Shown here: positions 1-64,000 of the stretch, one piece after another
Layout of the letters: every line of letters starts with the position of its first letter
Numbering within the stretch: the stretch's first letter is position 1
NCBI GenBank assembly: GCA_966250015.1
Contig: CBINFS010000017.1
Coordinates: 3,142 to 67,141 of the forward strand
Source of the DNA: an uncultured bacterium
GTDB taxonomy: Bacteria; Bacteroidota; Rhodothermia; Rhodothermales; DASSAV01
DNA: 64,000 nucleotides
Reading direction: 5' to 3'
Position numbers and translations under genes: made by a program
Notes under the pieces: generated by a model
Seen by the model: only the letters and a program-made list of their open reading frames with translations
Database searches by the model: none
Told to the model about the DNA's origin: nothing

Positions 1-512
1 AGGAAGATCACCGGATCGTCGTCGCGGATTGCCGATTTCAACAGCCCCTTCGCATCGTCCGGATTCGACGGCGCGATGACCTTCAAGCCAGGAAAGTACG
101 AGTACAACGCCTCGGTCGACGTGTTGTGCGTCGCCGCAAGCTGGCCGGCTGCGCCGTTCGGACCGCGGAAAACGATAGGCACCTTGAACTGGCCGCCGGA
201 CATGTACCGGATCTTCGCCGCGTTGTTGATGATCTGATCGATTCCGACGAACGAGAAGTTGAACGTCATGAACTCGATGATCGGCCGGAGCCCGGCAAGA
301 GCGGCGCCGACGCCGAGGCCGGCGAATCCGCCTTCTGAGATCGGGGTGTCGATGACGCGGCGCGGGCCGAACTTGGCGAGCATCCCCTCGCTCACCTTGT
401 AAGCCCCATCATACTCGGCAACCTCCTCCCCCATCAGGAAAACGGTTTCGTCGCGCTCCATCTCTTCGATCATGGCCGCGCGAATCGCCTCACGAAATTG
501 AAGTTCCGCCAT
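1..512 (-). CDS. pdhB: Pyruvate dehydrogenase E1 beta subunit (N-terminal part; runs off window start)
   Basis: Manual translation from ATG at 512: [41 protein letters not shown]...[11 protein letters not shown]...EFMTFNF; lies downstream of pdhA. Confidence 0.93.
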
Positions 513-647
513 TATGTATCAATATGCTTGATCTTTCTAAAAACACACGCCGCCTTCAAAGGGCAGTGGTTCAATTATTTATCGAAAACCTTTGATTAAG
601 CGTCCCCTTGAATGGATTATAGGGGTGTAAATTGGGTCTGGCTACCC

Positions 648-1832
648 CTACGCCAAAAACGGGTAGTCCTTCTGCGAGTACACGTCCTCGTAGATCGACT
701 CGAGGGGCGGGTACGGGCTCTTTTCGGCGAAATCGACGGCTTCATTGACCTCCTGCTTGACCTCGTCGTCGATCTTATCCAGCGACTCGTTGTCGCTAAG
801 CTTCCGCTCGAGCAAGTAGCCCTTCAGGCGAAGGATAGGATCGTCGTTTTTCTTTCGTTCGAGCTCTTCTTTCGTCCGGTACTTGCCCGGATCGCTCATG
901 GAGTGCCCGCGGTAGCGATAGGTGCGCACTTCCACCAGCGAAGGACGGCCCTGGCGCGCCATTTCGACGTGATCCTTCATCGCCCGGTAGACGCTGAAAA
1001 CGTCCATCCCGTTGACGAGTGCGCCCGGCATGTCGTACCCGATGGCCTGCTTGTAGAAGTCCGGCTCGGCGGCGGCACGGTGCGTCGCCGTACCCATCGC
1101 ATACTGGTTGTTCTCGATCACGAGAACGATCGGCAGCTCATAGAGTCCCGCCAGGTTAATCGCCTCGTGGAAGGCGCCCTGCTGGACGGCCCCGTCACCG
1201 AAGAAGCACAGGCAGACCCCGTCGTCCTGTTTATACTTGTGCGCAAAGGCGATGCCGACCCCCAGAGGGATGTGCCCGCCGACGATCCCGTGGCCTCCGA
1301 AGAATCGCTTCTCGGCACTGAAGAAGTGCATCGACCCGCCTTTCCCCCGCGAGCAGCCGTCGATCTTGCCGAAGAGCTCGGCCATCCCGGCTTTCGAACT
1401 CATCCCGAGCGCCAGTGCAAGGCCGTGATCGCGATATGCCGTTATCACCGAGTCGTGACCTATCCGCAAGGCCTGCACCGATCCCGTCGATACGGCCTCC
1501 TGACCGATGTACAGGTGCAGGAACCCTGCAATTTTCTGCTTGCCGTACATCTGCGCCGCACGCTCTTCGAAACGGCGCTGCAGCAGCATGCTGCGGTACA
1601 TCGCCAGCACTTCGTCGTCCGACAACCCGAGTTCCTTGTGGTCGTTGGCTTCAGCCTGGTACGTTTTGAACGATACCTGGACGTCGATTCTGTCCGGCAG
1701 GATTACGATCTCCCCGTCCGGACGATCCGGGCGCTCAACGCCGGCTGCCGTCTCCGCCGCTTCACCTTTGGCTTCCGCCGTCTCCGCCATGTTCACCGGA
1801 CCGTTTTTTTGCGTTTTACTCGCCATATTCAT
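648..1832 (-). CDS. pdhA: Pyruvate dehydrogenase E1 alpha subunit
   Basis: GFLHLYIGQEA, GKGGSMH, GDGA...N TPP motif, TYRYRGHSMSDP. Confidence 0.96.
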   Translation of the reverse strand: MNMASKTQKNGPVNMAETAEAKGEAAETAAGVERPDRPDGEIVILPDRIDVQVSFKTYQAEANDHKELGLSDDEVLAMYRSMLLQRRFEERAAQMYGKQKIAGFLHLYIGQEAVSTGSVQALRIGHDSVITAYRDHGLALALGMSSKAGMAELFGKIDGCSRGKGGSMHFFSAEKRFFGGHGIVGGHIPLGVGIAFAHKYKQDDGVCLCFFGDGAVQQGAFHEAINLAGLYELPIVLVIENNQYAMGTATHRAAAEPDFYKQAIGYDMPGALVNGMDVFSVYRAMKDHVEMARQGRPSLVEVRTYRYRGHSMSDPGKYRTKEELERKKNDDPILRLKGYLLERKLSDNESLDKIDDEVKQEVNEAVDFAEKSPYPPLESIYEDVYSQKDYPFLA

Positions 1833-2177
1833 TTATGGATAATAATAAATAACCACACGATTCATTCTTCCAGTAACCGGCAAAGTATCCACCGCACGTC
1901 CAGGTACTTCCCCTCCACTGCCGCAAAATGTACGCCCCTGTGGGCTTACGGGCACCACCTGTCATCCGGTACGATATAAAGAAGATGTAATCCTTTCCCG
2001 GAAGAAGCTCGGTTCATGCCACGAGCATGAAGCCTATTAAGATAAAAAATTCCTTTTAAAGTTTCTTCCAGGCGTACAGACATTGTTTCAAAGTATCACC
2101 GGAAACGGCCCGAAAGCTTTGACGTTTCTTTCGAATCGCTTAGTTTTGAGCCCCGATCATCACACCGATCCTTTTCC

Positions 2178-2927
2178 TTGACCACGGCTCCGGACATATC
2201 GTCGCTGCGCCCAATCGTTGTCATCCCGACGTATAACGAGGCGGAAAACATTCCGTTGGTCCTCGAGCAGGTGCTGGCCCTTCCCGAGCTCTTTTCGATC
2301 GTCGTCGTCGACGACGGCTCTCCCGATGGCACCGCCGACCGCGTCCGGGAAACACAAAAGCGCTTCCCCGACCGCCTCTTCCTCATCGAACGCCCCGGCA
2401 AACAGGGACTCGGGACTGCCTACATCCAAGGTTTCCGTTTTGCCCTCGAAAAAGGGTTTGATCTCATTTGCGAGATGGACGCCGACCTCTCACACAACCC
2501 GAACGACCTGCTCCGCCTCATCGTCCCGGTTATACGCGGCGAAGCCGACCTGACCATCGGGTCGCGCTACGTCGACGGGGTCCGTGTGATCAACTGGCCG
2601 CTCTCGCGCCTGATCCTGTCGTACGGCGCCAGCATCTACACACGCGCCATTACCCGGCTGCCCGTCCACGACGTCACGGCAGGCTTCAAGTGCTTCCACC
2701 GCCGCGTCCTCGAAGCCCTCGACCTCGACCGTGTGAAATCCAACGGCTATTCGTTCCAGGTCGAGCTGAACTACCGCGCCTGGCGTAAGGGTTTCCGAAT
2801 CAAAGAGATCCCGATCATCTTTACCGAACGCGCCGAAGGCCGCTCGAAAATGAGCAAAGCCATCGTCCGTGAGGCTGCGCTAAAAGTCTGGGAGCTCCGC
2901 CTCCGCGCCCTCATCGGAAGGCTGTAG
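2178..2927 (+). CDS. Polyprenol-monophosphomannose synthase (GT2, DPM1-like)
   Basis: IPTYNEAENI, VDDGSPDGT, GLGTAY, MDADLSH, GYSFQVE. Confidence 0.9.
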   Translation: MTTAPDISSLRPIVVIPTYNEAENIPLVLEQVLALPELFSIVVVDDGSPDGTADRVRETQKRFPDRLFLIERPGKQGLGTAYIQGFRFALEKGFDLICEMDADLSHNPNDLLRLIVPVIRGEADLTIGSRYVDGVRVINWPLSRLILSYGASIYTRAITRLPVHDVTAGFKCFHRRVLEALDLDRVKSNGYSFQVELNYRAWRKGFRIKEIPIIFTERAEGRSKMSKAIVREAALKVWELRLRALIGRL

Positions 2928-3142
2928 CCGGGCTCGCCGGCAGGCATACCGGCGCGAACTTTACCCGACGCGCACAAACTTTTACCTTTAGCGTGAAAGA
3001 AACGCCGCAGGACGTGGTCGCGCAAAAACCGCAGAATCGGCGTCACGATCGCGACCGTCTTGTAACGACGCGGCGTTTTCATTGGTTTTGGCGTAATTTG
3101 CCGCCTCGCAAAAATTATCAGTTATTAAGATCTTTTTGACCT

Positions 3143-4384
3143 ATGCCCACGTATCGGCACCTCATCACCCCCTCCGAAGGAGAAACCATCACCCTCGAAA
3201 ACGGCCGGCTCCACGTACCCGACCACCCTATCATCCCCTTCATCGAAGGCGACGGCACAGGCCCCGACATCTGGCAGGCATCCGTCCGCGTATTTGACGC
3301 CGCGGTCGAAAAAGCCTACGGTACGAACCGCAAGATCGTGTGGTTCGAAGTTTTCGCCGGCGAGAAGGCGAAAAACCGCCTTGACGAATGGTTGCCCGAC
3401 GACACGCTCGAGGCCATCCGCCATCACCTCGTCGCGATCAAAGGCCCGCTGACCACCCCGGTCGGCGGCGGCATCCGTTCCCTCAACGTGGCCCTCCGGC
3501 AGGAGCTCGACCTCTTCGCGTGTGTCCGCCCCGTCCAATACTTCCCGGGCGTCCCTTCTCCTGTTCGGCACCCCGAAAAAGTGGACATGGTGATCTTCCG
3601 CGAAAACTCGGAAGACATTTACGCGGGCATCGAGTACCCCAAGGGCAGCCCGGAAGTGCAAAAGCTCATCCGGTTTTTGCAGGATGAGCTGGGGGTTAAA
3701 AAGATCCGTTTCCCCGAAACGAGCGGCATCGGGATCAAGCCGGTATCGGAGGAGGGCACGAAGCGCCTTGTCCGCTCCGCCTTAAAGTATGCCATCGAAA
3801 ACAACCGACCCAGCGTGACGCTCGTCCACAAGGGGAACATCATGAAGTTCACGGAAGGCGCGTTCCGCGATTGGGGATATGAGGTCGCCCGGCAGGAGTT
3901 CGGCGCCGAGCCGATCGACGGCGGCCCGTGGTGCCGCCTGCCCGGTGGGATCGTCGTCAAAGACGTCATCGCCGACGCGTTCCTCCAGCAGATCCTCACC
4001 CGCCCCGACGAATACAGCGTCATCGCAACCCTGAACCTCAACGGCGACTACATATCGGATGCGCTCGCCGCACAGGTCGGAGGCATCGGTATCGCACCGG
4101 GAGCCAACATCAACTACCTTACCGGACACGCCGTCTTCGAGGCAACCCACGGAACCGCACCTAAGTACGCCGGCCAGGACAAGGTGAATCCGGGTTCCGT
4201 CATCCTCTCCGGCGAGATGATGTTCCGCTATTTGGGTTGGAACGAAGCCGCCGACCTGATCCTGGACTCCCTCCGTAAAACCATCGCGCAAAAACGCGTC
4301 ACGTACGACTTTGAACGCCTCATGCAGGGCGCGACGCTCCTGAAGACGAGCGAGTTCGCCACCGCCATGATCGAAAATATGTAA
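3143..4384 (+). CDS. icd: NADP-dependent isocitrate dehydrogenase (E. coli type)
   Basis: [58 protein letters not shown]. Confidence 0.96.
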
Positions 4385-4578
4385 CGGTGTAAACCCCTCG
4401 TTTCACGAGAATTTAGGCCTCGACAATAAAAGTCGTAACGGGGTTGTAATTCGGTGGCGCCTGTCTGAAATCTTTGGAACTGCATTCACAAAAACCTCAT
4501 ATAAGCCACTGTGTGATGAGGGATGGAGGTTTGCTCGTCGATCCGGCGGGATGACGAGCAAATCTGCAGGGCTGTGCG

Positions 4579-4625
4579 GGAAGCGCCGGCACCAGTAGCA
4601 ATACGGGTGCCGGCGTTTCCTATTT
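4579..4625. terminator. Hairpin between convergent icd and DUF3524 genes
   Basis: ggaagcgccggcacc...ggtgccggcgtttcc stem with an inner gta-GCAA-tac loop, followed by tattt. Confidence 0.6.
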
Positions 4626-4637
4626 ATACGATTCCAA

Positions 4638-5807
4638 TCAGGCGCCCGACGCGACGCCCACGGCCGGAACCTTGCCGGCCACCTCTTCGAAAAGCTGGTC
4701 GTAGACCGCAACGTGCGTGCGCCAATCCAGACCTGCCGGGATCCCGCGGAGCGTGGAATACGGCAGCGGACGCTCCTTGCCTTTCAGGATGTCGTACAGG
4801 ATTTGAAAAAGATCCTCCTCATCCTCGTACAGGATGGGCGCATGGAGAAGCGGCCGGTGAAGCGACTCGGGTATGAGCTCGGGATAGCTCAGCCGGTTCG
4901 GCAGGAGCGGGTGGCAGCCGCAGTAGATGGCCTCCATCACCGCGATCCCGAAAAACTCGTGTATGGCGGTGGAAACGATCAGATCCGCCCGGTGCAGCAG
5001 CCGGCTGTACTCTTCGAAGTCCTCTGCGTACCCGTAGTGAATGATACGCTCGGCGTACCGTTCAAAAGCCCGTTCGAACTCGTACGGCTTCTCCTCGAAG
5101 TGTTCGCCTGCGAGGATCAGGCGGAAGCTACAACCGGCGTCGTCGAGGCGGTTCATCACGCGGAAGAAGGCGTCCGGATTCTTGTCGTACTCCCATCGCT
5201 GATTCCAGAGCACGATCGGCGGTTTCATGCCCGGCCCCCAGTCGCGCGCAGGATATTCCGATGCGTACCGGTCGTGCGCTTGCAGGTCCATTCCCAGGTG
5301 AATGACCGAGCTCTTCTCGCGGACGGTCTGCACCGTATTCATGTGCGTGAAATCGGGGAAGGTCCTGAGCAGCATTGGCAGGGCCTCCATGAACTCCCCG
5401 TAATGAAAGTGCGAGTTGAAGACAACGTGATCGGCTGCGAGGCACGAGAGATAGTTGATGTATCCGTATGTGTAATCCCGTTCGACCCCTGCAGGTAGGG
5501 GGTAGGTCAGCTGGTTCTCGTGGAAATAAAGGACGACGGGGACCCCGGCGAACTGCCGCCTCGTCAAGGCCAGAAAAGCCGGAAGGTTGACCATATTCGA
5601 GGCGAGAATGAGGTCGGGTACGAATCCGTCCTCGAACGCCTGGATCGACTTCTTGGCCATCGTGACGGCGCCACCGTGCATACGCCACTTCCAGAAACGG
5701 GCAGCCATCGTGATGGCATGGTACGTATGCGCGCTGTGACGGATTAAGCCGTCGACAAAATTCCGGTGCGAACCGCCGTACCACGGCTCCAAAACGAGAA
5801 TATTCAT
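4638..5807 (-). CDS. DUF3524 / GT4-fold glycosyltransferase, GTDC1 (QTMAN)-like
   Basis: LEPWYGGSH, WKWRM, LYFHENQLTYP, RDYTYGYIN, VVFNS, RWEYDKNP, STAIHEFFG, EAIYCGC, YPEL. Confidence 0.88.
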   Translation of the reverse strand: MNILVLEPWYGGSHRNFVDGLIRHSAHTYHAITMAARFWKWRMHGGAVTMAKKSIQAFEDGFVPDLILASNMVNLPAFLALTRRQFAGVPVVLYFHENQLTYPLPAGVERDYTYGYINYLSCLAADHVVFNSHFHYGEFMEALPMLLRTFPDFTHMNTVQTVREKSSVIHLGMDLQAHDRYASEYPARDWGPGMKPPIVLWNQRWEYDKNPDAFFRVMNRLDDAGCSFRLILAGEHFEEKPYEFERAFERYAERIIHYGYAEDFEEYSRLLHRADLIVSTAIHEFFGIAVMEAIYCGCHPLLPNRLSYPELIPESLHRPLLHAPILYEDEEDLFQILYDILKGKERPLPYSTLRGIPAGLDWRTHVAVYDQLFEEVAGKVPAVGVASGA

Positions 5808-5872
5808 AAAGACAGTCGGAGTATGGTCTGGACAGGCTGAACCGCCGAGCGTATCGATCCGGATCCTTCAAC

Positions 5873-6118
5873 TCATTCAGCGCGCTGTTCCTCTTCAAGC
5901 AGGCGTTTCAGGGATTGCTCCTCTTCGAGCGTGGACGGCCGCACGATCGATACCGACCGGATTTGCAGACTCTCGCGAAGCGCTGGGTCTCGCACCTCTT
6001 CAGCGGTGATCAGTCTTTCCTCACCCGGACCCAACCGTAAAAGACGGGTATTCATCTCTATCACCACCGGGCGCTCGCTCGTATTTTTAACTAACATACC
6101 GCGCCGCTTGGTCGCCAT
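5873..6118 (-). CDS. Small hypothetical protein (81 aa), likely co-transcribed with the glycosyltransferase
   Basis: ATG start with GAGG upstream, protein-like composition, 65 bp gap to the next gene on the same strand. Confidence 0.65.
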   Translation of the reverse strand: MATKRRGMLVKNTSERPVVIEMNTRLLRLGPGEERLITAEEVRDPALRESLQIRSVSIVRPSTLEEEQSLKRLLEEEQRAE

Positions 6119-6329
6119 GCCGAAACCTCTTGCTACGTGAGACGGAGACTCTTATTCGGGACCTTACGCCTGTCTATGGCCGCTCAAAGGCCATCGTGAC
6201 GACGGCGAGGCCCCCTGACAAAAGGAACGATCAGTATACGACATTTCGCAATATGGTGAAGCGGCTCACTCCGCCCTTTTTTCAATCGTATAAACGTTTT
6301 TCACGATTTGACGCTCCATTACGCCTCTC

Positions 6330-7043
6330 ATGACGAAACTTTCGGCCATCGGCAGGCTTCGCACCGTCCTTGACGCCGGTCTGGGCATCCTCTATCCGGC
6401 AAGCTGTGCCGGGTGTGGAATCCGGCTCGACCGGTGGGACGCGTCTCTCTGCCCGGAGTGCCGGAAGGACGTCGATACCCCCGACCCCAATGCCGTGCTC
6501 GCGCAGCCGGCATCGCTACAGACCCCTTGCCCGATCGATGCGGCCTGCGCCCTGTGGTGGATCAGTCACGACTCGCCGCTCCGAAAAATCCATCACAGCC
6601 TGAAATACGGCAACCGCCCCTGGTACGGTCCCGCCCTCGGGAGGCAGATGGCCGAAACGTTCCGCTCCCTGCTGGCGCAATATCCCCTCGACGTGGTGGC
6701 ACCGATACCGCTCCACCGCGCGCGGTACCTGGAACGGGGCTACAACCAGAGCGCGCTGCTTGCAGAAGGTGTCGGCGCTGCTCTTGGCCTGCACGTGCAC
6801 CCTCACGTGCTCGTCCGGCACCGTGCCACGAGGTCCCAGACCAGTCTATCCAAAGCAGAGCGGCTGAAAAACGTCGCCTCGGCGTTTACCGTATCGCCTG
6901 GATACGACGTCAAAGGCCGCCGCGTCTTGCTCGTGGACGATCTCCTGACAACCGGCGCCACCGCCGTTTCGGCGGCGACGACCCTTAAGGATGCCGGCGC
7001 CTCGTGCGTCGTGCTGGCAACCCTGGGTATCGCCGAACCCTGA
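6330..7043 (+). CDS. ComF family protein (zinc ribbon + PRTase)
   Basis: CAGC...CPEC, LKY, ERGYNQS, VLLVDDLLTTGAT. Confidence 0.92.
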   Translation: MTKLSAIGRLRTVLDAGLGILYPASCAGCGIRLDRWDASLCPECRKDVDTPDPNAVLAQPASLQTPCPIDAACALWWISHDSPLRKIHHSLKYGNRPWYGPALGRQMAETFRSLLAQYPLDVVAPIPLHRARYLERGYNQSALLAEGVGAALGLHVHPHVLVRHRATRSQTSLSKAERLKNVASAFTVSPGYDVKGRRVLLVDDLLTTGATAVSAATTLKDAGASCVVLATLGIAEP

Positions 7044-7050
7044 CGCAGCG

Positions 7051-7683
7051 CTACAGGTAGTCCTCGATCCGAATCACCTGGTCGCAGGACGAAGCCTCGT
7101 CGGGGTCATTCGTGGCGATCACGACGATCCGGCCGTCTTTTTGCTGCGATTCGACGATACGGCGAACCATCGCCAGCCCTGCAGCATCCAGGTTGGTCGA
7201 GGGCTCGTCGAGCAGCAACATCGCGGGGGACGACAGGCACGCCGCCGCGTATTTCACGCGCTGCTTCATGCCCGACGAAAACGTCGCCACCGGTTCGTCT
7301 GCCCGGCGCGATAGCTCCACCGTTTCGAGAACGGCTTCGATCCGGCGTGTGGCGTCGCGGATCCGCCGGAGCCGGGCAATGAACTGCAGATTCTCTCGCG
7401 CAGAAAAACCGTCGTAAACGTTCAAGTACGGCGCTACGAGCCCGGCTTGCAACGGGTGTTCTTCCGTCGGGACGAGGGCGCCGTCCATATGCAGCGTAAC
7501 CGTGCCCGTCGTTGGTGATAGCACCCCGCACAGAATCCGGAGGAGTGTGGACTTACCCGAACCGTTTGCACCGGTCACCGCAAGCGATGCACCCCCGGAC
7601 ACGGTAAAGGATAACCTGCGGAACAAGACCCGGCGCCCGAACCGCTGCCCCAGGTTTTCGGCAACCAGCTGCAACGTTTTCAT
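7051..7683 (-). CDS. ABC transporter ATP-binding protein, CcmA-like
   Basis: Walker A GANGSGKST, FSSGMKQR signature, LLLDEP; no permease adjacent. Confidence 0.85.
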   Translation of the reverse strand: MKTLQLVAENLGQRFGRRVLFRRLSFTVSGGASLAVTGANGSGKSTLLRILCGVLSPTTGTVTLHMDGALVPTEEHPLQAGLVAPYLNVYDGFSARENLQFIARLRRIRDATRRIEAVLETVELSRRADEPVATFSSGMKQRVKYAAACLSSPAMLLLDEPSTNLDAAGLAMVRRIVESQQKDGRIVVIATNDPDEASSCDQVIRIEDYL

Positions 7684-7995
7684 GCTAAAAAAACGGTCAT
7701 AAACATACAGAAGCGTTGCAAATGACGGCGCTCCACGCCTTGAAAGTGGCCCTGAGAGCGGATATTATAATGGGTCGGAAAAAAGCAATGCAAACCTCCC
7801 GATTCGCCACCTCAAATATCGGAACGAATCCGCAGCTTTTTGCAGACGCGGTTCGACTCTGAATGATGCTTTTTTGCCTCTATCTACTACCCCCACGTCC
7901 GGAGCAGCCCTGCGGATGGGGCGACACCCAAGCCCTTTCTTCTCCAGGAAGAATACCGGACTTCACAAACTAATCCACAATAAGGGAAAAGAATT

Positions 7996-8592
7996 ATGAA
8001 GAGATTTCTCAACCGGATGGTTTCAGTATTTCTCGTAACCGGTGGCCTCCTGGTCATCGGTTGTGAACAGGCAGCAGAGGAAGACATGACCGCTGCGGAC
8101 ACGACGGGCACCGAGACGGTGGAGTCGAACGTGCGGGCCGTCGCCAACCTCGAACCCACCGAAGGCAACAACGTCCGCGGCACCGTCACGTTCTTGCAGG
8201 AGGATGACAACACGATCCGGATTACCGGAACGATCACCGGCCTTGCTCCGGGCGAGCACGGATTCCACGTCCACGAGGTCGGCGATTGCAGCGCTCCGGA
8301 CGCAAGCTCGGCAGGTCCGCACTTCAATCCGACCGGCGCCGTGCACGGCGGGCCGGATGCCGCAATGGATCAGCGCCACGTCGGCGACCTCGGCAACATC
8401 CAGGCGGGTGCGGACAGCACGGCCGCGATTGACATTACGGACGACGTCATCGCGTTCGAAGGCACCAATTCGATCGTCGGACGTGCTCTCGTCGTTCACG
8501 AGACGGCGGACGACCTGGCCACCGACCCGTCCGGCAACTCGGGCGCCCGGCTCGCCTGCGGCGTCATCCAGCTCGAAGGCGGGGGTATGTAA
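7996..8592 (+). CDS. sodC: Cu/Zn superoxide dismutase, lipoprotein
   Basis: Lipobox VIGC; HGFHVH, GPHFNP, RHVGDLGNI, VVHE, GNSGARLACGVI. Confidence 0.95.
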   Translation: MKRFLNRMVSVFLVTGGLLVIGCEQAAEEDMTAADTTGTETVESNVRAVANLEPTEGNNVRGTVTFLQEDDNTIRITGTITGLAPGEHGFHVHEVGDCSAPDASSAGPHFNPTGAVHGGPDAAMDQRHVGDLGNIQAGADSTAAIDITDDVIAFEGTNSIVGRALVVHETADDLATDPSGNSGARLACGVIQLEGGGM

Positions 8593-8624
8593 ACCTCACA
8601 CTTTTACGCTTCCATTCAGGTTAT

Positions 8625-8658
8625 CCCGGCAGCGTGGTCCCATGCTGCCGGGTTTTTT
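8625..8658 (+). terminator. Rho-independent terminator of sodC
   Basis: cccggcagcgtg/catgctgccggg stem followed by T6. Confidence 0.85.
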
Positions 8659-8717
8659 CTGTCGTTCCGGTGTTATATTGCGCGTCGGTTAGTTCGTTTG
8701 AATAGACTCTTGGAAGC

Positions 8718-9362
8718 ATGGATAAGAAGTTGGTGGACTGGTCGGTTTACCTGGTGACCGACCGTCGGGCTGCGGGAGACCGGTCGATCCTGGACGTCGT
8801 TCGGCAGGCCATTCAGGGAGGCGTCACCGTCGTTCAATTGCGTGAAAAGGAATGCTCGTCGAGAGAGATGTACGAGCTGGGACTTGCCTTGCTCGACGTC
8901 ACGAGGCAGACCGGCATTCCGCTGATCGTGAACGACCGGCTCGACATCGCCCTCGCCATTGGCGCCGAAGGAGTGCACCTCGGGCAGTCGGACCTTCCCG
9001 CAAAAGTCGCACGCGAATGGATGGGCCCCGACCGGATCGTGGGAATATCAGCAACCAACGTCCAGGAAGCACTCGACGCCCAGCGTGACGGGGCCGATTA
9101 CCTCGGCGTGGGCGACGTATTCGGGACGCCGTCGAAGCCCGACGCCTGCCCACCAATCGGCCTGACCGGCCTCGAGGAGATTGCAAAGATCGCAACCGTC
9201 CCTGTCGTAGCCATTGGCGGTGTCACAGTGCAAAATACGACCCCTGCTGTTCGCCACGGCGCCGACGGAGTAGCCGTCATCTCTGCCATTTTCGGTGCTC
9301 CGGACCCCGCCGTTGCGGCGTCTTCATTGCGAGAGGCCGTGCAGGCGGGCAGGCAACGCTGA
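8718..9362 (+). CDS. thiE: Thiamine-phosphate synthase
   Basis: YLVTD, VQLREK, IVNDRLD, GVHLGQSD, TPSK, VAIGG. Confidence 0.95.
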   Translation: MDKKLVDWSVYLVTDRRAAGDRSILDVVRQAIQGGVTVVQLREKECSSREMYELGLALLDVTRQTGIPLIVNDRLDIALAIGAEGVHLGQSDLPAKVAREWMGPDRIVGISATNVQEALDAQRDGADYLGVGDVFGTPSKPDACPPIGLTGLEEIAKIATVPVVAIGGVTVQNTTPAVRHGADGVAVISAIFGAPDPAVAASSLREAVQAGRQR

Positions 9363-9383
9363 CCTTTTTTCCTACACTTTGCC

Positions 9384-9941
9384 ATGCGCCCGCACGTCCT
9401 CGGCATCGACGACGCCCCGTTCGTCAAAGGACACGGCCGGGAGGTGCCCGTCATCGGCGTCATGATGGAAGGTGCTCAGCTAGTCGAGGGCGTCGCCGTG
9501 ACTTCGTTCCCAGTCGATGGGCCCGGCGCGACGGGTTTTCTCGTCAGTTGGATCAATGGAATGTCGTGGCACGACTCGCTTCAGGCAATCGTGCTGGGCG
9601 GGATCACGATTGCAGGCCTGGGAATGGTAGACATCGTCGAGCTGGCGGCAGGAACGGGCATCCCCGTTCTTTCTGCGACGAGAAAGAATCCCGGGGACAA
9701 TACACTCGAACGGGCTCTACGCGCCGCCGGCTTTGAGGACCGGCTCGCGATCCTCCGGCGAACACCTCCCGCCGTAAAGCTGGCTCAGGGATTCTACCTC
9801 GCGTGGGCAGGCACCGATCAGCGCCACGCCGAAGCCGTCGCTGGCGCCACGATGCTAAAAGCATCACTCCCCGAGCCGCTACGTATAGCGCACCTCATCG
9901 GTGCGGCGCTCGTCAATGGCCAGTCACGCGGCCGCGTGTGA
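9384..9941 (+). CDS. DUF99 / UPF0215 family (endonuclease V-like fold)
   Basis: VLGIDDAPF, VDG, LGGITIAG, LPEPLRIAHLIG. Confidence 0.85.
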   Translation: MRPHVLGIDDAPFVKGHGREVPVIGVMMEGAQLVEGVAVTSFPVDGPGATGFLVSWINGMSWHDSLQAIVLGGITIAGLGMVDIVELAAGTGIPVLSATRKNPGDNTLERALRAAGFEDRLAILRRTPPAVKLAQGFYLAWAGTDQRHAEAVAGATMLKASLPEPLRIAHLIGAALVNGQSRGRV

Positions 9942-9952
9942 TGGCGTATGGA

Positions 9953-11017
9953 CTACTGAATCGGGCGAAACATCCGGTCGAACCTCGGGCGATGCGTCTC
10001 TTCGTCCCACGAAAAGACCGTCGCGACGGCCTTACCCATCACGTGATCTTCGGGGACGAAGCCCCAGAACCGGCTGTCGAGCGAGTTGTCCCGGTTGTCG
10101 CCCATCATGAAGTAGTAGTCCTGCTCGATCGTGTAGGTTTGAGCAGGCCGGCCATCGATGAGGAACGTGTGGTCGTCTCCCCGCTCGACCGTGTGCCCCT
10201 CGTACTTCTCGATGATCGCGCCGTACGTGGGCAAGGTCGTTTCGTCGAGCGGCACCACCTGCCCGCGGTAGGGAATCGTGATCGGTCCGTATTCGTCCGG
10301 CGTGAACCCGCTGCCCTTCGGGAAAATGTCGTCCGAGGCGTCCGATGAGAACGAATAGGGTTCGACGCGCTCGACGGCCGCCAACGACTCGACCTTCTGT
10401 ATCGCCTCGTTCGTCGCTTCGATCAGGAGAAGCTCAGGGTTGTCGGTCCGATACGTCGCCGAGACACCCCGTTGCACCAGCTGTGATTCCGAGAGGTAAG
10501 CCTGTCCCTCTTTCAGGTGGATCCACCAGAGCTGTTGCATTTTTTCGGGGAACGGCAGCCGTTCGCCATTCACGAAAAGCGCCTTGTCGCGGATTTCGAA
10601 AACGTCCCCGGGGAGCGCGACGACGCGTTTCAGGTACGGCGTTTTCTGATCGACCGGAACGTCTTCGATCGGCAGGTGGAACACGACGACGTCGCCACGT
10701 TCGATCGACGAAAACCCCGGCAACCGCACCGACGGCAACGTCACGCCCGGCACGTAGAGCTTCAAAAACGGAATGCCGGGCGAAACCGGCGTCTTCGGGC
10801 CGTAGTGCACTTTCGAGACGACCACGTAATCTCCCGGTACGATCGTTCCGGCCATCGACGGTGTCGGCACGGTAAACGGCTGGACGATAAAGGTATGAAG
10901 GGCGGTCACCACCAGCAGCGCAAACACCAGGGACTTCGCGGTTTCGTATAACAGGTGTAAAACGCTCCTGTTGATGCGGGCGGCCTGTTTCCTGGCTGGC
11001 CGTCGAGCTCGACTCAT
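9953..11017 (-). CDS. lepB: Signal peptidase I
   Basis: N-terminal TM; VPTPSM (Ser), YLKRVV (Lys), GDNRDNSLDSRFWG. Confidence 0.95.
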   Translation of the reverse strand: MSRARRPARKQAARINRSVLHLLYETAKSLVFALLVVTALHTFIVQPFTVPTPSMAGTIVPGDYVVVSKVHYGPKTPVSPGIPFLKLYVPGVTLPSVRLPGFSSIERGDVVVFHLPIEDVPVDQKTPYLKRVVALPGDVFEIRDKALFVNGERLPFPEKMQQLWWIHLKEGQAYLSESQLVQRGVSATYRTDNPELLLIEATNEAIQKVESLAAVERVEPYSFSSDASDDIFPKGSGFTPDEYGPITIPYRGQVVPLDETTLPTYGAIIEKYEGHTVERGDDHTFLIDGRPAQTYTIEQDYYFMMGDNRDNSLDSRFWGFVPEDHVMGKAVATVFSWDEETHRPRFDRMFRPIQ

Positions 11018-11106
11018 GGCTATGGAGAACGGACTGTGACGAGTGCGTACAGGACTTCGCTACGCGCCGTTCCAGTGTTTGTTACGGGTGCAGCCCCGCA
11101 GAATAG

Positions 11107-11147
11107 AAAAATCCCGGCCCCCCGGTCGAGCCGGGGATGGCCGGGAT
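11107..11147 (-). terminator. Terminator downstream of the 11173..11757 lipoprotein gene
   Basis: atcccggcc...ggccgggat stem with inner ccccgg/ccgggg; A-run on the + strand is the U-tail on the - strand. Confidence 0.7.
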
Positions 11148-11172
11148 ATCTAAGGTTTTGACCCGTTTCGGG

Positions 11173-11757
11173 TTACATGCCTGGCGGCGGCACGGGCGTT
11201 TCGATGCCCATACCTGTCGTATCCTGCATCATACCCGAGGTGTCGTCCATCATCCCCGACGTGTCGTCCATCATGTCCGGGGCGCCGGCGCCGGGTGTAA
11301 TGCTGATCGACTCCGCGACGATCACCGGCTCCTCTGCTTCGAGCTCGACGTCAAGCTCGGGATCGAGGTCCAGGCCATATTCCTGCTCGATGTCGGCGAC
11401 GGTTGATTGACGTACCGTCCCGGTCACTTGAACCATGTCGGACTGATTGAAGCCCATAAACCCGGAGACACCGGCGGTCGCGCTGGGTGGAGCGACCACG
11501 ATGATCCCGCGCCCCAGGCCGTCACTGCCCATCCGGAAGGCCGTCGAGCCGTAGGCCTCTTCGACCTCCCCCGTCAGCGTAACGGTCTGGCCCATGTACT
11601 GGTCAGGATTGTCCGTGATGGCGTCTACGGTGACCCCAGCCTCCATCTCCTCCGTTTCTTCCGTCTGGCAACCTATCAGGCCAACCGTCAGGATCACCGC
11701 AAACGCGAAGGTAAAGGGGATTCTCATCCGCCCGAATACCGTTTTTAACCTTTCCAT
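11173..11757 (-). CDS. Acidic lipoprotein, probable OB-fold, with Met-rich tail repeats
   Basis: Lipobox LIGC; NPDQYMGQTVTLTGEV...VQVTGTV pattern; MMDDTSG x2 + MMQDTTG. Confidence 0.8.
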   Translation of the reverse strand: MERLKTVFGRMRIPFTFAFAVILTVGLIGCQTEETEEMEAGVTVDAITDNPDQYMGQTVTLTGEVEEAYGSTAFRMGSDGLGRGIIVVAPPSATAGVSGFMGFNQSDMVQVTGTVRQSTVADIEQEYGLDLDPELDVELEAEEPVIVAESISITPGAGAPDMMDDTSGMMDDTSGMMQDTTGMGIETPVPPPGM

Positions 11758-11843
11758 AAGTTCTATATCCTTTTTAGTTAGTGGGTGATGTATATCTCGC
11801 TGAATTCCTTCAGCTTTTTCATCATGTCATGTTTGAGGCATGG

Positions 11844-11869
11844 TGACGATTTAAACGGTTGCTCGTTCC
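11844..11869 (-). promoter_or_regulatory. Candidate ECF-sigma promoter
   Basis: Minus strand reads GGAAC-N16-CGTCA, about 90 bp upstream of the start at 11757. Confidence 0.45.
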
Positions 11870-12072
11870 AAAAGACGGGCTCCCTCGGCAACGGACTGGT
11901 TACGGAACCGTAATTTGATTGCAACCAGCTCTTCTCTTCTCCGGTAACGAAGAAAAAAGATCTACAAAAACCTCTCTCTCCAACCGTTTTTTGGCGTAAC
12001 GACACGTACGCAACAGACCGTGCAGACGGCGGTATAAGACAAGTAATTTTTAGCGATTAAGCACGTCTCGGC

Positions 12073-14442
12073 ATGCACGTTTCTGGTAGTGGTATTTACT
12101 CTGACGTCGCCCTGTTTGGAAAAGATCCTACCCCGCGCCTGCTCGACGTCCAGCCGGTGCGGAACGGGTCGGACGAGCAGCCGGCCACCGTCAGGGTTTA
12201 CCGCAGAAGCGAGGACCTGCAAACCGTAAATGTCGACGAGGAGCGCATCTTCCCCTTCTTTTTCCTCTCCGACGTCCAGCTCCTGAAGCCGTTTCAACGG
12301 GACCGTTTTCGATACAATGAGCTGGAGGGGGAGAATCCGTATCGCTTTCTCGTCGTGTTCGACACCTGGAAGGACTACTGGGACGCGGTGCGGCTGATCG
12401 AGCGATTGACGGGCCAGACCGGCAGGCGGTCGGACGCCCTCTACCTGATCTCCAGCCCCGCCCAACAATACCTGATGCAGAGCGGCAGGACCTGCTTCAA
12501 GGAAATGGCGCTCAACGACCTCCACCGGATGCAGCTCGACATCGAGGTCTCGACCGAACACGGGTTCCCGAACGCGTCGAGGAAGGAGGACGAGATCATC
12601 ATCGTCGCACTCTCCGACAACCGGGGACGCCTCCACACGCTCGACAGGCGCGAGATGTCCGAGCCCGAGCTGCTCCGCGAGCTGGTCCGGCTGATCCGCG
12701 AATGGGATCCGGACGTCATTGAAGGCCACAACGTCCTCGCGTTCGATTTCGCCTACCTGATGGCACGTTGCGAGCGGTTCGGCGTGGCGTTTGCCGTCGG
12801 TCGCGACGGCTCGGTTCCCCGAACCTTCCAGGCGAACATGCGATTTGCCGAAAGGTCGGTCGAATACCCGGCCATCGAGATCGCCGGCCGGCACGTCATT
12901 GACACCTACTTCCAGGTGATGGCGTACGACGTCGTCAAGCGTGACATGCCAAGCTACGGTCTGAAAGCCGTAGCCCGGTACTTCGGCTTCGCCCGGAAAG
13001 ACCGGACGTACGTCGAGGGGAAGGAGATCGCACGCCTGTGGAAAACCGACCCGGAGCGACTGATCAGCTACGCACAGGACGATGTCCTCGAGACAGAAAA
13101 GCTCGCCCGGCACCTCTCGGGGTCTTCGTTCTACCTGACGCAGATCGTGCCGATGACCTATGGCCAGGTGGCCAGAACGGGACCGGCAGCCAAGATCGAG
13201 AGCCTGTTCGTGCGTGAGTACCTGCGCAGGCGGCACAGCATCCCCCGCAGTGAATGGGGCAGCCAGGCAGCCGGAGGGTACACCGACGTCTTCGTGACGG
13301 GCGTCCTCGGACCCATCGTCTACGCCGACGTCGAGAGCCTGTACCCCTCGATCATGCTGAACTACGGCGTAAAGCCCAGGTCGGACGCCCTCGACCTCTT
13401 CCCCACCCTGCTTCGACGCCTCACCGATCTGCGGTTCGAAGCCAAACGAAAAATGAAGATGGCGGCTTCAGAGGAAGAGCGGAGCGAGCTCGACGCACGG
13501 CAATCGACCTACAAGGTGCTGATCAACTCCTTCTACGGCAGCCTGGGCTTCACCCACGCCGTCTTTAACGACTTCGCCGAAGCCGACCGCGTGGCCAGGA
13601 CCGGCCAGCAGCTCCTCCGGCAGATCATCGGCCTCATCCGGCAGTACGGTGGTCTCGTCGTCGAGGTCGACACCGACGGCGTCCTGTTCGTGCCACCCGA
13701 AGACGTCCGGGGCGAAGAAGCGGAACAGGCCTTCGTGAGACGGCTAAGCGACGAGATGCCCCCCGGCATCAACATCGGGTTCGACGGCCGCTTCCAGCGG
13801 ATGCTGTCGTACAAGAAGAAAAACTACGCGCTGCTGACCTACGATGGGCGGCTGCGGTTCAAAGGGTCCTCGCTCGTATCGCGATCGAGCGAGCGGTTCG
13901 GCCGCCACTTCGTCCGCGAGGCAACCCGCCGCCTGATCGACGAAGACATCAAGGGCCTGCACGACCTCTACATCGAGACGCGTGAGCGGATCATCGCCCA
14001 CGAGTGGGAAAGCGTGGACGACTTTTCGCGGACGGAGACGCTGAAAGACCCCGTTGCCCGGTATCTCGAAGACGTGGAAGCGAACCGCCGCACGCGCGCG
14101 GCATCGTACGAGCTGGCGATCCGGCAGGCTGCCGAAACGGGCATCCCCCCGCGTGTGGGCGACCGGATCAGCTATTACATCACGGGCGGATCGGCGGGCG
14201 TGGTGGGCTTCGAAAATGCCCGCTTCGCCGACGAGTGGGACCCCGCCAATCCGGACGAAAACACCGCGTTCTACCTCAAACGCCTCGACGAGTTTGCCCG
14301 CAAGTTCGAACCGTTCTTTACCGAACACGACTTCCGCCTGATATTTTCACCCGAAGATCTCTTCGGCTTTTCAGCGGAAGGGATTAGATTGCAGCGCCGT
14401 GAGCAGGCGATCGATTCGCTCGAAGGAACCACCCCCTTCTGA
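12073..14442 (+). CDS. Family B DNA polymerase with 3'-5' exonuclease domain
   Basis: Exo motifs DIEV, GHNVLAFDF, YAQDD; pol motifs ADVESLYPSI, KVLINSFYG, VDTDG. Confidence 0.93.
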   Translation: MHVSGSGIYSDVALFGKDPTPRLLDVQPVRNGSDEQPATVRVYRRSEDLQTVNVDEERIFPFFFLSDVQLLKPFQRDRFRYNELEGENPYRFLVVFDTWKDYWDAVRLIERLTGQTGRRSDALYLISSPAQQYLMQSGRTCFKEMALNDLHRMQLDIEVSTEHGFPNASRKEDEIIIVALSDNRGRLHTLDRREMSEPELLRELVRLIREWDPDVIEGHNVLAFDFAYLMARCERFGVAFAVGRDGSVPRTFQANMRFAERSVEYPAIEIAGRHVIDTYFQVMAYDVVKRDMPSYGLKAVARYFGFARKDRTYVEGKEIARLWKTDPERLISYAQDDVLETEKLARHLSGSSFYLTQIVPMTYGQVARTGPAAKIESLFVREYLRRRHSIPRSEWGSQAAGGYTDVFVTGVLGPIVYADVESLYPSIMLNYGVKPRSDALDLFPTLLRRLTDLRFEAKRKMKMAASEEERSELDARQSTYKVLINSFYGSLGFTHAVFNDFAEADRVARTGQQLLRQIIGLIRQYGGLVVEVDTDGVLFVPPEDVRGEEAEQAFVRRLSDEMPPGINIGFDGRFQRMLSYKKKNYALLTYDGRLRFKGSSLVSRSSERFGRHFVREATRRLIDEDIKGLHDLYIETRERIIAHEWESVDDFSRTETLKDPVARYLEDVEANRRTRAASYELAIRQAAETGIPPRVGDRISYYITGGSAGVVGFENARFADEWDPANPDENTAFYLKRLDEFARKFEPFFTEHDFRLIFSPEDLFGFSAEGIRLQRREQAIDSLEGTTPF

Positions 14443-14486
14443 GCTCGATAACAGCCTGAAATTTCGCCCGAATCTTTACCCCGCCG

Positions 14487-15875
14487 ATGCTTCGATATTT
14501 CACCGCTTTCCTCCTCGCCGCGTTACCGCTTAGCCTTCAGGCGCAATCATCCAGACCCGGCCTCGCCGACCTCTACCGCGAAACCGCAAACCGGATTATC
14601 GCAGCCGCACTCGATGACAGCGCCACCTACGACCGGATTGCTTACCTCACCGACACGTTCGGCCCGCGCCTGAGCGGCTCGCAAAACCTCGAAGACGCCA
14701 TCGACTGGATCCTGAGCGAGATGCAATCGGACGGGCTGGACAACGTCCGGGGCGAGCCCGTGATGGTGCCTCACTGGGTCAGAGGCAAGGAATCCCTCGA
14801 AATGATCGAGCCCCGGCGCACCTCGTTGAAGGTGCTGGGGCTTGGCGGCAGCGTCGGCACACCCGAAGAAGGCATCACGGCGCCGGTGCTCGTCGTCCGT
14901 TCGTTCGATGAACTAGAGGAGCGCAAGGACGAAGCCGCCGGCAAGATCGTCGTTTTCAACGCCCCCTTTACAAGCTACGGTCAGACGGTTCAGTACCGGG
15001 GCAACGGAGCGATACGCGCCGCGCAGGCCGGAGCGGTCGCAACCCTCGTGCGTTCGGTTGCGTCCATGTCGCTGTATTCGCCCCACACGGGGATGTTGCG
15101 GTACGACGAGGGCACGCCCCGCATCCCGGCTGCCGCGATCACCGTCGAGGACGCGGAGATGCTGCAACGCATGCAGGACCGGGGTCAATCCATCGTCCTG
15201 CACCTCTCGATGGGTGCGCACACGCTCCCCGACGCACAGTCGCGGAACGTGATTGCCGAGCTCACCGGCACAGAATACCCCGAAGAGGTCGTCGTCATCG
15301 GGGGACACATCGATTCGTGGGACGTCGGCACCGGCGCGATGGACGATGCGGGTGGCTGCGTCGTGTCGTGGGAAGTGATCCGGCTCCTGAAGGAGCTCGG
15401 CCTGCGCCCGCGCCGGACGATCCGGGTGGTGCTCTGGGCCAACGAAGAGAACGGCCTCCGTGGCGGTCTCGCCTACCGCGACGCCTACGCCGAGTCCCTC
15501 GACGACCACGTGCTCGCCATCGAAACCGACGGCGGGGTCTTCAAGCCCGACGGCTTCGGCTTCTCCGGCACGGAGGAGGCGATGGCCATGATACGCGAGA
15601 TCGGCACACTGCTCGATCCCATCCAGGCCGGCACCATCACGCGAGGAGGCGGCGGCGCCGACATCGGGCCGATCATGCGCGAAGGCGTCCCCGGCATGGG
15701 CCTCTCCGTCGACGATACGAAGTACTTCTGGTACCATCACAGCGAAGCCGATACCGTCGACAAGCTCGACCCGCACGAGGTTAACCTCTGCGTCGCCGCG
15801 ATGGCCGTGATGGCCTACGTCGTCGCCGACATGCCCGAACGCCTTCCGCGCAGAAAAGCCCCGGCGACGAATTGA
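14487..15875 (+). CDS. Secreted M28 metallopeptidase (carboxypeptidase Q-like, PA domain)
   Basis: Signal peptide; GPRLSGS, GGHIDSWDVGTGAMDD, NEENG, YHHSEADT. Confidence 0.93.
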   Translation: MLRYFTAFLLAALPLSLQAQSSRPGLADLYRETANRIIAAALDDSATYDRIAYLTDTFGPRLSGSQNLEDAIDWILSEMQSDGLDNVRGEPVMVPHWVRGKESLEMIEPRRTSLKVLGLGGSVGTPEEGITAPVLVVRSFDELEERKDEAAGKIVVFNAPFTSYGQTVQYRGNGAIRAAQAGAVATLVRSVASMSLYSPHTGMLRYDEGTPRIPAAAITVEDAEMLQRMQDRGQSIVLHLSMGAHTLPDAQSRNVIAELTGTEYPEEVVVIGGHIDSWDVGTGAMDDAGGCVVSWEVIRLLKELGLRPRRTIRVVLWANEENGLRGGLAYRDAYAESLDDHVLAIETDGGVFKPDGFGFSGTEEAMAMIREIGTLLDPIQAGTITRGGGGADIGPIMREGVPGMGLSVDDTKYFWYHHSEADTVDKLDPHEVNLCVAAMAVMAYVVADMPERLPRRKAPATN

Positions 15876-15898
15876 GAAGCATTTTTGCCCGTACAAAC

Positions 15899-16624
15899 TC
15901 AGAGCCCATACTTGACGGCCAGCGTCGGGTAGACCAGCAGGCGGTTCGAAAAGGAGTAGACCTGATAGTACAACTTGACTTCTGAGCCGATCGCAAACTA
16001 ATCGTTCAGGTTGTACCAGATCTGCGGCTCGCCGAGGCCCACGAACTGTTTGCCGCTTAGGTGCTGCGTCCAGGCATCGCCATGGTTTTTGCTGATCGTC
16101 CAGAGTACGAAGTAGGCCGTCAGGCTCACCCGTTTGAGTACCTCCTTGCTCCACCAGAAGGAGTACATCACGTCGTGGCTGGGTGCGTCGAAATTGGTGT
16201 ACCGGTAGGCCAGGAACGTACTTGCCCAGCTATTCAGCAGCCGGAACGGATAGGCCGCCCCCGCGGAATAAGTATTGTTGATCGAGTAGCCCGCGTCGGT
16301 TTCGCCGATGAAGCCCATGCCACCCGAGTACTCCAGGTGGAGGTAAACGGGCACTGGCCAGAACCTGAGGTCGTGAGAGATCCGAAAGTAGAGCTTGCCC
16401 AGGTTGTTGTTCCTTCCGGTGAAATCGGCGTCAACCTTCATGAGCAACGACCCGTAATCCAGCGATTTGTACGTCTCGAACGAGAACGTGGTAAAGTCCC
16501 GCGCATTATTTTGGGGATCGACGGAATGACGCAGGTCGTAGCTTAGCTGTAAGGTCTGCGCGAGAACGGAGGGTGAAAAGGCCAGTAGAATGGCCAGCAG
16601 CGGCCACTTCATTCGTTGTTCCAT
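15899..16624 (-). pseudogene. DUF5020-family (Tsx-like) outer-membrane protein interrupted by an in-frame TAG at 16000..15998
   Basis: Signal peptide, QTLQLSYD, HLEYSGG, GEPQIWYNLND*; the frame continues FAIGSEVKLYYQVYSFSNRLLVYPTLAVKYGL to TGA at 15901..15899. Confidence 0.75.
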
Positions 16625-16749
16625 CGGGTAAATCCTTGATTCCGGTTTCACTAACTGCGTGTTGCGTCCAATATGCGCACGATTCGAAACGTCGCCCGTA
16701 ATCGGGCCGGAAATCATGCGGAAATCTGCCACCAACGGTCGTAGGCGCG

Positions 16750-17949
16750 ATGAAGGACGTTGACGCCAGGGTGTTTGCCGGCCTGTTTCGAGATGCTTAT
16801 CAGAAGTGCTTTTCGCACGACCTGACCGCTCCGCTCACGGAATCGGAAAGCCATCACTTCAGCAACGAGATCCTTGAAAAGACGGGTCTCGTGATCGGCT
16901 GGAAAAGCCTGAAGAACTACTCCCACTTTGTTCTGAGCACGCCCGGGCATACGCCGCAGAACCCTTCGATTTCGACGCTCGACACGCTGGCGCGCTACGT
17001 GGCCGATGCCCCTCCCACCGACGAAGTGCGCCGGAAGCAGGATGAGCGTCATTTCCCGTACTGGTTTCAATACAAGGAGGCGTTCCTCGCCTCGAACCAC
17101 CCGGAAGGATCGGACGAGCCGGTGTCCGCCGGCGAACCACGCAGGCCACGAAAGTGGGCAGGATATGCAGCGGCCGGGGTGGCGCTTCTCGTGCTCGTTT
17201 CCATTGCCCTGCCGTTCCGCAGAAACTCCGGGGAAACCACGTTCACCGACGAGTTCGACGCCGTTACGGAGGATGCCCTGGCCGAAAAAGGATGGTTCGT
17301 GCAGTCGAAAACAGAGGATTATTGGGACCGGCGCGGTGAAAAGCCCGGTCACCTGACGCTGTTCACCCTGAGCGGCGACAACTGGCCCGACGCGCACCAC
17401 GAAGAGGAGATCAAAAACCTGCTGCTGAGAAGTATTCCTTCCGACTGTTTCATCGCCGAGCTCCACCTGAGCGACTTCTTCCCGACGCAAAACTGGCAAC
17501 AGGCCGGCCTCCTGCTCCTGGAGGACACCACCTTTACTGGAAAGAGCCTGCGCCTGTCGATCGGATACAACGATTTTTCGGGCGGATTCACCGGTCCGCG
17601 GGAGGTGATCGTGCAGGCCGTGACGTCGCTGGGGCGGGAGTTCAGCAAGCCGGAAGAGATCGCCCACCACCAGCTCTTTGCCCTGGAACCGGAAACCGAT
17701 TCCCTGACACGCGCCAACCTCGCGTATTCCGCGCTCCGGATCGAACGGCGGAGCGACGGTTTCCGGTTGTTGTACTCAAATGGCCCGCTGCCCAACACGG
17801 CTTTCAAAGAAGTGGCTCGTACGGCGTTTAGCATGCGCCCTGCGTACGTCGGGCTCTTCGCGCTTCGCGGATGGGTAGACCATGCGGAAGCCATGCCCGT
17901 CTACATCGACGCCTTCAATCTGACGGGATATCCATGCAAGGATTCGTGA
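16750..17949 (+). CDS. Single-pass membrane protein: cytoplasmic N-domain (possible HTH) + TM + periplasmic concanavalin-like beta-sandwich
   Basis: N-term GLVIGWKSLKNY..NPSISTLDTLARY; TM YAAAGVALLVLVSIAL; FTDEFD, NWQQAGLLL, LRIER, YVGLFA resemble GH43 C-terminal/DUF1349 folds. Confidence 0.7.
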   Translation: MKDVDARVFAGLFRDAYQKCFSHDLTAPLTESESHHFSNEILEKTGLVIGWKSLKNYSHFVLSTPGHTPQNPSISTLDTLARYVADAPPTDEVRRKQDERHFPYWFQYKEAFLASNHPEGSDEPVSAGEPRRPRKWAGYAAAGVALLVLVSIALPFRRNSGETTFTDEFDAVTEDALAEKGWFVQSKTEDYWDRRGEKPGHLTLFTLSGDNWPDAHHEEEIKNLLLRSIPSDCFIAELHLSDFFPTQNWQQAGLLLLEDTTFTGKSLRLSIGYNDFSGGFTGPREVIVQAVTSLGREFSKPEEIAHHQLFALEPETDSLTRANLAYSALRIERRSDGFRLLYSNGPLPNTAFKEVARTAFSMRPAYVGLFALRGWVDHAEAMPVYIDAFNLTGYPCKDS

Positions 17950-18034
17950 GTCCCGACTGCTCTGGATTTTCGTACGACGGGCTCAACTTGCCGCGACACA
18001 ATACTTTTGTTTCTTCAGATGCGTCGCTGAAGTT

Positions 18035-19615
18035 TCAGCCGATCACGGTGATTTTGCGCGTCACGCGGTTGTCGCCGGATGAGACGCGGAGCAGGTAGAC
18101 GCCGGCCGGAAGCCGGGACACGTCGAGGACGCTCTTATGGTCCCCCGGCGCCAGGGCCTCTTCTCGTATGGACATCACCTTTCGCCCGAGCAGGTCGAAT
18201 ACTTCGACGGTTACGGATGCAGGTGCGGGGAGTGCATACTCCAGGGTAAGCGTCGACACGGCAGGATTCGGGTAAACGGCGACCCGGGAAAACGACGTCG
18301 GCAGCACGGCATCATCTTCAGCGGACGTTTCGACGAAGCTTTCGCCGTAAACCTGCCCGTTTACCCGGATGTACACGAGTCTGGTATCTTTCTGGATACT
18401 CAGATCTGTTCCGCCTATTTCACCGAAACCGTGGGCGAGTCTCGCACCGGAACCGTAAAACCCAAAACGTTTCGTAGCCGGGACCCTCATCGTATCGCCC
18501 TTGACGACAACGTCGCCCAAACCTGGGCTGCCGGCAACCGCGCCGACGCCGCCTTCGGGGCAGGCCACGGTCGTGTTAAAGGAGGCCCCGAGGTCGCACG
18601 CACCCAGGTACGACCTTTCGTTCGGTTCCTGGTCAGAGCCGATCCACTGGGCGATCCGCCGGCCATCCTCGTCGTACCGCAACAGGTAAAGCGTATCGCT
18701 CAGCACTACGTGATTTTCTGAAATACGGCGTTCCTGCTGGATGAAGTACCGGGTTCCGTCAATGAGCGAGTCCCCGACGATTTCTCTCCGGACGTAATAC
18801 GGATCGACGAGAGCCTGATGGATCCGGTATTCCCAGACGTTGCCGAGCTGGAGGGGGTAGTAGTCGTGCCAATCGAGCGTATCCACGGCAATCGCATACC
18901 GTTCAGTCCCGTATTCTCGCCCACCAACGCGGGCGTACGTGAGCCTTGGACCCCACAGGTTGCCGGCGCTCAAAAGCCCGATATCCGCCGCGTAATTTGC
19001 AAATAAGATCGTCGAGAATTGCTTCAGGGCGTCCACGGTGTAGGTCTCGTCGCCGATTTCAACTTCCCGAGCGTACCCGCCGTCCACCAGGTAGAAGTCT
19101 TCCGGTCCGGGGCCGTATTGGATCGAATCGCCGAAGGATGCGCTGAGATCGAATAAGCCGGTTACCTCGCCGTCAAGCCCCCCAATCGGGTGCGGAAGCC
19201 GGACGGTATCAGCCGCAATCGAGTGAACCATGACCAACGTCCGGGATGAGTCGTAGCGGGCGAAGCGCGTCCTGGTGCCCCAAAGCTCGAGGCTGTATCC
19301 GGGAACACTGTGTGTCCGGTCAAAGATTTTCTCCCGTACAATGAAGTAGGAGCGGTCGCCAGAGACCGTGTCGCCTACGATCTCCCGGCGTACCAGGGGG
19401 AATCCCTCTGATTCGCGGTACTCCCAGACGTTTCCTTCCTGAAGCGGGAAGTACCGCTGCCAGTCGAGTGTGTCCGGAACGACGGTCCGAGGCTCTGTCT
19501 GGGCAAACGCGGCGGGTACGATCGTGAGAACGAGTAATGAAAAGGCTAAACGCGTGTGATGAGGGAGACACAGCATGTCGTGGTCCTCGTTTGGGGGAAC
19601 AAAGGGTTCTTCCAA
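18035..19615 (-). CDS. T9SS type A sorting-domain protein with two tandem repeats (start may be 19576)
   Basis: Signal peptide; C-term YPNPA...VEVFDLLGRKV...LPAGVYLLRV...TRKITVIG; duplicated DTLDW..Y.PLQ.GNVWEYR. Confidence 0.85.
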   Translation of the reverse strand: MEEPFVPPNEDHDMLCLPHHTRLAFSLLVLTIVPAAFAQTEPRTVVPDTLDWQRYFPLQEGNVWEYRESEGFPLVRREIVGDTVSGDRSYFIVREKIFDRTHSVPGYSLELWGTRTRFARYDSSRTLVMVHSIAADTVRLPHPIGGLDGEVTGLFDLSASFGDSIQYGPGPEDFYLVDGGYAREVEIGDETYTVDALKQFSTILFANYAADIGLLSAGNLWGPRLTYARVGGREYGTERYAIAVDTLDWHDYYPLQLGNVWEYRIHQALVDPYYVRREIVGDSLIDGTRYFIQQERRISENHVVLSDTLYLLRYDEDGRRIAQWIGSDQEPNERSYLGACDLGASFNTTVACPEGGVGAVAGSPGLGDVVVKGDTMRVPATKRFGFYGSGARLAHGFGEIGGTDLSIQKDTRLVYIRVNGQVYGESFVETSAEDDAVLPTSFSRVAVYPNPAVSTLTLEYALPAPASVTVEVFDLLGRKVMSIREEALAPGDHKSVLDVSRLPAGVYLLRVSSGDNRVTRKITVIG

Positions 19616-19686
19616 TCACCACACCACTCACCAGAAGTGTGTAATGGGGTGAGGATTACGCTACACACAACCGGCGATTTGGATGC

Positions 19687-19908
19687 TCACGCTGAACCGG
19701 ATACTTCCCCGTGACGCCCGGCAAGGTGATTCAGGATCGACGTCGTGAGTACGTCCCGCGCCATTTTAAGATCGAGGACAAATTCGAATCTGTCCACGTA
19801 CAGACGGACGCTTCTTTCCGGGGCATATCCACGTACAACGCCGAGCGCCATCGCAAGCCGGCAGAGCTCGTCGAGCGTGTACTTGTCGAGGTCGGGTTCG
19901 CTTTCCAT
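19687..19908 (-). CDS. Small hypothetical protein (73 aa)
   Basis: ATG ORF filling the gap between same-strand genes, protein-like composition. Confidence 0.5.
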   Translation of the reverse strand: MESEPDLDKYTLDELCRLAMALGVVRGYAPERSVRLYVDRFEFVLDLKMARDVLTTSILNHLAGRHGEVSGSA

Positions 19909-20025
19909 GTGCTAACACCGGGAGGGTTACACACGCATTGCACATATTATGACCGCGATGCACGATGTGCAATACGGGTCAAAAAAGAAACCTCCTCCCC
20001 CTCGATGACGCTCGGATTGCACGCG

Positions 20026-20595
20026 CTACGCCTGAGCGTTCTGCTCCAGTTTATCGAGCGCGCGCTCGTAGACTTCGAAGTCGGAACGAGAGAAGAGCAC
20101 GAAAACGACCTCATCCAGGGCGTCGGGATGCCGCTTTAGAAAGTCTATCGTGGCGTTCAGCGCGACGTCAGTGGCTTTTTCAATGGGGTAGCCGTAGACG
20201 CCGGTGCTGATGGCCGGGAAGGCGATCGTGCGCAATCCCTTTTCATGTGCCAGCGCCAGGCTGTTCGTGTAGGCGTCGGCGAGCAGCTCGGACTCGCGGC
20301 CGTTGCCGCCTCTCCAGACGGGGCCAACCGTGTGGATCACATAGCGGGCGGGCAGGTTGCCCCCGGTCGTGATGACCGCCTGGCCGGTGGGGAGTCCGTC
20401 CGGATAGGCCGTCCTCCTGATCTCCTTGCACGCTTCGAGGATTGCCGGGCCGCCGGCCCGGTGTATGGCGCCGTCCACGCCTCCGCCTCCAAGCAGGCTC
20501 GAGTTGGCTGCGTTGACGATTGCGTCGACCTCCAGGGTCGTGATGTCACCCTGAACCAGCCGTATTACGGTATTTTCTGATCTGATCGAGTCCAT
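20026..20595 (-). CDS. Macro domain O-acetyl-ADP-ribose deacetylase (YmdB-like)
   Basis: GDIT, AIVNAANSSLLGGGGVDGAIHRAGG, HTVGP, FPAISTGVYGYP. Confidence 0.95.
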   Translation of the reverse strand: MDSIRSENTVIRLVQGDITTLEVDAIVNAANSSLLGGGGVDGAIHRAGGPAILEACKEIRRTAYPDGLPTGQAVITTGGNLPARYVIHTVGPVWRGGNGRESELLADAYTNSLALAHEKGLRTIAFPAISTGVYGYPIEKATDVALNATIDFLKRHPDALDEVVFVLFSRSDFEVYERALDKLEQNAQA

Positions 20596-20685
20596 GGCTA
20601 TTCAGAAAAAGCAGAAAGGACCCCCCACTGAGGAAGGTCCTCTCCTAATATAATCGCCCGGTCTTTCCTCCTCAACGTGCATCGA

Positions 20686-20946
20686 TCAACATCGAACGCG
20701 AGGGGTCCAGGCCGGCAGCGGAACGCGAGCGTGTCGTTGTGCGCCCCGATTCGGCTCGCGATGGAAAGCCTTTCGACTTCTTCGGACCTCCGGCGAAGGG
20801 GGCAATACCGGAAGCGGAGGGTTCGGATCGGGCGGTGGAGGCTGGTCGTCTGAACCCATATCCTTCCTCCTTTTCATCTTTTTAATGGCAATCATACCCA
20901 CCAGAAAGGGCATGGCAGCCATCGCTATGATCAGGAATTCTAACAT
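20686..20946 (-). CDS. Small membrane-anchored Pro-rich protein
   Basis: N-terminal TM, basic stretch, DDQPPPPDPNPPLP. Confidence 0.6.
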   Translation of the reverse strand: MLEFLIIAMAAMPFLVGMIAIKKMKRRKDMGSDDQPPPPDPNPPLPVLPPSPEVRRSRKAFHREPNRGAQRHARVPLPAWTPRVRC

Positions 20947-21099
20947 CTCGACTCACCAACTCTATTTTTCCGACGTCGATCGTACCTGATTGTATCTAGC
21001 CTGAACATTGAATGATTCTGATTCCATGTTTCGTTCTTCTAACGATTTCCGCGGAACCGAATCCGTCACATTTACCCGGATCGGATGGAGTGGTGGATT

Positions 21100-21270
21100 T
21101 CAGCCAGGCTTGAGGTGACCGTTAGAGCGGGTGAAAAAGCCGGTGCTCACCGCCGGGAAGCCAACCGCCGCTCGCGGCTCGCTCCCGCCGTGGCACCATC
21201 CTGCGTTTGCGAGCGTGAGCAGAATGAATCCTGTCAGGACAAAAACGACGTTTTGGGCGCCGCGCGACAT
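21100..21270 (-). CDS. Possible 56-aa small secreted/membrane peptide (below ORF-track cutoff)
   Basis: Manual translation MSRGAQNVVFVLTGFILLTLANAGWCHGGSEP...HLKPG*; hydrophobic N-terminus; same strand as its neighbours. Confidence 0.3.
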   Translation of the reverse strand: MSRGAQNVVFVLTGFILLTLANAGWCHGGSEPRAAVGFPAVSTGFFTRSNGHLKPG

Positions 21271-21379
21271 GGCTCCATGGGCCGGGAGGTTTACCTGGAC
21301 TACTATAATGATAGCCCGACCCGTGCGGAGCAGTTGCTCTGGTAGAGGGAACTTTACGGAATGATTACACGCGAAGGAT

Positions 21380-23371
21380 TCAGCCGGGGAGGCCGTCTCG
21401 CGTGTTCATGTAGGTGTGCTCGCGGAAGAAATTGCGGTACTGTTCGAGCAGCTTGACGCCGGCATGGGGCCGCACTTTTCCGTCTTTCACCTTACGCTGG
21501 ATCAAGTCGTTCATGCGACGTTCCAGATCGTTCGGGAAGTACTGTACGAGCCCGAGCTGCTCCTCGACGGTCGAGCCGGGAAGGATGGTCTCGATGTAGA
21601 AATTGCCCGGTTCGGTGGCGTCGGCGTAAACGTGAACCTCGGTAACGCGCCCGAACAGGTTGTGCATGTCCCCCATGATGTCCTGGTAGGCGCCCATGAG
21701 AAACACCCCCAGGACGTACGGCTCATTCGGGCGGAGCGGATGCAGCTCGAGGAAGTGCTTGTCGCCTTCGGGGACGACGTAGCTGTCGACCTGGCCGTCG
21801 GAGTCGCAGGTGAGGTCCGTCAGCTTCCCGCGCCGATCCGGCACTTCGTCCAACCGGTGGATGGGCATGATCGGGAAGCGCTGGCCGATCGCCCAGTGAT
21901 CTACCATGGAACGGAAGACCGAGAAGTTGCACACGTAGGCGTCGACGAGCTGAAGGTCGAGGCCGGCCAGCTCGTCGGGTGGTTTCGTACCGTTCAGGCG
22001 CTGGAGGGTAGTGGCGATCTCCTGGATCGAAGACCAGTACAGCCGTTCGGCCGCCGCCTTCTGTTCGAGCGTCAGTTGCCCCCTCCGGAATAGCTCGATG
22101 ACCTCGTTCCGGAGCTCTTCGGCAACCCGGTAGCTATCCTGAGCGGTCCCCAGGTCCCCAACTCCACGACGGAGGATTTCGAGCAGGCCGGCAAGTTGGC
22201 TTAGCAGGGGGTGATCCTGTTCCGGAAAGCCATTCTTCCCTGCGGCATCCTTCCGACGGACCGCCACCACCTCGGTGACGAATACCGAGTGATGGGCCGT
22301 GACGGCTCGCCCACTCTCGGAAACCAGAGTCGGGTGCGGCACCATCTCCTCGTCGCAAACGGCCTTCACGGTCGACACGACGGCGTGTGCGTACTCGTCG
22401 ATCGTGTAGTTGATGTAGCCCGCAACGTCGGGATTGCCGGCCTCATAATTGACGCCCAGTCCCCCTCCGATGTCGAGGTATTGAAGCGGTATCCCTCGTT
22501 TGTACAGCCGGGCGTACACGCGCGTGGCTTCCTGGACGGCCATCCGCACGTTTTGCAGGTGCGCGATCTGGCTTCCCAGGTGGAAGTGCAGCAGCCTGAA
22601 GCGCATCCTATCGCCGTCGGCCTCCAGCCGCTGGATCAGCCGCAACAGCTCGCTCAGGGAGATGCCAAACTTGGAGTTTTCACCGCCGGATTCGGACCAG
22701 AGCCCGGCGCCCGTAGTGGACAGCCGCACCCTGACGCCAAACTGAGCCGTACCGTCCACTTCTTTGGCGAGGCGGCGGAGCATCTCGTACTCGTCGTAGC
22801 GCTCGAGGACGGGGATGATGTTTTTTCCGAGCTGCTGCCCCGCGACCATCAAACGCATCATGACGGCGTCCTTATTGCCGTTACAGATGAGCAGCGTATC
22901 GTCGTCGGGCAGATAGGGCAACGTGGCCGCCAGCTCCGCCTTCGACCCACACTCCAACCCGTAACCGTAGGCCTTCCCCGCTTCCAGGATCTCCTCGACG
23001 ACCTCGCGCAGCTGGTTTACCTTGATCGGGTAGACCCCCTGATACACGCCGTCGTACCCGGTCTGGCCGATCGCGCTGCGGAACGCCTCGTTCAGCCGCA
23101 CCACGCGCGACCGTAAGAGGTCCTGGAACCGGATGAGAAAAGGAAACCGGATCCCCTTGGCCTGTACCTGTTCGACGACTTCATAGAGATCGATTGAAAG
23201 GTCGTCGTCCCAGAGCGGCCGCACGGCAACATGGCCCTCGTCGTTTACGAAGAAGTAATCATCCCCCCAGGCGCGGACGTGATAGAGGGCTTCTGCGGCG
23301 GAAGGGTCGAGGGTCGTCTCGAGTACGTCGAGCGTCAAGGGGGCGATTTTACTGTAGAAGGCGTCTGCCAA
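21380..23371 (-). CDS. speA: Biosynthetic arginine decarboxylase
   Basis: YPIKVNQ (PLP Lys), GLECGSKAEL, SGGENSKFG, HFHLGSQ, DLTCDSDG, GAYQDIMGDMHNLFG. Confidence 0.96.
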   Translation of the reverse strand: MADAFYSKIAPLTLDVLETTLDPSAAEALYHVRAWGDDYFFVNDEGHVAVRPLWDDDLSIDLYEVVEQVQAKGIRFPFLIRFQDLLRSRVVRLNEAFRSAIGQTGYDGVYQGVYPIKVNQLREVVEEILEAGKAYGYGLECGSKAELAATLPYLPDDDTLLICNGNKDAVMMRLMVAGQQLGKNIIPVLERYDEYEMLRRLAKEVDGTAQFGVRVRLSTTGAGLWSESGGENSKFGISLSELLRLIQRLEADGDRMRFRLLHFHLGSQIAHLQNVRMAVQEATRVYARLYKRGIPLQYLDIGGGLGVNYEAGNPDVAGYINYTIDEYAHAVVSTVKAVCDEEMVPHPTLVSESGRAVTAHHSVFVTEVVAVRRKDAAGKNGFPEQDHPLLSQLAGLLEILRRGVGDLGTAQDSYRVAEELRNEVIELFRRGQLTLEQKAAAERLYWSSIQEIATTLQRLNGTKPPDELAGLDLQLVDAYVCNFSVFRSMVDHWAIGQRFPIMPIHRLDEVPDRRGKLTDLTCDSDGQVDSYVVPEGDKHFLELHPLRPNEPYVLGVFLMGAYQDIMGDMHNLFGRVTEVHVYADATEPGNFYIETILPGSTVEEQLGLVQYFPNDLERRMNDLIQRKVKDGKVRPHAGVKLLEQYRNFFREHTYMNTRDGLPG

Positions 23372-23478
23372 TACCGGACCGGGTCAGAAAGTGAGCGGGT
23401 ACTGAATCCAGGGGCACGAAAACGCATTCCGGACCCGCTCGTTCCCGGACCCGGCGGAACGGTAAAGCCGCCCTTGCG

Positions 23479-24201
23479 CTACTCGTCAATCCGTTCGGCG
23501 CCGGCGAGCTTGTACCCGATGCCGTAGACGCTTTTGATGGCCCAGGTATCCTCGTCTTCTCCATTCATCACTTTGCGGAGGGCGTTCACGTGCCGGTCGA
23601 TCGTCCGAGTTTCGATGTCGCCCGGTAGCTCCCAGACGTCCCGAAGCAGCTGCTCGCGCGAGACGGTCCGCCCGCGATGGAGGATCAGGTAACGCAGCAG
23701 GCGATACTCGAGGTCGGTCAGGTCGACCGGTTCGCCGTCTCGCGTAACGGAGCGGGTGCCGAGGTTTACGGTGAGCCCTCCTACTTCGAACACGCCGCGT
23801 TCGTCCTCGCGGGACACCTGGCTGCGGCGCAGGATGGCCTGCATACGGGCGAGGAGCTCGTCGGTCGAGAAGGGTTTGGTCAGGTAGTCGTCGGCTCCAA
23901 GCTCGAAGCCGCGCATTTTATCTTCGTGCGCCCCGAGCCCGGTGAGCATCAGCACGGGTGTACGGACGCCGTGTGCGCGCGCTTCACGCAGGATGTCGAA
24001 TCCACTACGGCCGGGCAGCTTGGCGTCGAGAATCATCAGCGCGTACCCTGGCAGCTCGACTGCACGCGCCATGCCCTGATCACCATCGGTGGCAAGGGTC
24101 ACGTCGTACCCTTGAGTCTCGAGAAACATCAAGAGACCAGTGCTGAGCTGGGGGTCGTCTTCGACGACCAGGACGCGTTTACCAGTGTTGTCTTGCTTCA
24201 T
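23479..24201 (-). CDS. OmpR-family response regulator (no adjacent kinase)
   Basis: VVEDD, ILDAKLP, GADDYLTKPF, TRTIDRHV, VYGIGY. Confidence 0.93.
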   Translation of the reverse strand: MKQDNTGKRVLVVEDDPQLSTGLLMFLETQGYDVTLATDGDQGMARAVELPGYALMILDAKLPGRSGFDILREARAHGVRTPVLMLTGLGAHEDKMRGFELGADDYLTKPFSTDELLARMQAILRRSQVSREDERGVFEVGGLTVNLGTRSVTRDGEPVDLTDLEYRLLRYLILHRGRTVSREQLLRDVWELPGDIETRTIDRHVNALRKVMNGEDEDTWAIKSVYGIGYKLAGAERIDE

Positions 24202-24316
24202 TATGGATTTGTGTAATGAGCTTCGAGGGTTGTGATCGTGTAATCTCCCGCACCAACAGAATTCACTCGTATTTTATGTTCAGGCGCCGGACTCGTTCCG
24301 GCCCGGCGTAGTACCG

Positions 24317-24715
24317 TCAGACTCCCGTAGAGACCGTCCGGGGTTTCTTGTGGCCGTCCATCCGGGTAAGCAATGGGGGCCAGTCCCCTTCTGGCATTTG
24401 TTCATCCAAAACCCGGGTCGAGGCAAACAACTTCGCCCCGGCGTCTGGAACGCCAAAAACAAGCGTTATGAGGTCCTGATCCGGTTCGTCACACGGCGCA
24501 CCTGAAAGCAGCTCGATCAGGCCGTTTACGTAATGTACACTCCCCGGAGAAAAGTATACCTTACGGCAACCCTCGTTCGGAACGGTCTGCGCAAAAAGAG
24601 CCATCTCCGCCGGTGCGCCTGCGGCGATAAAACGTTTCTGGAACTCCCGGCAGAGTCGATGATAAAGGCCCTCAGCAATACTATTTGCCGAGAGATCCAC
24701 ACAGTACCAGGTCAT
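24317..24715 (-). CDS. Hypothetical protein (132 aa)
   Basis: Strong RBS GGAGGAG upstream of ATG; VYFSPGS, PCDEP. Confidence 0.7.
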   Translation of the reverse strand: MTWYCVDLSANSIAEGLYHRLCREFQKRFIAAGAPAEMALFAQTVPNEGCRKVYFSPGSVHYVNGLIELLSGAPCDEPDQDLITLVFGVPDAGAKLFASTRVLDEQMPEGDWPPLLTRMDGHKKPRTVSTGV

Positions 24716-24985
24716 ACGCCTCTCCTCCTACCCATTCGCACTGCAAAAGCCGACAGGCAAGTTTAACATGGGCTGCCCTAATCGGTTAGTACCTGACTGT
24801 AAAGGGCTTGCAATTTGCATCGATAATCACACTAGCGTGACATTTTGTAGCGTTACACATTATTTATTGAACTATCACCTAAATTGTATCAATCTCTGTT
24901 GCCGGGCGTATAGATTGTCGGAGGTAAGCCCATGGCTCGTCCGATACCTTCCTTTAACCCGGATTATCTGACGTCGACTGCCGAA

Positions 24986-25699
24986 ATGTGGATTCTTCTG
25001 ATCGAAGACGAACGTGATCTTGCAGAATCTCTGCAGACAGGCCTGGAAGAGATGGGATACACGGTGGACGTCGTCTCAGATGGCATTCGTGGCGAAATTC
25101 AGGCCCTGACGAATACGTACGACGTACTGATCGTGGACTGGATGCTGCCCCGCCAGGATGGCATCTCACTCATCAAGCGTATTCGCGCCCAGGGGGTGAC
25201 GACACCCGTCCTGGTTCTGACCGCCCTGACGGACGTCGAGGATCGTGTAAAAGGGCTCGACGCCGGGGCTGACGATTACCTGACAAAACCTTTCTCCTTT
25301 GAAGAGCTGTTTGCCCGCTTGCGTGCGCTCATCAGGCGGTCACAGAGTGCCGGCACCGATCCTTACGCCGTGATCCAGGCGGGCCCGCTGCGTGTTACGC
25401 CGGAACGTCGATCGGCCATGATGGGCAACAACAGGGTCGAGCTCCGCCACAAAGAATATGCGTTGCTCGAGCTCCTGGCCAGACGCGCCGGAACCGTCGT
25501 CACGCGGACCGTCATCGCCGAGCGCGTCTGGGGCTCGGCCGTCGGAACCAGCGACGACGTGATCAACATGACGGTGTCGAGCCTCCGAAAGAAGCTGACC
25601 GAGGTCCCCGGCATTCCGCCGGAGGAGTCGATCTCGATCGAAACGATCCGGGGCGTCGGCTACCGCCTCTCTCTGACGTCCTCGACGACCACCACCTGA
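24986..25699 (+). CDS. OmpR-family response regulator, CusR/CzcR-like (no adjacent kinase)
   Basis: MWILLIEDE, VDWMLP, RVKGLDAGADDYLTKPFSFEEL, TIRGVGY. Confidence 0.93.
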   Translation: MWILLIEDERDLAESLQTGLEEMGYTVDVVSDGIRGEIQALTNTYDVLIVDWMLPRQDGISLIKRIRAQGVTTPVLVLTALTDVEDRVKGLDAGADDYLTKPFSFEELFARLRALIRRSQSAGTDPYAVIQAGPLRVTPERRSAMMGNNRVELRHKEYALLELLARRAGTVVTRTVIAERVWGSAVGTSDDVINMTVSSLRKKLTEVPGIPPEESISIETIRGVGYRLSLTSSTTTT

Positions 25700-25813
25700 C
25701 GCCGCTTTCGGCAGCCCGTTTTTTTGCACACGAAGGCGCGAAGAAAGTTTAGCTATCGGTGGACGATTGCTGTGCGTACCCTATCAGTTTATTCAGAAAA
25801 CAGCTTTTCATAA

Positions 25814-25908
25814 AGATCCCTCGTCACTTCGTGACTCGGGATGACAGCGGTGGAGTAGCGCACATACCCTGAATTTGTCATCCCGACGAACCATGTGAGG
25901 AGGGATCT
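25814..25908. repeat. Inverted pair of REP-like palindromes (TGTCATCCCG...GAGGGATCT type)
   Basis: agatccctcgtcacttcgtgactcgggatgac (25814-25845) and gtcatcccgacgaaccatgtgaggagggatct (25877-25908). Confidence 0.75.
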
Positions 25909-25963
25909 TCCCAAAGTGCGGCCTTTCTGGATGGCTCCAACGATTGACGAGGACGCCACAATT

Positions 25964-26081
25964 GCTCCCCTGGACAGGGGAGCTGTCACGGAATGACTGA
26001 GGGGTAGATCGATTGTTACGTCGATTTTGATTTAGGCCTCACAATCGACCACCCCCGGCCCCTCCTGTCCAGGCGGGGAGC
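25964..26081. repeat. Second REP-like inverted doublet (CTCCCC...GGGGAG type)
   Basis: gctcccctggacaggggagc...ggggtagatcgattgt...acaatcgaccacccc...ctcctgtccaggcggggagc. Confidence 0.7.
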
Positions 26082-26170
26082 TTGAAAGGACAGGTCAGCG
26101 AATTATTTCAAGGCGAATAGCTCGCATTCAGGTAGCCGTTCATATAGGTTGAGGCAGACCAAATGCTTAC

Positions 26171-26200
26171 CTGGATCCCGGCTCGGCGGCCGGGATGACG
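26171..26200 (-). repeat. CGTC-type REP-like palindrome
   Basis: Reverse complement is cgtcatcccggccgccgagccgggatccag. Confidence 0.7.
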
Positions 26201-26322
26201 TGTTTTTTAGTGTATTTAGTAACGCTATCCTCCTGCCATCGGACTGCACCCTCTCAAATAATCATCCGCGGACATCTGCGGACGAAATCCCTTCGCGCCT
26301 TCGCGTGAACAATCGATTCCAA

Positions 26323-27408
26323 CTAATCGGTCGTGGTGATCATGGCGACGTCGCTCATGAAGACGTGGGGGTTGCGCGGGATGGCATAGACCGTCTCCCC
26401 TATCTGATAGCCTGACTGACGGTAATGCTCGCGAGAGAGCTCGGCCTCGAGGGTCTCGCCGGTGTCGCACCGTTCGAGCTCGAGGCGCACGATCGGGCCA
26501 ACGGCTACGACGTAGCGGATAATGGTTTTCAGAGCCGGTTCGCCGTTCAGCATACGGGTCACGTGCAGGTCGCGGGGGCGGACGAAGAGAACCGCCGGGG
26601 CCTCAGGCACGTCGTTCGCAACCTCCAGCTTGACGCGCGCGTCCGCGATTTGCGCGTGGCCGTTCCGTATCTGCCCGGAAAGACGGTTTACGTTGCCGAT
26701 GAAGTCGTAGACGAAGGGTGAGGCCGGATGGTCGTAGACCTCCTCCGGAGTGCCGATCTGTTCGATCCGGCCTTCGTTCATCACGACGACGCGGTCTGCC
26801 ACCTCGAGCGCCTCTTCCTGATCATGCGTGACGAAGACACTGGTTACGTGGAGCTTGTCGTGCAGGTGGCGCAGCCAGCGGCGTAGCTCGCGCCGCACCC
26901 TGGCGTCGAGCGCCCCGAAGGGTTCGTCGAGCAGGAGGACCTGCGGCTCAACCGCAAGGGCGCGCGCCAGCGCCACCCGCTGCCGCTGGCCGCCTGAAAG
27001 CTGCGAAGGATAGCGGTCGGCCGTCCAGTCGAGCTGTACGAGCCGTAGCAGGTCGTGAACCCTGGTCTCGATCTCTTCCTTCGACGGACGTTCACGCCGG
27101 GGACGCACCTGCAAGCCGAAGGCCACGTTGTCGAACACCGTCATGTGCTTGAACAGGGCGTAGTGCTGGAACACGAAGCCGACGCGCCGCTCACGGGCAG
27201 AGCTCCGGGTGGCATCCTTCCCCGAAAAGTGGATGGAACCCGAATCCGGCTGCTCCAACCCGGCAATGATGCGCAGCAACGTGGTCTTGCCGCACCCCGA
27301 AGGCCCCAGGAGCGCGACGAGCTCTCCGGTCGCCACGTCCAGGTCGATGTCTGTGAGGGCTCGAAAAGGACCAAACGTCTTCGAAATGGACTTGATCTGT
27401 ATGCTCAT
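26323..27408 (-). CDS. cysA: Sulfate ABC transporter ATP-binding protein
   Basis: [35 protein letters not shown]-like C-terminus; operon context. Confidence 0.95.
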
Positions 27409-27453
27409 GCGATTCCTTCTATATGATCGAATGTAGTTTCACTTCTTCCGTCA

Positions 27454-28326
27454 TCACACCGCTTTTCTGAGCCTGGCGCCGCCCCTCGACTCCACCGCGT
27501 GTTTTGCCACCAGCGTCAGAAGCGCCAGCAGCGTCAGCAGCGACGCCACCGCGAAGGACGCCGCGAACTGGTACTCGTTGTACAGAATCTCGACGTGAAG
27601 AGGCAGCGTGTTGGTGAGGCCCCGGATGTGGCCGGAAACGACAGATACGGCGCCAAACTCACCCATCGCCCGGGCATTGCAGAGAATCACCCCGTAAAGC
27701 AGGCCCCATTTGATGTTGGGCAACGTCACCTTCCAGAACATCTGCCAGGGCCGGGCTCCGAGGATGACGGCCGCCTCCTCTTCGTCGGTCCCCTGCTCCT
27801 GCATGAGCGGAATGAGCTCGCGGGCAACGAAGGGGAACGTCACGAAGACGGTCGCCAGAATGATTCCGGGTACGGCGAACACGATCTGAATGCCGAGTAC
27901 TTCCAGAATCGGGCTGAATAGTCCGCTGGCGCCGAAAAGCAGGACGAAAATGAGGCCGGCGATGACTGGCGACACTGTAAACGGCAGGTCGATGAAGGTC
28001 GTCAGGAGGCTTTTGCCCGTAAAATCGAACTTGGCGATGCACCATGCCGCCGTGACCCCGAAAACGGTGTTGAGCACGATCGACGCCACGGCCGTGATCA
28101 GCGTCAGGCGGATCGCCGCCAGTGCATCCGGCTCAGTGATGGCGGCGAAGTAGGTATCCAGCCCGCTCGCAAACGCCTGCGTGAAAACGGCCAGCAGGGG
28201 CACGAGCAAAAACAACCCCAGAAATCCTAGCGCACAGCCGATCAAAAGCCACCGAACCAGCCTTGATTCGGTGGTTGAGCTTTTGACCGGTATTGCTTCC
28301 GAGTGTTCAGCTATGCGAAGTAGCAT
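27454..28326 (-). CDS. cysW: Sulfate ABC permease CysW
   Basis: [38 protein letters not shown]. Confidence 0.95.
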
Positions 28327-28360
28327 CAGTTCTCTGGTTAAGGGTACAAAATGACGCTAC

Positions 28361-29194
28361 TCACCGGTTGGTACGGCTGTCGCTCCATCGTTGCAGCACG
28401 TTGATGGCAAGCAGGATCACGAACGACATCACGAGCATCACGACCGCGATGGCCGTTGCCCCGGCGTAGTCGAACTGCTCCAGCTTGGTCATGATGAGAA
28501 GCGGAACGATCTCCGTTTTAAAGGGCATGTTGCCGGAGATGAACACGACCGAACCGTACTCACCCAGTGCCCGGGCAAAGGCCAGCGCAAAACCGGTCAG
28601 AAGCGGCGGGAAAATCGCCGGAAAGAGCACCTTCCGGAACGTCTGCCAGCGGTTCGCCCCCAGGCTCGCGGCTGCTTCCTCGACGTCCCGATCCAGCTCG
28701 ACCAGTACGGGCTGGACCATCCTGACGACGAACGGCAACCCGATGAAAATCAGGGTGATCGTGATGCCGAGGGGCGTGAAGACCGCCTTGATGCCGAGTG
28801 CTTCGAGGTACTGGCCGATCCACCCGTTTGGGGCGAGCACGGCGGTCAGGCTGATACCGGCCACTGCCGTGGGAAGCGCAAACGGCAGGTCCACCATCGC
28901 GTCGACCAAACGCTTGCCTGGAAAAGTGTAGCGAACGAGCACCCAGGCAACGAGCAACCCGAAAACGGCATTTACGAGCGCCGCAGCAAGAGAGGCCCCG
29001 AAGCTGAGCTTGTAAGCCGCCATCACCTGAGGGGCTGTGACGATGGCCCAGAACGACTCCAGACTCAGCGAAGCTGCCCTCATGAAGAGCGCGGCCATCG
29101 GGACGATCAACAGCAGGCTCAGGTAAAACACCGTGTAGCCCAGCGAAAGCCCAAATCCGGGTAAAACACTGTGGCTTTTCTGGACGAGTAGCAT
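28361..29194 (-). CDS. cysT: Sulfate ABC permease CysT/CysU
   Basis: VLPGFGLSLG, DLPFALPTAVAG, ARALGEYGSV. Confidence 0.95.
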   Translation of the reverse strand: MLLVQKSHSVLPGFGLSLGYTVFYLSLLLIVPMAALFMRAASLSLESFWAIVTAPQVMAAYKLSFGASLAAALVNAVFGLLVAWVLVRYTFPGKRLVDAMVDLPFALPTAVAGISLTAVLAPNGWIGQYLEALGIKAVFTPLGITITLIFIGLPFVVRMVQPVLVELDRDVEEAAASLGANRWQTFRKVLFPAIFPPLLTGFALAFARALGEYGSVVFISGNMPFKTEIVPLLIMTKLEQFDYAGATAIAVVMLVMSFVILLAINVLQRWSDSRTNR

Positions 29195-29235
29195 AAATCA
29201 CTCGAGAATTTGAGGTTATCAGGTCGGAAGACGCT

Positions 29236-30339
29236 TCACACACCTGGGCGGTATATCTGATCGAACGTGCCGCCGTCGTTGAAATGCAGCTCCTGGGCTT
29301 GCTTCCAGCCGCCAAACTCCTCGTCGATGGTGATGAGCTCAAGCTCGGGGAAACGCTTCATGTCAGCAGGGTCGGCGTATTCTGGAAACACAGGGCGATA
29401 AAAATGCTTCGCCACGATCGCCTGACCCTTCGGCGAGTAGAGAAACTCCAGATAGGCCTCCGCGACGGTCCGTGTGCCATGTTTCTCCACATTTTTGTCG
29501 ATCACGGTGACCGGCGGCTCGGCGAGAATGCTCATCGACGGCACGATGATGTCGAACTTGTCCGGCCCGAGCTCTTCGACGGCGAGGAAGGCTTCGTTTT
29601 CCCACGCCAGGAGCACGTCGCCGATCTCGCGCTGGACGAACGTGTTGGTGGAGCCACGGGCGCCCGAGTCCAGCACGGGTACGTTCCTGAAGAGCCTGGT
29701 CACGAAATCACGGGCGGCCTCTTCCGTGCCATATTTGCGTTTCGCGTACGCCCACGCGGCGAGGTAATTCCAGCGCGCACCGCCGGACGTTTTCGGATTC
29801 GGTGTAATGACTTGAATACCCGGCCGGACCAGGTCGTCCCAATCCCTGATGTTTTCCGGATTGCCTTTACGCACCAGGAAGACGATGGTGGACGTATAGG
29901 GCGAGCTGTTGTGGGACAGCCGTTTCTGCCAGTCTGCAGGGATGAGGTTGGCGGTCTCGTGCATCATGTCGATGTCGTAGGCGAGCGCCAGCGTCACCAC
30001 GTCCGCCTCGAGACCGTCGATCACGGCACGTGCCTGCTTACCCGCGCCGCCGTGCGACATATTGATGTTTACCGTTTGCCCCGTCTCGGCTTTCCAGTGC
30101 TCGGCAAAGGCCTGGTTGAATTCGACGTAGAGCTCGCGTGTGGGGTCGTACGACACGTTGAGCAGCTCGACGGGAGCCTGTGCATTCGGCTCCGACGCCT
30201 GGTTGGCCTGCCCCCCGGTGCAACCGGTAAATACAAGGAGTAACAGCGCAAAAAATGAGCTGGCCGCCAGGATTCGGATGATCGATTTGAATGAGGTATT
30301 CATGGGATGACTCGACATATTCAGTTTGATTGGCTTCAT
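29236..30339 (-). CDS. sbp: Sulfate-binding lipoprotein (true start probably an internal Met)
   Basis: [36 protein letters not shown]; lipobox FTGC. Confidence 0.95.
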
Positions 30340-30353
30340 GATGGGGTGTGGGT

Positions 30354-31700
30354 TTAGAACGCGATCTGGAAGCGGCTGAGCAGGACGTGTTCGGTGTCAC
30401 GCCGGTCGGCGCCTCCCGCGGCGTCGAAGCTGGTCTGCTCGTAGTTGAAGGACAGGCGGACGTTGCTGTTGACGTACCAGTTCAGCCCCAGCCCCCAGGT
30501 GAACGCTGAGCTGGCCGTGCGGGCAGGATCGGCAAAGGTGGGGAACGTGGCGCCGTCAACCTGGAGGCTGTGCACGCGGCCGACCACCTCGAACGCACCC
30601 CAGTTGCCATTCCCGTCGTACGGCGCACGCGGCTTCAGGCGTCCGTAAGTGGCATTCTCACCGGTGAGCACGATGGATCCCGCAACGTGCCAGGCGCGGT
30701 GGGAAAGGGCCGTCGAAGCGTCTCCCTTCTGCACCTCCTGGCGGGACACCGCATATTCACTCATCAAACCAACCGGGCCGTGGTAGAAGTACCCCTGTGG
30801 CACGATCCGCGTGTGTGTCCCAGCCGCCAGTGCAACCGACTCTCCACCCGCCAGATAACGGAAGAACGTCTGGCGTCCCGTCGTACGAAACGAGGGCAGA
30901 TCCGGGTTGGCGGCCGTCCCCTCGCGCGTTCCGGTCGTCACCGCAATACCAAGCCCGAGGCCTTTCAGGGGCAGGTCGGCGCCACGGAACGGCGTCGCGA
31001 AAACGCGGGCTACCACGTCTTTGCTGTTGTTCAGGTCGGCGTCGATGCTCGCCCCGTCCGCCGAACCGTTGAAGAACCCGAACTGATAGGCGAGCCGCCG
31101 ATTCAGGAGCTCTCCGTGGAGCTGGACGCCGACGTCACGGTTTGGCCCAAGGCTGACCGCATAGCTCTGCTCGATGAAAAGGGCGTCGGTGGGTGATTGA
31201 AGAAGCTCGAGACCGACAGGTACTTTGAACTTGCCCGCTCGCACACCGAAAAAGGGAAAGAACCGCGCATCGAGGTAAGCATCCTGAAGCTCCGCCCGAC
31301 CCATGCCAAAGTTGGGCATGATCCGGAAATCGAACCGCTTGAAAACGGTGCCCTGGAAGACGAGGCGCACGCGCCTCAGATAGAAGCTTTCGGACCCGGG
31401 CGCGAGATCGGCGTCGTTGAAGAAGCGCCCGTCGGCCTGCACGTCTCCCCGAAGCCGAAGCTGGAAGTCCTGGTCGGCGGACCGGATGTTGAACCCGTTT
31501 TCGTCGGCGGCTACGAGCACCGCCTCGGCAGGAGCAGTGGCCGGCTCAGTGGTGGCTGCGGCCGGTTGCACAACGCTGTCGGAAGACGTGGACTGCCGCG
31601 CAACGGCGATCTGGCTGGAATCGTTGACCTGCGCGAATACCAGACCTGGCAAAAGGGTAATTACAAAGAACAACAACGTAAAGCCTCTCTTCATCTTCAT
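30354..31700 (-). CDS. OprO/OprP-family anion-selective porin
   Basis: Signal peptide; [41 protein letters not shown]-terminal RFQIAF. Confidence 0.9.
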
Positions 31701-31912
31701 TCGCTGCTCTAATGGTGATAGGTGACTCAACGGGGCTTTACCATTTCTTCATTATTTTTATGCCAACCTTGTCTTCAAAATTGTAAAGGCGGGATCGATA
31801 AGGATTTAGGCGAAAAGCACCGGAGCGGGCAATCCAAAAATCCTATCAAATACGACAGTATTTCCGTTAGAATTGGACTTCCACGGTATTTGACAGTCCA
31901 ATCCTATCATAG

Positions 31913-33451
31913 ATGCAGCTCCTGCTGAACCTCTGGAGAGAAGCCTGCCGACACATCGAGCTCAACGAGTCCATCGTTCGCATGACGGAGCTCGTCAACC
32001 GACGAATCCCCGTAGACCTCGTTCTCATTCGCCGCATCAGTCTCGAAGAGTCGCTCGTCGAGACCATTGCCGTCGGTCAAGTCAATGGAGTGCCTGTACC
32101 CCGCCATTCACGTTTCGAATGCACCGAAGAAGACCGTGGACGTCTGACCGAATGGTTACGGAAGGGCCACATCCTGCTGTCAACGAACAGGGATCGAAGC
32201 CCTCTTCTGAAAGCCCTCGTTCCGGCAGACGTCCGCAGCATCATCATGGCGGGGCCAATGGTCACCGAATCCAATGCCTCCGGCGCCCTGGTGCTGATCC
32301 GAAAGTCATCCGAAGCCTTTACCGACGATGAGGCAGAGGCGATGGAAACGATACTCGAGCCCTTTACGGTGGCCTTCGAAAACCACCGACGTTTCCACGA
32401 GCTCGCACGCCTCCACGAGGCGGCGGAGGCGGAGCGGCGGGCGCTCCTGTCGCGTCTCAAGCGGAAAGAGATCGTCGAAGAGATTGTAGGGGCCGACGGA
32501 ACGCTGTACGACGTGATGCAAAAGGTCGATCAGGTGGCTCCAACGAATGCACCGGTCCTGATCCTGGGAGAAACGGGTACGGGAAAAGAGGTTATCGCCC
32601 GCGCCATCCACGCGCGATCCGCACGAAAAGACGGTCCTATCGTCAGGGTCAACTGTGGCGCCATTCCCTCGGAGCTCGTCGATTCGGAACTGTTCGGCCA
32701 CGAGAAGGGCAGCTTCACGGGCGCCGTAAACGAACGCAGGGGATGGTTCGAGCGCGCCGACGGGGGCACGCTTTTCCTCGACGAGATCGGCGAGCTGCCG
32801 CTGGCTGCACAGGTGCGGCTCCTGCGCGTCCTCCAGGACGGCACCTACGAGCGCGTCGGAGGCCAGCAAACGCGTACCGCTGACGTCCGCATCGTCGCCG
32901 CCACACACCGCGATATGGACCGCCTCGTCGCCAGCGGACAGTTCCGTGAGGACCTGTGGTATCGGATCAGCGTCTTCCCCATTTTTCTCCCACCTCTCCG
33001 GGCAAGGCGGGACGACCTGCCGGCGCTCGTCGCCCTATTCTCGCGGAATGCGGGGCTTCGAATGGGTGGGGCGCCACTCGCACCGACACCGGAACAGATG
33101 AAGATGCTCGAAGAGTATCCCTGGCCAGGAAACGTCCGCGAGCTGGCAGCGGTCATCGAACGGGCGGCAATCCTCGGGGGAGGACAAAGGCTCGACATCG
33201 CCGGCGCGATGAGCACAAAACTCCTGGCGCTCGCCGAACGGACCGGCGAACCGCCCGTCAGCTCCGATCACATGCCCATCGAAACCATCGATGAGGTCAT
33301 GAAGAAGCACATCGAGCGGGCGCTCAAACAAACGAAAGGCCGTGTTGAAGGCCCATTCGGTGCAGCAAAGCTGCTCGGCATCAACGCCAACACGCTCCGC
33401 GGGCGCATGAGGAGTCTCGGCATCGACTGGCGAGCGTTCAAGTCGGAATGA
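31913..33451 (+). CDS. Sigma54-dependent enhancer-binding protein (GAF-like + AAA+ + HTH; FhlA-like)
   Basis: GETGTGKE, ELFGHEKGSFTGA, LFLDEIGE, WPGNVREL, GAAKLLGINANTLRGRM. Confidence 0.95.
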   Translation: MQLLLNLWREACRHIELNESIVRMTELVNRRIPVDLVLIRRISLEESLVETIAVGQVNGVPVPRHSRFECTEEDRGRLTEWLRKGHILLSTNRDRSPLLKALVPADVRSIIMAGPMVTESNASGALVLIRKSSEAFTDDEAEAMETILEPFTVAFENHRRFHELARLHEAAEAERRALLSRLKRKEIVEEIVGADGTLYDVMQKVDQVAPTNAPVLILGETGTGKEVIARAIHARSARKDGPIVRVNCGAIPSELVDSELFGHEKGSFTGAVNERRGWFERADGGTLFLDEIGELPLAAQVRLLRVLQDGTYERVGGQQTRTADVRIVAATHRDMDRLVASGQFREDLWYRISVFPIFLPPLRARRDDLPALVALFSRNAGLRMGGAPLAPTPEQMKMLEEYPWPGNVRELAAVIERAAILGGGQRLDIAGAMSTKLLALAERTGEPPVSSDHMPIETIDEVMKKHIERALKQTKGRVEGPFGAAKLLGINANTLRGRMRSLGIDWRAFKSE

Positions 33452-33459
33452 CCTGCCAG

Positions 33460-33795
33460 CTATTCGAGGTTAGATATCTCGACGATCTCAGCCGGCGTAC
33501 CCCATTGCTGAATGGTCGCGACGTCCTCCCGAACCTGGACCCGAAAAGCGACGCGGAGACCGTCCTGCTTGAAGGCTTCCGGCAGGTTCAGCGGGTTGTA
33601 CTTCGTCCCGTCGTCGGCTTCGATCCCGTAAAAACCGCCTTCGAGGTTGATGAATCGAACGGTCCCGTGCATGGCGTCGTCGCTTTCCGTCAGCGTGTTT
33701 TCACTCTCCGTCAAAGAGTTTTCGGAAGCCTGGCAGGAAACCAGCAGGAGAGGCAACAGGAGAACCAGGCTGATGAAGTATAAACGAGTATTCAT
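33460..33795 (-). CDS. Small lipoprotein
   Basis: Lipobox LVSC; GTVRFINLEGGFYGI...YNPLNLP; overlaps the mnmA stop. Confidence 0.8.
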   Translation of the reverse strand: MNTRLYFISLVLLLPLLLVSCQASENSLTESENTLTESDDAMHGTVRFINLEGGFYGIEADDGTKYNPLNLPEAFKQDGLRVAFRVQVREDVATIQQWGTPAEIVEISNLE

Positions 33796-34949
33796 TGCAG
33801 GATGCCGATGTCGTAGAGGTCAACGGGTGTATTGTACGCGACGTCCCCCGCTGCGTGGATCCAGCCGCCCGCAAGCACGTCTTCGCCTTCGTAAAGCACA
33901 ATCGACTGCCCCGGTGTGATCGCGCGACGAGGCCGATTGAAAACGACGCGGATCTCGTCGGGCCCAACCTGCCAGGCCAGCCCCTCCTGGCCGTCGTCCT
34001 TGTAGCGGATCTTACCGGTCACCGGCCGCTCTTCGCCCAGATGGTCGTACTTGATCAGATTGATCTGCCGTGCGACGAGCGCGTGCTGCAACAGCTCTTC
34101 CTCCGGACCAACGGTAATGGTATTGGTATCCGGATCGATCGCGGTGACGTACGTGGGGTACCCTAATGCAAGGCCGAGACCTCGCCGCTGCCCTATCGTG
34201 TAGAATGGATATCCTTCGTGCCGCCCGACGACGGTCCCGTCCTTCAGTACGAACGGGCCTCCCGACACCTTTTCCTCGAGCCCTTCTACCCGATCTCTCA
34301 GGAAACGGCGGTAGTCATTGTCGGGGATGAAACAGATCTCGTATGAATCCGGCTTGTTCGCCACCCGGTGCAGCCCCAGGTCGGCGGCAAGCTGCCGAAT
34401 CTCGGGCTTTTCGTACGTCCCGAGCGGGAAAATCGAGCGGGCGAGGTGCTCCTGAGGCAGCCCCCAGAGCGCATAGCTCTGGTCCTTGTGATGATCCTTC
34501 CCCTTCTGAAGCACGATCCGCCCCGTCGTCTCGTCGCGATAGGTCCGTGCGTAATGACCGGTCGCGATGTACTCGCAGTCGAGCTGATCGGCACGGCGAA
34601 GCAAGGCAGCCCACTTGATGTGCGTGTTGCACAGCACGCACGGATTCGGGGTCCTACCCGCCAGATACTCGCCGGTAAACCGCTCGATGACCCAGTCGCC
34701 GAACTCCTCGCGAATGTCGACGATGAAGTGGGGAAAGTCGTACTTCAGGGCAACGGCGCGGGCGTCGTTCATCGAATCGAGCGAGCAGCAGCCCACTTCC
34801 TTTCCGTTCCGTCCGCCGCTCGACGTGTAGTCCCACGTCTTCATCGTGATGCCGACCACTTCGTATCCGGCTTCTTTCAGGAGCACTGCCGATACGGAAG
34901 AATCGACACCACCACTCATCGCGACCAGAACACGCCCTCTCTTGCTCAT
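33792..34949 (-). CDS. mnmA: tRNA 2-thiouridylase
   Basis: AMSGGVDSSV, TPNPCVLCN, ATGHY, KDQSY, ICF, YTIGQRRGL, TPGQ. Confidence 0.97.
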   Translation of the reverse strand: MSKRGRVLVAMSGGVDSSVSAVLLKEAGYEVVGITMKTWDYTSSGGRNGKEVGCCSLDSMNDARAVALKYDFPHFIVDIREEFGDWVIERFTGEYLAGRTPNPCVLCNTHIKWAALLRRADQLDCEYIATGHYARTYRDETTGRIVLQKGKDHHKDQSYALWGLPQEHLARSIFPLGTYEKPEIRQLAADLGLHRVANKPDSYEICFIPDNDYRRFLRDRVEGLEEKVSGGPFVLKDGTVVGRHEGYPFYTIGQRRGLGLALGYPTYVTAIDPDTNTITVGPEEELLQHALVARQINLIKYDHLGEERPVTGKIRYKDDGQEGLAWQVGPDEIRVVFNRPRRAITPGQSIVLYEGEDVLAGGWIHAAGDVAYNTPVDLYDIGILQ

Positions 34950-35026
34950 CTCGTCCGGTTAAAATTCTTCAATCCCTTCGACTGCGTGTTCAACCGGCCG
35001 GCTGAGCCGTCGTTCCTCTGACGGGT

Positions 35027-35839
35027 TCAGAGCAGGTGTTTGATCCGCCCGCCGTCTACCGGGAGGGCGATGCCGGTGATGTAGCTGGCGCGGGCGCTGA
35101 CGAGGAATGCCGCCGCGGCGGCAAACTCGGACGGCTCGCCGATCCGCTTGAGGGCGTTCTGCTCGGCCCAGCCTGCCTCCACCTCCTCGATCGACTGCCC
35201 GGTCCGTGCCTGTATCGACTGGCCGAGGTTCTTCATCCGGTCGGTCCTCGTGTAACCCGGGAGGATCGTGTTGACGGTGATCCCTTCCGGGCCCAGCTCC
35301 TCGGAAAGGCTCTTCGCAAATCCCTGTACTCCCGCTCGGGACACGTTGGAGAGGTACAGGTTCGGTATCGGTTGTTTCGCCGAAACCGACGTAATCATGA
35401 GGATTCGGGCGTGCCCCTGCTCTTTCGCGGCTTTCCGGAGGTGCGGCAGAGCGTGGCGGCAGAGGTTGATGGTGCTCATCAGGTTGAGCTCGAGCGCATC
35501 CCGCCAGTCCTTCGCGTCGAAATCGTCGACGAACCCCGACGGCGGCCCGCCGGCGTTCGTCACGAGGATGTTCAGACCGCCAAACTCGCCCACCGTCTTT
35601 CGGACGGCTGCCTCGATCTGATCTTCGTGCGTGACGTCGCAGACGACCGGCAGGACGTTCCGAGCATCCGCTCCGGTTTCCTTGCGAATGGCTTCGGCAG
35701 CAGCGTTGACGCGTTCGTCGTAGCGGGAGCAGATCGTAACTTTGCACCCTTCCTTCACAAGCTCACTTGCAACGGCATAGCCAAGTCCACTGCTCGCCCC
35801 GGTAACCAGGGCCACCCGTCCGCTTAATCCAAGATCCAT
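35027..35839 (-). CDS. Short-chain dehydrogenase/reductase
   Basis: TGASSGLG, TNAGGPP, LSNVSR (atypical YxxxK position), VDGG. Confidence 0.9.
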   Translation of the reverse strand: MDLGLSGRVALVTGASSGLGYAVASELVKEGCKVTICSRYDERVNAAAEAIRKETGADARNVLPVVCDVTHEDQIEAAVRKTVGEFGGLNILVTNAGGPPSGFVDDFDAKDWRDALELNLMSTINLCRHALPHLRKAAKEQGHARILMITSVSAKQPIPNLYLSNVSRAGVQGFAKSLSEELGPEGITVNTILPGYTRTDRMKNLGQSIQARTGQSIEEVEAGWAEQNALKRIGEPSEFAAAAAFLVSARASYITGIALPVDGGRIKHLL

Positions 35840-35931
35840 GGTCGTAACGTTTAATCTTTGTCCAATTTTCGCTTGAGTTTGAACCGTTCGCGGGCGCAAG
35901 TTACGGCACCGTACCTAACTGAATCCGACCC

Positions 35932-36336
35932 ATGACCCGCAACAAATCGATTTCCACCCCGCGCTCACCCATCAAAACCCCCTCGGCGCCCGCCGCGATT
36001 GGCCCCTACAGCCAGGCCATAATCGTCGGTGACACGCTGTACTGTTCGGGACAGGTCGCAATTGATCCCAAAACGGGCAGCCTCATCCAGGGCACCGTCG
36101 ACGCCGAAACCGAGCAGGTGCTCGAAAACCTGGGAGCCGTCCTGCGTGCGGCAGGGATGGGTTACGAACACGTCGTCCGCTGTACCGTCTTCCTGACCGA
36201 CATGAACGACTACGCGGCGGTCAACGAAGTATACGCACGGTACTTCAGTGATGCCGCGCCCGCTCGTGAGGCGATCCAGGTAAGCGGATTGCCCCGCAAC
36301 GCACGCGTCGAGATTTCCTGTATCGCCGTACGCTGA
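35932..36336 (+). CDS. ridA: RidA family imine deaminase
   Basis: APAAIGPYSQA, SGQ, NEVYARYF, PAR, LP..VEI. Confidence 0.93.
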   Translation: MTRNKSISTPRSPIKTPSAPAAIGPYSQAIIVGDTLYCSGQVAIDPKTGSLIQGTVDAETEQVLENLGAVLRAAGMGYEHVVRCTVFLTDMNDYAAVNEVYARYFSDAAPAREAIQVSGLPRNARVEISCIAVR

Positions 36337-36353
36337 ATCCCGGCCGCTTCTTT

Positions 36354-36893
36354 TCAGATCGCCTCGAAGGTTATCCTGAACGATACGTGGACGAGGAAGA
36401 CGACGTCGTCCGACGCCGGGCCGGCCGCATTTAGCGTGAGCCTTCCCCTGAATGACGACGCGGCCAGGTACGAACCCACGTCGCTGCCGGTAACCGACTG
36501 CAACGATTTCCGGAAGTTGGCCGGCATGCTGTTGTCGCTGGCGACCTGAACCGGGTTCAGGCCGGACGCGGTAAGCGCAACCGACGCACTACTCACGAGC
36601 GGTTGCAGGTTCGTGCCGGGGGGCGAGAGCAATTCCAGCTCGACCTCGGTGATGTTCGCCGAAAAGATCTCGCCCTTCGAGAACCCTTGCAGCCGGCCCT
36701 CCAGGTCGATCGAGTTGGACGACTGAACGGTAAGCTCCTCGCCCGCCTCGAAAGCCGACTGGTCGATTTCGAACCGGAGCGTCACGTCGTGGTCCAAAAC
36801 GGGCCGGGTTCCGGGTTCCTCGATGGTGTCACACCCGGAGACGAAGACGACAATCAACAAAAGGGTTAGTACGACCGTAACAAGCTGCTTCAC
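36354..36893 (-). CDS. Hypothetical beta-rich lipoprotein
   Basis: GTG start at 36893 gives a signal peptide with lipobox VSGC. Confidence 0.75.
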   Translation of the reverse strand: MKQLVTVVLTLLLIVVFVSGCDTIEEPGTRPVLDHDVTLRFEIDQSAFEAGEELTVQSSNSIDLEGRLQGFSKGEIFSANITEVELELLSPPGTNLQPLVSSASVALTASGLNPVQVASDNSMPANFRKSLQSVTGSDVGSYLAASSFRGRLTLNAAGPASDDVVFLVHVSFRITFEAI

Positions 36894-36948
36894 GCTACAT
36901 ACCCTCGTTTTGGTGTGGTGCGCAAAAAACGTCGGAAATCGCTCCGGT

Positions 36949-37476
36949 TCAAACGTGGAGAACGGTATGAACGAAGAGGTCTTCCGGGAGTCTGCCACGT
37001 CCATTCAGAAAATCCAGTTCCAGCAGGAAGGCACATCCGACGACTTTTGCCCGAGCGTTGGAGGCGAGCTGGTAGGTAGCCATGGCCGTGCCGCCCGTCG
37101 CAATGACGTCGTCGTGGATGAGCACGCGATCGCCGCCACTGAGGGCGTCGACGTGCATTTCGATCGTGTCGGTGCCGTATTCGAGTGCGTACTCCGCACT
37201 CACCGTCTTGTAGGGAAGTTTGCCCTTTTTGCGGACCGGTACGAAACCGGCCTCCAGGCGAGCAGCGAGCAGGCTCCCGAGGATAAATCCACGGGCCTCG
37301 ATACCGATTACCTTCGTGACGCCGCTTCCAAGAAAGGGCTCGGCGAGGGCTTCGACCGCCTGCTTCAAAAGGCGATTATCGGCCAGCACCGGGGTGATGT
37401 CCTTGAACTGGATGCCGGGCTTCGGGAAGTCCGGCACATTTCGAATGGCGCGTTCGAGTTCCTTGATATCAATCAT
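36949..37476 (-). CDS. apt: Adenine phosphoribosyltransferase
   Basis: PDFPKPGIQFKDIT, EARGF, RKKGKLP, LEYG, DDVIATGGT. Confidence 0.97.
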   Translation of the reverse strand: MIDIKELERAIRNVPDFPKPGIQFKDITPVLADNRLLKQAVEALAEPFLGSGVTKVIGIEARGFILGSLLAARLEAGFVPVRKKGKLPYKTVSAEYALEYGTDTIEMHVDALSGGDRVLIHDDVIATGGTAMATYQLASNARAKVVGCAFLLELDFLNGRGRLPEDLFVHTVLHV

Positions 37477-37596
37477 GAGTAAGCAAAATCAAAAGAGGGC
37501 GAGATCCGGCATCACTCCACCTCGCTGGATCCCCGGAACGTCGAAATTAATGCCGAACGCAGAGATTGGAAAGCCGGAAGAAGCCCGAGCGCCCCT

Positions 37597-38820
37597 TTAG
37601 TTTTGACCGGCGGTCAGATGAAGGTCCCGCTCGTACTGCTCCTTGAACGCCTTGACGGCCTGAAAAATGGCCTGCGCCAGGTTTGCCTGTCCCTCCTTGC
37701 TTTTCAGATACGCTCCTTCGCGGGCATTCGTTACGAAGCCCAGCTCGACCAGCACCGCCGGCATCGACGCGCTCCAGAGCACGTAGAATCCGGCCTGCTT
37801 CACCCCTCGGCTCTGGCGCGAGAGGCTTTTCTCGAATACGTCTTCGATGAGTCCGGCTAATTGTTCGCTCTTGCGCATGTAGGCGCTGTTGGCAAGCGTC
37901 TGGAGGACCAGGTTTTGCTCGTCGTATTCGCGGTACTGGTCGGGATCGTCCTCATAGCGGACGACGCTGTTTTCACGCTCCATGACGGCCCGGGCGGCCT
38001 CCGTTTTGTGCATGCCGAGGAAAAAGGTCTCCGTACCGCTGGCCGATCGATTCCGGGCTGCATTGGCGTGAATCGATATGAAGAGCTTGCCCCCGGCCCG
38101 GTTCGCGATCCGTCCCCGCTCTTTCAGCTCGATGAAACGGTCGTCCTTCCGCGTGTAGACGACCCGGATGCCGAGGTTTTCTTCGATCAACCGCCCTACC
38201 TGAAGCGCCACCGCGAGGGTGACGTCCTTCTCCCTCACGCCATTCGCAACCGCGCCGAAGTCCTTCCCTCCGTGCCCCGCGTCGATCACGATGGTGTCCA
38301 GCTTCCACCGATCCCGCGCGTCACGCGACGGGCCCGACGCACCCGTCTCGCCCCCCGCACGCGCCACCGCCACCGGCGGCGCAGCGTCGGGGACCGAGAT
38401 CGATAGCAACAGGTCGTCCGATTCCCGGTCCCGGTAAACCGTAGCTTCCGGCGACCGTATCGATTCCGGAATCCGGAACTGTAGAGACAGATGCCCGCCT
38501 TTCCTCACGACTTCGTAGGCTTCAACAGGTGACGACGGCTCGTCTTTCTGAAAGGATGGGGACAGCGAAGTGTTGAAAACGATCACCTCGATCAGCCCGG
38601 GCTCGATGAGGCGTGGCGAGGCAAAAGCGCTGATCGGGCCATCCGTATGAAACCGAATCACGAGCGCTTCCCCATTCGATGACGACCAGAACGACACCCG
38701 CTCGAGGCGGGGCTCCGCCTCGACAGAAGACCACACCAGGTTTAGCGCCAAAAATAAACCAGCAGCGACCCGGAATCGGTTCTTCATCCAATAAGGTCCC
38801 GTCGTATCTAATTTGACCAT
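37597..38820 (-). CDS. N-acetylmuramoyl-L-alanine amidase (Amidase_3) with AMIN-like N-domain
   Basis: IDAGHGGKD, EK, ISIHAN, ERENS, MPAVLVELGF. Confidence 0.93.
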   Translation of the reverse strand: MVKLDTTGPYWMKNRFRVAAGLFLALNLVWSSVEAEPRLERVSFWSSSNGEALVIRFHTDGPISAFASPRLIEPGLIEVIVFNTSLSPSFQKDEPSSPVEAYEVVRKGGHLSLQFRIPESIRSPEATVYRDRESDDLLLSISVPDAAPPVAVARAGGETGASGPSRDARDRWKLDTIVIDAGHGGKDFGAVANGVREKDVTLAVALQVGRLIEENLGIRVVYTRKDDRFIELKERGRIANRAGGKLFISIHANAARNRSASGTETFFLGMHKTEAARAVMERENSVVRYEDDPDQYREYDEQNLVLQTLANSAYMRKSEQLAGLIEDVFEKSLSRQSRGVKQAGFYVLWSASMPAVLVELGFVTNAREGAYLKSKEGQANLAQAIFQAVKAFKEQYERDLHLTAGQN

Positions 38821-38929
38821 TACTCGTGGACGAACGACTTACCCGAACCCAATTAAATATTATATCTTAAGGTAACAAAGCCCGGCCGGAATAAGCTAAG
38901 GAAAAGGCGGGCGTCGCGAAACCGCAACG

Positions 38930-41392
38930 TCAATCTTCTTTTTGCAGCACGACGTTGTCCTTTTTCTGGCTCACCGGCAGCTTGACGATGAACCGTGAAC
39001 CCCGTCCCGGCACACTCGTGGCCGTGATGGAACCCTCGTGGCGTTCGACGATCCGGCGGCAGATCGATAGCCCCATCCCCGTCCCCTCGTATTCGTCGTT
39101 GCCGTGCAACCGTTGGAACGGTGAAAAAATGCGATCGAGATATTTTTCGTCAAAACCCGTGCCGTTATCCTCGACCACGATGCAGCAAAAGTCCTCCCCT
39201 GCGGACTTGGCGCATTCCTCGTCTGGAAGGCAGTAAACACGAACTATCGGCCGCACGTCGGGCCTGCGAAACTTCAGCGCATTCTCGACGAGATGGTGCA
39301 ATAATTGCCGGATCTGGGTCGGATCAGCTTCAATGATCGGCAGTTCCTCGATAGTGACTTCAGCGCCGGTTTGTTCGATGGTTCCCCTGAGCTCCGACAG
39401 CGCATCCTTTACGACGAGCTTGAGGTCGATCGATTCGTAGGGTTGATCGGTCGTCGTGACACTCGAGAATGCGAGCAGGTCCGAGATCAGCCGAGACATC
39501 CGGTCCGCCGATTCGTACATCCGCTCGACGTAGAACTGTGCTTCCTCGCTCAGGGCGGCGCCCTGCTCCGTCTTCAAAAGATCGGCGAACGAGCGAATCT
39601 TCCGCAGCGGCTCCTGTAGATCGTGGGACGCGACGAAGGCAAAATCCTGCAGCTCCCTGTTCCGCTGCCCGAGCGCGCGGTTGATCCGAACCAGGTCCAT
39701 CGTACGTTGCTTTACCCGCTCTTCGAGCGTTTCACTGAGCCGTTTGAGGCGCAGCCGCTCCTTATCGAGCGCTTCGACAAGCTGCTCGCGTACCCGTTCG
39801 GCCTGCTTCCGGTCGGAAATGTCCTGGAGAAAGAAGGTGTACTTTTTTTCGCCGTTGAGGTCGAAACCGCTCCATGTGACCAGGAGTGGTACGGTGCGGC
39901 CGTCGCTGCGCCGGCCGTCGGCTTCACCTCCACGCGCCATGCGCGTCCAGAGATGGCCGGATTGACCCGGGGGCGACGTCGTGCTTCCGTTTCCGGGCAC
40001 CTGAGGCTCGATCATCTCGTCCACGTTTCGGCCAATGGCATCGTCAGCCGTGTATCCGAGGATGTGCTCCGCGGCAGGGTTGAACGCCTCCACCGTGCCC
40101 GACGAATCAGTCACGATTATCCCTTCCGCCGAAGTCTGGAGGATCGCCCGCTGCCTCCGCTCTTCGTTCTCCAGCTTCACCACCTGCTCCTGAATTTTCT
40201 CGGACATTGCCACGTAGGTGCGAGCGAGGACCCCGATCTCGTCCGTCCGATCGAGCGGCAGATCCTCACCCAGGTCTTCGCTGCCGAACCGGGAGATCGC
40301 CCGCGTGATCCGGCTCAAGGGATCGAGCAGGTAGCGGGAGAAGGCGAGCACAAGCGCAATCCCTGCGAAGCTGAACAGAAAAGTGATGAAGATGCTGCGG
40401 TTTCGAACCTGTGTCACCGCCGCCAGGACCTGCTCGTGCGGCGAGGTGACGCCGATCACCAGCGGGTGCCGGACGGAGCCCAGACCGAACTCTACCCGCT
40501 CGAAATAAGCGCTGACGGGTACTCCCGACGCCGACTTTGTCTCTTCGATCCGCGTCGAAAGTCCGTCTCCTAACACTACAGCTTCGGCATCCGGGAAAAT
40601 GTCCTGAAGGAGGTATACCCTGCCCTGCTCGTATTCAAACCCGGGGCTCAGGTCGGACCGCGTAAGCAGCTCGCCACGTTCGTTCGCAAGGTAGAGCGTA
40701 CGATCATTCCCCGCCTGCTCGCGAAGGATCCCAAACGTCTCACGCATGTCCACGTCGATCGTAATCAGCCCGAAGAGGTCGCCGTTTACGGTAAAGACGG
40801 GGGTTGAAGCGCGAAGGATCGGCACGCCGAAGCGGGTGGCGTCGCTCGAATCCGCGTTAGGCCTGATCTCCGAGATGAAGACTTCGCCCTTTGCCTGTTT
40901 GACCGCCTCCTCGTAGGAGAAGTGGTCGGAGAGATGCCGAAGCTCGGCGGATGTCGCCCGAACGATCCGCTCGTTGCGTTTTTCAACGGCGACGAACTCG
41001 CGCCCGCGGTCGCCAAGCCCGGCAAAGCTGATCCGGAAGTAGCTTGGCCGGTTCTCAAGGAAGACGTTGAAGATCTCGGCGAGCTGTCCGCGCCACTCAC
41101 GGTCGCTGATAGCGGTGACCGGATCGAGCTTAAAACCCCGCCCGCGGGCAGTCCAGATGCGAACGAGTCCCTCGACGGGTGGTGTGGCAGCTAGGAAACG
41201 TGCGTCCGACCCGATGGCCTCTACGGATGAGTTCAACCGAACCCGCACTACTGTAGCCGTGTGCTGCAACCGGTCGGTCGAGGCTTGAATGAGATGGTCC
41301 TTCGACCCTCGATATACGAGTATCCCGACGGTGGCTGTCGCGAGCCATACCAGAACGGAAAAAATTATCGCGAATCGACCACCAATGCTCAT
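38930..41392 (-). CDS. Membrane sensor histidine kinase (Cache-like, HAMP, PAS, HisKA, HATPase)
   Basis: Two TMs; RTDEIGVLA; FNPAAEHILGY; ASHDLQEPLRKI; DNGTGF, GTGMGL. Confidence 0.93.
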   Translation of the reverse strand: MSIGGRFAIIFSVLVWLATATVGILVYRGSKDHLIQASTDRLQHTATVVRVRLNSSVEAIGSDARFLAATPPVEGLVRIWTARGRGFKLDPVTAISDREWRGQLAEIFNVFLENRPSYFRISFAGLGDRGREFVAVEKRNERIVRATSAELRHLSDHFSYEEAVKQAKGEVFISEIRPNADSSDATRFGVPILRASTPVFTVNGDLFGLITIDVDMRETFGILREQAGNDRTLYLANERGELLTRSDLSPGFEYEQGRVYLLQDIFPDAEAVVLGDGLSTRIEETKSASGVPVSAYFERVEFGLGSVRHPLVIGVTSPHEQVLAAVTQVRNRSIFITFLFSFAGIALVLAFSRYLLDPLSRITRAISRFGSEDLGEDLPLDRTDEIGVLARTYVAMSEKIQEQVVKLENEERRQRAILQTSAEGIIVTDSSGTVEAFNPAAEHILGYTADDAIGRNVDEMIEPQVPGNGSTTSPPGQSGHLWTRMARGGEADGRRSDGRTVPLLVTWSGFDLNGEKKYTFFLQDISDRKQAERVREQLVEALDKERLRLKRLSETLEERVKQRTMDLVRINRALGQRNRELQDFAFVASHDLQEPLRKIRSFADLLKTEQGAALSEEAQFYVERMYESADRMSRLISDLLAFSSVTTTDQPYESIDLKLVVKDALSELRGTIEQTGAEVTIEELPIIEADPTQIRQLLHHLVENALKFRRPDVRPIVRVYCLPDEECAKSAGEDFCCIVVEDNGTGFDEKYLDRIFSPFQRLHGNDEYEGTGMGLSICRRIVERHEGSITATSVPGRGSRFIVKLPVSQKKDNVVLQKED

Positions 41393-41617
41393 TCTCTCTC
41401 AGGGCTACCCGATTGCCTGAACGCCTGCCACACGAGCCTTACCTGCGATACTGACGGCTTCCTGATACGAACGGCCGGGACCACAAAACACCGGGCTGGA
41501 ATCCGAAAGGGCAGGTTTCAACCCGCAAGTCTCTACCTGGATTATTGTACCCATATGTATACCTGTAAAGTTCTGGATACGGCATTACGCACCAGGTGAT
41601 CTAATAGGAACGATAAC

Positions 41618-41655
41618 AAAAAGCCCCCGAAGTCCCAACGACTCCAGGGGCAAAA
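41618..41655 (-). terminator. Terminator of the ECF operon
   Basis: Minus strand gcccctggagtc-gttgg-gacttcgggggc followed by a T-run. Confidence 0.75.
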
Positions 41656-41678
41656 TGAGAAGGATCTCGCGTTAAAGC

Positions 41679-42362
41679 TTACCAGTCGTAGATCGTCTCT
41701 TCTCCAAGCAGCTCTCTCAGGCGACGGTCGACGATCTCGTCCCGAGCTCTCCGGCGCTCCTCAAGACGCTCCCGCTTCTCCTGAAGCCTTTCCTGGAGCC
41801 GCTCCGCTTCTTTCTCTTCGAGCGCAGCCTTTCTCTCAAACAGGGTCTGCAGCTTCTCCCGTATTTCCGCCTCGAGCTCAGCCTTTTCAGCGGCCTCCGC
41901 TCGACGCGCCTGCCGGGCCAGAGTGCGCACTTCCTTCTCCATTTTGTCTATCTCAACCCGCTCTTCGACAAACTCTCCGTTCCAGAAGTCGAAGACCATA
42001 GGGCCATTCGGTGCAAACTCAAACCGCTCGCGTAGCTCATCCAGCTTTGGCGCCAGCTCCGCGAATTTTGTACGGTCGAAAAACTCAAATTCTGGTTGCC
42101 TGGAGCTGAAGAAGCGCACTTTGCGTGCAATTTCATCCGGATCGACGAAGAACACGTCCGACCCGTCCAGATTATCATTTTCATCATGGTGGACGATCAC
42201 TTTACCGTCCTCATCGATCACGATCACCGTCCGCTTCCCCTTGGTTACGATGGTATCCGGCGGTGCAGCCTGTGAGAAGGCGATAATGGGAAAGATCAGG
42301 CAGAGGATCAACGGCAGCACGAGTGCCGGAACCCAACGACTAAGGTATTTCGAGTGGCTCAT
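41679..42362 (-). CDS. Secreted coiled-coil protein
   Basis: Signal peptide; charged helical C-terminus ending DRRLRELLG. Confidence 0.75.
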   Translation of the reverse strand: MSHSKYLSRWVPALVLPLILCLIFPIIAFSQAAPPDTIVTKGKRTVIVIDEDGKVIVHHDENDNLDGSDVFFVDPDEIARKVRFFSSRQPEFEFFDRTKFAELAPKLDELRERFEFAPNGPMVFDFWNGEFVEERVEIDKMEKEVRTLARQARRAEAAEKAELEAEIREKLQTLFERKAALEEKEAERLQERLQEKRERLEERRRARDEIVDRRLRELLGEETIYDW

Positions 42363-42405
42363 GGGTGTTGGGTCAGGGTTGGTTTTTTGAAAAGTCCAGG
42401 TGGTA

Positions 42406-43290
42406 TCAGGGCCGCCTACGGTCGGCTCCGATCAGCTCTTGAATCCGCCGGTCGATAATCAAGTCTTTATTGATCGCACGCTCCTCCAGCCGCTTTCGAA
42501 GCTCGTCGATCTGCCGTTCAAGCTGGCGGATCTCTCTGCGACGGTTTTCCTGTTTGAGCTCGAATATCTCGTCGAGCTGCGCGCGCAGGGTTTGCAGGCC
42601 GGCGCGGTAATCCGGCGAGTCGGCCATTTCCCGTAGTTTAGCCGCAAGCAGTTGGCTTTCCTGTTCGAGCTCTTCTTCACGAAGGAGCTGCCGGTAGAGG
42701 AAGCGGTCGTGTTCCTGCACGTCGTTCAGGTAGCGCCTGACCTCTACCATCGGAAGCTGATCGGCGACCAGAGTGATTTGCTGCGCCCAGTCGCGCGCCT
42801 GATTGGCAAGCTCACTCTCGCGGCGGCGCGCCATCGTCTCGCTGAATCGGCGGAGCTCGTCGGCCTGCTGCAAAAGGATCTCGACGGGCTTGCCGGCGAC
42901 GAAGAACTCGGCGGGAGCCCTGTTTTTTAACGGTTCCGCAGCAAAGGCTTCACGGGATACGGGCGAACGGTCGCGGAAGAACACGGACACCTGCCCGTTC
43001 CCCTCCTCGCTCCCCACTTCGACCACGTTGCCGTCGTCGAAGCGGTAATAGCGGCCGTTCAGGGGAATCACCGGCTCGATCCCTTCCGTGAAGCTGAATT
43101 GAAGGTCGATTCCACGGGTGTCGAGCGATGCCGGGAGCTGCCGGGCGGGCACCTGCTTCCCGTCAACGTACACGTTCCCTTCCCGGATCAAAATCGTTCG
43201 AAGCGGCTGTGCATCGACGGTATGAACCATTGACAGGATAATGACGCCCGCAACTACCAGGCATCGAAAAATGATTGTACACCGTTTCAT
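42406..43290 (-). CDS. Secreted coiled-coil protein (C-terminus paralogous to 41679..42362)
   Basis: Signal peptide ending VDA-Q; C-terminus DRRIQELIG. Confidence 0.75.
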   Translation of the reverse strand: MKRCTIIFRCLVVAGVIILSMVHTVDAQPLRTILIREGNVYVDGKQVPARQLPASLDTRGIDLQFSFTEGIEPVIPLNGRYYRFDDGNVVEVGSEEGNGQVSVFFRDRSPVSREAFAAEPLKNRAPAEFFVAGKPVEILLQQADELRRFSETMARRRESELANQARDWAQQITLVADQLPMVEVRRYLNDVQEHDRFLYRQLLREEELEQESQLLAAKLREMADSPDYRAGLQTLRAQLDEIFELKQENRRREIRQLERQIDELRKRLEERAINKDLIIDRRIQELIGADRRRP

Positions 43291-43344
43291 AACACGCCCA
43301 TCGTTATCGATCAACAATACTTGCTCAAGCTTCGAGCCATTCGA

Positions 43345-44067
43345 TCATTCACCTATCTGGTAGGCCGGCTGGAGGCCATAACGGCCGTTGCCTTCCGACC
43401 TCACACTTTCGAACATGGATTCTCTGGGGAACATGGGTTCGCCCCAGTCCAGCGCGTCGCTACGTTCCATGAGCATCCGGACCCGCCCGTGCAACGCCCT
43501 CACCGTTTCGCCTTCGTCCCAGGCCAGGGCACCCCCTTCCAGGCGGACGTCCGATGCGTGGCCGTAGCGGCCTGAATCCGAAATCAGGGTTTCGGCAGAC
43601 AACGAAGGACCAACGGGAGCCTGTGGTTGCCGATCGGCGAGAGTTCGGGCTGCCCGTGAGGGCTGTTCCGTCGCCTGCGTAATCTGCGGTGCTTCCACCT
43701 CGGTTTGCATCACCGGAAGCGGCGAAAGTTGCCAGACCCCGAGCCCGATTATCAGCAATAACGTGGCGAACACGCCTGCCAGGCGGTAGCGGAGCGCCTT
43801 GCTGCGGGGAGCGGGCGCCCGATCGTCCCGATAGCCCGTATGCCCCTGCGTCGTCGCAATCTGCGCCATTCGCATAACCGCCTCGATGGTGCGGTTGTCG
43901 GGACGCTCGCGACGCCGATGGTCGAGAAAGAACTTGACCTCGCTGAGGGCATGGTATTCCCTCCGGAACTCCTCGTCCTCCTCGATCAATCTTCGGAAGT
44001 CCTGATGATCCGGCAGCTCGCCGTACAACGCCCGGATTATTTGCTGCTCCTTATCCATATTCTTCAC
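43345..44067 (-). CDS. Putative anti-sigma factor (single TM)
   Basis: Overlaps the sigma stop by 4 nt; ALYGEL N-domain; TM LAGVFATLLLIIGLGVW. Confidence 0.75.
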   Translation of the reverse strand: MKNMDKEQQIIRALYGELPDHQDFRRLIEEDEEFRREYHALSEVKFFLDHRRRERPDNRTIEAVMRMAQIATTQGHTGYRDDRAPAPRSKALRYRLAGVFATLLLIIGLGVWQLSPLPVMQTEVEAPQITQATEQPSRAARTLADRQPQAPVGPSLSAETLISDSGRYGHASDVRLEGGALAWDEGETVRALHGRVRMLMERSDALDWGEPMFPRESMFESVRSEGNGRYGLQPAYQIGE

Positions 44068-44690
44068 TCTACCCCGTTGAGGGGAAGGTTCGACGGTTCG
44101 ACCCAGGCCCGGTTACCCGACGCCGCCATGCTTCTCTTGAGGTTCAGCAGAGCATAGCGCATTCTGCCCAGGGCCGTGTTAATCGAACAACCGGTCAATT
44201 CAGCTATTTCGCGGAAGGTAAGCTCGGATTCCTGCCGTAGAAGCAGCACTTCACGCTGCTCGGGCGGCAGCTGGCCAATCAATTCCGCCAGCCAGTCTCT
44301 CTGGTCCCTTTGGTGAAGCACCTCGTCAACTCCGGGTTCTTCATCGGGCAGATTATCCCAGAACGATGCGCCTACCTCGTCATCCGCCGGCGTAACGTCT
44401 TTCCACTTTTTTCTTCGCCGGAAGTGGTCGAGTGCGGCATTTCGGGCGATCCGGAGCACCCACGCGATCCACCTGCCCTGTGTCGTGTAGGACCCGCGTT
44501 CCTTCCGCATGGCTGCGATGACCCTGAAAAACGTCTCCTGAAACAGGTCGTTGGCCGTCTCCCGATCGCGGACCATTCCCAACAGGTAACTGAAGACGCG
44601 TTCCTGATGCCGCTCGACCAGCATGCGGAATGCGTGCTGGTCGCCACGGTCGAGGTACGCAGCGACAAGTTCCTCGTCTGTTGGATACAT
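44064..44690 (-). CDS. ECF RNA polymerase sigma factor
   Basis: TDEELV, ANDLFQETF, WVLRIARN, LPPEQREV, TFREIA, INTALGRMRYAL. Confidence 0.95.
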   Translation of the reverse strand: MYPTDEELVAAYLDRGDQHAFRMLVERHQERVFSYLLGMVRDRETANDLFQETFFRVIAAMRKERGSYTTQGRWIAWVLRIARNAALDHFRRRKKWKDVTPADDEVGASFWDNLPDEEPGVDEVLHQRDQRDWLAELIGQLPPEQREVLLLRQESELTFREIAELTGCSINTALGRMRYALLNLKRSMAASGNRAWVEPSNLPLNGVE

Positions 44691-44854
44691 CCGGATGATC
44701 GACAGCTATTGATCGGGAGATTCACCGCAATTCGCGAATCCCACCCGTACCGGTTTCAGGGTCTCAGGGTATTAACGCAGACCGGCCCCGGATTATTATT
44801 CCGGAGCGGCACCGATTGGAATTGTTTTCGGTAAACCAGTACGGATCAAATGTT

Positions 44855-46738
44855 TCAGGTTTCGGCTGGGGCGTCGCGAGGGATCCGCACGATGGCGGTG
44901 GCACGCGGGAGATACCAGTTGTTTTCGTCCTCGATCTCGATTTGCCCTTCGCCGCCGTACTTCGGATCCTCGCTCGACCAGCTCGTCAGCCATAGCATTC
45001 CGGCAGGAGGGGCAAGCAGCGGCTCCGGAGCCGGATCGAGGTGCAAGTCCTTTCCAAGATTGAGTAGCAGCAGCCGGTCGTTACCCTCCGGCTCGAAGAA
45101 GCGAAGCACAAACGCATCACGTCCCAAAACGGCCCCGTCGAGCCCGAACGCCCCCTGTTTGCTGAAGACGGGGTCTTCCCGGCGGAGCCTGATCAGGTCG
45201 CGATGCAAGAGGTAGATTTCGTGATTCTTCTCTCGATCCGAAAAGTCGAGCCTGGACGCTTCAAACGTGCGCCGATCTCCCGGATCGGGCAGTGTGGCTT
45301 GCATCTCGGGAGTCGCCAGGTTTCGGAATTGCGTCAGAAACTCGGCGCGTCCTTTTCGCACGAGCTCGGATAGCTCGTCCGCGTGATCGGCGAAATAATG
45401 GAAGGGGGTAGACGCGGCGAACTCCTGTCCCTGAAACAGCATGGGTGTCTGGGGTCCGAGCAAGAGAAACGCCGTCATCGCCCGCAGGAGTGCTGGACTG
45501 GTCTGACAATGCAGGCGAAGCCCCCGGGCCGCATTGGCCACCTGGTCGTGGTTTTGCAGGTAGGCGACGAACCGGTTGGGGCTGAGACCGATCGTAGGGG
45601 TGCCGCGCCGTTGTTGCTGCTGCCTCGACCACTGGCCCTGGTAAAGGAATCCCCGCTTCGAGGCCGAGATGAACTCCTGCGGAGTTCCACCGTAATCCTG
45701 GTAGTACGCTTCTTTACCACCGGTGAGGGCTACCATGGCCGTGCGATGGAAATCTTCGTTCCAGAGCGCGTCGAAGCCGCAGCCACCAGCATCGATTTCC
45801 CGCAGCAGCCGAACCTCTTGTGGCTCGTTTTCCCCGATGACGAGCGTGGATCGGCCTTGTGCAGCCTCTCGAACCCGCTGGCTGATCTCACTCAGGATGT
45901 GCTGCTTTGAAGCATCAAACATGCTTTGCGTGGCATCGAGACGCAGCCCGTCAAGGTGGTATTCGCCGATCCAGCTGGTCGTGCTGGCGAGGAAGAACTC
46001 CCGGACGGGCCCGGAGAGCTTCCCATCGAAGTTGAACGCCTCTCCCCACTCCGTTTTGTATTTTTTCGAGAAGTACTCGGGAGCAAAGGGTTTCAAATAG
46101 CCGTGTTCGGGCCCGAGATGATTGTACACGACGTCAAGGATGACCCCGAGCCCCAGGTTGTGTGCCAGGTCGACGAATCGGCGAAAGTCGTCTGGCGTTC
46201 CGTAAAGCCGGGTCGGCGCGAACAGGTTCACCCCGTCGTAGCCCCACCCGAATTCGCCGGGAAAGTCGGCGACCGGCAACACTTCGAGGGTGGTCACGCC
46301 GAGGTGTTTCAGCTCGGGCAGCTCTCGGGCAGCGGCCTGCCAGGTCCCTTCTTTCGTAAACGTCCCGACGTGCAATTCGTAGATGACCTGCCCGCCGAGC
46401 CGAACGCCCCGCCAGCCGCCATCCGACCAATCATATCGGTCCGGATCGATGACTTCCGACGGTCCATCGGGACCCTCGGGCTGAAAACGCGAAGCCGGAT
46501 CCGGATACAGCTCGTCGCCACCGTCCAGGCGAAAGCGGTACTTCGTTCCGGCCCCGGCGTCGGGAGCAAACGCCGAAAAATAGCCATTCCCCTCCGGTTC
46601 GAGGGCGACTTCACTTTCCCCGCCTGGTAACGTGCATACTGCCACGACCGATCCACTGTGAGGCGCCCATACGCGGAAGTGAACCCCGCTCTCCTGTACC
46701 TCCGCTCCCACCGGAAGCCTACGCCGCCACTCTGCCAT
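44855..46738 (-). CDS. treZ: Malto-oligosyltrehalose trehalohydrolase (GH13)
   Basis: FRVWAP, PDPASRFQPEG, YELHVGTF, WGYDGV, DVVYNH, LRLDA, GENE, QNHDQ. Confidence 0.9.
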   Translation of the reverse strand: MAEWRRRLPVGAEVQESGVHFRVWAPHSGSVVAVCTLPGGESEVALEPEGNGYFSAFAPDAGAGTKYRFRLDGGDELYPDPASRFQPEGPDGPSEVIDPDRYDWSDGGWRGVRLGGQVIYELHVGTFTKEGTWQAAARELPELKHLGVTTLEVLPVADFPGEFGWGYDGVNLFAPTRLYGTPDDFRRFVDLAHNLGLGVILDVVYNHLGPEHGYLKPFAPEYFSKKYKTEWGEAFNFDGKLSGPVREFFLASTTSWIGEYHLDGLRLDATQSMFDASKQHILSEISQRVREAAQGRSTLVIGENEPQEVRLLREIDAGGCGFDALWNEDFHRTAMVALTGGKEAYYQDYGGTPQEFISASKRGFLYQGQWSRQQQQRRGTPTIGLSPNRFVAYLQNHDQVANAARGLRLHCQTSPALLRAMTAFLLLGPQTPMLFQGQEFAASTPFHYFADHADELSELVRKGRAEFLTQFRNLATPEMQATLPDPGDRRTFEASRLDFSDREKNHEIYLLHRDLIRLRREDPVFSKQGAFGLDGAVLGRDAFVLRFFEPEGNDRLLLLNLGKDLHLDPAPEPLLAPPAGMLWLTSWSSEDPKYGGEGQIEIEDENNWYLPRATAIVRIPRDAPAET

Positions 46739-47035
46739 GGTACGCCTCGAAAGGTCCGCATTTACGATTGCTACGGGAGCTTAACTACAGGGCGTCGCCT
46801 GCGCAATGCCGGGAAAGGCTGGCAGAAGAATGTAACAGCATGGAATGACTCGTTATGCCCCGGTTATCGGAGACTTCGAGTGTTCGGGCGTGTAGTAAAA
46901 ATAAGGATTTGGCGAATCCGATCCAGAGCGCGCCCGCCAGCCTTGCATGTCATCCACCCCCTACTTAGAATCACGAGGTAGCCGAACACTTTCACCCTAT
47001 CAGCCACTGTAACCGCTTTCGAGGGAAACGATTTT

Positions 47036-47761
47036 TTGTCGGTGAAGGCGATGGAAACGCGCAATGCCTATCGGACGTCGGAGGATCTTGACGCGCTCGC
47101 CGATCGGTTCAGGGATACCGATCCGGAGAGGGTGCTGCGATGGGCATTCGAGAAGTACGGATCGAGGCTGGTCCTGGCGACCGGTTTCAGCCCGTCAGGT
47201 GTCGTGCTCATGCACCTCGCGCACAAGCTGAGCCCGTCGACGCCGGTGGGTTACGTCGAAACGGACCTCCTCCTGCCGGAGACGTACGCGCTCCGCGACG
47301 AGCTGAAACGCAGGCTTGGCATCCAGTTCATCGAGATCCGCTCCAGGCTCAGTCTTCTTCAACAGGAGACCGAGTACGGCGCCGAGCTGTGGATATCGAA
47401 CCCGGAGCGTTGTTGCTACCTCCGGAAATTCCGGCCGCTCGAGCTTTTTCTCTCTCAGTACGAGGCGTGGGTGACGGGCACCTGCCGCGACCAGGCATCG
47501 AACTGCACCAGCCCAAACGTCGTCGGATGGGACGCTACTTACGGACTGGTGCGGATCAACCCACTGATCAATATGACGTCGGACGAGGTCTGGGACTACA
47601 TCGAGCGGAACGGCCTGCCCTTTAATCCGCTACATCGGCGCGGCTATCCGACCATCGAGTGTATACCCTGCACCATCGCGGCCGCATCGGGAGGGGCCGG
47701 GTGTTCGGGCTTCGACGGCGGCTCGGGTGCCATGTACGTCCCACGGGAGCTGAGAAGGTAA
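47036..47761 (+). CDS. Degenerate APS/PAPS reductase homologue (CysH-like), lacks C-terminal ECGLH
   Basis: PETY, CCYLRK, WVTG, RINPL, NPLH..GYPTIECIPCT; many consensus residues altered. Confidence 0.8.
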   Translation: MSVKAMETRNAYRTSEDLDALADRFRDTDPERVLRWAFEKYGSRLVLATGFSPSGVVLMHLAHKLSPSTPVGYVETDLLLPETYALRDELKRRLGIQFIEIRSRLSLLQQETEYGAELWISNPERCCYLRKFRPLELFLSQYEAWVTGTCRDQASNCTSPNVVGWDATYGLVRINPLINMTSDEVWDYIERNGLPFNPLHRRGYPTIECIPCTIAAASGGAGCSGFDGGSGAMYVPRELRR

Positions 47762-47830
47762 ATCCCGAGTCACGCGGCAATTTCTTTTATCAGGTTAAAC
47801 AGACGAACATTTACAGGTGAGGATTCGACC

Positions 47831-48592
47831 ATGCTGGTAGTAATGGTAAAGGACCAAGAGGAAATGGCAAAAGAGGCCGCGGCGATAATCGCCAGCCAGA
47901 TCCGCCGGAAACCGGATAGCGTCTTGGGATTTGCCACGGGCAGCACACCACTCGGCCTTTACCGGGAGCTCATCCGTTTGCATCGGGAGGAAGGCCTTTC
48001 GTTCTCGAAGGTCACGACGTTTAATCTCGATGAGTACGTCGGGCTCCCACCCCGCCATCCGCAGAGCTACAACTACTTCATGTGGACCAACCTGTTCGAC
48101 CACATCGACGTCACCCCCGAGAAGGTGCACATGCCTGACGGCATGGCGGAAGACATCGACGGCTTCTGCGAATGGTACGAAGAAAGGATCAAACAGGTCG
48201 GAGGCATCGACATCCAGATCCTCGGCATCGGGGCCAACGGACACCTCGCCTTCAACGAGCCTGGCTCGTCGCTCGGATCGCGGACCCGCATCAAGACTCT
48301 GACGGAGACGACCATTCGCGACAACGCCCGCTTCTTCGACGATCCCAACGAAGTGCCACGCTACGCGATCACGATGGGAATCGGCACGATCATGGAAGCG
48401 AAAAGGCTCCTCCTGCTTGCCAGCGGTACGGCGAAAGCCGAAGCCATCCGGAAGACGCTCGAAGGGCCCGTCACGGCAATGGTGCCCGCCACGATCGTCC
48501 AGATGCACCGCTACGCCCAGCTCCTGCTGGACCCCGAGGCAGCCTCCCTGCTCGAATACCGCCACGAACACGGCAAAACAGAGCCCCGCTGA
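47831..48592 (+). CDS. nagB: Glucosamine-6-phosphate deaminase
   Basis: GFATGSTP, TFNLDEY, LGIGANGHLAFNEPG, TMGIGTI. Confidence 0.96.
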   Translation: MLVVMVKDQEEMAKEAAAIIASQIRRKPDSVLGFATGSTPLGLYRELIRLHREEGLSFSKVTTFNLDEYVGLPPRHPQSYNYFMWTNLFDHIDVTPEKVHMPDGMAEDIDGFCEWYEERIKQVGGIDIQILGIGANGHLAFNEPGSSLGSRTRIKTLTETTIRDNARFFDDPNEVPRYAITMGIGTIMEAKRLLLLASGTAKAEAIRKTLEGPVTAMVPATIVQMHRYAQLLLDPEAASLLEYRHEHGKTEPR

Positions 48593-48613
48593 CCGTACCG
48601 GCGGATCGGAACG

Positions 48614-48967
48614 TCACGGACGGTTAATGCTCAGGCTGTCCAGGGCCCGGTCGTAGATGTTGGTGAACTCGCGGGATCGACGTGCATAGTATTCCACCGC
48701 CTCGGCGTACAGCTCCCGGTTCACTCCGTACGCAGAAAGCACCGAGTCCCGCAAAGAATCGATCGGCTCGCCGGTGTAAGTCGCGCGAGCCTCAACGAGA
48801 TTCAGCTCGACGATCAGCTGCACCATCGTCTCTTGCGAAACGGGCGGCTCGTCGTCGTTCAAAAAGCTGCATCCGGCAAACAGGAAAGAAAGGCCCACCA
48901 ACAACAGCGCTATCCACCACCAGCCAGACACCGGCAAAGTAATGGAAATGTCGTTACGAGCGGCCAT
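48614..48967 (-). CDS. DUF4296-like lipoprotein
   Basis: Lipobox FAGC; M..LIVELNLVEA...YGV....Y...V.YY......F..IY pattern. Confidence 0.7.
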   Translation of the reverse strand: MAARNDISITLPVSGWWWIALLLVGLSFLFAGCSFLNDDEPPVSQETMVQLIVELNLVEARATYTGEPIDSLRDSVLSAYGVNRELYAEAVEYYARRSREFTNIYDRALDSLSINRP

Positions 48968-49148
48968 AGGTGGCGGTTAGCAGTTTAGAGAGAATGACAC
49001 CTCTAACGAAAAAGTCCCGAATATCCTCCCGCTCGCCTGTTGAATTACTGCCAATTCCGCCAGCGGAAAGAAAAGAGCAAAATAGGCGGCGGTGACGTAA
49101 GTTTGAAGCCTTCCGACCTTCTCCAGCACGTTTAGTCCGGTTCACCTG

Positions 49149-50171
49149 ATGCTACCCCGCGTTTCCATCGTGATCGTATCGTGGAACGCCAGGCCGCTCT
49201 TGCAGCAATGCTTGCCGTCGGTGGTAGCCACGGATTACCCCGACCTGGAGATCATCCTTGCCGACAACGCGTCGACCGACGGCTCGGCGGAATGGGTTGC
49301 CGAACACTTCCCCTCCGTTCGTGTGGTGAGGCACCCGGAGAACTGGGCCTTCTGCCGTGGAAACAACGAGGCCATTCCTCACACGACGGGGGAATTCATC
49401 GTGCTGTTGAACAACGACGTCGAGGTGCCCGCCGGCTGGCTACATCCCCTCGTCGAGGTTATGCTGTCGGAACCGGACGTGGCAGCTGTTGGGCCCAAGC
49501 TCCTCCAGTATACCCGCCGTGACCGGTTCGAATACGCCGGGGCCGCCGGAGGCTTCCTCGACCGGGACGGCTACCCGTTTGCCCGGGGACGCATATTCAA
49601 CACCCTCGAGTCTGACCTCGGACAGTACGATGAACCCCGCGACGTCTTCTGGATCTCCGGAGCCGCCATCGTGTTACGGCGGACCGCCCTGGAAAAGGTA
49701 GGCCTGCTCGACGAGCAGTTTTACATGCACATGGAGGAAATCGACCTGTGCTGGCGCTTGAAGCGGGCAGGCTTTCGCATTCGGTCCATTCCTCAGAGCG
49801 TTGCCTACCACATCGGAGGAAGCTCACTGCCTAAGGGAGACGCCCGGAAGACGTATCTCAACTTCCGGAACAACCTCCTGATGCTGTACAAAAACCTGCC
49901 CCCGGGCGTCTGGAGACGAACGTTTGCCAGGCGCGTCCTGCTGGATGGCGCCGCCGCCGTACGTGCCCTCCTTACGGGATCGGGCGGCGATGCGTCGGCG
50001 ATTGTCAGGGCATACGCTGACGCCCACCGGATGAGCAAATCGTATCGCGACAGCCGCCCGGGCGCCTCCGAAACCCCGGTGCTTCCACCCTATCGAGGCA
50101 GCATCGTCGCCGACTATTTCCTCCGCGGCCGTCGGCATTTCTCCGACCTGCCGGAACGGCTATTCAGGTAG
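49149..50171 (+). CDS. GT2 glycosyltransferase (WbbL-like)
   Basis: VIVSWN, DNASTDGS, LLNNDVEV, FEYAGAAGG, HMEEIDLCWR. Confidence 0.92.
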   Translation: MLPRVSIVIVSWNARPLLQQCLPSVVATDYPDLEIILADNASTDGSAEWVAEHFPSVRVVRHPENWAFCRGNNEAIPHTTGEFIVLLNNDVEVPAGWLHPLVEVMLSEPDVAAVGPKLLQYTRRDRFEYAGAAGGFLDRDGYPFARGRIFNTLESDLGQYDEPRDVFWISGAAIVLRRTALEKVGLLDEQFYMHMEEIDLCWRLKRAGFRIRSIPQSVAYHIGGSSLPKGDARKTYLNFRNNLLMLYKNLPPGVWRRTFARRVLLDGAAAVRALLTGSGGDASAIVRAYADAHRMSKSYRDSRPGASETPVLPPYRGSIVADYFLRGRRHFSDLPERLFR

Positions 50172-51141
50172 GCCTTTGCGCAACTTCCTCACTGGCTGCT
50201 TCGGCTGATACTGGACGCGCACGTCGAATGGGCAGCACGGTGAAGGTGATCGCCGCCAGAACGAGCAACGTTCCGGCAAGTGTGATCACGGTAGGGGCTT
50301 CGCCAAAAAATGCATACGCCATAAAGGAAGCCCCCACCGGTTCGAACAGGGTAAATAGCCCCAGAAGGGCTGCGTTAAAGAACCGGAGGGCAAAATTGAT
50401 CGACCCGTGACCGAAGATCTGCGGCCCGAGCGCCATCAGCGCGCACAGGCCGTAAAACTCCGGGCCGTACGAGAACAGCGGGACGCCGCGAACGAGCGCC
50501 ATCAGGAGGATGGTCACGGCGGAAGCCGTATACAATGGGAACACGTACGCCAGGAAGGACACGTTTTGCCTGACGACCCGCCCGATCAGCATGTAGACGC
50601 TCACGAACAGGGCGGCGAGGAGGGCCAGCGCATTCCCGAAGAGCGCGCCCCCAAAGGCCTGATCCGAAGCATCCCCGATCCCAATCAGCGTCGCCCCCGC
50701 CACCGCTATCCCGATGGAAACCACCTCCTTGAGCCGCAACCGTTCCTTCAAAAACAGAAAGCCCAGCACGGCCAGGAAGAGCGGGCTCATCGTGACCAGC
50801 ACGGACGCGCTGGCCACCGAGGTGTGATAGAGCGACTCGATCCAGGTCACGAAGTGCAACCCCAGCGTGACACCGGCAAGGCCAACCAGTACGTAGTCGC
50901 GACGGCTGAGCCGCTTCAAATCCCCGCCGATGCGCGGCAGCGCAAAAGGCGCAAGAAAAAGTACGGTCAGCGTCGTCCGCCAGACGGCAATCGCCAGTCC
51001 AGGCGCGTCAGAGGCAAAACGGACCAGGATCGGGCTGAAGGCGAAGCTCGCAATACCCAGCACCAGAACGGGGTAAACGATGAAGGGTCGGTCCTGGGAA
51101 TGGTTCGAACGCACGTCGCGCTTCAAGTTCAAGCCCTGCAA
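50164..51141 (-). CDS. DMT/EamA transporter
   Basis: About 10 TMs; HF..W..SL.HTSVAS; FEPVGAS. Confidence 0.9.
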   Translation of the reverse strand: MQGLNLKRDVRSNHSQDRPFIVYPVLVLGIASFAFSPILVRFASDAPGLAIAVWRTTLTVLFLAPFALPRIGGDLKRLSRRDYVLVGLAGVTLGLHFVTWIESLYHTSVASASVLVTMSPLFLAVLGFLFLKERLRLKEVVSIGIAVAGATLIGIGDASDQAFGGALFGNALALLAALFVSVYMLIGRVVRQNVSFLAYVFPLYTASAVTILLMALVRGVPLFSYGPEFYGLCALMALGPQIFGHGSINFALRFFNAALLGLFTLFEPVGASFMAYAFFGEAPTVITLAGTLLVLAAITFTVLPIRRARPVSAEAASEEVAQRPT

Positions 51142-51171
51142 AAGACTGGTCGAAGGAGAAAGAGGCCAGGC

Positions 51172-51597
51172 TCAGCGGAGCCGGTCCATCGAACGGACCA
51201 GCTTGATGTCGTGCTCTATTCCACGGCGGGCGAGGTAGAACAGGATGTAGGCCGCCACGGGCAATAAGAGCGTTACGATCCTCCCAACCTGAGGCTCACC
51301 GCCTGACCGGATTCCCAGCTCGGACGTCATGGTCAGCCCGCCGAAGAGGACGATGATCAACAGAAGCAGGGCTCCCTGAGCGTAGGTGACGACCTTACGC
51401 TGCTTCTCCCTGTTCTTGTACAGAAAAATGGCGGCGCCGGCGAGCAGGACGGTCAGCGCGAGCGTGGCCAAAAGCGCTGGTGCAAACCAAACGAGGGTTT
51501 CAGTGGCCTGGCTCTGCCACACGACGTCAAAAAAGAGCAAGGCCAGGAGAGCAATGATGCCAAGGGCAAGATAAACGGTCTGAATACGCTGGATCAT
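51172..51597 (-). CDS. DUF4293 family membrane protein
   Basis: MIQRIQTVYL start, IFLYKNREKQ, LARRGIEHDIKLVRSMDRLR end. Confidence 0.9.
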   Translation of the reverse strand: MIQRIQTVYLALGIIALLALLFFDVVWQSQATETLVWFAPALLATLALTVLLAGAAIFLYKNREKQRKVVTYAQGALLLLIIVLFGGLTMTSELGIRSGGEPQVGRIVTLLLPVAAYILFYLARRGIEHDIKLVRSMDRLR

Positions 51598-51747
51598 GTC
51601 AGGCTGATAAACAGCAATTACCTTTTCGAGAAAATAAAACCGGAGCCGTAAACTACGCAGGGATGCGCGAATACGGACTTGAATTTTTTAGTAGTTGCCC
51701 GGATCGCGGGTGGACCAGCCGGGATCGCCGCGGTCAACTGTGAAGAG

Positions 51748-52767
51748 CTACCCGAGGATGGATGCCACCTTCTCGGCGATACACGAGGCGAACTGGCTGG
51801 TGGAGGCATTGCCCCCCAGGTCAGGCGTCCGGCATCGACCCTCGTCGAGCGTTTCGTAGAGGGCTTGCTGTATGGCGTTCGCCGCGTCGATTTCGCCGAG
51901 ATGCCGCAACATCATCTCAGCGCTCCTGATCAGAGCCGTCGGGTTGGCGACGTTCTTGCCCGCGATGTCGGGGGCGCTTCCGTGAACCGCCTCAAACACT
52001 GCGTACTCTTCCCCGATGTTGGCTCCAGCCACCATGCCCAGTCCACCGACCAGCCCCGCCGCAAGGTCGCTCAGAATGTCGCCGAAGAGGTTCGTCGAGA
52101 CAATGCACCGGTAATCTTGCGGCCGCATGACGAGCTGCATCGCCATGTTGTCGATGATCCGATCGTTGAACTCGAGATCAGGGTACTCCTCGGACATCTT
52201 GCGCCCCATGTCCAGAAACATTCCCGAGCTGAGCTTCAGGATGTTGGCTTTGTGAACCAGCGTCACTTTTCCTAATCCGTGCTTTCGCGCGTACTCGAAA
52301 GCAAAGCGCAGGATGCGCTCCGACCCGGCGCGTGTGATACGCTTGATCGAATCGGCGATTCCGAGCCGTTCGTCGTAGTTCTCGATCCCGGCGTAAAGTC
52401 CTTCCGTGTTCTCCCTGAAAATGACCAGGTCGACGTTTTTGAACGGCGTTTCGATCCCGGGAACGGTCTTGCACGGCCGCACGGCAGCGAACAGATCGAG
52501 CTTCTGCCGCAATTGTACATTAACGCTCTTGAAGCCCGTCCCCACCGGGGTGGTTACCGGGCCTTTGAGCGCCACCTTGTTCTTTTTAATCGATTCCAGA
52601 ATCGAGGCAGGCAGCGGTTCTCCGAAAGCCTCGATGGCAGAAGCCCCGATTGCATCGAATCGTTCCCACTCGAAATGGATACCGGTGGCTTCGAGAACGG
52701 TCAGGGTGGCATCGACGACCTCAGGACCGATACCGTCGCCAGGGAGAAGCGTTACGCGATACGTCAT
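51748..52767 (-). CDS. Isocitrate/isopropylmalate dehydrogenase family (NAD-IDH-like)
   Basis: PGDGIGPEV, KGPVTTPVG, RENTEGLY, HKANI, NLFGDILSD, EAVHGSAPDIAG. Confidence 0.9.
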   Translation of the reverse strand: MTYRVTLLPGDGIGPEVVDATLTVLEATGIHFEWERFDAIGASAIEAFGEPLPASILESIKKNKVALKGPVTTPVGTGFKSVNVQLRQKLDLFAAVRPCKTVPGIETPFKNVDLVIFRENTEGLYAGIENYDERLGIADSIKRITRAGSERILRFAFEYARKHGLGKVTLVHKANILKLSSGMFLDMGRKMSEEYPDLEFNDRIIDNMAMQLVMRPQDYRCIVSTNLFGDILSDLAAGLVGGLGMVAGANIGEEYAVFEAVHGSAPDIAGKNVANPTALIRSAEMMLRHLGEIDAANAIQQALYETLDEGRCRTPDLGGNASTSQFASCIAEKVASILG

Positions 52768-52869
52768 ATGAAGACACTTCCAGGTCCGGGAAAAGGGATC
52801 AGGAAAGAAACGAAAGCGGCCGGGCGGTTGAGGGACGACGCTTCCGGCACACTGACGGGGCTAAAATAC

Positions 52870-52902
52870 GCAAAAAGCCCCACCACCGGTGGAGCTTTTT
52901 GC
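52870..52902. terminator. Terminator downstream of exbD
   Basis: gcaaaaagc-cccacc...ggtggagctttttgc. Confidence 0.75.
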
Positions 52903-52922
52903 CTTATCGCGTAAAGACGTCG

Positions 52923-53372
52923 TTACTGGACGTACTGTCGTTTCGTTGAATAGTTGATACGCAGGGTACCGGCTTCTCTGAACTCCTGCTGCACGTCGGT
53001 AACGTAGCCCATCTGAGCGTCCTCATCCACACGGAGCGAGACGATAAGCTTGGGGTTTTCCATCAGCTTATTGTACATGATCGTACGGATGTTCGTAAGC
53101 TCGGTAATCAGGGCGTCGTCGATCTGGACGGCCATCTCCCCTACCTGATTGCCGCTGATCTTCCTCGGCCCGACGTAGACGAACGAAACGAGGCGTTTCT
53201 GCTCGATCTTTTCAAGCGCTTCCGCCTGCGGCAGGACCGTCCGAACCTCGATCGTCTCCGTCCTCATTACTGTTGTGGTCATGAAGAAGATCAACAGAAT
53301 GAAGATGATGTCAGGCATCGACGCGGTAGGGATCTCCTGACTCGTCTGAGATGACTTTTTAAAATGCGCCAT
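52923..53372 (-). CDS. exbD: ExbD/TolR family protein
   Basis: TASMPDIIFILLIFFM. Confidence 0.9.
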   Translation of the reverse strand: MAHFKKSSQTSQEIPTASMPDIIFILLIFFMTTTVMRTETIEVRTVLPQAEALEKIEQKRLVSFVYVGPRKISGNQVGEMAVQIDDALITELTNIRTIMYNKLMENPKLIVSLRVDEDAQMGYVTDVQQEFREAGTLRINYSTKRQYVQ

Positions 53373-53446
53373 AATACTAAACCTCTGTCAGAGTAATCGA
53401 AACACCGGCGGAAGGTGCTCATCCGTGGATCCGCCCGAGTTCACTA

Positions 53447-54019
53447 TCAGGTCCCCCCTTGTCCGACATCAGGCTCGGCAAGGGAGAGGTTGAACTTCAG
53501 TTTCTCACGGATGACGTTCTCATCATCGATGCCGAGGGAGGCCCTGTACGTGTTGTAGTCGGGGTAGCCCAACTGCCGCGCCTCCTGGTCCCACATCTCG
53601 ACGTAGGCCATCTTGATCTCGTCGAGCACGTTGATGTAGTCGTTGTAGGAAGTCTGACGGGCAGTTTTCAGCGATACCACGGCGTGATCGGGATCTTCCG
53701 AATAGTTGGGATCCTGACCGTAGTTCAGCACGTGTTTTTTGACCTCTTCCCGGATCCGGTTGACAGCCGACGGCTTGTCTTCGAGCAACACCTGCCCCTG
53801 TTCGTTGACAAGGATTTTGAGCATGTTGCGGTCACGAACCGGCGGAGGGTCCACGTTTTCGTCGAGCTTGGGAGGCAGGGTCATGCCGATCCCGGTGTCG
53901 ATGTCAAAGTTTGTGGTAACCAGGAAGAAGATGAGTAGGAGGAAGGAGATATCGGCCATAGACGCCGTTGGAATATCACCACTCGGTCTAGACCTCTTCT
54001 TCTTGAGCAATCCGGCCAT
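53447..54019 (-). CDS. exbD: ExbD/TolR family protein
   Basis: TASMADISFLLLIFFLVTT. Confidence 0.9.
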   Translation of the reverse strand: MAGLLKKKRSRPSGDIPTASMADISFLLLIFFLVTTNFDIDTGIGMTLPPKLDENVDPPPVRDRNMLKILVNEQGQVLLEDKPSAVNRIREEVKKHVLNYGQDPNYSEDPDHAVVSLKTARQTSYNDYINVLDEIKMAYVEMWDQEARQLGYPDYNTYRASLGIDDENVIREKLKFNLSLAEPDVGQGGT

Positions 54020-54101
54020 AGCACTCTCTATTTTTGTCTTGCGTGTACGCGACGTCTTCCGTCGCGCACAACGCCAGCGTTTTTATATAACCTGGCTGAG
54101 A

Positions 54102-54377
54102 TTACTGGAGGATGAAGCGCCGAATACCGGTGTAAACGAGCGCTAACACTGCCAGGCCCCCGGCTACCATCACAGCCAGGAGGGAAGCCCGCACCCATTC
54201 CCCAATAACCAGCCCTAAGACTAACCAGATGGCCAGAGGGATCACCATAACGATGACCGACCCGCTGCTCATCTTACCGTAGGTCAGGTTCCGGATGCCG
54301 AAGCCTATGATGGCAAGGATGCCAAGGCCGCCAATGATGAAGCACGCCCACATGGCGTACGGAATAATTGCGTTCAT
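54102..54377 (-). CDS. Small 3-TM membrane protein of the exb operon
   Basis: Hydrophobic ORF between exbB and exbD. Confidence 0.75.
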   Translation of the reverse strand: MNAIIPYAMWACFIIGGLGILAIIGFGIRNLTYGKMSSGSVIVMVIPLAIWLVLGLVIGEWVRASLLAVMVAGGLAVLALVYTGIRRFILQ

Positions 54378-54428
54378 TTTTGATTTCGTCTGCTAATTGG
54401 GCTCATTCGTTATCCAAACTCCGGAACG

Positions 54429-55178
54429 TCAGCTGACCTTTTCCGGACCGGATTCTGCCTTCTTGGCCGCCACAGGAGCCGTGGTCAGCGGACGACCAGA
54501 CTGGAGCAGAACGAGCGAGTCAATGAGCTCGATGGACGCCTCTTCCATGTCAACCACGATGCGGTCGATCTTCGACAGCGTGTAGTTGTAGAAGAATTGG
54601 AGGATCAGAGCGGAGATCAGACCAAACACCGTCGTGAGGAGGGCGACCTTGATACCTTCAGCAACGAGGGATGGAGAAATGTCGCCGGCTGCCTGGATGG
54701 CGTCGAACGCCGTAACCATACCGATAACCGTTCCAAGGAAGCCGAACATCGGGGCCATCGAAATACAGAGGGACAACCAGACGAGACCGCGCTCGAGGAA
54801 GCTCATTTCAATAGAACCGTACGACACGATCGCTTTCTCTACGGCTTCGATCCCTTCATCGGCACGAAGAAGACCGGCCTGGAACACGGAGGCAACCGGA
54901 CCACGCGTATTGGCGCAAACCTCTTCCGCAGCGGAGATGCCGCCCTCTTCGAGCGCCTTCTTCACTTTGATGAGGAACTTGCGCGTGTTGATGTCGGCAC
55001 GGTTGAGCGTGATCACGCGCTCGAACGAAATGGCCAGACCGACGATCAGAATGACGAGAATGGGCCACATGAAGCCACCACCCTCATTGAAGTACCGCAC
55101 CAGAGCGTTGATTAAGTCTTCTTCGGCGGCTGCCGCGACTTCCTGCGGCAACATCATGAGCAAGCTCAAAACCTTCAT
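54429..55178 (-). CDS. exbB: MotA/TolQ/ExbB proton channel
   Basis: EGG.FMWPI, APMFGFLGTVIGM..AF, IKVALLTT. Confidence 0.93.
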   Translation of the reverse strand: MKVLSLLMMLPQEVAAAAEEDLINALVRYFNEGGGFMWPILVILIVGLAISFERVITLNRADINTRKFLIKVKKALEEGGISAAEEVCANTRGPVASVFQAGLLRADEGIEAVEKAIVSYGSIEMSFLERGLVWLSLCISMAPMFGFLGTVIGMVTAFDAIQAAGDISPSLVAEGIKVALLTTVFGLISALILQFFYNYTLSKIDRIVVDMEEASIELIDSLVLLQSGRPLTTAPVAAKKAESGPEKVS

Positions 55179-55587
55179 GAATGAGTTCCTCCTGAAAAAC
55201 GAGCTGTTAAAAGGTTACTTGATAGGTTCAAAAAAACGCGGCGGCTGCCGGGATCAATATAAAAAGGTAGATGCCAGAAACGCTACGGTTGTTTTCTCGA
55301 GCACCGCCCCTCATCCCGTATTCGCTGTTTGCGAATCATACCCAAAAAAAGGCATGACCCGATTCATCTGCCGGATCGGCTCTAAAGTTAAGCGAACGAC
55401 AGATTAAACGTATACGCGGCCGGACAAAAACAAACTAATAAAGAACTACAATGATCACACACACTTGCACTACACAAAAAATCGAGTACGTCGAGATTTC
55501 ACGCGTCGCAACCGCTTCCGAGAACCCATAGGTGGCCCGAATCCGCTTCAATTGTAGATAGACACACAGACCCTGAGATAGTTGCTA

Positions 55588-55626
55588 AGAAAAATGCAGG
55601 GGGCGCGTAGCCCCCTGCATTTTTCT
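55588..55626. terminator. Bidirectional-type terminator downstream of the S41 protease
   Basis: agaaaaatgcagggggc/gccccctgcatttttct perfect inverted repeat. Confidence 0.85.
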
Positions 55627-55630
55627 CATT

Positions 55631-57343
55631 TCAGCGTTGCGGTATCGACGTGCCGGGGTCGTTGTAAGCGACGGCAAGCTCCTCGGCAGACTGCCAGAGC
55701 GTCATCGCTTCCTGCACGACGGGATCGATTTTGTTGTAAACAGGATACCACGCACTCAGGTCGTACAGCCGCCGTGCGATCTGGCCTTTGATCCTCGTCT
55801 CGATCAATTCACGTTCGGCTTCGACGTCTTCCCGGGTGAAATACGCGGGCATCCCTTCTTCATCCAGCTCTCCTTCAGGCGCCGGCCCGTCCACTATCTG
55901 AACGCCATGCTCCTGTGCATAGGCAATGTACTCTTCGAAGATCTCGTCGGACACCTTGAAGTTATCGATGAACTCCTGGCGCTTGTTCGCCCATTCCTGG
56001 TGGAATGCAGGACCGGCGTGATCGAGCCACTGGCGGGCAAACGACGTTTCAAGGCTCTTCACGAGCAAGGTGCGAAGCAGCGGCGAAATGCTGTCCACCT
56101 TGACGATGTGGTCGGGCAGGATGCCGCCCCCGCCAAAGACCGTGCGGCCGTGATCGGTTTTGAATTTCAGCGAGTCCGGGATGTGCTCGATGATTTCGTC
56201 GATGGTGTGCGTACGGTCCTCCAGCCGCTGCAACGCCTTATCCTTCAGGTAGGCCTCGCGGCTCCCGTTCTCGTAAGGCGTCTGAATGAGCCTTCCCGAC
56301 GGGGTATAGTAGCGGGAGATCGTCATGCGGAGCACACTGTCGTCGGTAAGCGGGAACTGCCGCTGGACGAGGCCCTTACCGAACGTCCGCCGCCCCACGA
56401 TGAGCGCCCTGTCGTGGTCCTGCAACGCACCCGCGACGATCTCGCTGGCAGACGCCGATGCTTCGTTCACGAGGACGATCACCGGCTCATCCTCAAACAT
56501 GCCCCCCGACTTGGCGTAGTAAACCTGGTTAAACTCAGGATGACGGCTGCGTGCGGACACGATCATCTGGTTTTCGCTCAGGAACTCGTCGCTGATGTTG
56601 ATCGCCATGTTCATGAATCCGCCCGCGTTGTACCGCAAATCCAGAATGAGGCGTTGCATGCCCTGCTTCTTCAAGTCGGCCATTGCGCGGGTGAACTCTT
56701 CGTGCGTCGTGGCGGCAAACCGGTTGAGCCGGATGTACCCGGTCCGGTCGTCAATCATGTAGGCCGCGTCGAGCGTAAAGATCGGAATCTTGTCGCGTAT
56801 GATTGTGTAGTGGAGCTCCTCCGATAGACCGGGACGCAGAATGGTGAGCTCAACTTTCGTTCCCCGGGGACCCTTCAAGGCGCGCTGCACGTCCTCATTG
56901 GAAAAGCCGATGGCGGACGAATCGTCAATCCTGATGATACGATCGCCGGAGAGTAATCCCGCCTCTTCGCTCGGCCCACCGGGAATCACACTTACCACGG
57001 TCAGGGTATCCGCTCCCTCGGGGCCTTCGATCAGCTCAAACTGGATCCCGATCCCTTCGAATGAGGCATCGAATTCCTCGTTCACCTTCCGCATCGTCTC
57101 GGCATCGATGTACACCGAGTGGGGGTCGAGGCCGTTGAGCATTCCTTTGACCGCGCTTTCCACGAGCGCCGCCGGGTCGACTCCCTCTACGTAGTACTTC
57201 TGAATGATGAGAAATGCGTTCTGTAGCTTCTGTAGCTGCTGATAGGTGTTATCGCCTGAAACTGCTGATCCGATTCGCATGCCGAGCAGAATACCTACTA
57301 CGAGCAAAGCGATTCCGAATGGGACTAACTTCTTTCTCCGCAT
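55631..57343 (-). CDS. S41 C-terminal processing protease (PDZ)
   Basis: LDPHS, FEGIG, DLRYNAGG, SASASEI, FGKGLVQ; start placed at MRRKK (57343). Confidence 0.93.
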   Translation of the reverse strand: MRRKKLVPFGIALLVVGILLGMRIGSAVSGDNTYQQLQKLQNAFLIIQKYYVEGVDPAALVESAVKGMLNGLDPHSVYIDAETMRKVNEEFDASFEGIGIQFELIEGPEGADTLTVVSVIPGGPSEEAGLLSGDRIIRIDDSSAIGFSNEDVQRALKGPRGTKVELTILRPGLSEELHYTIIRDKIPIFTLDAAYMIDDRTGYIRLNRFAATTHEEFTRAMADLKKQGMQRLILDLRYNAGGFMNMAINISDEFLSENQMIVSARSRHPEFNQVYYAKSGGMFEDEPVIVLVNEASASASEIVAGALQDHDRALIVGRRTFGKGLVQRQFPLTDDSVLRMTISRYYTPSGRLIQTPYENGSREAYLKDKALQRLEDRTHTIDEIIEHIPDSLKFKTDHGRTVFGGGGILPDHIVKVDSISPLLRTLLVKSLETSFARQWLDHAGPAFHQEWANKRQEFIDNFKVSDEIFEEYIAYAQEHGVQIVDGPAPEGELDEEGMPAYFTREDVEAERELIETRIKGQIARRLYDLSAWYPVYNKIDPVVQEAMTLWQSAEELAVAYNDPGTSIPQR

Positions 57344-57776
57344 AATCAGTTTGGGTAGGATCGGAAGCCCGTTGTACACGCCCGTGTGTTCCGGAAGCAA
57401 CAGCGAGCAAGGATAAGAACGATAGCCGCATACCGTCGAGTGGATTGCTTCGGACCGCAGCGACCTGGTTTTGATCTTTGATTCAAGTACACATGGTTTT
57501 TTGTACAATGTTCCAGATCAAGTGCTTGCATGGGGCGCACCGAAACACGATGCTCGTCACCGCCTCATTCGCCCTGCTGCCACGAAAAGCGGGGTATAAA
57601 ATATGATCTCATACGCAGGAAGTCGACGTACCTCTCTGCCGCCCACAGTTCAGTGTCCGGCGCACATTGATTGTTTTTGTATTATGAGAATGGCAGGCTC
57701 AAGCCGAGCCGGTCTCGAACGCCTCGTCCACGCTGACGTAGCCGGTAACCGGGTGAGGCCATTTTTGTTGTGATGG

Positions 57777-59486
57777 TTGGATATGACGAATAAGGAGATA
57801 GCCCGGGTGCTCAAGGAAGTGGGAGCGCTCATCGAGCTTTCGGGTGGGAATACATTCCGTTCGCGGGCCTATCTGAACGCTGCGCGGACCGTCGATCAGA
57901 TGGAGCTCCAGATCGGCACCCTGCCTCCCGACGTCGAGGTGCTCGACGTCCCGGGCATCGGAAAAGGGATCTTCGCGCAAATTCGCGAGCTGTTATGCAC
58001 TGGCACGTTCGACCTGCGGGAAGAGTTGCTCGGATCGCTGCCACCCGGCGTGGTCGAGCTTCTGAGCATCCGTGGATTGGGGGCAAAGCGGATCCGCCGG
58101 CTGTGGCAGGAGCTCGGCGTCGACTCCGTCGAGAAGCTCGAGGAGGCTGCACTTACCGGCCGCATTGCCACGCTTGGCGGGTTTGGACCAAAATCAGAAG
58201 AGCAAATCCTCAAGGCCGTTCAGTTTTATCGTTCTTCCCACTCGTACCGCCACATCGATGTCGCCTTTGCGCTGGTTGCTCCGCTGGTCGAGCAGCTCCG
58301 AGCACTCCCGGGAGTCGACCGCGTGGAGGTAGCCGGCGAGATGCGGCGTCGGCTGGAGATCGTCCAGCGCGCCGACGTAGTCGTGTCTACGTCTGACCGG
58401 AAAGCCACCGAAGTGGCATTGCCGGCCTCGTTTGTTAAGGTGGAGCACCCGGAAGCGGATGCCGTGTATGACGGCAAGCTCGAGGGCGGATTCCCGGCGC
58501 GTCTCGTAATGACCTCTCCTGAACGCTTCGGTTACACGCTCTGGCGTACGACGGGCTCGGAGGCTCACTGCGAAAAATTTTTTACGCGGTACGGACCGCC
58601 TGCGGAGACCGGGGAAGAGGCCGACCTCTACACCGGGATTGGCCTTTCCTACGTTCCACCGGAACTGCGTGAGGACCGCGGAGAGATCGAAGAGGCGGCT
58701 GCAGGAACGTTACCTGCGTTGATCGAGACCTTCGACCTGAAGGGCTGCTTACACAACCACACGACGTACAGCGACGGCGCTCACACGCTCCGTGAAATGG
58801 CCGAGGCCGCGCGGGCGATGGGCTACTCCTATTTTGCCGTCTGCGACCATAGCCGTTCCCTCAGCATCGCCAATGGACTGTCCATCGAGCGGCTCCGCGA
58901 GCAGCAGGCCGAGATTGCAGATCTTAACAGGCAATTTGCAGCCGATCGGGCCAAACCTTTCCGTATCTTCAGCGGTATCGAAAGCGACATCCTGGCCGAC
59001 GGCTCCCTGGACTACCCTGAGGATGTGCTCGACTCGCTCGACCTGGTGGTGGCCAGTGTCCATACCGGACTCAAAATGGACCGGGAAGAGGCGACGGAGC
59101 GTGTCCTCCGCGCAGTGAACAACCCGTACACGACCATCCTGGGGCACGCGACGGGTCGCCTGCTGCTGCAACGTGAGGGATACCCGCTCGACTTCGAACG
59201 CATCTTCGATGCCTGTGCACGTAACGGCGTAGCGATCGAGGTGAACGCCAACCCTCGCCGTCTCGACCTCGACTGGCGGTGGATCCGAATGGCTACCGAC
59301 CGGGGTGTTTTGATTTCGATAAACCCGGACGCCCATTCGACGTCTCAGCTCCACCTTGTGGAATGGGGCGTCGGCGTGGCAAGAAAAGGTCGATTGACAC
59401 CCGCTCAATGCCTGAATGCCCTCCCACTCGAGGCGTTCGAAGCGTGGTTGGCCGCTCGCCGAAAGAGTCGAAATGAGGCTCGCTGA
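57777..59486 (+). CDS. polX: DNA polymerase X / PHP exonuclease, polymerase active site altered
   Basis: FRSRAY, PGIGKG, GEMRR, TGS, PPELRE; PHP motifs HNHTTYSDG, CDHS, GH.TGRL, PDAH. Confidence 0.92.
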   Translation: MDMTNKEIARVLKEVGALIELSGGNTFRSRAYLNAARTVDQMELQIGTLPPDVEVLDVPGIGKGIFAQIRELLCTGTFDLREELLGSLPPGVVELLSIRGLGAKRIRRLWQELGVDSVEKLEEAALTGRIATLGGFGPKSEEQILKAVQFYRSSHSYRHIDVAFALVAPLVEQLRALPGVDRVEVAGEMRRRLEIVQRADVVVSTSDRKATEVALPASFVKVEHPEADAVYDGKLEGGFPARLVMTSPERFGYTLWRTTGSEAHCEKFFTRYGPPAETGEEADLYTGIGLSYVPPELREDRGEIEEAAAGTLPALIETFDLKGCLHNHTTYSDGAHTLREMAEAARAMGYSYFAVCDHSRSLSIANGLSIERLREQQAEIADLNRQFAADRAKPFRIFSGIESDILADGSLDYPEDVLDSLDLVVASVHTGLKMDREEATERVLRAVNNPYTTILGHATGRLLLQREGYPLDFERIFDACARNGVAIEVNANPRRLDLDWRWIRMATDRGVLISINPDAHSTSQLHLVEWGVGVARKGRLTPAQCLNALPLEAFEAWLAARRKSRNEAR

Positions 59487-59512
59487 ATTTGACCCGATAA
59501 CTCTGTAATTCT

Positions 59513-61561
59513 TTGTATCGCTGGATCGCCATACCCGTTGTCCTGATCGCGCTCCTCCTGGTCGTGGGAGGAGGCATCTGGTATTTCTCGTACGGTATGG
59601 GTGGAAGCTGGCCCGAAAAGGTCTCGCTCGCCACCCTCGAAGCGCCGGCGACCATTCGAAAGGGCGAAGGCGGGGTCGTCTCGATCAATGCGGCCAGCGA
59701 ACGGGACGCCTTTACGGCGCTCGGCTATGCGCACGGAATGGAGCGGAGCTGGCAAATCGTTCTGTACCGACAGGCCGCCCTCGGAAGGCTATCCGAATGG
59801 TTCGGCGAGCCGACGATAAAAGTCGACGAGGTCGCTCGCCGGCTCGGATTTGCGGCGCTTGCCCGGGAGGCGTACGAAGGTATGCCCGAAGAAAGCCGGG
59901 ACCTGTTAGAGGCCTTCTCCCTGGGTGTCAATGCGGCCTTTGGCAGTCGCGAGGTCGGGCTCGTCGACGAGCTGGCGCTGCTCGACGTCGAGCCGGAACG
60001 CTGGGAGCCCTGGCACGTCCTCGCGCTCGAACGCCTGTACGCCTGGCTCTCCACCCCGCAGCCACGGGCACAGGACGTGGCGGCCGCAGGACAGGACGCC
60101 GCAGCCTTCTTCCAAAACGAGGACCTCCTGCGGCGGCTGCTCCACCTTCACCACCTCCGGCATAGCCTCGCATGGGCATCGCGAGACACCTCGGGCACGT
60201 TTTTCTACCAGCGGCACGTCTACGGCGCCTCCGCACTCCCCTTCCACCTGGAGGCTGTGCTAAGCTGGACCGGAAGCGAGCCGATTGCCGGAGCGACCCT
60301 GCCAGGCACGCCGTTTTTTAACGCCGGGAAAAGAGGCAATTTCGCATGGTCGATCCTCCCCGGCGGATCGATACGATTCGAAAAAGTACCTCTTGATGAA
60401 TCGTACAAATCCATTCTTTACGAACGCCTGATCGACCGTGAAGGCGAAGAGCACCTGCTCACCATTCGGAGAACGCATCAGGCGATTTACTTCGAGCCTC
60501 CTCCACCGAGACGCATACCAGTAAGAGCCGACACGACGGCCATCTCTGTGCCGGATTCACTCGCCGGGCGTTCCACCACGGTCGACAGCATCTTGGTGCC
60601 ACAGGATTCGACGTGGATCGTAGAATGGAACGGGTTCGCCCCGGTGACCGACTGGCCGTCGTGGTACGCGCTGCTTTCGGCGTCCCCGGTTTCGTTCCGG
60701 CTGCTCGAAGGCAGCGGGCTGAGCGTCACGCAGGATGGAACCTGGCAGATCATCGGCTCACCTGCCGTCGTCGCACCGCTACGGGACGGCGTCCTCGTCG
60801 GAAGCGTTCCGTGGGCGCGGTACGTCGCACGCGGGCTCGACACGCTGCGAACGAACGAGGTCGGAAGCCCACAAGAGTGGATCGACAGCGACTACAGCGC
60901 CTGGGCTGCCGAGCTGGCGCCCTCCATGATCGCATCGGTCGATTCCGTCCCACGGCATCCGGACGTCATAGCCGAAGCACTCACCTACCTGAAAAACTGG
61001 GATGCCAGCTATGACCGCGCCGCAATTGCCGCCTCCATCTTCGATAGCTGGGTAAACGAATACCAGGCGTCCACCGACTCCCTGCCACAGTCCTCGGTGC
61101 CCGAAACGGTCTATTTCGAAAACGTGCGGCGGTATCAGGCGCTCGGGCGAGCCGTTGCGCGGCTCAGGAACCGCCTCGGCGACGACATGAGTGAGTGGCG
61201 CTGGGAGAATGCCTTCCCCGACCGGCGCCTCTTCCCGATCTGGTCGGCTGACAGCCTCCTCGATTTTCATTCTGAACACCTTGCCTCGACGCGTTTCGCT
61301 CCCATCGAGCGGCCGGCGCATGGCCACCCTACCGCCGTACAGTGGGGCTCGTCGATCGTCGAGTCTCCCCTGCCCGCACCGTCGTTGTGGGAAAGCTGGA
61401 TCCACACGTCGGCCTGGGATCAGCCGTTCGCACGAAGCGACCGGTTCGAGCTATCCGGGTTTCTTTCCAGGTATCGTCTTTCCGAACAGCTGCCATCGCC
61501 CCGCCTCATTCACGACAGCGGGCCATCGGCCGTCGCCGAGACCGTTCTTTCACCCGAATAA
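59513..61561 (+). CDS. Penicillin acylase family (Ntn hydrolase) homologue, divergent
   Basis: N-terminal TM; ALGYAHGMERSWQ..RQAALGRLSEWFG; GATLPGTP; LKNWD; EWRW. Confidence 0.8.
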   Translation: MYRWIAIPVVLIALLLVVGGGIWYFSYGMGGSWPEKVSLATLEAPATIRKGEGGVVSINAASERDAFTALGYAHGMERSWQIVLYRQAALGRLSEWFGEPTIKVDEVARRLGFAALAREAYEGMPEESRDLLEAFSLGVNAAFGSREVGLVDELALLDVEPERWEPWHVLALERLYAWLSTPQPRAQDVAAAGQDAAAFFQNEDLLRRLLHLHHLRHSLAWASRDTSGTFFYQRHVYGASALPFHLEAVLSWTGSEPIAGATLPGTPFFNAGKRGNFAWSILPGGSIRFEKVPLDESYKSILYERLIDREGEEHLLTIRRTHQAIYFEPPPPRRIPVRADTTAISVPDSLAGRSTTVDSILVPQDSTWIVEWNGFAPVTDWPSWYALLSASPVSFRLLEGSGLSVTQDGTWQIIGSPAVVAPLRDGVLVGSVPWARYVARGLDTLRTNEVGSPQEWIDSDYSAWAAELAPSMIASVDSVPRHPDVIAEALTYLKNWDASYDRAAIAASIFDSWVNEYQASTDSLPQSSVPETVYFENVRRYQALGRAVARLRNRLGDDMSEWRWENAFPDRRLFPIWSADSLLDFHSEHLASTRFAPIERPAHGHPTAVQWGSSIVESPLPAPSLWESWIHTSAWDQPFARSDRFELSGFLSRYRLSEQLPSPRLIHDSGPSAVAETVLSPE

Positions 61562-61646
61562 GGTGGAAACATTCCGGCGGATCCGACCATTGTTTACCGT
61601 GTCGGAAGAAGCCATACCCGTTTTTTCTTTCGCATAAGCATCATCC

Positions 61647-62561
61647 ATGACAGACGACGCGCTGTACATCGGCATCGACGCGGGAGCGACCAAAACGGAG
61701 CTGCTCGCGCAGGAAGTGCGGGACGAAAGGCCGTTTTCGCTTTCCGGTCCTCCTGCGAACGTGGCTCGTCTGGGAGTCACCGAATCCGCCCGAATCCTGG
61801 CCGATTTGATCAAGGAGGCGCTGGAATCGAAACCTTCTGCTCGCCTCCGCGCCGTTTGCGCAGGCGTCGCCGGCGCCGGAAGCGAATCCGACCAGCGGGA
61901 GCTCGAAGAGGAGATCAGGCGGCAGCTACGGGAGAATGCTCCCGAATCGATCCGCGTCGTGACCGACGGCGACATCGCCCTCGAGGCTGCCTTTGCCGGC
62001 GGGAGCGGCATCGTCGTATCGGTCGGCACGGGATCGATCGTCGTGGCGCGAGCGACGGACGGTACGACCCATCGTGCGGGCGGGTGGGGGTACCTCCTTG
62101 GTGACGAAGGCAGCGGTTATGCCATTGGTCTGGGTGGGCTTCGCGCCGTTACCCGCGCCCTCGACGGAGGCGAGCCGACCGTGCTTCAACGATACCTGAA
62201 GGAGGAGTTCGGGTTCGAAACCGACCGGCAGATCAAACACGCCGTATACCGGGACCACTGGGCTCTGCAAAACTTTGCCCCGTTCGTTTTCAAGGCTGCC
62301 CAGGAAAATGACGGGCCTGCCCGGCAGGTCGTCACCGAGCAGGTAAAAGCCCTCGCGGAGCAGGTTGCCCGGATCACCCAGAGAGGCCTGCCCATTGAAA
62401 AGCGGATCGCCTTGATCGGCGGTCTCGCCAACGACGCCTACTACCGAAAACAGCTCGCCGACGCCCTGACGACCCGTTTAGCCGGCTGGCAGGTCATGCA
62501 ATCACATCATCGCTCCGTGCTGGGCGCTCTTTTGCTGGCCAGGAGACAGCACAGGACCTGA
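61647..62561 (+). CDS. BadF/BadG family sugar kinase (GlcNAc/MurNAc kinase-like)
   Basis: GIDAGATKT, GPPAN, GVAGAG, GTGS, RAGGWGYLLGDEGSG. Confidence 0.9.
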   Translation: MTDDALYIGIDAGATKTELLAQEVRDERPFSLSGPPANVARLGVTESARILADLIKEALESKPSARLRAVCAGVAGAGSESDQRELEEEIRRQLRENAPESIRVVTDGDIALEAAFAGGSGIVVSVGTGSIVVARATDGTTHRAGGWGYLLGDEGSGYAIGLGGLRAVTRALDGGEPTVLQRYLKEEFGFETDRQIKHAVYRDHWALQNFAPFVFKAAQENDGPARQVVTEQVKALAEQVARITQRGLPIEKRIALIGGLANDAYYRKQLADALTTRLAGWQVMQSHHRSVLGALLLARRQHRT

Positions 62562-62816
62562 TCCAGCGTTGCTTCGAGAAGCATAATGTGACCATCTCGA
62601 AAGCTCTTCTCAACGGGAGAACTCAGCCCTTGCGACTTCGATAAATTTTGTATAGCGCCCCTCGTTGCGCGGCTTCGCCCATCCCGTATCGTCGAACCCG
62701 GCCCAGGCCTCGATGCCTCTTAGCGTTTTTAAAATGGCCTCATGCCCGGAGCAAATCGTCTCGCTTCGATCACCCCATCCTCAGGCCGGGCAATCGTTTA
62801 CCAAAAAAACAGCGTC

Positions 62817-63344
62817 ATGAAGACCATTGTAGATCTAAGGATTTCATCACCGCTAAGAACACCCGTTACGCCCGTTGAATTGCTGGAAGACTTTGCCCAC
62901 CGTTGCGCTTTCTGGGACTACCTTGAGGAGGAATCAAAGCACTACGCCGCGCTAAAAGGGCGGCCGGCCTGCGTCATCCGGTCAATGAGTAGCGAGTTCG
63001 GAGACGAAGTGGATTACGGCTTTGCGGCGACACACCGCGACGATTTGTTCAGCGTCCGCCTCTTCGTCGTCGATCCTATCGGCCGAACCGCCCCGCTTGA
63101 CGTGGAGACACGATCGCGAATCGTTGCCCACTTTCTGGACGACTTTCAGTCGTATTTGGGAAACCGCCCGCACCTCGTACAAATTCAGACCGTCGAGCTC
63201 GAAACCGAAGATAATCCCCACCTCCACAGCCGGCCTGCCACAGAACAAAACAGCCTTCGCAGGGAGGCTCCCGCGAAGGCTGTCGGCAGTGGTTTTACCA
63301 CAATGAAAATCAGTATCCCGGGTTCTGAACGAGGTTCGGGTTAA
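62817..63344 (+). CDS. Hypothetical protein; 3' end overlaps the convergent susD by 35 nt
   Basis: Long ORF with protein-like composition; start placed at MKTIVDL. Confidence 0.55.
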   Translation: MKTIVDLRISSPLRTPVTPVELLEDFAHRCAFWDYLEEESKHYAALKGRPACVIRSMSSEFGDEVDYGFAATHRDDLFSVRLFVVDPIGRTAPLDVETRSRIVAHFLDDFQSYLGNRPHLVQIQTVELETEDNPHLHSRPATEQNSLRREAPAKAVGSGFTTMKISIPGSERGSG

Positions 63345-64000
63345 CGTCGAGCTCTGCCTGTGGTATCGGGAAGAGCAGCCGGTCCGGGTTTGTGATACCG
63401 AGCACCTCCATGGCACGGCCGGTCCGGCGAAGGTCGAAGAACCGGTGGCCTTCGAGCGCAAACTCGACGCGCCGCTCTTGCAGGATGGCATCGAGCAGCT
63501 CTTCCACCGTATCGGCTTCGGTGTCGCCAAGACCGGCACGGTTCCGAATGGCGTTGATGTCGGCCTGGACGGCCTCCACCGCTCCACCCTGGCGGGCGAG
63601 CGCTTCAGCACGAATCAGGTACATTTCGGCCAGGCGAAGCACGAAGACGTTGTCGTCGCCGTTGGAGATCCGGAAGTATTTCGTGCCGTACAGCAGCCCG
63701 TCCAGGTTGCCGACGGTTGCATGGCGGCGCTGGTCGCCTTCCTCATACGCCTCGTACAGCGCAACGCTTGGTGCGTACTCCAGCCGGCCCCCAAGCTCGT
63801 CCGGGAAGAACCAGAAGGCCAGGCTGTTTGCATCGTTGGTGCTGAACTGGACCTCAAGGATCGACTCTGGAGAGTTCTTCGTCTCCATCAGTGTGGCGTA
63901 ATCGCCCACCAGCGAATAGGCGCCGCTCTCGATCACCTCGTCGGCGGCGGCAAACGCATCCGCCCACCGCTCCTGGTAGAGGTAGAGCCGTGCGAGGAGG
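63310..64000 (-). CDS. RagB/SusD family outer-membrane lipoprotein (C-terminal part; runs off window end)
   Basis: LLARLYLY, RLAEMYLIRAEA, ERRVEFALEGHRFFDLRR, PIPQ.E...NPNL.QNPGY. Confidence 0.95.
   Translation of the reverse strand, partial: LLARLYLYQERWADAFAAADEVIESGAYSLVGDYATLMETKNSPESILEVQFSTNDANSLAFWFFPDELGGRLEYAPSVALYEAYEEGDQRRHATVGNLDGLLYGTKYFRISNGDDNVFVLRLAEMYLIRAEALARQGGAVEAVQADINAIRNRAGLGDTEADTVEELLDAILQERRVEFALEGHRFFDLRRTGRAMEVLGITNPDRLLFPIPQAELDVNPNLVQNPGY

Follow-up and report, generated by a model that had tools for sequence, protein, structure and literature searches.

The locus described here raises the question of whether bacteria of the order Rhodothermales glycosylate the queuosine of their own tRNA and, if so, whether a small companion protein takes part in the reaction. 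Glycosylated queuosine is described, in the available text of reviews and papers, as a modification of animal tRNA. The initial annotation of the 64,000-nt stretch of DNA analysed here (the window) had proposed a bacterial homologue of the animal enzyme, possibly acting together with the product of a small adjacent gene.

Organization of the locus

The two genes in question lie side by side on the minus strand, in the following setting:

3-512 and 648-1832, minus strand: pyruvate dehydrogenase E1 beta and alpha, respectively
2178-2927, plus strand: GT2 polyprenyl-phosphate glycosyl synthase-like gene (NCBIfam PpgS and AglJ, below cut-offs)
3143-4384, plus strand: NADP isocitrate dehydrogenase, its 3′ end facing that of the enzyme gene
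4585..4614, no strand assigned: inverted repeat GCCGGCACC / GGTGCCGGC, with a 9 bp stem and a 12-nt loop, read from the sequence
4638..5807, minus strand: QTMAN-family (DUF3524) retaining GT4-type glycosyltransferase, 389 aa (Pfam, AlphaFold model, Foldseek, motifs)
5808..5872, minus strand: 65-nt spacer separating the 81-aa and enzyme genes, free of terminator-like sites on this strand in the terminator scan
5873..6118, minus strand: 81-aa orphan protein, proposed accessory subunit (adjacency, single copy in the order, codon-position divergence, model)
6330-7043, plus strand: ComF
7051-7683, minus strand: CcmA-like ABC ATPase
Beyond the ABC ATPase: SodC, ThiE, an Endo_dU-family protein, a signal peptidase and a family B DNA polymerase

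The inverted repeat sits where the glycosyltransferase and isocitrate dehydrogenase genes converge and, as read from its sequence, possibly forms the end of the transcription unit; it has no T run and is for that reason omitted by the terminator scan. Six RNA libraries contain the locus as contigs, one of which (X17, 5764-6533) spans the 5′ end of the enzyme gene and the small ORF. These contigs do not prove transcription, since the locus in library X14 lies within a 28.8-kb contig and carry-over of DNA is possible.

The GT2 gene had been put forward as a GDP-mannose-using, DPM1-like neighbour two genes away from the enzyme. Its position is as described, and "DPM1-like" is a fair name given that in NCBIfam it comes closest to polyprenyl-phosphate glycosyl synthases (PpgS with 77 bits, and AglJ), with all scores far under the cut-offs, but the gene lends the proposed pathway no support. 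It is separated from the enzyme gene by the isocitrate dehydrogenase gene and lies on the opposite strand; the same opposite orientation was found in all 27 of the related loci that have the gene, and it is missing from the other 53 of the 80. The candidate was therefore rejected as a pathway partner and the gene is not counted as part of the unit. Neither in the window nor in 11 loci from other lineages was the enzyme gene seen to be flanked by a queuosine or tRNA-modification gene. The neighbourhoods outside the order are mutually unrelated and include mutL, Rrf2 regulators, an EEP-family phosphatase and another GT4 gene.

Identity and fold of the glycosyltransferase

The ORF at 4638-5807 on the minus strand gives a stop-free translation of 389 aa, with an N-domain at residues 2-173 and a C-domain that starts at about residue 190. 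A Pfam search matched the protein to QTMAN_N (PF12038, formerly DUF3524) with an E-value of 2.5e-60 and a score of 203.6 bits against a cut-off of 25, the match covering the full length of the profile (positions 1-168 of 168), and residues 191-312 to Glycos_transf_1 (PF00534, E 1.5e-13). Both matches are far beyond chance level. In a search of NCBIfam, no equivalog model reached its cut-off. The eight motifs that the initial annotation had listed are all present and in the order it gave: YGGSH (residues 10-14), WKWR (39-42), LYFHENQLTYP (93-103), ERDYTYGY (109-116), SCLAADHVVFNS (121-132), RWEYDKNP (204-211), STAIHEFFG (279-287) and EAIYCGC (292-298). The EX7E signature reads EFFGIAVME (residues 284-292), and RWEYDK occupies residues 204-209. 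Among 64 homologues no variation is seen at H14, H96, N131 and S132, and at least 90% of the sequences retain R204 and K209. The assignment to DUF3524/GTDC1 is likewise borne out by the full-length PF12038 match followed by a GT1-type C-domain and, as judged from the sequence, membership of the QTMAN/GTDC1 family is solid.

A confident AlphaFold model of the enzyme, with 64 homologues, was obtained with a pLDDT of 94 and a pTM of 0.91 and displays a GT-B fold. The nearest solved structures found with Foldseek were retaining GT4 enzymes, namely GlgM (1e-14), MshA, BshA, PglA, PimA and a tetrahydrobiopterin glucosyltransferase, at 12-16% identity; sucrose-phosphate synthase was also among the closest folds. 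Sequence and profile searches of solved structures found no solved QTMAN structure. The profile search returned relatives for the C-domain only, the GDP-mannose-dependent PimA among them, and the N-domain is consequently not a generic GT4 acceptor domain. The enzyme has a pI of 5.8, and its QTMAN_N domain is present as a single copy in the source genome. An identity as an anti-phage or conflict-type GT4 was considered and rejected: the C-domain match to the Pfam family GT4-conflict (PF20706) is marginal (26.5 bits against a cut-off of 26, profile positions 193-306 of 385), and the zero PADLOC hits and the housekeeping neighbours also speak against it.

Distribution of the enzyme family

Of 7999 candidates scored in a protein search with the enzyme, 7166 reached E ≤ 1e-5, the best of them (70-89% identity) named as Rhodothermales and Bacteroidota proteins, and at E ≤ 1e-30 the family comprised 1074 clusters at 50% identity. 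The commonest phyla of the Atlas clusters were Thermodesulfobacteriota, Actinomycetota and Pseudomonadota, and the automatic name attached to them was tRNA-queuosine alpha-mannosyltransferase family; no eukaryotic sequences were present among the family matches listed. Since thousands of bacterial homologues are already catalogued and automatically named, the enzyme as such is, by its sequence, not new but a further member of a catalogued bacterial family. The description of the locus as an undescribed bacterial system was thus too strong as far as the enzyme is concerned, a bacterial tRNA-queuosine alpha-mannosyltransferase family being named in Pfam, in UniProt-derived names and in the Atlas. 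Searches of the accessible literature found nothing on bacterial QTMAN/DUF3524 members, activity data included.

Of 301 genomes sampled from the phylum of the window, 78 have QTMAN_N. Its occurrence is concentrated in the window's class (Rhodothermia in the wide sense, G000 included), with 73 of 75 genomes, as compared to 5 of 226 others. A link of the family to phages was not borne out with this protein: tblastn with the enzyme gave no match in GenBank phages or in plasmids, and viral contigs scanned with the family alignment yielded just two matches (L088 and L089), both weak and confined to the C-domain.

In a quick maximum-likelihood tree, built from 76 family members and rooted at the midpoint only, the Rhodothermales enzymes group with the Balneolales paralogue that follows mutL and with P0128 (SH-aLRT 100). 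A second Balneolales paralogue is placed elsewhere, beside a Spirochaetota sequence. Most Balneolales genomes give two matches to the enzyme family, and the three that were examined closely have two divergent paralogues each.

The small upstream gene

A gap of 65 nt separates the 81-aa ORF (5873-6118, minus strand) from the start of the enzyme gene, which it directly precedes in the same orientation, as had been noted from the sequence, and the arrangement recurs throughout related loci. When the 81-aa protein was compared by tblastn with 80 such loci, collected by a scan of genome contigs whose matches were all from Rhodothermales and Balneolales, a homologue was found in 74 of the 78 that have upstream DNA. 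All 74 precede the enzyme gene in the same orientation, separated from it by a median of 45 nt, and in 17 of them the stop of the small gene overlaps the start of the enzyme gene by 4 nt (gap -3). A profile of the small-protein family detected one copy each in 39 of 40 Rhodothermales genomes and none in 41 genomes of other orders of the class, orders which keep the enzyme. In all 18 genomes common to both samples, the small gene and the enzyme N-domain match share a contig and a strand, with 25-334 nt between them. The pair is kept while its flanks vary: across the 80 loci ComF was found in 54, the ABC ATPase in 52, isocitrate dehydrogenase in 32 and the GT2 gene in 27.

Exceptions to the pairing were observed. 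L066 and the Salinibacter locus L075 keep the enzyme and show no trace of the small gene, and in a further Salinibacter locus (L079), where the enzyme is likewise kept, only a remnant of the C-terminal half is left. In the Balneolales loci L084 and L085, no small gene was found even by unfiltered profile search. The small gene either arose in the Rhodothermales after the split or was lost by the Balneolales. A 78-aa ORF that adjoins the enzyme gene in L100 was considered and rejected as a counterpart, being unrelated to the small protein (hhalign probability 0.5%). A fused form of the small protein and the enzyme was not found, which is weak evidence. The suggestion of a small partner protein is accordingly upheld as a strong genetic coupling (74/78 loci, 39/40 genomes), but it holds for the order Rhodothermales only.

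Differences at codon positions 1, 2 and 3 of the small gene amount to 0.41, 0.29 and 0.64 among 44 sequences, a coding pattern. Thirteen residues of the protein are invariant, including R5, G7, M8, N12, R25, R54, R60 and P61, and T38 is near-invariant. A profile search of 5.8 billion proteins collected 226 family members; those with names are all hypothetical proteins from Rhodothermales or Bacteroidota, with the exception of one JGI record that carries an unrelated enzyme name. The 81-aa protein matches no Pfam, NCBIfam or PADLOC family, no Pfam domains occurred among the 120 family matches listed, and a per-member Pfam scan of the 44 sequences revealed nothing in common. The 81-aa ORF is a genuine conserved orphan gene, and it is the new part of this locus.

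The confident model of the small protein (pLDDT 88) has five strands and two helices, all of them short, and a further helix at the C-terminus. Its charge is unevenly distributed: the five-stranded beta core (residues 1-62) is very basic, with a pI of 11.1 (family median 10.4), and the C-terminal helix (residues 63-81) is acidic, with a pI of 4.5 (family median 4.1). Foldseek gave no hits for this model at E ≤ 0.001 (best E 0.34), a wide search with VIA gave a best Z of 5.7, under the level typical for models without a clear match, and a profile search of the PDB returned two designed proteins only (E 0.007-0.013). For the modelled structure, then, resemblance to solved folds does not rise above noise, a result that does not by itself show the fold to be novel. 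The idea that the basic small protein compensates for the charge of an acidic enzyme gains no clear support from the enzyme side, where the partner-less Balneolales paralogue A is even more acidic (net charge -19) than the Rhodothermales enzymes (-14).

Availability of substrates

The source genome is 98.6% complete. The initial annotation had called for a check of the genome for tgt, queA and queG or queH, and this turned out positive: tgt, queA, queG and queC are all present, and queH was not found. One tRNA gene with G34 was detected for each of tRNA-Asp (GTC), tRNA-Tyr (GTA), tRNA-His (GTG) and tRNA-Asn (GTT). A ManC-like mannose-1-phosphate guanylyltransferase gene, scoring 343.8 bits and thus under the cut-off of the bifunctional model, is by its sequence the likely source of GDP-mannose. 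It is therefore plausible, from gene content, that queuosine-tRNA and GDP-mannose are both available as substrates.

The co-occurrence of the enzyme with queuosine is uninformative in this phylum, because queA was found in all 301 genomes of the sample, the 78 enzyme carriers included, and the enzyme in 78. The possibility that carriers of the gene lack queuosine pathways, raised in the initial annotation, was followed up with queA and yielded no discrimination, carriers and non-carriers being alike in having this gene. The source genome also contains a GluQRS-like gene (285.7 bits against a cut-off of 276.7), and such a gene is present in 27 of 41 genomes of the order, in 23 of them above the cut-off. 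The queuosine of tRNA-Asp may thus already carry glutamate in many of these bacteria, and the glycosyltransferase may consequently use another GUN tRNA or share tRNA-Asp.

Proposed function and alternative explanations

The most economical explanation of the locus would be a two-gene operon for a queuosine-tRNA hexosyltransferase and an order-specific accessory subunit, a reading to which a probability of roughly 0.45 is assigned. On grounds of homology, glycosylation of queuosine-tRNA by the enzyme is reasonable to propose, because the family assignment is solid and the genome encodes a queuosine pathway, four GUN tRNAs and a likely source of GDP-mannose. In GT-B enzymes the acceptor site is usually located in the N-domain. 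Since the family-defining N-domain is conserved here and the substrate appears to be available, we infer an acceptor related to that of the animal enzyme. A partnership of the two proteins is proposed because the gene linkage is strict. According to this proposal both genes would form one operon, so that the small protein is made together with the enzyme. The latter would act as a soluble retaining GT-B hexosyltransferase, with a nucleotide sugar as donor by homology, most likely GDP-mannose. The hexose would be joined to a hydroxyl group of the queuosine cyclopentenediol ring at position 34 of a tRNA with a GUN anticodon, by analogy tRNA-Asp among the four. The small basic protein would serve as an order-specific helper that either binds tRNA or regulates the enzyme, possibly via an arginine-rich beta core that helps to keep the tRNA on the acidic enzyme and an acidic tail that touches the enzyme or competes with RNA.

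The main alternative, possible but less probable than the operon just described, concerns the acceptor, which could be something other than tRNA: a soluble diol or cyclitol small molecule, or a lipid or glycan, the tRNA function in animals then being a later specialization. As such a small molecule, a free 7-deazaguanine nucleoside or base or a thiol- or osmolyte-type metabolite may be considered at a similarly tentative level. The nearest folds indeed include enzymes whose acceptors are small and soluble (MshA, BshA, GlgM, sucrose-phosphate synthase and tetrahydrobiopterin glucosyltransferase), the acidity of the enzyme would be atypical of an RNA binder, and queuosine or tRNA genes are unlinked in all neighbourhoods examined. 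A second GT4 gene, found near the enzyme in 2 of the 11 loci of other lineages (overlapping it in L099, two genes off in L096), would fit a glycan or small-molecule pathway. In addition, Actinomycetota are the commonest phylum in some of the Atlas clusters of the family, and many Actinomycetota probably lack queuosine. Against such an acceptor stands the N-domain, the acceptor side of the protein, which defines a family shared with animal QTMAN and matches it end to end, and which differs from generic GT4 acceptor domains in that solved-structure relatives exist for the C-domain only. In addition, queA is present in 78/78 carriers examined.

The small gene admits of other explanations as well. 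It could be functionally unrelated to the enzyme, as a co-transcribed neighbour that has become stable in this order; the sister orders, which keep the enzyme and have the small gene in 0/41 genomes, would agree with this, as would its decay in some Salinibacter-type loci where the enzyme persists and the failure to find a fusion. This explanation is nevertheless regarded as improbable, given that the gene was never found apart from the enzyme (a lone copy next to it in the same orientation in 74/74 hits and 18/18 genomes), that the two overlap by 4 nt in 17 loci, and that their linkage outlasts the rearrangement of both flanks. EarP rhamnosylates EF-P, and in a similar manner the small protein could itself be the acceptor, with the enzyme glycosylating a conserved Arg, Asn or Thr. 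The strict one-to-one pairing with a small beta protein would thereby be explained, and the invariant R5, N12, R25, R54 and R60 and the near-invariant T38 would supply sites. However, the orthologous Balneolales enzyme has no such neighbour, the Rhodothermales enzymes retain the invariant residues of the family, and no other sign of protein glycosylation was seen, leaving this the least probable of the explanations.

Beyond the operon for a queuosine-tRNA hexosyltransferase, a broader proposal can be formulated, albeit a doubtful one: Rhodothermia would glycosylate the queuosine of their own tRNA, Rhodothermales by means of two subunits, of which the 81-aa basic one, from a new protein family, recruits the tRNA. 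Balneolales may in that case make two different glycosyl-queuosines, because most of their genomes give two family matches and the three examined closely carry divergent paralogues. If bacteria that make queuosine do also glycosylate it, both the modification and the enzyme responsible would have originated in bacteria, and a genetically tractable system would be at hand in which to ask what the queuosine sugar does. Cultivable Rhodothermales exist, which puts the question within direct reach of nucleoside mass spectrometry. The small partner provides a second handle, being a new protein family for which a QTMAN-like enzyme is the one constant feature of the genomic context; should it prove to bind either tRNA or the enzyme, it would reveal how a glycosyltransferase of acidic character is directed to an RNA.

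Comparison with known systems

To our knowledge, GluQRS (YadB) is the only characterized bacterial decoration of the queuosine cyclopentenediol. It resembles the system proposed here in acting on the queuosine of tRNA-Asp, to which it adds glutamate, and has a homologue in the source genome. Conversely, it is an aminoacyl-tRNA-synthetase paralogue of unrelated fold and chemistry, and its distribution in the order is patchy (27/41 genomes) whereas the glycosyltransferase pair is nearly universal. The GT4 enzymes MshA, BshA, PimA and GlgM share the GT-B fold with the enzyme model (Foldseek E 1e-14 to 1e-11, TM about 0.65-0.69), but identity is limited to 12-16% and no solved structure was found to be related to the N-domain in sequence.

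With regard to the small protein, the proposed logic of a catalytic subunit and a non-catalytic helper that positions the tRNA would be analogous to that of QTRT1/QTRT2 and of the Trm112-methyltransferases. According to a preprint, QTRT2 is the partner that positions tRNA for the catalytic subunit QTRT1 (bioRxiv 10.64898/2026.06.28.735034). The small protein differs from these helpers in having no relation to them in sequence or fold, and its binding here is a proposal.

The closest parallel is animal QTMAN (GTDC1). We know of no small partner protein for the animal enzyme, of which Zhao et al., in Cell in 2023, reportedly gave the original account. In the text available, QTMAN is described as GDP-mannose-dependent and two glycosyl-queuosines as animal modifications; the animal mannosyl-queuosine is tracked by mass spectrometry at m/z 572 to 163. 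The two products that Balneolales might make would parallel the mannosyl- and galactosyl-queuosine of vertebrates. Formation of mannosyl-queuosine by human QTMAN depends on lysine 296, according to the same preprint (bioRxiv 10.64898/2026.06.28.735034), and the donor region of the enzyme described here has a conserved lysine, K209, as a possible counterpart. Both enzymes have the Pfam architecture of QTMAN_N followed by a GT1 C-domain, and both a retaining GT4-type fold with EX7E; the likely donor, GDP-mannose, would be available in the bacterium. The enzyme described here differs from its animal counterpart in being bacterial, with 389 aa and a predicted activity and tRNA target, and in being paired, in the Rhodothermales, with a small protein.

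Occurrence of the enzyme gene and its small neighbour

The 81-aa small gene directly upstream of the QTMAN-family enzyme gene is not retained at every related locus. In Salinibacter, one locus (L075) keeps the enzyme gene and has lost the small gene, and another (L079:6586-6987) keeps the enzyme gene together with a remnant of only the C-terminal half of its small neighbour. Likewise, no trace of the small gene was detected at the locus of an unclassified Rhodothermaceae MAG (L066), and it was not found in one (G308) of the 40 Rhodothermales genomes searched.

Metagenome runs whose labels read soil, biofilm, anaerobic digester, landfill or sediment contain DNA near-identical to positions 4000-7100 of the window, as do six RNA libraries (digester, compost). 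Across this interval, the four libraries compared displayed four to five single-base differences relative to the window. Further ORFs in the window are:

9384-9941, + strand: Endo_dU family protein, 185 aa (PF01949, E 4.8e-37)
11173-11757, - strand: ORF of 194 aa, no Pfam match at E ≤ 1e-4
12073-14442, + strand: family B DNA polymerase, exonuclease domain included, 789 aa

Outside the window, on contig C71 of the same genome (8391-11692), the sole tRNA-Tyr(GTA) gene is located ~2.2 kb downstream of queA.

Paralogues and neighbouring enzymes

Most Balneolales in the 301-genome phylum sample carry two QTMAN-family matches per genome, and in the three genomes examined (loci L090-L095) both copies are full-length paralogues. 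The copy directly 3' of mutL shares about 51-53% identity with the window's enzyme; the second shares about 41-44%, has two Rrf2 regulator genes nearby and, at L090, is overlapped at its end by an EEP-family phosphatase gene. The two enzymes might serve two acceptors or two sugars. In one genome from another class of the phylum (L099:4047-6244), a downstream second GT4 glycosyltransferase gene overlaps the QTMAN-family gene by 4 nt, an arrangement that may point to two sugar transfers in succession or, alternatively, to a non-tRNA pathway.

In addition to its QTMAN-like gene, the genome of the window carries, outside the window itself, a gene resembling that of GluQRS, which adds glutamate to queuosine of tRNA-Asp:

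C26:23065-23883: GluQRS (YadB)-like gene

As such a gene occurs in 27 of the 41 Rhodothermales genomes, the queuosine of tRNA-Asp may be subject to two competing decorations in these bacteria.
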